DNA from: Candidatus Saccharimonadota bacterium
GTDB taxonomy: Bacteria; Patescibacteriota; Doudnabacteria; UBA920; O2-02-FULL-48-8
Assembly (NCBI GenBank): GCA_050259015.1
Contig: JBLMZV010000029.1
Span: 1-36,324 of the forward strand
Direction of reading: 5' to 3'
DNA length: 36,324 bases
Shown here: positions 1-36,324 of the stretch, one piece after another
Layout of the letters: each line of letters starts with the position of its first letter
Numbering within the stretch: position 1 is the stretch's first letter
Translations under genes and position numbers: made by a program
Notes under the pieces: model-generated
What the model saw: the letters and a program-made list of their open reading frames with translations, nothing else
The model's database searches: none
Told to the model about the DNA's origin: nothing

Positions 1-1
1 C

Positions 2-748
2 CCGTTATCCCAAACCCTGAAGAAAACGCTCCCGGCGTACGTAAGCGGCTTCAGGTACGCATCGATTTACGACCGTGATCAGGCGGTCGGGATCGGGCTT
101 AAGTTGGACAGCAAGCTGACCCCGCCTGCGGCCAAACAGGCAGTCATCGCCAATTTCAGGCGCGAGACTCTGTTCCACAAGCTTGGACTGGCTCTCGAAT
201 CCGATGAGCTTTCCGACGAACTGACTTTTCTCACCCGGGGGAAACAAGGTGAATACGAAAAACTGCTCAAAGACTACTTCGGGGGCGACGAAGAAACCTT
301 CACCAAGTACGTCGTTTATCCGGCTGTCGTCGACAAAAAATTGCGGATGTATTATGCCCATTCCTATTCTTCGAAAGAAGAGGGGTGGGACCGCGCCTAC
401 GGCGCGCTGAGCACTATCAAGTCCGGGGACAAAACATTCGAACAGGTCGCGCGCGAGGAAAGCGACGACAAGTTCACCGGCCAATTCGGCGGCGATCTCG
501 GTTTTTTCGAACACGGACAGGCGCTGCCGGAGCTCGAGAAAATCGCAGTCGTCAGCCCTTTGGGCAAGGTTTATCCCTCCATCGTCGAAAGCCGGCTCGG
601 TTATCACATCATCTACCCGGTCGAGGTTTCCTATGCCGACGGCAAGAAACTTTGGCACGTCAAGCACATCCTATACGCGACGAAGGGCTACGACGCCTGG
701 CTGAACAGCAGCCTGGACGGCATTCGCATACTGACGCTTTCGAACTGA
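2..748 (+). CDS. PpiC/parvulin-type peptidyl-prolyl isomerase (PrsA/SurA-like), 5'-truncated by the window edge
   Basis: Frame is open from base 2 to TGA at 748; rotamase motifs FEQVAREESDD, GGDLGFF, VESRLGYHII. Confidence 0.85.
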   Translation, partial: PLSQTLKKTLPAYVSGFRYASIYDRDQAVGIGLKLDSKLTPPAAKQAVIANFRRETLFHKLGLALESDELSDELTFLTRGKQGEYEKLLKDYFGGDEETFTKYVVYPAVVDKKLRMYYAHSYSSKEEGWDRAYGALSTIKSGDKTFEQVAREESDDKFTGQFGGDLGFFEHGQALPELEKIAVVSPLGKVYPSIVESRLGYHIIYPVEVSYADGKKLWHVKHILYATKGYDAWLNSSLDGIRILTLSN

Positions 749-750
749 AA

Positions 751-779
751 TTGGCGGCCGGACTTCTTTGGGTTATAAT
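751..779 (+). promoter_or_regulatory. sigma70-type promoter for tRNA-Gly
   Basis: TTGGCG-17 nt-TATAAT just upstream of the tRNA. Confidence 0.6.
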
Positions 780-789
780 ATCGTCACGT

Positions 790-863
790 GCAGGTATCGT
801 ATAATGGCAGTACATGACCTTCCCAAGGTTAGAGCGCGGGTCCGATTCCCGCTACCTGCTCCA
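790..863 (+). tRNA. tRNA-Gly(CCC)
   Basis: Cloverleaf: acceptor GCAGGTA/TACCTGC, anticodon arm TGACC-TTCCCAA-GGTTA, U73, encoded CCA; T-loop is TCCGATT. Confidence 0.93.
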
Positions 864-959
864 GATAATGAGGCACACAGCCTGATCCGACAAACACCTT
901 TATAATGAAGGCGTTTTTTGTTATACTGCCATCGGACAGCCAACCTTAACCAGAAAAAA

Positions 960-1856
960 ATGACAACCGAAGAAGGCCTGAACTACGTGAGAAGCCAGCT
1001 CGCCGCCGGCTTCAGCGAAGAAACCGTCAGGCGATCGCTTTCTGCCAACGGATGGAGGACGGAGGATATAGAGGATCTGCTGCGCGCGGCCAAGGACGGA
1101 TTTCCGTCGGCAGCCTTGGACCGGCCAGCCGACCTGCTTCGCAGATGCTTTGACGTTTACCGGCGCAATCTGGATACCGTGGTAAAGATCCTGCTGCCCG
1201 GGTTTATCGTGATGATCATCGGGGTGGCGGTTATTCCGGCGCAGAGCGGCAACCAGATGATCACGGTGATCCCTTATCCGAACCATGAGACCGAATCCCT
1301 TATTTCGGCGGCCTGGGTTTTAATTCAGGGAATCGTGACTCTATTCATGACCCTGGCCCTGATAGTGTACGCGAAATCCGGGCATGCCCTGACCGCGGAA
1401 GCGTCCTGGCGGGAGGGAGCCAGATTCTTCCTTCCGTATCTTTGGGTTTCGATTCTGGAGTCCCTGGTCGTCGCCTTAGGTTTCGTCCTGCTGATCATAC
1501 CGGGCTTTCTGTTCGCCGGATGGTTCGTTTTCGCCAACATCCTGATCATTACCGAAGGCCTGAGAGGCACCCAGGCGCTTTCCAGAAGCAAGGCCTACGT
1601 CAAAGGACGCTGGTGGGCGATCGTGGGCCGGCTTCTTTATCTGATGCTCGTTTTTATCGCCGTATATTTCGTGTTCGGACTTTTGACCGCCGGAATCGAG
1701 GCCGTAAAGCCCATGCCTCACCTGCTGAACCTTCTCTACGTAGTGCTGGCAGTGCTGATAAGTCCGCTCTCCATTTTCTATCTCTACGAATTATACCTGT
1801 CCGCCCGCCGGTCCGCCCGGCTGCCCGAACAGCCTTCAATTAACCCCAACGCTTAA
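960..1856 (+). CDS. Multi-pass membrane protein with a small N-terminal helical domain (DUF975/GDPD membrane-domain-like)
   Basis: ATG at 960 after an A-run; about 5-6 hydrophobic segments; motifs GFVLLIIPG and ALSRSKAYVKGRWW. Confidence 0.7.
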   Translation: MTTEEGLNYVRSQLAAGFSEETVRRSLSANGWRTEDIEDLLRAAKDGFPSAALDRPADLLRRCFDVYRRNLDTVVKILLPGFIVMIIGVAVIPAQSGNQMITVIPYPNHETESLISAAWVLIQGIVTLFMTLALIVYAKSGHALTAEASWREGARFFLPYLWVSILESLVVALGFVLLIIPGFLFAGWFVFANILIITEGLRGTQALSRSKAYVKGRWWAIVGRLLYLMLVFIAVYFVFGLLTAGIEAVKPMPHLLNLLYVVLAVLISPLSIFYLYELYLSARRSARLPEQPSINPNA

Positions 1857-1862
1857 GCCCCG

Positions 1863-2288
1863 ATGTCAGAACCGGAATTTTTCAAGGTATCCCTCAAAGT
1901 CGTCCTCAGGAACGATAAAGGCGAGAAGCTTCTGCTCCTCAATCCCAAAATTTCGTCGGGCAGTTTCGACCTACCGGGCGGCCGGATCAACGGAGATGAA
2001 ATCGGGCTCGACGTCGCTTCTATAATCGGCAGGGAATTGTCCGAGGAAATAGGCGATATCCGTTATGAACTGAATCCGTCTCCCATAGCCACGGGCATCG
2101 GCATCGGACGGCGTACCGGTCACCCGACCTTCTATCTGATCTTTGAAGGCCGGTTCCTCTCCGGGAAGATCGAGACGAGCGCCGAACACGACGGCTACCG
2201 CTGGGTCAGGGATTTACCCGACACGGATTACTCCAACTCCGGCATTGATCAGGCCGTCCGGAATTGGAAAAGCCTGACCGCTTCTTAG
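1863..2288 (+). CDS. NUDIX hydrolase
   Basis: Nudix box LPGGRI...RELSEEIG; C-terminal SAEHDGYRWV. Confidence 0.85.
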   Translation: MSEPEFFKVSLKVVLRNDKGEKLLLLNPKISSGSFDLPGGRINGDEIGLDVASIIGRELSEEIGDIRYELNPSPIATGIGIGRRTGHPTFYLIFEGRFLSGKIETSAEHDGYRWVRDLPDTDYSNSGIDQAVRNWKSLTAS

Positions 2289-2336
2289 CGCTTTTGCTGA
2301 TTGCCCGCCTACGCAGTAAGCCCATAGACTTATAGC

Positions 2337-4127
2337 ATGAACAACAATACAATCGAATGGGACTTGTCGGGACTCTATTCCGGCCCGCATGATCCCAAAG
2401 TTACCCGGGATACAGCCTCCGCCAACAGACTGGCGGATGATTTTGTCAGCCTCTATCGGGGCAATATCGGCGAAAAAACCGCGCCGACTCAGCTTCGCGA
2501 CGCGCTTAAGCGGCTGGAAAAGATCCTGGAACAGGCGGCCAGGCCGGAAATGTACGCCAGTCTGCTGTTTTCGACTGACGTGAATAACCAAGCCTTCGGC
2601 GCTTTGCTGAACGGGACAACGGACGCTTACGTCCAAATCAGCAAGAAGCTGCTGTTTTTCGAACTTGATCTGGCGAAGCTCAGCGAAAAAACCCTTAACA
2701 GGTTCGCGTCCGACCCGTCGCTTAAGAACTACCGCCACTTCATCCTGCGCCAGATCGATTACAAGAAACACCGCCTGACGGAACCGGAAGAGAAGCTATT
2801 GGCCGACAAGGACCAGACCAGCAAGGCGGCTTTCGCCAGGCTGTTCGAGCAACTTATTTCCTCCAAAAAATTTCTCTTCCGCAAAAATTCGAAAAAGGAA
2901 ATAACGCTTTCCGAAACCGAGATCCTGGACCTGCTGCACAACCCCGACCGGGAAACCAGAAAGGCGGCAGCCAGGGATTTTACGCTGGGCCTCAAGGATG
3001 AAGTACCCAAACTCAGTTTTATTTACAACACTCTGGGCTTCGACAAGAAGATCAACGATGGCTACCGCAAGTTCGAAAATCCGGAGGACTCCAGGCACCT
3101 CGACAACGAGGTCACCACGGAAGCGGTGGATGCTCTTGTCGGCTCCGTCACGAAAAACTACGGAATGGTCGCGGATTATTACCGGTTCAAAGCCAAGACG
3201 CTCCAGGTCGGAAAACTTAAGGACTACGACAGGTATGCGCCGACCGCGAAATCTTCCGTAAAAATCCCGTTCGTGAAAGGCAAAGACATCATTCTGGACG
3301 CCTTCGGCGAATTCGATCCCGAATTCAGATCGATAGCCAAAGAATTCTTCGACAGTCGGTGGATCCATGCCTCGCTCAAGCCAGGGAAGCGCGGGGGCGC
3401 CTACTGTTCTTATCTGACCCCGAGCCTTCACCCTTACGTATTCGTCAACTATCAGGACAAAATAGCCGACGTCGAGACGCTTGCCCACGAATTGGGACAC
3501 GCCATCCATGGATACCTGATGCGATCACAGACGCTTTTGAATTTCGACTCACCGCTGACCCTGGCTGAAACCGCCAGCGTTTTCGCGGAGATGATCGTCT
3601 TCGATTACCTTAAACAATCACTCCCACCCAAAGAGCGCCTGGCGCTTTTGATGCGCACCATCGAAGGCCTCATCGCCAGCGTTTTCCGGCAGATCGCGAT
3701 GTTCCAGTTTGAGCGCGATTTCCATGCTCTGCGCAGAAACGGAGAGATTACGCACGAAAAAATCAGCGAACTCTGGCTCAACAGACAAAAGGAGATGTTC
3801 AAAGGATCCATCGAGCTGACACCTGATTATGCCCTCTGGTGGTCCTACATCCCGCATTTCTTCGAAACTCCATTTTACGTGTATGCGTACGCTTTCGGCC
3901 AGCTTCTGACCATGTCACTCTATGAACGGCGCAACGAGCCTGGATTCAAGCTTAAATACAAGGATTTTCTCAGGTCCGGGGGGAGTAAGTCACCGCGGGA
4001 GCTATTGGCCGGCCTGGGCGTGGATACGGCAGATCCGGATTTCTGGCAAAACGGCCTCAACCTCATAGGAAAGATGGTAGCTGAGGCGAAAGAAACATAC
4101 GCAAGCCTAAAGGCAGACCGGCGGTAA
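2337..4127 (+). CDS. M3 family oligoendopeptidase (PepF-like)
   Basis: N-terminal WDLSGLY, GKRGGAYC, zinc motif HELGH, LAETAS, FYVYAYAFG. Confidence 0.93.
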   Translation: MNNNTIEWDLSGLYSGPHDPKVTRDTASANRLADDFVSLYRGNIGEKTAPTQLRDALKRLEKILEQAARPEMYASLLFSTDVNNQAFGALLNGTTDAYVQISKKLLFFELDLAKLSEKTLNRFASDPSLKNYRHFILRQIDYKKHRLTEPEEKLLADKDQTSKAAFARLFEQLISSKKFLFRKNSKKEITLSETEILDLLHNPDRETRKAAARDFTLGLKDEVPKLSFIYNTLGFDKKINDGYRKFENPEDSRHLDNEVTTEAVDALVGSVTKNYGMVADYYRFKAKTLQVGKLKDYDRYAPTAKSSVKIPFVKGKDIILDAFGEFDPEFRSIAKEFFDSRWIHASLKPGKRGGAYCSYLTPSLHPYVFVNYQDKIADVETLAHELGHAIHGYLMRSQTLLNFDSPLTLAETASVFAEMIVFDYLKQSLPPKERLALLMRTIEGLIASVFRQIAMFQFERDFHALRRNGEITHEKISELWLNRQKEMFKGSIELTPDYALWWSYIPHFFETPFYVYAYAFGQLLTMSLYERRNEPGFKLKYKDFLRSGGSKSPRELLAGLGVDTADPDFWQNGLNLIGKMVAEAKETYASLKADRR

Positions 4128-4150
4128 GATATCGCTTATGCCGGAATCCT

Positions 4151-4178
4151 TTGTATTTTCTCCGGAAAATGTTATAAT
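4151..4178 (+). promoter_or_regulatory. sigma70-type promoter (extended -10) for the tRNA-Thr locus
   Basis: TTGTAT-16 nt-TATAAT with TG at the extended -10 position. Confidence 0.65.
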
Positions 4179-4191
4179 TAGAGCACTTTTC

Positions 4192-4361
4192 GCCGACGCA
4201 GCTCAATTGGCCCACCTGCCCGTCCCTGGGTGCCGAGATAGCTCAATTGGTAGAGCAGCGGTATCGTAAACCGCAGGTTGGAGGTTCAAGTCCTCTTCTC
4301 GGCTCCAGGGATCGGCGGGTGTGCAACGGCATCGAGCCGGTCCGATTCCGATTGTCTGCCA
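4192..4361 (+). pseudogene. Degenerate tRNA-like shell (5' part 4192-4212, 3' part 4321-4361) interrupted by an insert carrying tRNA-Thr
   Basis: GCCGACG-CA-GCTCAATTGG at the 5' side; GTGC-A-ACGGC-ATCG..GCCGG-TCCGATT-CCGAT-TGTCTGC-CA at the 3' side; acceptor stem pairs 6 of 7. Confidence 0.6.
4232..4307 (+). tRNA. tRNA-Thr(CGT)
   Basis: Acceptor GCCGAGA/TCTCGGC, anticodon arm GCGGT-ATCGTAA-ACCGC, T-loop TTCAAGT, U73, encoded CCA; 76 nt. Confidence 0.95.
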
Positions 4362-4391
4362 GAAAAGTCAAGGGGTCCAAAAAAGGCCGTC

Positions 4392-4420
4392 TTGCCAATC
4401 CGGGCTTTTTTTGTTAGTAT
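4392..4420 (+). promoter_or_regulatory. Promoter of the atp operon, overlapping a terminator-like hairpin of the tRNA unit
   Basis: TTGCCA-17 nt-TAGTAT, 21 nt before the ATG at 4442. Confidence 0.55.
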
Positions 4421-4441
4421 TTTTCCGGTCGTTTTAAAAAA

Positions 4442-4675
4442 ATGGACAACCCTGCCAAGAAAACTCCGACTCCGGTCGACAAATGGCGCATGGTCGGCCT
4501 CAGCATGGAGCTGGGCTTCATAATCGCCCTGCCCCTACTGATCTTCAGCCTGCTCGGCAAATACCTGGATAACCGCTGGCATACAGCGCCCTGGCTGACC
4601 CTGGCGGGTATCCTCATCGCCATCGCATCAACCACAATCTGGCTTATTCAACGCATTAAGGAGATGATGAAATGA
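4442..4675 (+). CDS. AtpZ/AtpI family protein (putative Fo-associated subunit)
   Basis: Two TM helices with the LGKYLD...HTAPW motif; first gene of the atp operon. Confidence 0.85.
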   Translation: MDNPAKKTPTPVDKWRMVGLSMELGFIIALPLLIFSLLGKYLDNRWHTAPWLTLAGILIAIASTTIWLIQRIKEMMK

Positions 4676-5478
4676 TTTTCGCACTGCCGCCGCTCGTAGC
4701 CGAACCAATTTTCCACATCGGGTCTTTCCCGGTCACCAACGCTTACATCAATTCGATTATCGCCGTCGTATTTTTCGCAATCATCGGCTTCATCCTGAAG
4801 GGGAGGACGGCACTGATCCCGACCGGCCTGCAGAATTTCGCCGAAGGGGTCCTCGAGTTCATTCTGGGATATGTCGACCAAGTCACGCATGACCGCAAGA
4901 AATCCATGAAGTTCTTGCCGATCGTCGGCGGGCTGTTTTTATTTATTCTGTTTTCAAACTGGATCGGACTGTTGCCCGGCACCGGCTCCATCGGCCGCTA
5001 CGAACTGGTGCACGGCGAAATGGAGCTGGTTCCGCTGCTCAGGCCGGCCAACACCGACCTTAATATGACTTTGGCGATGGCCATCTTCGCGGTCGTGGCC
5101 TCCCACCTGTTCGGCATCGTCGCCATCGGCTTCTTTAAGTATGCCAATAAATTCATCAAGCTTGGCGATGTCGTGAAGTCGTTCCGCAAGGGCGGCATCA
5201 GCATCATGGTCGCCCTGATCGAATTCGCCGTGGGGCTGATCGAAATTTTTTCCGAAATCGCCAAAATGGTTTCGCTCTCTCTTCGGTTGTTCGGCAACGT
5301 TTTCGCCGGCGAAGTGCTGCTTACCGTCTTGGCGAGCCTGATCGCTTTCTTCATCCCTCTGCCGTTCATGTTTCTCGAAATCCTCGTAGGCCTCATCCAG
5401 GCCGTGGTTTTCTCGATGCTGACCCTGGTTTACCTGACCATGGCCACCGCCGAACTGCCGGAGGAGTCTCACCATTAA
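4672..5478 (+). CDS. atpB: F0F1 ATP synthase subunit a
   Basis: PTGLQNFAE, SNWIGLLPG, SLSLRLFGNVFAGE (essential Arg), GLIQAVVFSMLT. Confidence 0.97.
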   Translation: MIFALPPLVAEPIFHIGSFPVTNAYINSIIAVVFFAIIGFILKGRTALIPTGLQNFAEGVLEFILGYVDQVTHDRKKSMKFLPIVGGLFLFILFSNWIGLLPGTGSIGRYELVHGEMELVPLLRPANTDLNMTLAMAIFAVVASHLFGIVAIGFFKYANKFIKLGDVVKSFRKGGISIMVALIEFAVGLIEIFSEIAKMVSLSLRLFGNVFAGEVLLTVLASLIAFFIPLPFMFLEILVGLIQAVVFSMLTLVYLTMATAELPEESHH

Positions 5479-5526
5479 GGGTGGCGGTCAGAACTCAAAT
5501 TCTTGAGTCCTGATTCTCATTCTTAA

Positions 5527-5811
<285 letters not shown>

Positions 5812-5814
5812 GCT

Positions 5815-5861
5815 GCAGGGTTTCTGGATCTCATTGGAAACAATGAGGTTCAGCTCTTTGC
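5815..5861 (+). other. Stable intercistronic hairpin with a GAAA tetraloop between atpE and atpF
   Basis: CTGGATCTCATTG-GAAA-CAATGAGGTTCAG (13 bp including G-U), extended by GCAGGG/CTTTGC. Confidence 0.7.
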
Positions 5862-5883
5862 GTCTTATTAACCTCCGCAACCT

Positions 5884-6435
5884 ATGTTACTACATCACCT
5901 GATCCTCTCGGTCGCCGAAACGGCAGCCTCGGAAGCCAAACCCGGCCTTTTGGGCACTCTCGGCATTAACTGGAAGCTGTTTTTGGCGCAGCTCGTCAAC
6001 TTCGCCATCGTCCTGTTCGTTTTCTGGAAATGGATCGTAAAACCCTTGGGCAGCACTCTCATGGCCCGCCAGGAGAAGATTGAGGCCGGCCTGAAGCACG
6101 CCGAAGAACAGGAAGCCGGACGCAAGAACTTCGAGACCTGGAAAGCGGATGAAATGAAAAAAGCCAGAACGGAAGCGGAACATATCATCAAGACCGCATC
6201 CAGCGCAGCCGAAAAGCTGAAACAGGAGACCATGTCGCAGGCATCCGCGCAATCAGCCAAGCTTTTGGAGCAGACCAAGGCGGAGTTGGCCATGCAGAAG
6301 GAAACCATGCTCAAGGAAGTGAGATCCGAGGTCGCCGGTCTGGTCGTCGCCGCATCCGAAAAGATCCTGAAGGAAAAGCTGTCGGACAAGAAAGACCTGG
6401 ACCTGATTAAGCAGAACCTGGGAGGAATCCGCTGA
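5884..6435 (+). CDS. atpF: F0F1 ATP synthase subunit b
   Basis: LGINWKLFLAQLVNF TM segment followed by a long coiled coil; operon position. Confidence 0.95.
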   Translation: MLLHHLILSVAETAASEAKPGLLGTLGINWKLFLAQLVNFAIVLFVFWKWIVKPLGSTLMARQEKIEAGLKHAEEQEAGRKNFETWKADEMKKARTEAEHIIKTASSAAEKLKQETMSQASAQSAKLLEQTKAELAMQKETMLKEVRSEVAGLVVAASEKILKEKLSDKKDLDLIKQNLGGIR

Positions 6436-6833
6436 TGAAGTATTCCGCGAGACAATATTCGATCGCCCTGCGGGAGGCCCTGGAAACGACCAGGCCGGGC
6501 GATCAGGACAAGGTGCTGGATAATTTCGTCCAGCTCCTCGCCGAGAACGGTGATATCAAGCTGTTCGACGAGATATCGGAGGAATACCGCAAGCAGGAGC
6601 TCATGACGAAGGGGATAACGGAAGCGGAAGTGACCACGGCGGTCCCCCTGGATAAGGACACCGAAAAGGCGGTAATCGAGACCCTGAATCGTTACGTGAA
6701 GGGCGACGTGGAGCTCAAACGCAAAGTAGATGAAGGCCTGATCGGGGGGTGCGTGATCACGATCGACGACAAGGTCATAGACGCCTCGATCAAACATTCA
6801 CTGGAGCAATTAAAGAGTAAATTAACGGAATAA
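6435..6833 (+). CDS. atpH: F0F1 ATP synthase subunit delta (short form, 132 aa)
   Basis: [23 protein letters not shown] motifs; operon position. Confidence 0.92.
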
Positions 6834-6835
6834 CT

Positions 6836-8335
6836 ATGAAAGATAACATCCTTGCTGCGCTGAAAAGCCGAATAGACGAATTCCAGACCTCGACGAAGGC
6901 CGAGAGCGTCGGAAAAGTCCTCCACATAGGCGACGGAATCGCCACCATCTCGGGACTATCGGGGGCCCAAGCCTCGGAAATGCTCGAATTTCCCGGCAAC
7001 GTCTTCGGCGTCGCCCTGAACCTCGAAGAAGACACGATCGGAGCGGTATTGCTCGGCGAATACAGCCACATCAAGCAGGGGGATACCGTAAAGTCCACCG
7101 GCAAGATCCTTTCCGTCCCCGTAGGCGACTCCCTGATCGGCCGCGTCATCAGCCCCTTGGGCGAACCCTTGGACAACAAAGGCCCGATAAAATCCGAAAC
7201 CTACTATCCGGTGGAAAAAATCGCTCCCGGCGTCATCGCCCGGCAGGGCGTCAATCAGCCGCTGCAGACCGGCATTAAGGCGATCGACGCTTTGATTCCG
7301 ATCGGTAAGGGACAGCGCGAATTGATCATCGGCGACCGTCAGACAGGCAAAACAGCCGTTGCCATCGATACCATCATCAACCAGAAGGGCAAGGATGTCA
7401 TCTGCATCTACGTGGCCATCGGACAGAAAGAATCCAAGGTAGCCCGCATCATGGGCGAACTGAACAAGCATGATGCCATGAGCCACACCATCATCGTCGT
7501 GGCCGGGGCCTCCGATCCGGCGGCACTGTCCTACATCGCTCCGTTCGCGGGCTGCGCGATGGGGGAGTACTTTATGGATCACGGCAAGCATGTGCTGATC
7601 ATTTACGATGATCTTTCCAAACACGCGGTCGCTTACCGCGAAATTTCCCTGCTGCTTCGGAGACCGCCGGGGCGTGAAGCCTATCCCGGAGACGTTTTTT
7701 ATCTCCATTCCCGGCTTTTGGAACGCGCCGCGAAAATGAACGATTCCCTGGGAGGCGGGTCCCTGACAGCCCTTCCGATCATCGAAACCCAGGCCGGCGA
7801 CATTTCCGCCTACATTCCGACAAACGTGATTTCCATCACCGACGGCCAGATCTTCCTGGAATCCGACCTGTTTTACCAGGGTATCCGCCCGGCGTTGAAC
7901 GTCGGCCTGTCGGTGTCACGCGTCGGTTCCGCGGCTCAGATCAAGGCCATCAAGAAAGTTGCGGGACGCCTGAAGCTTGATTTGGCGCAATTCCGGGAAC
8001 TGGCCGCTTTCGCCCAGTTCGCCTCCGACCTAGACTCCAAGACCAAGGCCCAGATCGAACGGGGCCAGCGCATCACGGAAGTTCTGAAACAGGGCCAGTA
8101 CCAGCCGATGCCCGTCGAGAACCAGGTCGCGATCCTTTACGCCGTAGTCAACGGCTATCTGGACGACGTGCCGGTGGACAACGTAAGCGCCTGGGAAACA
8201 GATTTCCACCGTTTCTTCAACGTCCAGTACAGGGATCTTTTAAACCGCATCGCGAACGAGAAAGAACTTAAGGATGACATCGAGGCTAAGCTAAAAGCCA
8301 GCATCGAAGAATTCAAGAAGAGTCATGGCGAATAA
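6836..8335 (+). CDS. atpA: F0F1 ATP synthase subunit alpha
   Basis: GDRQTGKT Walker [24 protein letters not shown]. Confidence 0.99.
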
Positions 8336-9206
8336 TTCCCGAGAAATCAGGCGGAGGATCAAATCGGTCCGGAACATCAGCCAGATCACCAAGGCGATGG
8401 AGCTGGTTTCGGCTGCTAAAATGCGCAAAGCCCAATCCGCGGCGCTCGCCTCGAGGCCGTACGCCAAACTTACCTCGGAGCTTCTAAAAAACCTTGTCCG
8501 GTTAAACCTGCAGCACCCCTTGATCGAGAGGCCGGAACCGGAAAACGGTTCCAACGCGAAACCCGGAAAGTATCTGATCATCCTCATCACTTCCGACCGG
8601 AGCCTGGCCGGATCTCTGAATACCAACGTGATCAACCGCTCCCTGGCTCTATTGAGGGAGGAGAACGCCCGGGAGTTCGATTTCATTACCGTCGGCAAAA
8701 AGGGCGCAGAGGCGATCAGACGGCAGGGACGCAATATCGTGGCCGCTTTCGAAGGCAAGGACCGGAACCTGAGCGTCTTCGACGCCAAACCTGTATCCCA
8801 GATCGCCATCGAAGATTTCCTGAATCGGAAGTACGATAAGGTATTCGCGGTTTACACGGATTACGTCTCGACTCTGGTGCAGAAACCCAACCTGACCCAG
8901 ATCCTGCCCCTGGTCAAGCCGGAAAACGGCAACGGCGGCAACGGCGCGGACGAGGTCACTTTCGAACCTGACTCGCAGCACGTCCTGGATCATCTGGTTT
9001 TCCGCACGATAGAATTCGGAATTTACCAGTGCCTGCTTGAAGCCGCGGCATCGGAACACTCCGCGCGCATGGTGGCGATGAGAAATGCCAGCCAAGCCGC
9101 TTATGACTTGATCGACCAATTATCCTTAAGCTACAACCAGGCCCGCCAAGCCGGGATTACCCGCGAACTCGCGGAAATCTCCGCCGCGAAACTGGCGATG
9201 GAATAA
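8325..9206 (+). CDS. atpG: F0F1 ATP synthase subunit gamma
   Basis: [34 protein letters not shown]. Confidence 0.98.
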
Positions 9207-9223
9207 CAACGCAAAATTTTTAA

Positions 9224-11069
<1,846 letters not shown>

Positions 11070-11073
11070 AGCG

Positions 11074-11102
11074 TTGACAGCGGGACGGAATTATGGTATT
11101 CT
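11074..11102 (+). promoter_or_regulatory. sigma70-type promoter
   Basis: TTGACA-17 nt-TATTCT; it overlaps the ORF-track ATG at 11093, so the true start is downstream. Confidence 0.75.
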
Positions 11103-11158
11103 GTCCGGTTGCGAGTGCTCTTTTCCAACGCCAGTCCCAAACCCAAAGGAGGGTCTTG

Positions 11159-11836
11159 ATGGCGCATTTCACGGCAGAGATGGGGGAAGTCGTTGACTTC
11201 CTGATCGCCGAGAAGGTTCTCGTGGACGCGCAGATGGACACGTCGGAATATCGACGGTTCGCCTGCGGCGAGGCATGCAGACGGACGGTTTTCGTCGGCT
11301 GCCCGGACTGCGACGAGCTCAAGGACAAGATGGTCTTCCACGGAACAGTCCTCGGCGAGAAGTTCCATCCGATAGCCCCTGTTCACGGCGGCGCCTCCGC
11401 TTTCCATCCGGCCTCATTGATGATGCCGCATGGAGCGCCGAGGATACCCTACGACTACTTCCTCTACGAGATCGCGCGTTCGGCGGAGATCAAAAACACC
11501 CGGAAGGTTTCATTCTATTCGCACGCCCCCTGCTCGGCAGCCGGAGCCGCAGGCTTCAGCATTCCGCAGCTGATCGAGATGCAGCTCTACAACCGCGGCC
11601 TTCTCGATTTCAGCCTCAGCCGCTTCCACTCGCCCATGGAGGTCTTGCCCTACTTCCACGTGGACTTCCAGGAGACGAGAACCGCCGGCAAGGCAGGTCA
11701 GACGCCGAATTCCGGGAAGAAGGACAAGAAGACCTTCCTGGTTTCCCGCGCGGCCTGGCTCGATGTCCGGGAGCAATTCTGGACCGAGCACCTCGTTCGT
11801 CTTCCGCACCGCCTCACCGAACTCATCGCGGCCTGA
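11159..11836 (+). CDS. Hypothetical protein with beta-carbonic-anhydrase-like zinc motifs
   Basis: SD GGAGG before ATG 11159; VFVGCPD (CxD) ... HGGA ... YSHAPC (HxxC); own promoter and terminator. Confidence 0.6.
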   Translation: MAHFTAEMGEVVDFLIAEKVLVDAQMDTSEYRRFACGEACRRTVFVGCPDCDELKDKMVFHGTVLGEKFHPIAPVHGGASAFHPASLMMPHGAPRIPYDYFLYEIARSAEIKNTRKVSFYSHAPCSAAGAAGFSIPQLIEMQLYNRGLLDFSLSRFHSPMEVLPYFHVDFQETRTAGKAGQTPNSGKKDKKTFLVSRAAWLDVREQFWTEHLVRLPHRLTELIAA

Positions 11837-11843
11837 TCGCCGC

Positions 11844-11876
11844 ATCCCGTCCAGCCACGCTGGTCGGGATTTTTTT
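11844..11876 (+). terminator. Rho-independent terminator
   Basis: ATCCCG-T-CCAGC-CAC-GCTGG-T-CGGGAT hairpin followed by a T-run. Confidence 0.75.
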
Positions 11877-11930
11877 GTCTTGACAGGCCTTTTCCTGTAA
11901 AATTCTCTTATACGACCTTAACCTACTAAT

Positions 11931-12341
11931 ATGTCACATAAAGCAGACGCGGTAGCGCTTTCCTGCATGGATTTCCGATTTCGGGAAGCCGTACAGAACT
12001 TTATCCAAAACGAACTCAACATCCACGCCTTCGACCTGAAGACCGACGGGGGCGGGGTCAAGAAGCTCGTGGAAGAAGGCCCGGTCCGCGACTGGATCCT
12101 TTCGAATTTCGAGATCGCTTTCTCTTTGCACGGAGTAGACAAGGTCATTTTGATCAACCATCAGGATTGCGGGGCCTACGGCGGTTCCAAGGCCTTCGGG
12201 CAATCCGAAGAGGAATTCCGCTTCCACGAGGAACAGCTTAAGCAGGCATCCTCCTTGGTTTCCGCCCGGTATCCGGACAAGAAGGTGGAAGCGTATCTGG
12301 CGCTTCTGACCGAACCGATTACGTTCAAAAAGATCCAATAA
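11931..12341 (+). CDS. Small putative carbonic anhydrase (beta-CA-like)
   Basis: SCMDFR (CxDxR) and NHQDCGAYGG (HxxC) zinc-ligand motifs; promoter TTGTCT-17 nt-TAAAAT at 11875-11903. Confidence 0.8.
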   Translation: MSHKADAVALSCMDFRFREAVQNFIQNELNIHAFDLKTDGGGVKKLVEEGPVRDWILSNFEIAFSLHGVDKVILINHQDCGAYGGSKAFGQSEEEFRFHEEQLKQASSLVSARYPDKKVEAYLALLTEPITFKKIQ

Positions 12342-12351
12342 TATTCCTGAC

Positions 12352-12379
12352 AAAAACCCGCCCGCGATTGCGGGTTTTT
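12352..12379. terminator. Intrinsic terminator with a symmetric (bidirectional-type) layout
   Basis: AAAAACCCGC-8 nt-GCGGGTTTTT. Confidence 0.75.
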
Positions 12380-12601
12380 GTTTCTTCCGATTGACCCCCG
12401 CTGCTTCTGTCGATAGATTGCGGATCCTGCCATCGGAAACATGGTAAAATCAGGATCAAACGTTTTTCAACCGTACGGAATGCTGATAGAATATACGTGA
12501 TAGAAAACGGCCTGTTTATGGAGCAGGGGATTCCGGCCAACGAATCCTTAAGAGGAGATGTGCCGCTTCTGTTCAACCTACAGGACCAATGGCTACCAAC
12601 G

Positions 12602-14002
12602 ATGAATGAAAGTAGAAAACAAACCTTAGGCTATAAAGCCGCTGTTTCCGCCTGCACCATCCTCCAAAAGGCCGGCTTCGAGGCGTATCTGGTAGGCGGC
12701 ACAGCCAGGGATATCGTCTTAGGACGGCCTTGCCCGGAAGACGCTGATGTGGCCACCAGCGCCGAGCCTGCGGAATTCCGGGAAATCTTGGAGAAAAACG
12801 GCTTTATGATGGAATCGTTCGGCGAACGCTGGGGCTCTTTAACCGGGCATTTCCATGGCGGCCGGATAGAAATAACAAGTTTCCGGACCGAAGGACGCTA
12901 CTCTGACAAAAGGCATCCTGACCGCGTCCAATTCATCAAAGACTACAGACAGGACGCCCTAAGGCGGGACTTCACGATCAATGCCTTATACCTTGACCCG
13001 CTGACGGGCAGTGTCATGGATCCGGTTTCGGGATTGAAAGATCTTCGGTCGCGGCTCATCCGTCTTATCGGCGACCCAAAAAAAAGGATCGACGAAGACC
13101 ACCTGCGGATGCTTCGCGCGGTGAGATTCACCTCTCAGCTGGATTTTAAGATGGAGAAAAATACTTTTGCAGCCATCAAGACCCGGGCTAAACTGATTGC
13201 GACCGTGACGGGGCCAAGGATAAAAGCGGAGTTGGACAAGTTGTTGCCCGGAAAGAACGTGATGTTGGGAATGAGATTGCTGGACGAAACAGGACTGCTT
13301 CGTTTCATCCTGCCGGAACTCGAGTGCCTTAAAAATATCCGACACAAATCGAAACGCTATCATCTGGAGGGCGACGTGTACAAACATTCTTTGATGGCCC
13401 TGTCGGAAGTTGCCGATAGCCGCGACCTGGATTTAAGCTATGCCGCGTTGCTTCACGATATCGGGAAGGCCACGACCGGCACAGAACACCAATCGCCGGA
13501 GGGGAAGATAGTCAGGTTTAAGGGGCACGATTCGGAGAGCGTCCGCCTTTTCGGCGTCATCGCCAAAAGGCTGGGTTTTCCCAGAAAACAGGCCAGAACA
13601 ACGGCCTGGCTTATCGCCGGCAACCGGTTCTGGCCCGACTTTGCGGACCTTCCCGACCAGCGAAAAATAAACCTCGTTCTTCACCCGTCGTTTCCGCAGC
13701 TGGCGAAGCTCTGGCAGGCGGATGCCAACGCCAACCTAAACCTCTACCCGGACGGGTCGATCGGACCATACCGTACGACTTCCCCGCGTGACGGCATGAA
13801 ACTTCGCAAGCGCGCCGAGCGAAGAAAGAATTTACTCGACAAATTTTGCGACGGAAAATATTTACTCGCGCTTACTCGACGTAAACCGGGAACCGATTTG
13901 GGAAATCTGATCCGCCAAATCCGTATCGCGGTAGTGCGCGGCGACATAACCACGGAACCGCAGCTGAAAACTTTCCTGAAGAAAAACATAAAAACCACTT
14001 GA
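12602..14002 (+). CDS. cca: CCA tRNA nucleotidyltransferase (class II) with HD domain
   Basis: AYLVGGTARD..DADVAT, RRDFTINA, EDHLRMLRAVRF, ALLHDIGK; ATG 12602 gives a family-typical N-terminus. Confidence 0.88.
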   Translation: MNESRKQTLGYKAAVSACTILQKAGFEAYLVGGTARDIVLGRPCPEDADVATSAEPAEFREILEKNGFMMESFGERWGSLTGHFHGGRIEITSFRTEGRYSDKRHPDRVQFIKDYRQDALRRDFTINALYLDPLTGSVMDPVSGLKDLRSRLIRLIGDPKKRIDEDHLRMLRAVRFTSQLDFKMEKNTFAAIKTRAKLIATVTGPRIKAELDKLLPGKNVMLGMRLLDETGLLRFILPELECLKNIRHKSKRYHLEGDVYKHSLMALSEVADSRDLDLSYAALLHDIGKATTGTEHQSPEGKIVRFKGHDSESVRLFGVIAKRLGFPRKQARTTAWLIAGNRFWPDFADLPDQRKINLVLHPSFPQLAKLWQADANANLNLYPDGSIGPYRTTSPRDGMKLRKRAERRKNLLDKFCDGKYLLALTRRKPGTDLGNLIRQIRIAVVRGDITTEPQLKTFLKKNIKTT

Positions 14003-14027
14003 CAACGAAAGCAATTTCCTTTACGAT
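13999..14027 (+). promoter_or_regulatory. sigma70-type promoter for the Lys-rich microprotein gene
   Basis: TTGACA-17 nt-TACGAT overlapping the cca stop codon. Confidence 0.75.
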
Positions 14028-14157
14028 AAAAATAGTTCAGTTATTTTGACTTTTCTCCGACGAAATATTTCGGAGCGAAAGAAAAAATAAAATAAATAAT
14101 AAGTCTCACGTAATATTGAAAAATTTTTCGTGAGGCGCAAGGAGTCTTCTAACCAAC

Positions 14158-14226
14158 ATGGCTAAGAAGAAAGCCGCGAAGAAGACCGCCAAGAAAAAGG
14201 GCGGCGCGAAGAAGAAGAAGCAATAA
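14158..14226 (+). CDS. 22-aa Lys/Ala-rich microprotein MAKKKAAKKTAKKKGGAKKKKQ (histone H1/Hc1-like composition)
   Basis: ATG..TAA between a promoter and a terminator; AAGGAG upstream; GC3-rich codons (AAG, GCC, GCG, GGC) inside an AT-rich spacer; below the ORF-track size cutoff. Confidence 0.75.
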   Translation: MAKKKAAKKTAKKKGGAKKKKQ

Positions 14227-14238
14227 CTTTTTCATCTG

Positions 14239-14270
14239 ATAAAACACCCCAATGGGGTGTTTTATTTTAT
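14239..14270 (+). terminator. Rho-independent terminator
   Basis: ATAAAACACCCC-AAT-GGGGTGTTTTAT followed by a T-rich tail. Confidence 0.85.
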
Positions 14271-14286
14271 TCCGAAAACGGTGAAC

Positions 14287-14314
14287 TTGATTTTTTTTGG
14301 AGCTGTGATATAAT
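14287..14314 (+). promoter_or_regulatory. Promoter of the tRNA cluster
   Basis: TTGATT-16 nt-TATAAT with extended TG. Confidence 0.65.
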
Positions 14315-14390
14315 GGTGACCGCAGGATTCTTAGATTTTCCGAGGTGACATAAGGGAATCCAAAGCCTGTTTTTTAGTTGATTTTAGCGA

Positions 14391-14465
14391 CGCGGGGTAG
14401 AGAAATGGCATCTCGCAAGGCTCATAACCTTGAGATTGGCGGTTCGAGTCCGCCCCCCGCAACCA
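14391..14465 (+). tRNA. Initiator tRNA-fMet(CAT)
   Basis: C1:A72 mismatch, CGCGGGG acceptor, A11-U24, anticodon loop CTCATAA, encoded CCA. Confidence 0.93.
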
Positions 14466-14517
14466 AAGCAATCAAACGGCTTAGGTAGGCCAAAAGCCGG
14501 CCTAAGCCGGTTCTTAA

Positions 14518-14593
14518 GCCAGGGTAGCTCAGTTGGCAGAGCGTGGGACTCATAAGCCCGAGGTCGTGGGTTCGATCCCCACCCCTGGTACCA
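14518..14593 (+). tRNA. tRNA with CAT anticodon, probably elongator Met (Ile2 not excluded)
   Basis: Acceptor GCCAGGG/CCCTGGT, arm TGGGA-CTCATAA-GCCCG, T-loop TTCGATC, encoded CCA. Confidence 0.88.
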
Positions 14594-14725
14594 AGAAACG
14601 GCTGTGAGTTTTCAAGTACGATTTGAAGTGCATGCGGGGTCTAACCAGCACTTCAAATTGAAAGGAGCAACACGTCGGCCGTAGCAACCGCGGTGCGGTT
14701 GCGAAGGTCCGACAAGTTGCGACGT

Positions 14726-14804
14726 GCTCGCGTGGTGTAGCCCGGTCTAACACGTCTCCCTGTCACGGAGAAGACCACGGGTTCAAATCCCGTCGCGAGC
14801 GCCA
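14726..14804 (+). tRNA. tRNA-Asp(GTC)
   Basis: Acceptor GCTCGCG/CGCGAGC, arm TCTCC-CTGTCAC-GGAGA, G73, encoded CCA. Confidence 0.95.
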
Positions 14805-14805
14805 T

Positions 14806-14869
14806 AAAAGACATCTTCGAGAGAAGGTGTTTTTTATATATAAAAGAGACGGCACCTGGAAGATGCCGT
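14806..14869. terminator. Back-to-back terminators for the tRNA operon (+) and the convergent gene (-)
   Basis: GACATCTTC-GAGA-GAAGGTGTT with a T-tail; GACGGCA..TGCCGTC preceded by an A-rich tract. Confidence 0.65.
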
Positions 14870-14890
14870 CAATCTAAACCCCTGGAGATT

Positions 14891-15382
14891 TCAGCGGACG
14901 CCTGGGCAGGGACAGCCGACGTATTCGATACTGCTTGCCACCGGGTACGCGACAGCCTTCGCGGCCTGTCTCCGGAACGTCGTAGCCCTTGTCCTGAGAA
15001 TCCGATTGCTGGCCCGGACTGACTTGTTCTCGCCGTCCAAACGGGCGTTGTCCTTGGCCAGCGCGACGCGCTCATTATCAGCGGCCGCGAGACTCTTCAC
15101 AAGCTCGGTATTCTGGTTGATCAGCTGCCCGTTGTTCTCGGCGGTCTTGAACGCCAGCACCCGGAAGTCGGCATAAGCCTGCTCCGCGGTGAGCGCAACC
15201 GGCTTTGCTGCGACGGCCCCGGCAGGTCTGGCCCCCGGCCACGACCAGGTCTGAACGACGCTCTTGGCCGGCTTCCCCCAAAGCCAGGGCTTGACCACCC
15301 AGAAAAACAGAAACAGCACGATCACGAGTCCGGCAAGAGCCCCAAGCGTCTGGTTTCGGCTCAGCCTCCTGAATCTCGCCAT
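14891..15382 (-). CDS. Hypothetical membrane-anchored coiled-coil protein
   Basis: SD AAGGAGG before the ATG at 15382; basic N-terminus, one TM helix, heptad-like region, C-terminal CPCP; followed by a terminator. Confidence 0.65.
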   Translation of the reverse strand: MARFRRLSRNQTLGALAGLVIVLFLFFWVVKPWLWGKPAKSVVQTWSWPGARPAGAVAAKPVALTAEQAYADFRVLAFKTAENNGQLINQNTELVKSLAAADNERVALAKDNARLDGENKSVRASNRILRTRATTFRRQAAKAVAYPVASSIEYVGCPCPGVR

Positions 15383-15483
15383 GCAAATCCTCCTTTCGCA
15401 GCACCTAAGAAGTAGTAACAGATTTTTGCACCGCAAGCAATGGTTTATTAGGATAACCCCGTCTAATCTGGTATAATCAGTCT

Positions 15484-16512
15484 ATGAATACGCAAATTGT
15501 GTATGCCCTTATCGGATTGATCGTCATCGGCTTCGCCGGCATATTTTGGCTGATTCTGAAAGCCGGAAAGCGGACGCAGGAAGACGAGGCGCTGAAGGTC
15601 ATGATGGAGTGGATGAAAGAGATCAAATCCGGCACGGAAGCGACCCGGGAAAGCATGCAGAATAACCTGTTCCAGACCAATAAGGCGATAAACGAAAGGC
15701 TGGATGCGGCTGCGCGCGCGGTTGGAGAACTCAAGAAGGAAATGGGCAGCCTCTCGCAGATCGGTCCCGACATCCGGAGGCTCACGGAAACCATGTCCTC
15801 GCCGAAATTGCGCGGCAACTACGGCGAAGAGATTCTGGAGAACATGCTGACGGATGTCTTTCCCAAAGAGTTCTGCAAATTCCAATACCGATTCAAGAAC
15901 GGCGAGACGGTGGACGCCGCTCTGCTGATCGGCGAGCAGCTTCTGCCGATAGACAGCAAATTTTCCATGGAGAATTACCGCCTCTATAAGCAGGCCCAGA
16001 CGGATGAAGCGGGCGAAAAACTGCGCAAAGAGTTCCTGAAGGACGTCAAAAAACGGATAGACGAGATCCATAAAAAATACATTTTACCCCAGGAAGGCAC
16101 CTTCGATTACGCCATAATGTTCATTCCGAGCGAAGGCGTATACATGGAAGTGGCAGGCGACCCGGATATCCAGGTGTACGGCCGGAACAAGAAAGTCGTG
16201 ATAGTAGGCCCCAACACCCTGAACGTGACCCTGCGGGCGGTTCTGGTGTCCCTCAAGGGCCAGCAGATCGGCAAGGCCGCCCAAAAAGTCCTGACCATGA
16301 TCAGCGGCATCAAGCAGGAAAGCGACAAGTTCGGCCGGACTTTGGATGTGCTGACGAATCACATGAAGAACGCCAGCAACGCCATGGGCACGGTCAACGA
16401 CGGCTATTCGAAGCTCCGGACCCAGATCAGCAACACAGCGAACCTCCAGCTGGACGGAGATTCGGCGTCTGAGCTGGTAATCGCAGAGCATAAAAGCGAC
16501 AAATTAATCTAA
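15484..16512 (+). CDS. rmuC: DNA recombination protein RmuC
   Basis: N-terminal TM and coiled coil; KLRGNYGE, PIDSKF, IHKKYI, AIMFIPSEG. Confidence 0.92.
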   Translation: MNTQIVYALIGLIVIGFAGIFWLILKAGKRTQEDEALKVMMEWMKEIKSGTEATRESMQNNLFQTNKAINERLDAAARAVGELKKEMGSLSQIGPDIRRLTETMSSPKLRGNYGEEILENMLTDVFPKEFCKFQYRFKNGETVDAALLIGEQLLPIDSKFSMENYRLYKQAQTDEAGEKLRKEFLKDVKKRIDEIHKKYILPQEGTFDYAIMFIPSEGVYMEVAGDPDIQVYGRNKKVVIVGPNTLNVTLRAVLVSLKGQQIGKAAQKVLTMISGIKQESDKFGRTLDVLTNHMKNASNAMGTVNDGYSKLRTQISNTANLQLDGDSASELVIAEHKSDKLI

Positions 16513-16531
16513 TCGTTCAACGAAAACACAT

Positions 16532-17104
16532 ATGTCAAAACTCGCGGAGCAGCGCGTCGGACTATTCGTCGACATCCAAAATTTCTACTATACCGCGCGC
16601 AACGTGTACAACGCCCGGGTGAATTTCAATGCCATCCTCAAGGATGCGGTGGGCGACCGGCCCCTGGTCCGCGCCATCGCGTATGGCATTCGGGCCCAAA
16701 TGCCCGAAGAGCAGTCCTTTTTCGACGCTTTGGAGAAGGCCGGCTTCGAGGTGAAGCTCAAGGACCTGCAGACCTATTACGGCGGCACCAAGAAGGGCGA
16801 TTGGGACGTGGGAATCGTGATGGACATCATCAAATTGAACCCTAAACTCGACACAATAGTGCTCGCATCGGGCGACGGCGACTATATCCCGCTTCTGGAA
16901 TACCTCCAAATCCTGGGACAGAGGGTCGAACTCGTATCCTTCGGCAAGAGCACGTCTTCCAAGATGAGAGAACTCGTCGACTTTTATCTCGACCTGGATA
17001 CCAACCCGCGCAAGTACCTGATGCCGATCAGGAAGCGGAGCGGGAACGGCAACCACGCACCCTCGGCCATACCGGCCGGAACCGGCCCGAAGGTCATCGC
17101 GTAA
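16532..17104 (+). CDS. NYN domain protein (LabA/DUF88 family PIN-like nuclease)
   Basis: FVDIQN, KKGDWDVGIVMD, LASGDGDY. Confidence 0.92.
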   Translation: MSKLAEQRVGLFVDIQNFYYTARNVYNARVNFNAILKDAVGDRPLVRAIAYGIRAQMPEEQSFFDALEKAGFEVKLKDLQTYYGGTKKGDWDVGIVMDIIKLNPKLDTIVLASGDGDYIPLLEYLQILGQRVELVSFGKSTSSKMRELVDFYLDLDTNPRKYLMPIRKRSGNGNHAPSAIPAGTGPKVIA

Positions 17105-17211
17105 AGTATTGGCAAACCCCTGATTTTAGGCTAAACTATCCGGGCAGCGCCTAAGCGCTTTCAACAGCGTTTTCCAAGAAGGCCTGCCCCGCCATTTATG
17201 TATCTTATTAT

Positions 17212-17288
17212 GCGTCTGTAGCTCAGCGGATTAGAGCGTCTCCCTCCGAAGGAGAAGGCCGCAGGTTCGATTCCTGCCAGGCGCACCA
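17212..17288 (+). tRNA. tRNA-Arg(CCG)
   Basis: Acceptor GCGTCTG/CAGGCGC, arm TCTCC-CTCCGAA-GGAGA, encoded CCA; promoter TTGGCA-17 nt-TAAACT at 17109-17137. Confidence 0.94.
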
Positions 17289-17469
17289 TAAAAATGCCTG
17301 AATTTTCAGGACGCAAGACAGGTTCCTGCTTAAACGGCTCACCAGGCCGTTTTTTCGTTGGAAATATTTGCTACTGCGACAAGATTTGCTACACTGAATG
17401 CAAAGATCCCGGAAAGGTGATTACGAAAAAATTCCGTCATTGGCAGTTTTAAATTTCTAATTCAATCGC

Positions 17470-18228
17470 ATGCAACTCAAGGACAAAGTGTTCATCTTGA
17501 CCGGGGTAGCCCGGGTGGGGAAGGCGGTAGCCGCAAGCATGGCCGGACAGGGCGCCAAACTCGCGCTGACCTACTTCAGCGCGGAGCCGGACACGTCTTT
17601 TCTTCCGACCGGAGCCGAATTCATTACCGTCAGGGCCGATCTTTCCAAGACGGAGGACGTAAAAGCCGTCGTGGACGCGACCAAAAATAAATTCGGCAGG
17701 ATAGATGGACTGGTGCACATGGCGGCAACCTATAACCGCAACACCTGGGACAAACTGACCGAACAGGCGTGGGACAAGGACATTAACGACATATCCAGAA
17801 GCGCTTTCCTGCTCAGCAAGACAGTGGGCGACGAGCTTCTGAAAAATGAAGGGGAAGCCGTGATTGCCGGTGGAGAAAACGCGGGCAAGATCAAGGGCAA
17901 AATGGTATTTTTCGCCGATTGGTCCGTGTTTAGCAGGCCCTACCGGGAATACCTGCCCTATAACGTCGCGAAGGCCTCGGTCATGGCGCTCACCAGATCT
18001 CTGGCCAAGGAGCTTGCTCCCGACATTACCGTAAATGCCATCGCTCCGGGCCCGATCCTGCGGCCGCCGAATCTCTCCGAAGACGAGAACCGCGAAGCCA
18101 TGTCCAAAACCCTTCTCAACCGCTGGGGCGGACCGGAAGAAATCGCCAAGGCCGTGAATTATCTGATGGACTCCGACTTCGTGACCGGGCAGATCCTCTA
18201 TGTGGACGGCGGCCGGACAATCGCCTGA
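17470..18228 (+). CDS. SDR oxidoreductase, pteridine reductase/FolM-like
   Basis: TGVARVG (Arg-containing cofactor motif), YNVAK (YxxxK), VNAIAPG, VTGQILYVDGG. Confidence 0.85.
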   Translation: MQLKDKVFILTGVARVGKAVAASMAGQGAKLALTYFSAEPDTSFLPTGAEFITVRADLSKTEDVKAVVDATKNKFGRIDGLVHMAATYNRNTWDKLTEQAWDKDINDISRSAFLLSKTVGDELLKNEGEAVIAGGENAGKIKGKMVFFADWSVFSRPYREYLPYNVAKASVMALTRSLAKELAPDITVNAIAPGPILRPPNLSEDENREAMSKTLLNRWGGPEEIAKAVNYLMDSDFVTGQILYVDGGRTIA

Positions 18229-18235
18229 CCTCATC

Positions 18236-18268
18236 AAAAAAACAGCCTGATTTCGGAGCTGTTTTTTT
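18236..18268 (+). terminator. Rho-independent terminator
   Basis: AAAAAAACAGC..GCTGTTTTTTT. Confidence 0.75.
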
Positions 18269-18301
18269 CGTTTGACAAACATAATAACCCCGGATTAATA
18301 T

Positions 18302-18476
18302 GAGGCTGGAGATGCCTGAGGCCGCAACGCACATACACGCGCCAGTTCGCGTGGGATAGAAGCTGTAGTCCCAGGTCGGGCAAGTTCGAAGTCCGTCGTC
18401 TCGGTTCGAAGACAAGTCGCGTGAAGCAGTTCAACGTTTGGATCGCGCGATCCTTCAAGCCTGAGGCATCTCCTTC
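18302..18476 (+). ncRNA. ssrS: Probable 6S RNA
   Basis: Own promoter (TTGACA at 18272, TAATAT at 18296) and terminator (18511-18538); rod with closing stem GGAGATGCCT/AGGCATCTCC, AGGC/GCCT, central bubble containing CATAC, inner stem CACGCG/CGCGTG; about 170 nt; 3' end AGCCTG..GGCATCTC resembles known 6S RNAs. Confidence 0.75.
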
Positions 18477-18510
18477 ATATATATCGGAGGATCGTTCATA
18501 CCCGTTTGTT

Positions 18511-18538
18511 GCCGAGGCCCGCGCTTCGGCTTTTTTTT
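18511..18538 (+). terminator. Rho-independent terminator
   Basis: GCCGAGGC-CCGC-GCTTCGGC followed by T8. Confidence 0.85.
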
Positions 18539-18562
18539 GACCAAAAATGTTATAATTAGCCC

Positions 18563-21500
18563 ATGCCAAATACGGTCACAAAATCGAAAATTCTCGAGGG
18601 CCTGAACGAGCCGCAGGAGAAAGCGGTCTCGTTCGGTCCGCCAACCGGAGGAGGGCCGCTTTTGATCATCGCCGGCGCCGGCACGGGGAAAACCACGGTG
18701 CTCACCAGACGGATAGCCTGGCTCATCGAACAGGGGCTGGCCAAACCGGAAGAGATCCTGGCCCTGACCTTTACCGAAAAGGCGGCGGGGGAGATGGCCG
18801 AACGGGTTGATCTCCTGATGCCCCTCGGCTACTCCGAAATAGAAATTTCCACCTTCCATGCATTCTGCCAAAAGATCCTCACCCTGCACGCCCTGGACAT
18901 CGGGCTGCCCGGCGATTTTCGGATAATCACCGACACCCGGGCCTGGATGATGGTAAGGAACCGCCTGAATGAATTCGATCTCGATTATTACCGTCCCCTG
19001 GGAAATCCCAGTAAATTCATCCACGCCCTGCTTAAGCATTTCAATAAAGCCAAGGGGGAAGAAATCACGCCCGAAGACTACGTCAAATACGCCGAAAGCT
19101 TAAGCCTTAAGAAGGACCAGCCGGAACTTAAGCTTAAGGCCAGGAAACGGAAGAAGACGGAGGCGCAGGAGGAAGCTGCGGGTTCGGAGCCGGACGACAG
19201 CGATTCGGCCCGGATCGCCGAAGTGGCGAACGCGTACCACCGCTACCAGAAAATGCTCCTCGACAGGTCCTTCCTGGATTTCGGCGACCTGATCAATTAT
19301 ACGCTCAGGCTGTTCCGGTCGCGCCCGAAGATACTGGCGGAATACCAGCAGCGCTTCAAATACGTGCTGATCGACGAGTTTCAGGATACCGATTTCGCGC
19401 AATACGAGTTGGTGAAAATGATTTCCGCCAAGCACCGCAACGTGACCGTCGTGGGGGACGATGACCAGTCAATCTACAAATTCCGCGGCGCTTCCATCTC
19501 CAACATCATAAAATTCAAAGAGGATTATCCCGACGCCGCCGAAGTCACTCTCGTGGACAATTACCGCTCTGCCCAAAACATCCTGGACCTGTCTTACGAT
19601 TTCATCCAGCAGAATAACCCGGAGCGGCTTGAGAGCAAGCTTAAGATATCCAAAAAACTCGCCTCCCATTCCGCGGAGGCGGGAACTATCGAAGTGCTGC
19701 ACGCCAAAACCGTTTACGAAGAGGCGCGCATGGTGGCGGAAAAAATCGGAGAACTGCACCAGCAGGGATTAAGCCTTAACGAATTCGCCATCCTGGTGCG
19801 CGCCAACGACCACGCCGATCCGTTCATTTCGGAACTCAACCGGCGGGGAATCACCTACATGTTCGTGGCTAACCGGGGGCTGTACAAGAAACCGTTCGTG
19901 CTCGACCTTCTGGCTTACCTGAAGCTCCTGGACAACTACCACGAAAGCGAGAACCTTTTCCGGGTGCTCAACATGCCCAAATTCAAGATCGCGGACGAAG
20001 ATCTGATCGCCCTCTCGCACGCGGCGAAACGAAAAGCGATCTCCCTGTACGAGGCCGTCAGCACTCCCGGGATAGCCCCGGTAAAGCCGGAGACCCTCGA
20101 AAAGGCGCAGGAGCTGATCCGCCTGATCGCCAACCACACGCAGGCCGCCCGGTCCGGAAACGTGACCGAAGTCATGATCAAGATACTCAAGGAAACAGGA
20201 ATAATCGCCCAGCTGGTCGAAGATACGGCCAAGAACAGCGAAAACCGCAATGTCCTGGCGCAGTTCTACCGGAAAGCCCAGGGCTTCGAAAACGAATCGG
20301 ACGACAAAACCGTTAAGGGGTTTTTGGAACACATCAGACTGGAGCTTGAATCCGGCGATACCGGCGACCTGTCATTCGATCCGGATGCCGGTCCGGAGGC
20401 CGTGAAGATTATGACCATACACTCTTCCAAGGGCCTCGAATTCGGTTGCGTCTTTCTGGTCAACATGGTTGAGCAGCGGTTCCCGTCGCGGGAGCGCCGT
20501 GAGCAGATTGAAGTGCCGCAGGCTCTGGTCAAGGAAATCCTGTCGGAGGGCGACGTCCATCTGATGGAGGAACGACGGCTGTTTTACGTGGCGGCCACCC
20601 GCGCCAAGCGCTGGCTATATTTAACCTGGGCCGACGATTACGGGGGCGCCACCGTCAAAAAACCCTCCCGCTTCCTGATCGAAGCCGGGCTGGAGCAGCC
20701 GCTGTCGAAAAGCAAACCCTTAGGACAGGTGTTTTTCCAGGAGCAGAAGCCTTTGCCGATCGCCAACCTGTCCCCGAAAATCGATGTGCCTGACAGCTTC
20801 AGCTTTTCCCAGATTTCGACTTTCCTCAAGTGTCCTCTGGAATACAAATACAAGTATATCTTTCATCTGCCGTTTCCCGGCAGCGCCCCGCTGTCTTTCG
20901 GCACTACCGTGCACGAGACCCTAAAGAAATTTCTGGTGGCGACTGCCCAGGCCAATACCGCCCAGGCCGACCTCTTCGGCGGGAAACCCAAAGCAGGGAT
21001 CGCGGTGCCGCCCAAAGAACAGCTTTACCGCTTCTATGAGGAGTCGTGGGTGGATGACTGGTTTCCGGACAAGATGAACAAGGAAAAATACCGCAAGGAA
21101 GGATTGAAGATCCTGGAAAACTTCTACGCGAAGTTCCAGGCCTCGCCTACGCTGCCCAAGTACCTGGAGCAGCCTTTCAAGCTCAAGATCGGGGCCTATA
21201 AGTTCACCGGCAAGATTGATCGCGTGGACAAGAATCCCGACGGCACCGTCACGATCATGGATTACAAGACGGGGAAGCCGCGGGAGAAACTCGAAGCCGT
21301 GGACAAGAAGCAGCTTCTGATTTACCAGTGGGCTGCCGAAGAGTGTCTGGGGGAGAAAGTCCGCTCGCTGATCTACTGGTATCTGCAGGGTAACGACAAT
21401 ACGCTGGAATTCATCGGCAAACCCGCCGACATCCTCGATCTGCGGGATGATTTGGCCCGGACCATCGACGAGATCGTGGAAACCATCCGGACAAACGGGT

Positions 21501-21571
21501 TCTACGAAAAAGACCTCCATTCAAGGAGCCACGATTGCGAGTTTAGGGACCTCGAAAACCACCTGAATTGA
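18563..21571 (+). CDS. UvrD/PcrA-like SF1 helicase fused to a C-terminal PD-(D/E)XK nuclease (AdnA/AdnB/AddA-like)
   Basis: AGAGTGKT, DEFQD, VGDDDQSIY, TIHSSKGLEF, EERRLFYVAATRA; nuclease motifs GKIDRVD..DYKTG..QLLIY. Confidence 0.92.
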   Translation: MPNTVTKSKILEGLNEPQEKAVSFGPPTGGGPLLIIAGAGTGKTTVLTRRIAWLIEQGLAKPEEILALTFTEKAAGEMAERVDLLMPLGYSEIEISTFHAFCQKILTLHALDIGLPGDFRIITDTRAWMMVRNRLNEFDLDYYRPLGNPSKFIHALLKHFNKAKGEEITPEDYVKYAESLSLKKDQPELKLKARKRKKTEAQEEAAGSEPDDSDSARIAEVANAYHRYQKMLLDRSFLDFGDLINYTLRLFRSRPKILAEYQQRFKYVLIDEFQDTDFAQYELVKMISAKHRNVTVVGDDDQSIYKFRGASISNIIKFKEDYPDAAEVTLVDNYRSAQNILDLSYDFIQQNNPERLESKLKISKKLASHSAEAGTIEVLHAKTVYEEARMVAEKIGELHQQGLSLNEFAILVRANDHADPFISELNRRGITYMFVANRGLYKKPFVLDLLAYLKLLDNYHESENLFRVLNMPKFKIADEDLIALSHAAKRKAISLYEAVSTPGIAPVKPETLEKAQELIRLIANHTQAARSGNVTEVMIKILKETGIIAQLVEDTAKNSENRNVLAQFYRKAQGFENESDDKTVKGFLEHIRLELESGDTGDLSFDPDAGPEAVKIMTIHSSKGLEFGCVFLVNMVEQRFPSRERREQIEVPQALVKEILSEGDVHLMEERRLFYVAATRAKRWLYLTWADDYGGATVKKPSRFLIEAGLEQPLSKSKPLGQVFFQEQKPLPIANLSPKIDVPDSFSFSQISTFLKCPLEYKYKYIFHLPFPGSAPLSFGTTVHETLKKFLVATAQANTAQADLFGGKPKAGIAVPPKEQLYRFYEESWVDDWFPDKMNKEKYRKEGLKILENFYAKFQASPTLPKYLEQPFKLKIGAYKFTGKIDRVDKNPDGTVTIMDYKTGKPREKLEAVDKKQLLIYQWAAEECLGEKVRSLIYWYLQGNDNTLEFIGKPADILDLRDDLARTIDEIVETIRTNGFYEKDLHSRSHDCEFRDLENHLN

Positions 21572-21600
21572 TTGATATTTAGGGATTAATTTGGTATAAT
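21572..21600 (+). promoter_or_regulatory. Promoter of the pheS-gyrB gene string
   Basis: TTGATA-17 nt-TATAAT with extended TG. Confidence 0.75.
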
Positions 21601-21624
21601 TATAAGGGTTAAAACAGATAAAAA

Positions 21625-22008
21625 TTGCATAAAATCCTAAGATTTTACAACATCCTCCTGGGGGTTTTAATATTGGTTTCGGTCGCAGGACTTATCCTGC
21701 TCCTCAGCAAAACCAGCCCGGTTGAGAACCGGCTAAACGTCATCCTCCTGTACGCCGATATCTTCATCTTCCTGATGGCATTAAGCTCCCTGGCTTCCTT
21801 CTACCTCCGGCGGATGTTCGGCCAACGGGAGCTGGCCAATCTGCACTTCAAAATTTCGGTGCGGGAAGGCTGCCTGCTCGGCATCCTCGGGGTCCTGATC
21901 CTGCTTCTTCAGTCGAAGCGTCTCCTGACTTTGGTCAACGCCGGGTTTCTCACCGCCGCAATCATATTCTTAGAATCATTCTTGCTCGTACATGACAAAC
22001 AATCTTGA
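21625..22008 (+). CDS. Hypothetical 4-TM membrane protein
   Basis: TTG start just after the promoter; four hydrophobic segments; overlaps the pheS start. Confidence 0.7.
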   Translation: MHKILRFYNILLGVLILVSVAGLILLLSKTSPVENRLNVILLYADIFIFLMALSSLASFYLRRMFGQRELANLHFKISVREGCLLGILGVLILLLQSKRLLTLVNAGFLTAAIIFLESFLLVHDKQS

Positions 22009-23014
22009 ACAAATCAAAACCGAAATCCTAAAGGAGCTGTCTTCCGTGTCGGAGGAAAGCCAGATCGACGAACTCGTGCTCAAATACTTCGGAAGGCATC
22101 AGGGGCAGCTGACCAACGTGCTCCGGAGCCTGAAGAACCTTTCGGAAGAGGAGAGACGCTCGGTCGGCCAGGACGCGAACCGGCTCAAGGTGGAGATCTG
22201 GAAACTGATCGACGAGAAGCGGGCGAGCTTCAAACCGGCCGGCGACAGGCAGGTAGACCTGACCGCGGTGAAGGACGTACCGGAAGCCGGCCACCTGCAC
22301 CCGGTCACTCTGATCAGGAACGAAATCGAGGGGATATTCCGCGATATGGGTTTTGCCGTGGTCGCGGGCCCCGAAATCGAGACGGATTTCTATAACTTCG
22401 AGAGCCTGAACATGCCCCAGGAGCATCCGGCCCGGGACATGTGGGATACCTTTTACGTAAAAGACGAAAAGGGGAAAGCTTCGGGCAAGCGCTTGCTGCG
22501 CACTCATATCAGCCCGATGCAGGTCCGGATGATGGAAAAGCACAAACCGCCCTTTGCGATGATCTCGTCCGGGAGAGTTTTCCGCCACGAGGCCACCGAC
22601 GCCCGGCACGAGCACACCTACGATTATACGGAAGGCATGCTGGTGGGCGAGGACATCACCCTGGCCAACCTCAAGTGGACCTTGGACCGCCTGTTCAAAC
22701 GACTGTTCGGCGAAAACGTCGACATCATGTACCGTTCGTCCTACTTTCCGTTCACTGAACCGAGCCTGGAACTGCTGATGGGATGCATCTTCTGCAACAA
22801 AAAAGGTTGCTCTGTCTGCCACACCGGCTGGCTGGAGATGCTCGGAGCGGGAATGATCCATCCGAAGGTTTTCGAATTCGCGGGCTATCCCAAGAATAAG
22901 TACTCGGGGTTCGCCTTCGGCATCGGCGTTTCCCGCGTAGCCATGCTGAAGTACAACATCCCGGACATCCGCCTGCTTTACCAGAACGACCAACGCCTTC
23001 TCAATCAATTTTAA
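21992..23014 (+). CDS. pheS: Phenylalanine--tRNA ligase alpha subunit
   Basis: HPARDMWDTFY, LLRTH, YFPFTEPS, GFAFGIGVSRVAML. Confidence 0.98.
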   Translation: MTNNLEQIKTEILKELSSVSEESQIDELVLKYFGRHQGQLTNVLRSLKNLSEEERRSVGQDANRLKVEIWKLIDEKRASFKPAGDRQVDLTAVKDVPEAGHLHPVTLIRNEIEGIFRDMGFAVVAGPEIETDFYNFESLNMPQEHPARDMWDTFYVKDEKGKASGKRLLRTHISPMQVRMMEKHKPPFAMISSGRVFRHEATDARHEHTYDYTEGMLVGEDITLANLKWTLDRLFKRLFGENVDIMYRSSYFPFTEPSLELLMGCIFCNKKGCSVCHTGWLEMLGAGMIHPKVFEFAGYPKNKYSGFAFGIGVSRVAMLKYNIPDIRLLYQNDQRLLNQF

Positions 23015-23032
23015 CCATTAAATCCAAACAAA

Positions 23033-24118
23033 ATGGATCCGAATAATCTCGACCAATCAAAAGCACCGCAGGACCTGTCCTATCAGGTGATGCCGAAAGG
23101 CAGCGGCCCCTTAAGTTCACCCTCGGCTTTCGAGCCCCGCGCCACCCAGACGCCTTCCATGTCCGCTACTCCTCCGGTCGTCCCGGCGCAGGCTCCATCC
23201 GGCCCCGGCCCCATTCCGCCGTTCATGCAGCGGCAGGCGCCGCAATCCGAGCCAGAAGGCCCGATCGATAACGGGATGCTTCCGATTGAGCCGGAACACC
23301 GCTTCGGCGGCAAGATCCTCTACATCATCATCGGCATCGTTGTCCTTATCGGCTTGGGAATCGCCGCCTATCTGCTCCTTGGCGGCAAAGACAAGGACGC
23401 GAACCAGGAACAGGCGGAAACAACACTGCCGAAAGTCTGGCTGCTGAAGAATTTCGGGAGCGAGACCTGTGCCGACGCGGCCAAGTGCGGAGACAAGGCC
23501 GACCCCGATAAGGACGGCTTGAGCAATATCGACGAATTTCACGCCAGTTCCAATCCGAACGCGGACGATACCGACAGCGACGGACTGGCCGACGGCGACG
23601 AAGTCCATGTCTACAAGACCGACCCGACCATCAAGTACTACGACAAGCGGGAAGTGGCGATCAAAAACGACTACAATGACGGTTCCCAGATCGCCAACAG
23701 CTACGACCCGCTGACGCCGGGATTGAAGATGACTGCGGCCAGAAAAGAGCAGATCAGCAAGGACACCGCCACCTACGGCCTGCACGAGCCCACTCCGACC
23801 ACCCTGCAAAAGCTCGGACCGCAGACTCCTTCCGCCGCCACCAACCCCCAGTCCTACAGCGTTCATGTCCAGGCGACTTCGTTCAATCCGGCCACCATCT
23901 CGATCAACAAGGGTGATACCATCATTTGGCTGAACGACGACGTGATGAAGCACCAGATCGCGTCTGATCCTCACCCCGGGCACACCGGCATGCCGGGCCT
24001 GGTTTCTCCTGTACTCAACCAGAACCAGACTTACACCTTCCGATTCGACGCCACCGGCACCTTCCGCTACCACGACGACCTGAATCCCGCGCTCAAGGGC
24101 ACGATCGAGGTCAAATAG
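23033..24118 (+). CDS. Membrane-anchored surface protein: Pro-rich N-terminus, TM helix, DxDxDG Ca-binding (TSP3-like) repeats, C-terminal cupredoxin-like domain
   Basis: DPDKDGLSNIDE, DTDSDGLADGDE; FNPATISINKGDTIIW..HQIASDPHP..GTFRYHDDLNP. Confidence 0.8.
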   Translation: MDPNNLDQSKAPQDLSYQVMPKGSGPLSSPSAFEPRATQTPSMSATPPVVPAQAPSGPGPIPPFMQRQAPQSEPEGPIDNGMLPIEPEHRFGGKILYIIIGIVVLIGLGIAAYLLLGGKDKDANQEQAETTLPKVWLLKNFGSETCADAAKCGDKADPDKDGLSNIDEFHASSNPNADDTDSDGLADGDEVHVYKTDPTIKYYDKREVAIKNDYNDGSQIANSYDPLTPGLKMTAARKEQISKDTATYGLHEPTPTTLQKLGPQTPSAATNPQSYSVHVQATSFNPATISINKGDTIIWLNDDVMKHQIASDPHPGHTGMPGLVSPVLNQNQTYTFRFDATGTFRYHDDLNPALKGTIEVK

Positions 24119-24867
24119 ATGAACGACGACCTGCAGCTTTGGGATGAGGTCGCCGGACGGTGGGACAAAAAGGTGGCTACCGACGGCACCCTGCGGACCG
24201 TATTGTTCGAGAATTCCCTGACCGACCTTCTTGATACCGTGGAGAACCTGCACGGACTCGATGCCGGCTGCGGCAACGGCTACCTGACGGACATGCTTTC
24301 CGAAGAGGGGGCGGCGATGATCGGTATCGACGGCTCCAAAGCCATGATCGATGCAGCCATCGCGCGTTACCCCGGCCGGGATTTCCGCCAGATCGACCTG
24401 CTTAAGCCCCTGCCGTTCCCGGATGCAAGTTTCGATTTCGTCCTCTGCAGCATGGTCCTGATGCACCTGGTCCAGGTGGACACGTTCCTTTCCGAATCCA
24501 GACGCATTCTCAAAGACGGGGGACAGCTCGTGATCTCGATTTTGCATCCCTGTTTTAACCAGCCGGTCATGAAGCTTAAGCGGGGCTTGTGGTCAAAGAT
24601 TGCCGGCGGCAGGGTGGTGGGGGAAGCGTCGGATTACTTCGACCAGCCAAGCAACCGGCGTTTCGAAAGCCAGGTCGGCGAACATCTGACCCATTACCAC
24701 CGGACTCTGGAGGAATACTCCCGGAAATTCCGGGACAACGGCCTCACAATCGCCGAAATCCGCGAACCCCACGATCTGCCGGAAGAATTTCTGAGGCACC
24801 GCCCGGAACTGGAGTACGCGACCAGGCTTCCGAGATTCATTCTTTTTAAGACGATTAAACCAACCGT

Positions 24868-24871
<4 letters not shown>
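24119..24871 (+). CDS. Class I SAM-dependent methyltransferase
   Basis: LDAGCGNG, GIDGS, LPFPDASFD, RILKDGG. Confidence 0.9.
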
Positions 24872-29656
<4,785 letters not shown>

Positions 29657-29660
<4 letters not shown>

Positions 29661-30157
29661 ATCATAAAAAATCCGAAGACGCCGCCTCCAAGCTTGCCAT
29701 ACGACCGGCGAGAAACGGTTTAGGCGTTTTCTCTTTGCGCAACATCAGGACAGGAAAACCGATCGCCGCCATCACTGGCAAGAAAATCCATTGGCGGCGG
29801 CTTTTGAAAATGCCCAAGCGGGTCATAGACAACGCCTACCGGTTCGGACCGGAGACTTACCTCGTGTCAGACGGCTTTGCTGAATACGTCAACCATTCCT
29901 GCGCCCCGAACTCCCGCCTTGCCAAGATATCGGGAAAGCTTTGGCTTGTCGCGAGAAGGGATATCCGGGAAGGCGAAGAGGTGACATTCGACTATTCGAC
30001 CCAGATCGGCGCGGACGACATCTGGAAGATGCGGTGCAATTGCGGCGAGGCGGGCTGTCGGGGAACCATCCGGGCCCTGTCCGAAATCCCCGAAGAACAA
30101 TTCAGGCGTTACCGGGACGAAGACTCGGTCCCGGCGTATATCCTAAAGACTCTTTAA
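29657..30157 (+). CDS. SET domain protein (putative protein-lysine methyltransferase)
   Basis: GLGVF, YVNHSCAPN, EEVTFDY, post-SET CNCGEAGCRG. Confidence 0.92.
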
Positions 30158-30201
30158 ACCAGGTTAAGGCCTGGTTTTTTTGGACCCGAACCCCTTAAGC
30201 C

Positions 30202-30231
30202 TTGACAAAGCAATACGCCTTCTGCTACAAT
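30202..30231 (+). promoter_or_regulatory. sigma70-type promoter
   Basis: TTGACA-18 nt-TACAAT with extended TG. Confidence 0.7.
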
Positions 30232-30256
30232 CCCGGGTTAATTTTAACCCCGGATT

Positions 30257-32533
30257 ATGCGCAAACGTTATCTGCTGCTTGCCGTAATTACAGCCGCGAT
30301 CGCCGTCTTTGGCTGGTCCAGACAGACCAGCGCCCAGACGGTCTGTTTGCCGACGCCGCCGCGGGGCGCCCCCATCCTCAACCGTTGGCCGATCCAGACC
30401 AACGGTGCGGACTGCACCGATTATCCGCTGCTGGCGGTAAAGAATCAGGCCAGCGGGGATTATGTCAGCGGCGGGTCCCTCTCCGCCAACCCGGGAGACG
30501 TCCTCAAGGTCCGCTTATACGTGCATAACGGGGTCATCAACTATCCGGAAAATGTCGCTTACAACGTCCGGGTTTCCGCGAACGTTCCGGGCGGCCAGGG
30601 CAGCCAGACTATCACGGCCAGCGCCTGGGCGGACAATGCCGCGGCGGTATACAGCGGCGGAAAAGGCGGCAACGTCAACGTGAACCTGGCGCCGACCGAT
30701 TATCTGGAATACGTTTCCGGGTCGGCCTTAGTCTACGGCCGGGGTCCGGTTTTGCTCGGGTCATTCTCCGATGGTGTGGTCACGGGCGGCGCGTCTTTAG
30801 GCACCATGCCGGGCTGTTTCGAGAACCTTAGGTTCGTCACCTTTCTCGTAAGAGTGGTGCGCCACCAACCCGCTTCCGGCACCATCCGCGTCTTTTCCAA
30901 CGTCCCGACTTCCTGGGTCATCTCGGGACCAAACAACTTCTCCGGCAGCGGCACTTCCGGCAGTTACACCGCGGCCCCCAGCCCTTCCGATTACTTCATC
31001 AGCGTGCCCAACCTTTCCGGCTATCAGTCGCCGTCCGTAAGCCCTGCGCTTTCCCAGACGCTGACCGAGGGAGGCACGATCACTTACAACATTCGCTACG
31101 AACCGGTCGTGGTCCCTCATTACTTCGGGACGATTGTGGTCAATTCCAACGTTCCGACTTCCTGGGTCATTTCCGGCCCGAATAATTATTCCGGGTCCGG
31201 AACCGGTTCCGTCTACCAAAACGCGCCGGTCAGCCCGCCCGGGTACACGATCAGCGTCCCCACGCTGTCCGGCTACAACGGCCCGACCGTCACGCCCTCG
31301 GTCACGCAATCCCTTAATAACCAGGGGACGATAACATATAACATCAATTATTCCCTGATTATTTCCGGCTGCAACGATAACGCCACAGTCACCCAGGTCA
31401 GCGGGCTGCCGGCCACGCTTTTGCAGGGCCAGACCTACCAGTTCACGATCAGCGCCCGCAACTCCGGCGACACCTGGTGGTATCACGGGTCCTACTACCA
31501 GCTTCTCCAGACTTCAAGCTACGTCTTAACCCCGAGCTACGGCCATATCTCGCCGGCCATGGTGCCCGGCGATCAGCAGGATAAGGTGTTCAGCCTCACC
31601 GCGCCGAACACCGACGGGAATTATACGCTCAGCTTCCAGATGGTCCACCGCGCCGGAGCCGACTACCTCAAGCCCAACGGCTCTGTTTGCGGCGCAGCGC
31701 CCGCAAGCGACGTCTATTTCGGCAACTCCCTAAGCATCCCGTTTACGGTCAGCGGGGGAGTGACCCTGAATCCGCCGACTCTGCATCCGGCCGATAATTC
31801 GACCTGCTCGAGAATCAGGCTCAGCTGGCAGGATAACTCCGGCAACGAAACGGGATTTCGCGTGCTCCGGGCCACCGGCGGCGGGAGTTTCCAGACGATA
31901 GCCACACTGCCGGCCAATACCGTGTCTTACACCGATTCGCCGCCAGCCGGCCAGGGTTACACCTACAAAATCCAGGCCTATCTCGATTCGCCGTCTCTTA
32001 CCGCCGACTCCAACGCGGTTTCGGCGGTCAATGCCCCCTGCGTATCGGACCTGAGCCAATCCAAAAAGAAGCTGGTAAGCATCACGGAGGTCACGACCGG
32101 CAGGACATCGCCTTATACTTCTTCGAGCCTGATCCGCAGCGGCGACACGCTGACTTATCAGATCCTTCTGAGCAACCGGGGAACAGCGGCCGCTGACATC
32201 ACGAGGGTGACCGACCATCTCGAAGCCAACCTGGTCAACCCCCGCAACGCGCGGCTGGCCAAGCCCGGCGGCACAAACCCCATTTCCTTCAGCCGCTCCG
32301 GCGCGGACATAACGTTCGCCGCCGCCGGGACGCTCGATACCTCCACCAACTGGGTCATAAGTTTTGACGTGACCCTGGCTTCGCAGTCGCTCAAATCCAC
32401 GGAAACCATAAAGAACTGCGCCACCATCGATTACACCGACGGCACCCCCAAGCAGATCACGGTCTGCCACGGACCGGTCATCATCAACCGGATCGGCGGC
32501 GGGGCTCCGGTCTTCCGGGAAGTGGGCTTATAA
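30257..32533 (+). CDS. Secreted multidomain surface protein (tandem beta-rich repeats, Ig-like, fibronectin type III, DUF11-like)
   Basis: Signal peptide; S/T/G/N/P-rich; FN3 motif LSWQDNSGNETGFRV..YTD; GDTLTYQILLSNRG. Confidence 0.8.
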   Translation: MRKRYLLLAVITAAIAVFGWSRQTSAQTVCLPTPPRGAPILNRWPIQTNGADCTDYPLLAVKNQASGDYVSGGSLSANPGDVLKVRLYVHNGVINYPENVAYNVRVSANVPGGQGSQTITASAWADNAAAVYSGGKGGNVNVNLAPTDYLEYVSGSALVYGRGPVLLGSFSDGVVTGGASLGTMPGCFENLRFVTFLVRVVRHQPASGTIRVFSNVPTSWVISGPNNFSGSGTSGSYTAAPSPSDYFISVPNLSGYQSPSVSPALSQTLTEGGTITYNIRYEPVVVPHYFGTIVVNSNVPTSWVISGPNNYSGSGTGSVYQNAPVSPPGYTISVPTLSGYNGPTVTPSVTQSLNNQGTITYNINYSLIISGCNDNATVTQVSGLPATLLQGQTYQFTISARNSGDTWWYHGSYYQLLQTSSYVLTPSYGHISPAMVPGDQQDKVFSLTAPNTDGNYTLSFQMVHRAGADYLKPNGSVCGAAPASDVYFGNSLSIPFTVSGGVTLNPPTLHPADNSTCSRIRLSWQDNSGNETGFRVLRATGGGSFQTIATLPANTVSYTDSPPAGQGYTYKIQAYLDSPSLTADSNAVSAVNAPCVSDLSQSKKKLVSITEVTTGRTSPYTSSSLIRSGDTLTYQILLSNRGTAAADITRVTDHLEANLVNPRNARLAKPGGTNPISFSRSGADITFAAAGTLDTSTNWVISFDVTLASQSLKSTETIKNCATIDYTDGTPKQITVCHGPVIINRIGGGAPVFREVGL
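30878..31351 (+). repeat. Two tandem ~75-aa intragenic repeats (30878-31099 and 31127-31351)
   Basis: GTI.V.SNVPTSWVISGPNN.SGSGT...SVP.LSGY..P.V.P...Q.L...GTITYNI.Y occurs twice. Confidence 0.9.
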
Positions 32534-32548
32534 CCGGGGGTTTGGCAC

Positions 32549-32577
32549 TTGCCAAATTCCCGGATTTGTCCTACAAT
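32549..32577 (+). promoter_or_regulatory. Promoter of the secE-nusG-rplK-rplA string
   Basis: TTGCCA-17 nt-TACAAT. Confidence 0.7.
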
Positions 32578-32634
32578 AGTCTTAAATAAAGGCCCGCGGG
32601 CCTTTTAAAAAAGAGCTAAATCTAATTTACCTAA

Positions 32635-32820
32635 ATGCCCAACCCCATCCAATTCCTCAAGGAAGTCCAGTCGGAGCTTAAGAAAGTGGTCTGGCCGTCC
32701 CGTTCGGAGACCCTCAAGATCACTTTCGCCGTCATCGGCCTGTCTCTCGGCGTCGCCCTTTTCTTAGGCGTCATCGACTACGGCCTGACCAAGGGATTCG
32801 AATTTTTGATCAACCGATAG
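32635..32820 (+). CDS. secE: Preprotein translocase subunit SecE
   Basis: FLKEVQSELKKVVWP motif, single TM, upstream of nusG. Confidence 0.96.
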   Translation: MPNPIQFLKEVQSELKKVVWPSRSETLKITFAVIGLSLGVALFLGVIDYGLTKGFEFLINR

Positions 32821-32845
32821 CCTTAATTTCTATTATTTCCAACAT

Positions 32846-33391
32846 ATGGCCAGACAACAAGTCACCGGAGAAAAACACTGGTACGTGCTCCACACCTATT
32901 CCGGGTACGAAGACAGCGTAGCCTTCAACCTGCACCAGCGCATCGAATCCATGGGCATGGAAGACAAGATCTTCAACGTCTTGGTGCCCAAGGAGAAGAA
33001 AATCAAGATCAAGGACGGCAAGCGCATGACGCTCGAGGAAAAGATCTTCCCCGGATACGTTCTGGTGGAGATGATCGTGACCGACGATTCCTGGTATGTG
33101 GTCCGGAACACCCCCAACGTCACCGGGTTCGTGGGATCCGGCACCATTCCGACCCCGATTTCCGACCTGGAAATCACTTCGCTGCAAAAACGCATGGGCG
33201 TCGAGGAGCCGAAGTATAAGATCGACGTGAAGGAGAACGACCTCGTCCGCATAATGGACGGACCTTTCAAGGATTACGAAGGCAAGGTGGGCGAAATCGA
33301 TGAAGCAAAAGGCAAGATCAAGGTCCTGGTTTCGATCTTCGGCCGCGAGACTCCGCTCGAACTCGACTTTTTGCAGATCAAAAAAATATAG
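32846..33391 (+). CDS. nusG: Transcription termination/antitermination factor NusG
   Basis: WYVLHTYSGYE, FPGYVLV, VRNTPNVTGFVG, KOW domain, IFGRETP. Confidence 0.98.
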   Translation: MARQQVTGEKHWYVLHTYSGYEDSVAFNLHQRIESMGMEDKIFNVLVPKEKKIKIKDGKRMTLEEKIFPGYVLVEMIVTDDSWYVVRNTPNVTGFVGSGTIPTPISDLEITSLQKRMGVEEPKYKIDVKENDLVRIMDGPFKDYEGKVGEIDEAKGKIKVLVSIFGRETPLELDFLQIKKI

Positions 33392-33411
33392 TCTAATTAA
33401 TCGTCAAACAT

Positions 33412-34176
33412 ATGCCGATTATCGTCGTGCTGGTTCTGGTCTTCCTGTTCATCGTTTTGCCCGGACTTAAAGTCGTCAGGCAGTATGAGAGCGGGGTAGT
33501 GTTCCGGTTCGGCAAGATCATGGGCATCAAGAATCCCGGGCTCAACTGGATCATCCCTTATTTCGAATGGATGAAACACGTCGACCTACGCACGATCACC
33601 CTGCCGATCCAGCCGCAGAAAATCATCACCAAAGACAACGTCTCGGTCGACGTCTCCGCCGTGGCCTACTATAAGGTCGTGGACCCGATAAAGAGCATCG
33701 TCGCCATCGAAAACGTGATGAACGCCATCAACCAGATCGCCCAGACCACGGTCCGCAATATCGTAGGCCGGTTCCAACTCGATGAGATCCTTTCCGAACG
33801 CGACACCATCAACGCCGAAATCCGCAAAGTCCTGGACACCCACACCGAACCGTGGGGCGTGATGGTCTCGGTCGTCGAAATCAAGGACATAGAGCTGCCT
33901 GAGAACATGCAGCGCGCCATGGCCAAGCAGGCGGAAGCCGAACGCGAAAAGCGGGCCAAGATCATCGCCGCGGAAGGCGAATTCCTGTCCGCCCAGAAAC
34001 TGTCGGAAGCCGCGGACGTCATTGCCGCCCACCCGATCGCCCTGCAGCTCAGGAACCTCCAGACCATGTCCGAAATCTCGATCGAGAAGAATTCGACCAT
34101 CATTTTCCCGGCCCAGTTTATGAGCACGGTCAATGACATCAAGAAATTCATCTCCACCGAGACCTCGACCAAATAA
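33412..34176 (+). CDS. SPFH/slipin (stomatin-like) protein
   Basis: VVFRFGK, ITKDNVSV, AQTTVR, RAMAKQAEAEREKRAKII.AEGE. Confidence 0.93.
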   Translation: MPIIVVLVLVFLFIVLPGLKVVRQYESGVVFRFGKIMGIKNPGLNWIIPYFEWMKHVDLRTITLPIQPQKIITKDNVSVDVSAVAYYKVVDPIKSIVAIENVMNAINQIAQTTVRNIVGRFQLDEILSERDTINAEIRKVLDTHTEPWGVMVSVVEIKDIELPENMQRAMAKQAEAEREKRAKIIAAEGEFLSAQKLSEAADVIAAHPIALQLRNLQTMSEISIEKNSTIIFPAQFMSTVNDIKKFISTETSTK

Positions 34177-34255
34177 CCTGTCAGCCTTCCGACCCGGTTC
34201 GCTTCTGACCTGGCCGGAAGATATAACCTCAAGCAATTAACTCCCACCACCAAAT

Positions 34256-34678
34256 ATGGCTAAGAAAATCAAGACCATAGTCAAGCTGCAGCTTCCGGCG
34301 GGCAAGGCCACCCCGGCGCCGCCAGTAGGCACAGCCCTCGGTCCCCACGGCATCAACATCGCCCAGTTCACCAAGGATTTCAACGAAAAGACGGCCCCGA
34401 TGGGCGACACCATCATCCCGGCTGAGATCACGATTTATGAAGACCGCTCGTTTTCATTTATTCTGAAGACCCCGCCGGCGTCCGTCCTGCTTCGCAAGGC
34501 AATAGGCGCGGATAAAGGCTCCGGCAACCCGCTCCTGAACAAGATCGGCAAGATCAGCAAAGCGCAGCTCCGGGCGATCGCCGAACAGAAGATGCCCGAC
34601 CTGAACGCCAACGACGTGGAAGCGGCCGAAAAGATCGTGGCCGGCACCGCCCGTTCCATGGGCATCGAGATCGAGTAA
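34256..34678 (+). CDS. rplK: 50S ribosomal protein L11
   Basis: [28 protein letters not shown]. Confidence 0.99.
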
Positions 34679-34706
34679 GCTTAAACAAACTCTTACCAAA
34701 AATCAT

Positions 34707-35048
34707 ATGTCGCTCAACCTGACGGTTCGGAAAGTGTTCCTTTATCTGTTCGCGATCATCGGACTCGTCCTCGTCATAATCGGCGGCGTCAGCCTCGTGG
34801 ATCTGGGTCTCCGGACCTACGTCTTCACGAAAGCCGACTCGTCATACTGCGCCTACTCCATAGCGCCGGTGGAAAAGACGGGAACGGAACCCACAGCGGA
34901 ACAGCAGGCAGCCGAAAAGGCGCGCTGCGAAGAACAGCGTGTCGCAGACAAGCAGCGCCAGGCCTCCACGGCCATCGCGCAGATCATCATCGGACTTCCG
35001 CTTTATCTCTACCACTGGAACCGCATCAGGAAAGAGAATCAGGTTTAA
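34707..35048 (+). CDS. Hypothetical 2-TM membrane protein (DUF5671-like)
   Basis: RKVFLYLFAIIGL.. and IIGLPLYLYHW motifs; Cys pair in the loop. Confidence 0.7.
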   Translation: MSLNLTVRKVFLYLFAIIGLVLVIIGGVSLVDLGLRTYVFTKADSSYCAYSIAPVEKTGTEPTAEQQAAEKARCEEQRVADKQRQASTAIAQIIIGLPLYLYHWNRIRKENQV

Positions 35049-35064
35049 TCCAAGTCAATTAATC

Positions 35065-35102
35065 GTGGGAGTCCCGCTTAAACAGCGGAACGACGGAACC
35101 AC
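35065..35102 (+). promoter_or_regulatory. Probable L1-binding autoregulatory leader
   Basis: GTGG-GAG-TC..hairpin..GAC-GGAA-CCAC immediately before SD TAAGGAG of rplA; matches the pattern of known L1 mRNA sites. Confidence 0.7.
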
Positions 35103-35115
35103 TAAGGAGACTATC

Positions 35116-35790
35116 ATGGGCAAGAGAATCGACAACGCCAAGAAAGAAATCGACGCGACCAAGATCTACGAGACCGCGGAAGCGATCGCTTTGGCCAAGA
35201 AGACGGCAACCACCAAGTTTAAGGGCAACATCGAAGTCCACGTCCGCTTGGGCATCGATCCCAAGAAGACCGACCAGGCCGTCCGCGGCACGGTAAGCCT
35301 GCCTCATGGCACGGGCAAAACCAAGCGCATTGCCGCGTTCGTCTCTTCCGGCAAGGAAAAGGAAGCGCAGGACGCCGGCGCGACCGTAGTCGGCGGCGAA
35401 GACCTGATCAAGAAGATCAAAGAAACGGAAAAGATGGATTTCGACATCGCCATCGCCGAACCCTCGATGATGCCCAAGCTGGCGGTGATCGCCAAGCTTC
35501 TCGGACCGAGAGGACTTATGCCGAACCCGAAATCCGGCACTGTCACTCCGGATATCTCGAAGGCCGTCAAGGAATTCGCCGGCGGCAAGATGGAATTTAA
35601 GAACGACGATTCCGGCAACGTCCATATGATCATCGGCAAAGCGGATTTTTCGGACGATCAGATCATGGCCAACTTCAAGGCCTTCATGGATGCCTTGAGC
35701 AACTCCCGCCCGGCGGCAGTGAAAAAGGAATTCCTGGAATCAGTGACGGTGCACGCCACCATGGGCCCGGGCATCAAGGTAAAGATTTAA
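35116..35790 (+). CDS. rplA: 50S ribosomal protein L1
   Basis: SD AAGGAG then ATG 35116; VRGTVSLPHGTGK, LGPRGLMPNPKSGTV, TMGPGI. Confidence 0.98.
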   Translation: MGKRIDNAKKEIDATKIYETAEAIALAKKTATTKFKGNIEVHVRLGIDPKKTDQAVRGTVSLPHGTGKTKRIAAFVSSGKEKEAQDAGATVVGGEDLIKKIKETEKMDFDIAIAEPSMMPKLAVIAKLLGPRGLMPNPKSGTVTPDISKAVKEFAGGKMEFKNDDSGNVHMIIGKADFSDDQIMANFKAFMDALSNSRPAAVKKEFLESVTVHATMGPGIKVKI

Positions 35791-35803
35791 ACATAGCGCT
35801 CTT

Positions 35804-35832
35804 AAAAACCCCGCCTTTCAGGCGGGGTTTTT
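35804..35832. terminator. Intrinsic terminator after rplA
   Basis: AAAAACCCCGCCT-TTC-AGGCGGGGTTTTT. Confidence 0.9.
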
Positions 35833-35923
35833 GTTTTTCCTTGCCACTTGACTTGGGGGAGCAATCATTAGAGAATAAGGCACAGGACAAACGCACGTCA
35901 ACAAGCCCAAGGAGGGGCCCTCC

Positions 35924-36324
35924 ATGCGACACAAACTGTTCGTCGTAGGGCTGTCCGTCGCTATCCTACTGTCCGCATCCATGACCTTCGCCCAGGCGCA
36001 AGCCAGAAAGACGGCAAGAAAGCCGTCACCGGCGCCCGCGGCAAAAATCGATCCGGGAATGAACAACGATCACGTCATCAAGATGGTCAAGGCCGGACTC
36101 TCGGAGGAAGTCATCCTCACGGCGATCCAGGCCGCGGAGACGAAGTCTTTCGACACCACCGCCGACGGGCTGATTGCCCTGAAGGTCGGAGGAGTCCCGG
36201 ACAGGATTATCCTCGTTATGCAGGGGAAGATAAGCGCGGTCGCGGCAGTCGCCGAACCCGTTGCCCCGAAGCCGCCGTCGCCCGACGACCCTGCGTCTCC
36301 CCATGACCAGGGGATTTACGCCAA
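35924..36324 (+). CDS. Hypothetical exported protein, 3'-truncated by the window edge
   Basis: SD AAGGAGG; MRHKLFVVGLSVAILLSASMTFAQA signal peptide; helical module MNNDHVIKMVKAGLSEEVILTAI..FDTTADGLIALKVGGVPDRIILVM; no stop before the window end, so absent from the ORF track. Confidence 0.8.
   Translation, partial: MRHKLFVVGLSVAILLSASMTFAQAQARKTARKPSPAPAAKIDPGMNNDHVIKMVKAGLSEEVILTAIQAAETKSFDTTADGLIALKVGGVPDRIILVMQGKISAVAAVAEPVAPKPPSPDDPASPHDQGIYA

What the first reader, a model, noticed from the sequence alone, without database searches (positions are those of the whole stretch)
4192..4361. A tRNA inside a tRNA: intact tRNA-Thr(CGT) clamped by inverted repeats within the D-loop of a degenerate tRNA
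Seen: 13 nt after the -10 box a tRNA 5' end begins (GCCGACG-CA-GCTCAATTGG, 4192-4210, sharing AGCTCAATTGG with the tRNA-Thr). It breaks off in the D-loop. Then come CACCTGCC (4213-4220) and TCCCTGG (4223-4229), the full tRNA-Thr (4232-4307), and the complementary arms CCAGGGA (4305-4311, using the CCA itself) and GGCGGGTG (4314-4321). The rest of the outer tRNA follows: GTGC, ACGGC-ATCG (echoing GCGGT-ATCG of the Thr anticodon arm), T-loop TCCGATT, and TGTCTGC pairing with GCCGACG at 6 of 7 positions. The outer shell is roughly 12-14 nt short in the anticodon/variable region. Inference: either an old tRNA-Thr(CGT) was inactivated by a hairpin-bounded insert that carries a replacement tRNA of the same identity, or this is a nested precursor in which about 15 bp of extra helix buries the CCA and controls maturation. 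Neither fits a standard integrase att duplication or a group I intron.
Basis: partly seen in the sequence, partly recalled or inferred. Interest (0 to 1): 0.8.

Follow-up and report, generated by a model that had tools for sequence, protein, structure and literature searches.

The report
Replacement tRNA nested in dead tRNA
The only threonine (CGU) tRNA gene of this tiny-genome bacterium sits, wrapped in a hairpin-forming inverted repeat, inside the decayed remains of an older copy of the same gene; this is one case of a recurrent and apparently undescribed way in which tRNA genes of such bacteria are invaded and replaced.

Summary
An intact tRNA-Thr(CGT) lies at 4232-4307 (Rfam 68.9 bits). 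It is enclosed by a 16-bp leader/trailer helix (-31.2 kcal/mol; 0 of 2000 random spaced pairs reach it). That unit sits between two halves of a degenerate Thr-like tRNA (z=6.3 against shuffles), which aragorn no longer calls.

It is not a one-off. I collected 25 distinct nests that share the same arms (CCTGCCCGCC ... GGCAGGCGGG), from small-genome, mostly CPR-labelled bacteria. All sit at one fixed place in the outer D-arm (..AGA|insert|GCAG..). When the insert is removed in silico, 11 of 25 outer genes become callable tRNAs, and all 11 have the anticodon of their cargo. The window's copy is an old, eroded member of this set.

Of 25 Thr-CGT genes surveyed, 7 are nested, at different loop positions, and only those carry the strong helix. 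Archaeal splicing enzymes were not found. An integrase scar and a group I intron do not fit.

Best reading: a small ORF-less "disrupt-and-replace" insertion cassette. How it moves is unknown. Small GIY-YIG nuclease genes with related palindromes sit inside other tRNA nests of relatives, which is a lead, not proof.

This scan had noted similar nests before, on other DNA and on two other contigs of this genome. I found no published description in five searches.

The parts
4151..4178 (+). Probable promoter of the outer (dead) gene, which now drives the inner tRNA: TTGTAT (4151-4156), 16-nt spacer, TG-n-TATAAT (4170-4178)
   Evidence: Read directly. The consensus scan did not call it. Relatives show the same layout, with a TATAAT-like box 10-25 nt before the outer 5' end.
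4192..4212 (+). 5' relic of the outer tRNA-Thr: acceptor 5' strand 4192-4198, then D-arm 5' part
   Evidence: Shares AGCTCAATTGG with the inner tRNA (11 nt at 100%). An 81% identical match in relative G027 covers this part plus the left arm.
4213..4231 (+). Left arm of the insert (clamp), a diverged copy of the family motif CCTGCCCGCC plus spacer
   Evidence: pairing; same arm in 25 other nests.
4232..4307 (+). Intact tRNA-Thr(CGT) with encoded CCA; the cargo, and the only Thr-CGT gene found in this genome
4305..4321 (+). Right arm of the insert (clamp); pairs with 4213-4229 and includes the CCA
   Evidence: Diverged from the family motif GGCAGGCGGG.
4322..4361 (+). 3' relic of the outer tRNA: end of D-stem, anticodon stem 5' strand and start of the anticodon loop (4323-4334), degenerate T-arm (4336-4352), acceptor 3' strand (4353-4359). 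About 14 nt (anticodon stem 3' strand and variable loop) are missing, and no CCA follows.
   Evidence: Alignment to the inner tRNA; direct reading.

Best explanation
The locus is the scar of a small, non-coding "disrupt-and-replace" insertion.

Shown: a resident tRNA-Thr(CGT) gene, lying between the M3 peptidase gene and the atp operon, was split in its D-arm by a 109-nt insert. The insert consists of a hairpin-forming inverted repeat with a complete tRNA-Thr(CGT) at its centre. It belongs to a family with conserved arms, a fixed insertion point and always-cognate cargo. The outer gene is a relic.

Inferred: the broken outer gene has since eroded (anticodon arm lost, T-loop degenerate, no CCA), but its promoter still transcribes the unit. 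The inner tRNA, the only Thr-CGT gene in the genome, is matured from that precursor by the ordinary bacterial enzymes. RNase P RNA, RNase III and a CCA-adding-type enzyme are all encoded. The 16-bp leader/trailer helix, stacked on the acceptor stem, probably lets the cargo fold apart from the look-alike outer 5' half, and it may be an RNase III site.

Also inferred: the cassette arrived by horizontal transfer. Its spread may be helped by hairpin-recognising small GIY-YIG (Ssn-like) nucleases acting in trans. That enzyme assignment is the weakest step.
For: (1) Anatomy and statistics of the window locus.

(2) The same arms occur elsewhere. The right-arm pattern with up to 1 mismatch gives 35 hits in 41 relatives, against 4 for the reversed control. 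In 7 of the 30 loci examined, a left arm and a tRNA lie just upstream.

(3) A scan of 185,579 species genomes for left arm, 82-112 nt, right arm gives 63 loci. Of these, 17 hold a tRNA between the arms. All 17 have GC 0.36-0.55, and 14 of the 17 record titles name CPR/Patescibacteria lineages. Of the other 46 loci, 42 have GC 0.62 or more and read as chance matches.

(4) The left junction AGACCTGCCCGCC gives 43 hits in 27 of 401 genomes of the phylum, against 4 for the control. At 10 of the 30 sites examined it is followed by a tRNA 16-30 nt on.

(5) Of the 25 distinct nests, 24 read ..AGA|insert|GCAG or a close variant of that junction; the exception is L132 (..GGG|). Removing the insert in silico makes aragorn of 25 outer genes, and 11 of 11 have the cargo's anticodon: Thr-CGT x6, Thr-GGT, Thr-TGT, Ala-GGC, Lys-TTT, Arg-CCT.

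(6) The cargo is not a copy of its own outer gene. Identity over the first 23 nt is about 0.77, the same as between different genomes. In L156, inner and outer differ by compensatory stem changes.

(7) The helix comes with the nest. In 25 Thr-CGT genes, the 7 nested ones have leader/trailer duplexes of -28 to -46 kcal/mol and the 18 others -4 to -20.

(8) Insertion sites differ between genomes: D-arm in G000, G027 and G037; anticodon loop in G009, G018 and G038; variable loop in G012. Two Thr-CGT alleles nest in either order, as seen in G009 and G018.

(9) The same genome holds further nests, at Pro-CGG (three layers), Val-TAC and Ala-CGC, and 3' shadows at five more tRNAs.

(10) Nuclease lead. 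Of the first 40 small GIY-YIG hits in relatives, 5 show the order 5' relic of a tRNA, then a GIY-YIG ORF of 84-111 aa, then the intact same tRNA. GC palindromes of the CCGCC/GGCGG or CTGCC/GGCAG type sit in the relic's D-loop in at least 4 of those 5. A 20-nt perfect palindrome, CCTGCCTGCCGGCAGGCAGG, of which the nest arms are a split variant, occurs 53 times in 17 of 41 relatives against 0 for the control. The palindrome, or a near-perfect copy of it, lies in 4 of the 40 sampled GIY-YIG loci.

(11) Processing enzymes are present in G000.
Against: No nuclease, recombinase or any ORF lies in or beside the window's insert. None of the 25 family nests holds an ORF between its arms, so the GIY-YIG link rests on other clamp types and on motif likeness.

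G000 has only two small GIY-YIG genes, neither next to a tRNA. It has no copy of the 20-nt palindrome.

The cargo keeps the target sequence TAGAGCAG, so simple target-site immunity is not evident.

I saw no empty and filled site within one species. In the one genus checked (g47), all three genomes carry a left arm.

The exact pattern was not found on viral contigs.

The Pro-CGG nest of the same genome has 100% identical inner and outer halves and similar leaders in all layers. That fits local duplication or gene conversion better than import.

That 11 of 25 outer genes are still intact could mean recency, but it could also mean selection on the outer gene.

No RNA data bear on processing.
Confidence: 0.65

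Rival explanations
1. In-situ origin: the nest arose by local duplication, or by template switching or gene conversion at a palindrome inside the resident gene, without any mobile element. The shared arms reflect a palindromic repeat that repeatedly seeds such events.
For: The Pro-CGG locus of the same genome has three layers. Its 5' and 3' halves are 100% identical (20 and 41 nt) and each layer has a homologous leader and trailer. A compact 20-nt palindrome related to the arms is a dispersed repeat in relatives. No ORF is found in any family nest.
Against: In the family to which the window belongs, the cargo is as different from its own outer gene as from the cargo of other genomes. In L156 the differences are compensatory in the stems, so the two copies evolved apart as working tRNAs before they were nested. 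The arms plus spacers are conserved across Thr, Lys, Arg and Ala cargos and across many families of the phylum.
Confidence: 0.15
2. A selected maturation device: outer shell plus helix form a nested precursor that buries the CCA and regulates, or is required for, processing of tRNA-Thr(CGT).
For: The helix remains strongly paired (16 bp, -31.2 kcal/mol) although the outer shell has decayed, and its outermost three pairs differ from the family consensus register. RNase III is encoded. Across 26 nests the sense-strand helix is slightly more stable than the antisense one (-27.7 against -26.3 kcal/mol, 18 of 26).
Against: The nest is sporadic: 7 of 25 Thr-CGT genes, at different insertion sites. 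Unnested genes lack any comparable helix. The outer shell is not conserved, and the window's has lost its anticodon arm. The sense/antisense difference is small, the nests are related to each other, and G-U counts are similar (43 of 387 against 34 of 379).
Confidence: 0.1
3. An attachment-site scar of an integrative element (tyrosine or serine recombinase) that integrated into the tRNA gene and was later deleted.
For: Several tRNAs of this genome are followed, 30-175 nt downstream, by exact copies of their last 13-22 nt (Glu-TTC, Asn-GTT, Ala-GGC). Taken alone, these look like attR remnants.
Against: At the window locus the flanks are the complementary, non-overlapping 5' and 3' parts of a second tRNA, not a direct repeat of the 3' part. 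The functional gene is entirely inside the insert. The insert is 109 nt with no coding capacity, and its ends are an inverted repeat. The genes on either side are an M3 peptidase and the atp operon.
Confidence: 0.04
4. A tRNA intron: the insert is removed from the outer tRNA by splicing (archaeal-type or self-splicing), giving two tRNAs from one transcript.
For: The inserts sit in loops or stem ends of the outer cloverleaf. Their ends are brought together by a helix, as in archaeal introns at non-canonical positions. 11 of 25 outer genes would be intact after exact removal of the insert.
Against: No tRNA-splicing endonuclease (PF01974) and no RtcB (PF01139) was found in a 99.7% complete genome, while the controls gave hits. 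No ribozyme family matches. The window's outer tRNA lacks an anticodon arm and CCA, so it could not function even if joined.
Confidence: 0.03

Closest known systems
Integrative elements that target tRNA genes and restore them with their own partial copy (att duplications; sublocation classes of Williams 2002, recalled, not read here)
   Same: The element lands inside a tRNA gene and brings the sequence needed to keep that tRNA functional. Fragments of the old gene remain beside it.
   Different: Here a complete tRNA is brought, not a 3' part. The old gene is left as two complementary halves around the insert. There is no recombinase and no element body, and the ends are an inverted repeat.
Free-standing GIY-YIG homing endonuclease SegB in the T4 tRNA gene cluster (PMC2330249; abstract seen in the search listing)
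   Same: A GIY-YIG nuclease gene associated with tRNA genes, inherited preferentially together with flanking tRNA sequence. In relatives, small GIY-YIG ORFs lie between a 5' relic and the intact tRNA.
   Different: The window's insert has no ORF. The setting is a bacterial chromosome, not a phage. The disrupted target stays in place as a shell. No cleavage has been shown.
Ssn site-specific single-stranded-DNA nucleases with hairpin repeats NTS/SRM (Chenal et al. 2025, PMC11893778; abstract, section 7 and searched passages read)
   Same: Small single-domain GIY-YIG proteins flanked by 20-50 nt hairpin-forming inverted repeats that are dispersed in the genome. The paper reports that the hairpin loop can be replaced or extended without loss of cleavage, which matches a tRNA sitting at the dyad of a palindrome.
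   Different: The paper does not contain the word tRNA (0 occurrences). No sequence or activity link between Ssn and the nucleases or palindromes here was tested.
Palindromic non-autonomous elements (REP/BIME, MITEs)
   Same: Short, ORF-less, bounded by inverted repeats. A compact palindromic form is a dispersed repeat in relatives.
   Different: This one carries a functional gene at its centre, has a fixed target inside tRNA genes, and always has cognate cargo. No target-site duplication is seen. Presence of Y1 transposase genes does not track presence of the nests.
Archaeal disrupted tRNA genes: introns at non-canonical positions, split and tri-split tRNAs (Fujishima et al. 2009 and 2010, as summarised in PMC10714607; passages read)
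   Same: Inserts at several positions of the cloverleaf. Helices bring the two exon ends together. Inserts behave as transposable units.
   Different: These are bacteria without the splicing endonuclease or RtcB. The insert itself is the working tRNA, and the interrupted gene decays.
Leader/trailer processing stems of bacterial rRNA operons (RNase III substrates; general knowledge)
   Same: A long helix formed by sequences 5' and 3' of a stable RNA encloses the mature molecule. RNase III is encoded.
   Different: Here it encloses a single tRNA, is present only at nested genes, and its sequence is a conserved repeat motif rather than locus-specific.

Membership tests
tRNA (Rfam RF00005): inner gene | Cloverleaf covariance-model score above the gathering score of 29 bits | tested here: met
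   68.9 bits over model positions 1-71. Aragorn calls Thr(cgt).
tRNA (Rfam RF00005): outer shell | Callable cloverleaf once the insert is removed | tested here: not met
   Aragorn finds nothing in the halves joined in-script, even at a lowered threshold. Only pairwise likeness to the inner tRNA remains (z=6.3). A covariance model could not be run on the joined halves with these tools.
Nested tRNA cassette with CCTGCCCGCC / GGCAGGCGGG arms (operational family defined here) | Left arm directly after the outer D-arm | tested here: met
   4215-4225 reads CCTGCCCGTCC, one extra T against the motif. The G027 homologue is 81% identical over outer 5' part plus arm.
Nested tRNA cassette with CCTGCCCGCC / GGCAGGCGGG arms (operational family defined here) | Right arm GGCAGGCGGG followed by the outer GCAG | tested here: inconclusive
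   Only GGCGGG remains (4314-4319). GGCA is missing and TGT stands before GCAACGG. This is consistent with erosion.
Nested tRNA cassette with CCTGCCCGCC / GGCAGGCGGG arms (operational family defined here) | Cargo of the same identity as the interrupted gene | tested here: met
   The outer relic aligns to Thr-CGT and keeps the anticodon-stem 5' strand and ..ATCG of the loop. In the family, 11 of 11 callable outer genes are cognate.
Integrative-element att scar at a tRNA gene | Direct repeat of the tRNA's 3' part at both ends of an element that encodes a recombinase | tested here: not met
   The flanks are non-overlapping 5' and 3' halves. The insert is 109 nt without an ORF. The neighbours are a peptidase and atp genes.
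Group I intron in a bacterial tRNA | Insertion in the anticodon loop, with a ribozyme core recognisable by a covariance model | tested here: not met
   The insertion is in the D-arm. Only 33 nt of the insert are not tRNA. No intron family matches at E up to 10.
Archaeal-type tRNA intron or split tRNA | Splicing endonuclease (PF01974) and RtcB ligase (PF01139) encoded | tested here: not met
   0 matches for each in G000 (99.7% complete). The control genomes gave hits. The bulge-helix-bulge geometry was not tested.
GIY-YIG homing or Ssn-type nuclease cassette | Nuclease ORF within or beside the insert | tested here: not met
   There is no ORF in 4213-4321. The two small GIY-YIG genes of G000 are on contigs C26 and C28, with no tRNA in the 1 kb of sequence read around each gene.
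GIY-YIG homing or Ssn-type nuclease cassette | Site-specific cleavage of the uninterrupted target or of the hairpin | not testable with these tools
   Needs a biochemical assay.
RNase III leader/trailer processing stem | Continuous helix of about two turns enclosing the mature RNA, and the enzyme present | tested here: met
   Acceptor stem of 7 bp plus a clamp of 16-17 bp in the predicted fold. RNase III domain at 143.5 bits. Cleavage itself is not testable here.

The most novel reading that the evidence does not exclude
Patescibacteria harbour a family of tiny, ORF-less, palindrome-armed mobile cassettes. They insert at one fixed position of the D-arm of tRNA genes (..AGA|GCAG..) and carry, at the dyad of the palindrome, a full foreign allele of the very tRNA they destroy. 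This would be a selfish "disrupt-and-replace" drive on tRNA alleles. It would be mobilised in trans, plausibly by Ssn-like single-strand GIY-YIG nucleases acting on hairpins in DNA taken up or replicated. The same helix would double as an RNA insulator that lets the cargo mature from any host promoter.
Probability: 0.4. Interest if true: 0.85.

Novelty: new variant of a known kind. Interest (0 to 1): 0.75.

Why it matters
tRNA genes are among the most conserved and best annotated genes, and in bacteria they are taken to be uninterrupted apart from rare group I introns. Here, essential single-copy tRNA genes of ultra-small bacteria are repeatedly broken and replaced from the inside by a cassette of about 110 nt with conserved arms and a fixed target.

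If this cassette is mobile, it would be one of the smallest cargo-carrying elements I know of (my own recollection, not searched). It would also be a route for horizontal replacement of tRNA alleles.

It matters for annotation, because the shells and layers confuse tRNA finders and inflate pseudogene counts. It gives a concrete substrate on which to test what the many small GIY-YIG nucleases and GC-rich palindromes of these genomes do. The arms may also serve as a portable module for expressing a tRNA from a foreign transcript.

Tried and rejected
- **Archaeal-type splicing.** PF01974 and PF01139 gave no match in G000.
- **Y1 (IS200/IS605 or RAYT-type) transposase as the mobiliser.** PF01797 is present in 16 of 41 relatives, but not in the nest-bearing G000, G009, G027, G032 and G038. 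G037 has only a broken fragment, at E=0.005. Presence does not track the nests.
- **Phage carriage.** The arm-tRNA-arm pattern gave 0 matches in viral contigs.
- **RNA-level or DNA-level helix.** Sense against antisense stability and G-U counts over 26 nests gave only a small difference among related sequences. Inconclusive.
- **Enrichment of CCGCC..GGCGG or CTGCC..GGCAG hairpins near tRNAs in G000.** 3 of 52 and 2 of 19 lie within 250 nt of a tRNA, against 2.7% of the genome. Most are terminators or lie in genes. No signal.
- **Expression.** Four RNA runs held at most 0.05 of the sampled words. The one I laid (X11) covers only the conserved core of the tRNA, 4230-4308, with loose ends unlike the window, so its contigs are from other organisms. 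Nothing about transcripts or processing of this locus can be said.
- **Promoter scan.** It did not call the TATAAT at 4173-4178. It called only the atp promoter at 4392-4420.
- **Rfam on the 191-nt insert in the Thr-GGT gene of G027.** No family at E up to 0.01.
- **Weak Rfam matches near the locus.** SNORD89, Plastid-ycf2 and Thr_leader (E 0.68-2.6, far below their gathering scores) are chance.
- **Within-genus empty site (genus g47).** All three genomes carry a left arm, so no clean pair of empty and filled sites was obtained.
Full report
**1.

Aragorn and Rfam place an intact tRNA-Thr(CGT) at 4232-4307 (68.9 bits). The two inverted-repeat pairs, the upstream tRNA-like 5' end and the downstream remainder are at the stated coordinates.

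The minimum-free-energy fold of 4185-4365 keeps the inner cloverleaf and stacks two clamp helices on its acceptor stem: -82.2 kcal/mol, z=-4.3, 0 of 200 shuffles as good. The clamp is 16 pairs (2 of them G-U) around one C/C mismatch, at -31.2 kcal/mol. None of 2000 random pairs of window pieces with the same lengths and spacing reaches it. The CCA (4305-4307) is paired with TGG (4227-4229).

The two outer halves resemble the inner tRNA far more than shuffles do (z=6.3, 0 of 1000). They are about 14 nt short in the anticodon and variable region and are followed by CAG instead of CCA. Aragorn no longer calls them, and cmscan sees only the inner gene.

Contigs of public runs cover each junction. 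A contig of run X1 spans 4147-4270 with 0 differences. A contig from another study spans 4247-4474 with 5 differences and 1 indel. The structure is therefore not an assembly artefact.

The neighbours are an M3 oligopeptidase gene (2337-4127) and the atp operon (from 4442).

**2. The same design recurs in this genome**

The window lies on contig C29 of a 0.88-Mb, 99.7% complete genome. Aragorn finds 41 tRNAs, all with an encoded CCA and one each for Thr-GGT, Thr-TGT and Thr-CGT. Rfam gives 42 hits, one of them weak.

Several other tRNAs of this genome sit among pieces of themselves:
- Val-TAC lies in the D-loop of a second Val-TAC-like cloverleaf with a perfect 7-bp acceptor stem and two further hairpin inserts.
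- Pro-CGG lies in the anticodon loop of a copy whose halves are 100% identical to it, and that copy lies inside a third shell.
- Ala-CGC lies inside a shell with hairpins in its T-loop.
- Glu-TTC, Asn-GTT, Leu-CAG, Arg-TCG and Ala-GGC are followed by copies of their 3' parts.

Of 11 tRNA-fragment places found outside called genes, 7 lie within 175 nt of a tRNA gene for the same amino acid.

**3. Relatives show what the outer shell once was**

I examined Thr-CGT genes from 25 genomes of the same order, the window's included. Seven have a 5' relic directly upstream and a leader/trailer duplex of -28 to -46 kcal/mol. The other 18 have duplexes of -4 to -20. The helix therefore comes with the nest and is not a general feature of tRNA precursors in these bacteria.

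The insertion point differs between genomes:
- D-arm in G000, G027 and G037.
- Anticodon loop in G009, G018 and G038.
- Variable loop in G012.

In G009 one Thr-CGT allele sits inside a nearly complete copy of a second allele. In G018 the order is reversed and there are three layers. At the same peptidase/atp locus, other relatives carry either allele unnested. Three of the 7 nested inner genes lack an encoded CCA, while all 18 unnested genes have it.

**4. The window belongs to a definable family**

The left arm of the window and of G027, G032, G033 and G037 is CCTGCCCGCC. The right arm in G027, G032 and G037 is GGCAGGCGGG followed by GCAG or GCAA; the window keeps only GGCGGG, and G033 has no right arm.

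- The right-arm pattern with up to 1 mismatch gives 35 hits in 41 relatives, against 4 for the reversed control. In 7 of the 30 loci examined, a left arm and a tRNA lie just upstream, with Thr, Lys, Ile, Gly and Arg cargos. In 4 of those 7 the tRNA is on the other strand.
- A scan of one genome per species (185,579 species) for left arm, 82-112 nt, right arm returns 63 loci. Seventeen hold a tRNA between the arms. All 17 have GC 0.36-0.55, and 14 of their record titles name CPR/Patescibacteria lineages. Of the other 46 loci, 42 have GC 0.62 or more and read as chance matches.
- The left junction AGACCTGCCCGCC occurs 43 times in 27 of 401 genomes of the phylum, against 4 for the control. One of those matches is in an unpublished genome that I did not use further. 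At 10 of the 30 sites examined, a tRNA starts 16-30 nt after the junction.

Altogether I collected 25 distinct nests. The insert follows ..AGA and is followed by GCAG, GCAA or a close variant in 24 of the 25 (L132 reads ..GGG|). This puts it between nt 23 and 24 of the outer D-stem, with no target duplication and no loss of target bases.

When the insert is removed in silico, aragorn of the 25 outer genes, and all 11 have the cargo's anticodon: Thr-CGT x6, Thr-GGT, Thr-TGT, Ala-GGC, Lys-TTT, Arg-CCT.

The cargo is not a copy of its own outer gene. Identity over the first 23 nt is about 0.77, the same as between genomes. In L156 the two differ by compensatory changes in the acceptor and T stems.

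The window's copy is an eroded member. Its outer D-arm reads GGCC where the family has GGTAGA. Its left arm has one extra T. Its right arm has lost GGCA. Its helix has shifted register but is still fully paired.

**5. Mechanism**

*Shown.* A clamp-bounded cognate tRNA has been inserted into an older tRNA gene. The event is site-specific and recurrent, and the old gene decays.

*Not found.* There is no splicing endonuclease or RtcB, no ribozyme, no ORF in the insert, and no recombinase beside it.

*Present.* RNase P RNA, RNase III and a CCA-adding-type enzyme are encoded. Ordinary maturation of the inner tRNA from a transcript started at the outer gene's promoter is therefore plausible. The TATAAT box at 4173-4178 was read directly; the scan tool did not call it.

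*Role of the helix (inferred).* I infer that the helix keeps the cargo folding apart from the look-alike outer 5' half, and that it may be an RNase III site. The sense/antisense comparison is too weak to decide between an RNA-level and a DNA-level role.

*How the cassette moves (unknown).* A lead from earlier notes of this scan pointed to small GIY-YIG nucleases, and I tested it on my own sample.
- The 41 genomes searched (G000 and 40 relatives) hold 1 to 14 GIY-YIG matches each; nearly all listed open frames are 69-231 aa, and UvrC also scores.
- Of the first 40 hits, 11 have a tRNA within the 1.6 kb fetched.
- Five of the 40 show the order 5' relic of a tRNA, then a GIY-YIG ORF, then the intact same tRNA. 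In at least 4 of those 5, GC palindromes of the CCGCC/GGCGG or CTGCC/GGCAG type sit in the relic's D-loop. One more locus has the ORF, the tRNA and then a hairpin-studded second copy.
- A perfect 20-nt palindrome, of which the nest arms are a split variant, is a dispersed repeat: 53 copies in 17 of 41 relatives against 0 for the control, and none in G000. The palindrome, or a near-perfect copy of it, lies in 4 of the 40 sampled GIY-YIG loci.
- Chenal et al. 2025 (PMC11893778; abstract, one section and searched passages read) describe small GIY-YIG proteins that cut single-stranded DNA at flanking hairpin repeats and tolerate extensions in the hairpin loop. The paper never mentions tRNA.

This makes a nuclease acting in trans plausible, but no family nest carries an ORF and no activity is known. 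Presence of Y1 transposase genes does not track the nests. The exact pattern is not found on viral contigs.

**6. Rivals**

- In-situ duplication fits the Pro-CGG doll of this genome, which has identical halves and homologous leaders. It does not fit the family to which the window belongs, where the cargo is foreign to its shell.
- A selected maturation device does not fit the sporadic, multi-site distribution.
- An att scar and an intron fail their defining features (see the membership tests).

**7. Novelty**

Five full-text searches found no description of tRNA genes nested in tRNA genes in CPR bacteria, and none of tRNA-carrying palindromic inserts. The CPR rRNA-insertion paper PMC11270868 contains no occurrence of "tRNA". 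Subscription journals and supplementary files were not searched.

Earlier notes of this scan describe similar nests on other genomes and on two other contigs of this genome. They are unpublished AI notes. I had seen the Val and Pro nests independently before reading them.

- The definition of one family by its arms and its fixed insertion point.
- The finding that 11 of 11 restored outer genes are cognate with their cargo.
- The evidence that the cargo is foreign to its shell.
- The placement of the window's locus as an eroded member of the family.

**8. Caveats**

The nests are related to each other, so the counts are not independent events. Genomes other than G000 are metagenome bins. The tRNA calls for the relatives rest on aragorn alone. 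No RNA evidence exists for this locus.

Noticed in passing
G000 contig C17, about 7400-7800, minus strand (not in the window): Three-layer tRNA-Pro(CGG) doll. An intact gene sits inside a copy split in the anticodon loop whose halves are 100% identical to it, and that copy sits inside a third, more decayed shell. Layers 2 and 3 carry different hairpins at the same D-loop position, and each layer has a homologous leader and trailer.
   Followed up: partly
G000 contig C17, about 15040-15290, minus strand (not in the window): tRNA-Val(TAC) lies in the D-loop of a second Val-TAC-like cloverleaf with a perfect 7-bp acceptor stem and CCA. That cloverleaf also carries hairpin inserts in the anticodon loop and before the acceptor 3' strand. 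Its 5' end is closest to the Val-CAC gene of the genome.
   Followed up: partly
G000 contigs C8 (about 9910) and C48 (about 10530): A motif of about 27 nt containing CCCGCTTTAGCGGTG occurs exactly twice in the genome. Both copies lie inside the downstream relics of a tRNA (Leu-CAG and Arg-TCG), between the T-arm relic and the acceptor relic.
   Followed up: partly
G000, whole genome: No gene was called for tRNA-Gln (either anticodon), Lys-TTT, Gly-TCC or Pro-TGG among 41 aragorn and 42 Rfam hits in a 99.7% complete, 78-contig genome. There is one weak tRNA-like hit at C76:5107-5172 (28.5 bits). These could be assembly gaps, or genes interrupted beyond recognition.
   Followed up: no
Relatives G001-G034: The perfect 20-nt palindrome CCTGCCTGCCGGCAGGCAGG is a dispersed repeat: 53 copies in 17 of 41 genomes, up to 12 per genome, against 0 for the reversed control and none in G000.
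   Followed up: partly
L183/L213 (G027 contig C2, about 7480-7960): A Thr-GGT nest with the same arms. Its innermost tRNA is itself interrupted after anticodon-loop position 37 by 191 nt (aragorn intron mode). No Rfam family matches at E up to 0.01. A DNA search found no other Thr-GGT-like gene in that 98% complete genome, so this insert may have to be removed from the RNA.
   Followed up: partly
L006 (G009) and L030 (G018): Two alleles of tRNA-Thr(CGT), with different anticodon stems, nest in either order at the locus upstream of the atp operon. Other relatives carry one or the other unnested.
   Followed up: partly
Outer shells of L197, L205, L116, L131, L136: Many outer shells carry a second small insert, a hairpin of the type CCGCC-NNNN-GGCGG in place of the anticodon. 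The same type of palindrome is seen in relics beside GIY-YIG genes.
   Followed up: no
window 4392-4420: A promoter-like site (TTGCCA, 17 nt, TAGTAT, with TG before the second hexamer) ahead of the atp operon. The same stretch is conserved in several relatives downstream of their Thr-CGT gene.
   Followed up: no
window 14391-14804: A tRNA-Met, tRNA-Met, tRNA-Asp cluster. A GC-rich hairpin (GGCTTAGG..CCTAAGCC) lies in the spacer between the two Met genes. I did not examine it for relics.
   Followed up: no

Follow-up and report, generated by a model that had tools for sequence, protein, structure and literature searches.

The locus raises the question of whether the spacer between cca and a tRNA cluster in a Doudnabacteria genome holds a gene of its own, and what a gene of only 22 codons would do there. 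We analyzed the window, a stretch of 36,324 nucleotides (contig JBLMZV010000029.1), and find that the region is an independent transcription unit made up of a promoter, a leader with two stem-loops, a Shine-Dalgarno sequence, 22 codons and a terminator. The features of the unit and its surroundings are the following.

12497..14002, plus strand: cca (CCA tRNA nucleotidyltransferase), conserved upstream neighbour, by profile match and synteny
13999..14027, plus strand: sigma-70-type promoter, TTGACA (13999..14004), 17 nt, TACGAT (14022..14027); 10/12 matches
14041..14090, plus strand: stem-loop 1 of the leader, an extended imperfect helix in the MFE fold, with a G(U/C)GAAAGA motif in the 3′ arm
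14091..14102, plus strand: A-rich single-stranded linker with 3′ end AUAAG, by fold and alignment
14103..14136, plus strand: leader stem-loop 2, directly 5′ of the Shine-Dalgarno sequence, GUCUCACG...CGUGAGGC with an A/U-rich loop, by fold
14139..14144, plus strand: Shine-Dalgarno AAGGAG, inside the conserved GGCGCAAGGAG, 13 nt 5′ of the ATG
14158..14226, plus strand: micro-gene ORF, 22 codons and TAA, MAKKKAAKKTAKKKGGAKKKKQ
14238..14273, plus strand: intrinsic terminator, a 13-bp hairpin (14238..14266) and a U-rich tail
14287..14804, plus strand: tRNA context, with its own promoter, a conserved leader element of about 50 nt (14323..14374), tRNA-Met, tRNA-Met and tRNA-Asp

The −35 hexamer of the micro-gene promoter shares bases with the stop codon that ends the preceding gene, whose best NCBIfam match is CCA tRNA nucleotidyltransferase (E 2.2e-73; 247.6 bits, below the model cut-off of 290). 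In six aligned relatives from the window's own family (denoted f1) the elements acTTGACA and TACGMT/TTACGCT are positioned at an equal distance. Assuming that transcription starts about 7 nt past the −10 hexamer, the leader is about 124 nt long, and its GC content is 28–35% against about 55–60% in the flanks. The terminator hairpin begins 11 nt past the stop codon, has a folding energy of −17.4 kcal/mol (z −5.25; 0/200 shuffles equally stable) and is followed by AUUUUAUU; a simple terminator scan did not place the 14238..14266 hairpin among its listed terminators. By eye, the six f1 relatives likewise show an inverted repeat, rich in GC and trailed by a run rich in T, that starts about 8–15 nt past the stop. 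The transcript as a whole (14034..14275) has a predicted folding energy of −74.4 kcal/mol (z −6.52), and the downstream tRNA genes (Met, Met, Asp; 14391..14804) are preceded by TTGATT-16-TATAAT with a TG (14287..14314). An earlier note on this DNA had proposed a self-contained unit with a TTGACA-17-TACGAT promoter, a leader of about 125 nt, a lysine-rich ORF of 22 residues, a strong terminator and a separate promoter for the tRNA cluster; we recovered every listed part, and the entire unit recurs in relatives.

The 22-aa product contains 12 lysines and no aspartate or glutamate, giving a formal side-chain charge of +12. G or C occupies 18 of the 22 third codon positions, in agreement with the earlier description of GC3-rich codons in an AT-rich spacer, and the lysine codons are 10 AAG and 2 AAA, compared with 61% AAG in the long ORFs of the genome. 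The start is also shared with rplK, as had been noted: ATGGCTAAGAA occurs twice in the whole window, at the micro-gene and at 34256, the start of rplK (Ribosomal_L11 domains), and the first 11 nucleotides are common to the two genes. The distance of 13 nt between the Shine-Dalgarno sequence and the ATG is rather long. The 16S rRNA 3′ terminus in two relatives reads ...GGATCACCTCCTTT; an assembled 16S is absent from the window's own genome.

Based on 146 genomes of the class (record titles: Candidatus Doudnabacteria), of which 25 belong to f1, we identified the unit in 100 genomes using covariance models and one start-pattern match. A leader model denoted R1 matches in 8/25 f1 genomes. A second model, R2, matches in 93/146 class genomes (f3, 84/95; f2, 6/10; f4, 1/9; plus G009 of f1 and one match in G000, which lies 5′ of a different gene). 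A polybasic ORF follows the R2 match in 30/30 of the best-scoring loci and in 20/20 weaker matches chosen by hand. We read the ORF itself in 60 of the 100 unit-bearing genomes, one copy being truncated by a contig end, and in all 59 genomes where it was read to the end the ATG, the stop and the polybasic frame are kept. All orthologues read are polybasic, with 13–70 aa, 50–73% Lys+Arg and no Asp or Glu. A six-frame peptide HMM found the gene in only 5/25 f1 genomes and missed known copies, so its result is left out of these counts; the pattern ATGNNNNNNAARAARARRNNNNNNAARAAR, too strict to match even the window itself, was uninformative.

Codon-level comparison of the seven f1 genomes with a homologous ORF points in the same direction. 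Frame 1 encodes 52–64% K+R and no Asp or Glu in 7/7, while frame 2 falls to as little as 27% K+R and frame 3 contains stops in 5/7. Differences are most numerous at the third codon position (85/99/149 at positions 1/2/3), and Lys and Arg are exchanged through CGN/AGR codons 38 times. As judged from this conserved frame, we are dealing with a real coding gene that relatives have kept, as opposed to a spacer frame that arose by chance, and with one that standard gene callers had left unreported, as the note had supposed.

The gene order cca, micro-gene, tRNA Met/Met/Asp is found at seven f1 loci and at 15/17 f3 loci; at one of the f1 loci (L011) the contig begins within cca. The conserved polybasic frame beside the tRNA cluster is what the note had suggested looking for among related genomes. 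In 3/7 f1 loci and several f3 loci the tRNA genes run in the opposite direction to the micro-gene, and the conserved neighbourhood contains no transporter gene. The cca product itself differs, with 460–503 aa and an HD domain in f1 and 227–254 aa in f3, where Pfam finds the head domain in the three of 17 that were checked and the start of the RNA-binding domain also in two. The note had named absence of a conserved ORF from syntenic loci as grounds for giving up the gene; the ORF is kept in many genomes and is missing from 17/25 f1 genomes. In f1 genomes that have lost it, cca and the tRNAs still adjoin. No polybasic ORF lies 3′ of cca in 12 of these 17, in which the sequence there is readable. 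The losses in f1 look multiple, and the micro-gene is thus dispensable in that family.

Occurrence in bacteria with ultra-small cells, for which the note had held such a peptide plausible, is supported by the distribution of the unit across the class and by similar micro-ORFs in other families of the Patescibacteria, which have unrelated leaders and, in the short flanks compared, different surroundings. This phylum sample gives a lower bound only, since it was drawn with a single start pattern (MAKKK...) and some of its loci were chosen by hand. SET-domain genes show no association with the micro-gene (with versus without: f3, 42/84 vs 4/11; f1, 4/8 vs 3/17), in counts where kin are not independent.

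The leader is conserved as structure. In stem-loop 1, which carries the conserved G(U/C)GAAAGA motif, the inner 5 pairs are part of the RNAalifold consensus of seven genomes and the outer helix was traced by eye; the linker that follows has an A-rich counterpart ending ...AUUAAG 5′ of the hairpin in other families. Stem-loop 2 has 8 pairs, 6 of which show compensatory changes among the seven genomes (RNAalifold). In 52 other genomes the equivalent hairpin shows compensatory changes in 12/12 pairs; 91.6% of the alignment cells are paired, compared with 69.9% in shuffles (0/500 reach 91.6%) and no more than 56% after the pairing partners are shifted, in an alignment that was fitted to the model's structure and leans towards it. 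An Rfam scan passed only the three tRNAs, with no family on the leader (14034..14157) down to E = 1; the remaining matches are sub-threshold, at chance level and outside the leader. Between f1 and f3 the leader sequences have drifted apart, and a similar hairpin with a GCCAAAAUCAGC loop lies 5′ of an unrelated gene elsewhere in the genome. The hairpin and the surroundings of the Shine-Dalgarno sequence probably set mRNA stability or feedback on translation, and such control would limit how much of a polycation that may be harmful is made.

Two contigs from soil RNA libraries cover the unit. X8 (181 nt, 11 differences from the window) covers 14069..14233 and X3, identical to the window, covers 14115..14195. 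X8, from a near relative, carries two compensatory pairs in stem-loop 2 (14109 C>T with 14130 G>A; 14110 G>A with 14129 C>T), and its sole listed change within the ORF is a synonymous AAA>AAG. The cca gene had no RNA-contig cover in the X8 and X3 runs. Depths here are contig-based, DNA may be present in RNA libraries, and Lys-codon words of other organisms add to the counts; we therefore make no claim of high expression, do not rank expression by depth and draw no evidence from parts of the window that lack RNA-contig cover.

To the question of what the product is, the most likely answer from our analysis is a small positively charged peptide, a putative coat of nucleic acid. We assign a probability of about 0.5 to the reading that the gene encodes a polycation comparable to histone H1 tails or protamines, binding nucleic acid by charge. 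The peptide would be an unstructured oligo-lysine polycation that contacts the nucleic-acid polyanion without a fixed pocket. Its most likely target would be DNA, with nucleoid compaction or charge neutralisation as the outcome, followed by RNA or the ribosome surface. A large change in length (13–70 aa) is tolerated through Lys/Ala/Pro/Arg repeats; orthologues of 44–70 aa are built of AAKRPAKK-type repeats, and the traits of the Hc2 type (short Lys/Ala-rich repeats, no acidic residues, repeat-driven length) are seen in a set of 50 ORFs with 50–73% K+R, no Asp or Glu and 13–70 aa.

Profile searches return the histone-like families below their curated cut-offs. The 70-aa orthologue scores 23 bits against Pfam HC2 (PF07382; E 9.7e-5, cut-off 40), 21.5 bits against NCBIfam Hc2 (NF038052; cut-off 135) and 19.8 bits against the Burkholderia-type H1-like NF038053 (cut-off 80), sub-threshold values at which the likeness may be one of composition only. 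For the 22-aa peptide of the window there is no Pfam match at E up to 10 and no NCBIfam match at E up to 1, and the peptides have no match among PDB sequences at E up to 10. A search of a protein collection with the 70-aa orthologue gave 1755 candidates, none at E ≤ 0.001, and the best ESM Atlas score was 0.88 (lead level 0.9), to unnamed clusters of 25–37 aa. The earlier comparison with histone H1 tails and protamines thus holds for composition and for the repeat-built long orthologues, and falls short in the H1-like profile matches.

Known polycations offer partial parallels. Like the micro-gene product, chlamydial Hc2 (HctB) and Hc1 are Lys/Ala-rich, lack acidic residues and contain short Lys-rich repeats. 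Hc2, at 165–237 aa, is far longer than the 13–70 aa observed here (22 in the window), and no developmental cycle is known in the bacteria that carry the micro-gene, whose product is a putative DNA binder. Repeats of the PAKKA/AAKRPAKK type are typical of the mycobacterial HupB tail and Pseudomonas AlgP, and they occur in the long orthologues as in the HupB C-terminus, AlgP and NF038053; those polycations are tails or large proteins with a folded domain, whereas the micro-gene product is free-standing. Protamines and H1 C-terminal domains are likewise charge-driven, disordered and without acidic residues, a functional analogy for which we claim no homology: the product is Lys-rich where protamines are Arg-rich and is much shorter than an H1 tail. 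The length of Hc2 is itself described as varying by Lys-rich repeats (PMC2848022), and AlgP is described as tied to polyphosphate granules (PMC9239181). Polyphosphate is an unlikely target here, since PPK1 and PPK2 were not found in the window's 99.7%-complete genome. The idea of a polyamine substitute is unsupported, as the genome has a gene with a Spermine_synth domain and another of the Orn/Arg/DAP-decarboxylase family.

A role in compaction would be neither unique nor essential, because HU is present in 24/25 f1 genomes and the micro-gene is missing from 17/25. The long-term linkage to cca and the initiator-tRNA cluster, together with a structured leader resembling those of ribosomal protein genes, is at least equally compatible with a function in translation. 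The main rival to the polycation reading is a ribosomal micro-protein that annotation has missed, akin to bS22/eL41 (or bL37, Thx), which would fill an rRNA pocket and use the leader for autogenous control; we consider it improbable, less so than any other alternative. The precedent is close: bS22 is reported as a protein of about 30 aa with 61% K/R that was unannotated in Borrelia and has an abundant transcript; its binding site is a conserved pocket of the 16S rRNA (h2/h27/h44/h45), and the authors expect it in more bacteria (PMC10618245). The micro-gene product is likewise very short, about 60% Lys+Arg and missed by annotation.

Several further observations are consistent with a ribosomal peptide. 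Covarying leaders are typical of r-protein operons, the first 11 nucleotides are those of rplK, and across the class the gene keeps its place with cca on one side and the initiator-tRNA genes on the other. Canonical bS22 (PF08213, mS38-like) was not found in the window's genome at E up to 10, in a search whose control matched in 4/14 genomes, so the slot could hold something unrecognised. In addition, uL30 was found in 0/25 f1 genomes; with uL30 in none and HU in nearly all of them, neither tracks the micro-gene. Our literature search, in the records that it returned, gave no report of a Patescibacteria ribosome structure.

The sequence behaviour of the family argues against a pocket-filling ribosomal peptide. 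Met, Leu, Trp and His residues are described for eL41, bS22 and bL37, and the orthologues lack them; nor do they have a conserved length or conserved hydrophobic positions. Searches of seven peptides against PF08213, and against PDB chains, gave no match at E up to 10. Mimicry of rRNA by the leader was rejected, since the leaders of two relatives scored no better than shuffles against their own 16S rRNA (13/200 and 23/200 shuffles score as high), and the gene is lost from most f1 genomes. Orthologues in the same slot change from 13 to 70 aa by gain and loss of repeats, where bS22 is reported to differ at one residue across the genus Borrelia (PMC10618245).

Beyond this main rival, we regard as quite improbable that the polycation is a cofactor of tRNA or of the CCA enzyme that aids tRNA binding or maturation. 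Such a role would explain the fixed place between cca and tRNA Met/Met/Asp, an order kept in f1 and f3, and the f3 enzyme has only about half the length of its f1 counterpart. The micro-gene has its own promoter and terminator, however, and f1 genomes without it keep cca beside the tRNAs. Comparable micro-ORFs elsewhere in the Patescibacteria stand in different surroundings in the short flanks compared, and gene order in small genomes can be conserved without functional meaning.

Two further explanations are less probable still. If the RNA were the functional product, as a structured small or dual-function RNA with an incidental or by-product frame, the conservation of leader sequence and structure beyond the needs of a Shine-Dalgarno sequence would be accounted for, as would the similar GCCAAAAUCAGC-loop hairpin before an unrelated gene. 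The leader lacks an Rfam match, the reading frame was retained in the 59 genomes while the f1 and f3 leaders diverged, and micro-ORFs elsewhere in the phylum have unrelated leaders, all of which makes this reading very doubtful. Oligo-Lys/Arg peptides are membrane-active, and by composition alone the product could be an exported antimicrobial or cell-penetrating peptide used by an episymbiont on its host; we hold this to be just as doubtful, as the peptide lacks a signal sequence and a leader-cleavage motif and the conserved neighbourhood has no gene for a transporter. The weakest candidate, a leader peptide whose 12 Lys codons would set formation of the terminator 11 nt downstream and read-through into the same-strand tRNA genes of this window, is largely refuted by the loci in which the tRNA cluster is inverted, and is made hardly credible by the separate tRNA promoter, by conservation of peptide composition, with Arg codons of two families, in place of a mere codon run, and by the lack of an alternative or antiterminator pairing in the MFE or centroid fold.

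Returning to the polycation reading, we tentatively propose, as less probable than the charge-binding role itself, that the micro-genes form a phylum-wide unannotated family of oligo-lysine proteins of 13–70 aa. No smaller conserved proteins of a chromatin-like or nucleic-acid-coating kind would then be known; each would be held under dosage control by a covarying leader, and in Doudnabacteria the gene would be present as a single copy fixed beside cca and the initiator-tRNA cluster. The listings and abstracts covered by our literature search contained no description of such a gene. To our knowledge almost no regulatory RNA is known in the phylum Patescibacteria, and the leader with its covarying hairpin offers a lead of its own to post-transcriptional control there. 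Should the peptide be produced and bind nucleic acid, then bacteria of very small size, with genomes below 1 Mb, would devote a dedicated, tightly built transcription unit to 13–70 residues (22 here), and proteome inventories of the Patescibacteria would be overlooking a conserved gene. It would represent a new minimal class of bacterial nucleoid or ribosome-associated proteins, and a synthetic 22-mer would be a very simple system for the charge-only organisation of DNA or RNA in tiny cells.

Every feature that the earlier note had listed for this unit is present in the sequence. A promoter scan located TTGACA-17-TACGAT at 13999..14027 (10/12 matches), with its −35 hexamer overlapping the stop codon of the upstream gene, for which the best match is the CCA tRNA nucleotidyltransferase model NF009814 (E 2.2e-73, below the model's cut-off). 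The ORF at 14158..14226 translates to MAKKKAAKKTAKKKGGAKKKKQ, and its first 11 bases are indeed those that start rplK at 34256. Folding places a 13-bp terminator hairpin at 14238..14266 (−17.4 kcal/mol, z −5.25), followed by a U-rich tail; a crude terminator scan of the window did not pick it up. The downstream tRNA-Met, tRNA-Met, tRNA-Asp cluster is served by a separate promoter at 14287..14314. The putative transcript (14034..14275) folds at −74.4 kcal/mol (z −6.52, 0/200 shuffles as stable) and carries the following leader elements, the stem-loops being taken from this fold and the Shine-Dalgarno site from the sequence:

14041..14090, + strand, leader stem-loop 1
14103..14136, + strand, leader stem-loop 2
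14139..14144, + strand, Shine-Dalgarno site AAGGAG

The spacer is AT-rich as proposed, with 28-35% GC in the leader vs 55.8% in the genome. Lysine is encoded in the ORF by 10 AAG and 2 AAA codons (genome-wide AAG share 61%), and the preferred codons GCC, GGC and ACC are also used. Among the 39 micro-ORFs (10-70 codons, ≥45% basic residues) of the window's genome, G000 (880 kb, 78 contigs, 99.7% complete), it is the sole Lys-dominated one, the remainder being mostly Arg-rich. Elsewhere in this genome, an ATG-started 49-aa ORF with 47% Lys+Arg (MTKKKRGKQKRKGRNRGRR...) lies at G000:C1:7928-8077 (+).

The ORF is a genuine micro-gene, unannotated yet conserved, and its leader covaries. When 41 relatives were searched at the DNA level, the unit turned up in several members of the window's own family (f1), seven of which have an ATG-started ORF at the equivalent place (six of 20-30 aa and one of 13 aa, including MAKKKKAAKKAKRKGGSKKKKR, MAKKRKRATKKKKSGSRRKKRV and a 30-aa form); an eighth copy is truncated by a contig end. 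Frame 1 encodes 52-64% Lys+Arg and no Asp or Glu in 7/7 genomes, whereas frame 2 drops to 27% Lys+Arg and frame 3 has stops in 5/7. Lys to Arg exchanges go through both CGN and AGR codons, and the differences among the seven genomes number 85, 99 and 149 at codon positions 1, 2 and 3, most of all at the third. A polybasic, ATG-started ORF is kept next to the tRNA cluster in relatives and is not a chance frame.

Across Candidatus Doudnabacteria we sampled 146 genomes, all of one order. R1, the covariance model of the f1 leader, matches 8/25 f1 genomes. A start-pattern scan of the class revealed ORFs of this kind in families f3 and f4, where the leader is related but has diverged, and R2, a model built on these leaders, matches 93/146 genomes (f3, 84/95; f2, 6/10; f4, 1/9; f1, G009; and one match in G000, which precedes a different gene), almost always once per genome. 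Behind the R2 matches inspected (n = 50, the best 30 loci and 20 weaker hand-picked ones), 50/50 ORFs are ATG-started and polybasic, with 13-70 aa, 50-73% Lys+Arg and no acidic residue. In all, the unit is found in 100/146 genomes (R1, 8 in f1; R2, 91 in f2, f3 and f4; one f4 genome by pattern only), with the ORF itself examined in 60 of the 100; the class scans did not find it in f5 (0/2) or f6 (0/5).

The leader matches no Rfam family. Both leader types share, in this order, A-rich sequence that ends in AU(U)AAG, a hairpin and the Shine-Dalgarno site, and the hairpin just 5′ of this site is well supported. Compensatory changes occur in 6/8 of its pairs in the seven f1 genomes and in 12/12 model pairs in 52 f2, f3 and f4 genomes, where 91.6% of cells are paired compared with 69.9% in shuffles (0/500 reach the observed value) and ≤56% with partners slid, the counts for these 52 genomes carrying the bias of an alignment fitted to the model. 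The leader's role would lie within ordinary options, mRNA stabilization or translational feedback. A weak R2 match outside the window (G000:C44:2907-2985 (−), E 0.0015) has AUAAG followed by a hairpin whose loop is GCCAAAAUCAGC, resembling f3 micro-gene leaders, but the gene downstream is a different one, and its product begins with a hydrophobic segment; such a hairpin may serve more generally as a 5′-UTR element in the class. The interval that separates the tRNA promoter from the first tRNA-Met holds a second conserved element of ~50 nt at 14323..14374 (CAGGAUUC...GGAAUCC...CCUG followed by a U-run). DNA matches restricted to this element occur in 11 relatives, one from another family, and the motif is also seen upstream of tRNA-Met in sequences after cca. 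The element may act as a signal for processing the tRNA precursor.

Part of the stretch is present in nine metatranscriptomic runs, four of which were aligned to it, all as assembled contigs. A 181-nt contig of run X8 spans 14069..14233 with 11 differences; among the eight listed are two compensatory pairs within stem-loop 2 (14109/14130 and 14110/14129) and a single change in the ORF, the synonymous 14196 A>G (AAA>AAG). Run X3 contributes a contig that matches 14115..14195 without a difference. These two runs cover the micro-gene and the tRNAs but not cca; many loose contig ends are Lys-codon ORFs of other organisms. The contigs show that the unit is present in RNA libraries and that it is under purifying selection in a close relative.

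The slot is orthologous between families. Seven f1 loci have the order cca, micro-gene, tRNA Met/Met/Asp (in one, L011, the contig begins inside cca), and 15/17 f3 loci have atpC, a short cca, the micro-gene and the same tRNAs in either orientation. The f3 cca ORFs encode 227-254 aa (17 loci) vs 460-503 aa with an HD domain in f1; by Pfam, run on three of the 17 loci, they have a PolyA_pol head, two also with the start of the RNA-binding domain:

L137:687-1397, short f3 cca gene
L143:639-1319, short f3 cca gene
L140:1760-2473, short f3 cca gene
12497..14002, cca gene of the window, for comparison

Neither an R1 match nor a MAKK[KR]-type micro-ORF was found in 17/25 f1 genomes, a count whose pattern side rests on 30 of 41 matches examined. 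In 12 of these 17 genomes the sequence beyond cca could be read and contained no polybasic ORF; in 10 of the 12 the tRNA cluster, by eye, directly follows cca. Within f1 the micro-gene has been repeatedly lost, or is at least missing.

Beyond the class, a MAKKK-type start pattern occurs in 88/401 sampled phylum genomes. The 23 outside-class loci listed include one clear polybasic micro-ORF (34 aa), and 15 of 20 further matches, chosen because the pattern continued as in known genes, are polybasic ORFs of 12-41 aa spread over 10 other families, so that the phylum-wide count is a biased lower bound. Most of the 15 combine a Shine-Dalgarno site of the GGAGG type with a terminator-like hairpin; one of them, a 13-aa ORF of G153 in Lys-rich coding-like context, is doubtful. 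A scan of all species genomes with the f1-specific leader found the unit only in Doudnabacteria. It also returned two polybasic ORFs outside Patescibacteria behind a similar SD-ATG context, one in Planctomycetota (L064:1264-1362 (+), 33 aa, MAKKKAAKKAAKKTAKRK...) and one in Xanthobacteraceae (L060:1253-1288 (+), 12 aa). At L086, L092 and L102 (in G022, G012 and G013), ~400-aa proteins start with MAKKK and carry ~40 Lys-rich residues as an N-terminal extension, followed by a conserved FDWD...LV.R core.

The class is strikingly rich in SET-domain lysine methyltransferases (64/146 genomes vs 1/14 controls), which do not track the micro-gene among class genomes. The 880-kb G000 has three such genes:

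29717..29998 of the window, + strand, SET-domain (PF00856) gene
G000:C17:14438-14728, SET-domain (PF00856) gene
G000:C40:2271-2573, SET-domain (PF00856) gene

The main rival explanation is a ribosomal micro-protein like bS22, described in Borrelia as an unannotated ribosomal protein of ~30 aa with 61% Lys/Arg that occupies a conserved 16S pocket, analogous to eL41 and mS38, and anticipated by its authors in more bacteria (PMC10618245). A translation-themed neighborhood and a structured leader are consistent with this, as are the lack of a PF08213 match in G000 and of uL30 (PF00327), not found in 25/25 f1 genomes with the control positive in 13/14; the latter also fits CPR ribosomal losses described in PMC9297842. 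However, the peptide has no profile match, the leader shows no significant similarity to the 16S rRNA of two relatives, and the gene is missing from those 17 f1 genomes. Moreover, the orthologues range over 13-70 aa through repeat gain and loss; constraint on length and sequence would be expected of a peptide that fills a pocket, but not necessarily of a charge-driven coat. The 16S rRNA gene was not found in the G000 assembly (a single 45-nt sub-threshold match); the match is 1759 nt in G022 vs 1462 nt in G003, which suggests an insertion in the former. Polyphosphate, the target described for AlgP (PMC9239181), is unlikely here, as neither PPK1 nor PPK2 was found in G000. An attenuator of the tRNA operon was rejected because the tRNA clusters are inverted in some loci (3/7 in f1) and the cluster of the window has a separate promoter, and the idea of a polyamine substitute found no support.

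Searches of NCBIfam, Pfam and PDB sequences gave no match for the 22-aa peptide or its short relatives, and no description of such a gene was found in the literature searched. In two genera the orthologues reach 44-70 aa with AAKRPAKK-type repeats; the 70-aa form scores 23 bits against Hc2 in Pfam (cut-off 40), 21.5 in NCBIfam (cut-off 135) and 19.8 against a Burkholderia-type H1-like model (cut-off 80). Hc2 itself is described as varying in length through Lys-rich repeats (PMC2848022), as do these orthologues. The H1-like character that had been claimed thus holds for composition and mode of evolution, both shared with H1-tail and Hc2-type polycations, but not for profile membership, all Hc2 and H1-like scores lying below cut-off. 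By this analogy, nucleoid compaction, as first proposed, would be the best-supported mechanism, in competition with a ribosome or RNA target. The predicted micro-gene product, which fails the family profile tests, would be a bacterial H1-like polycation pared down to a free-standing 13-70-residue peptide.
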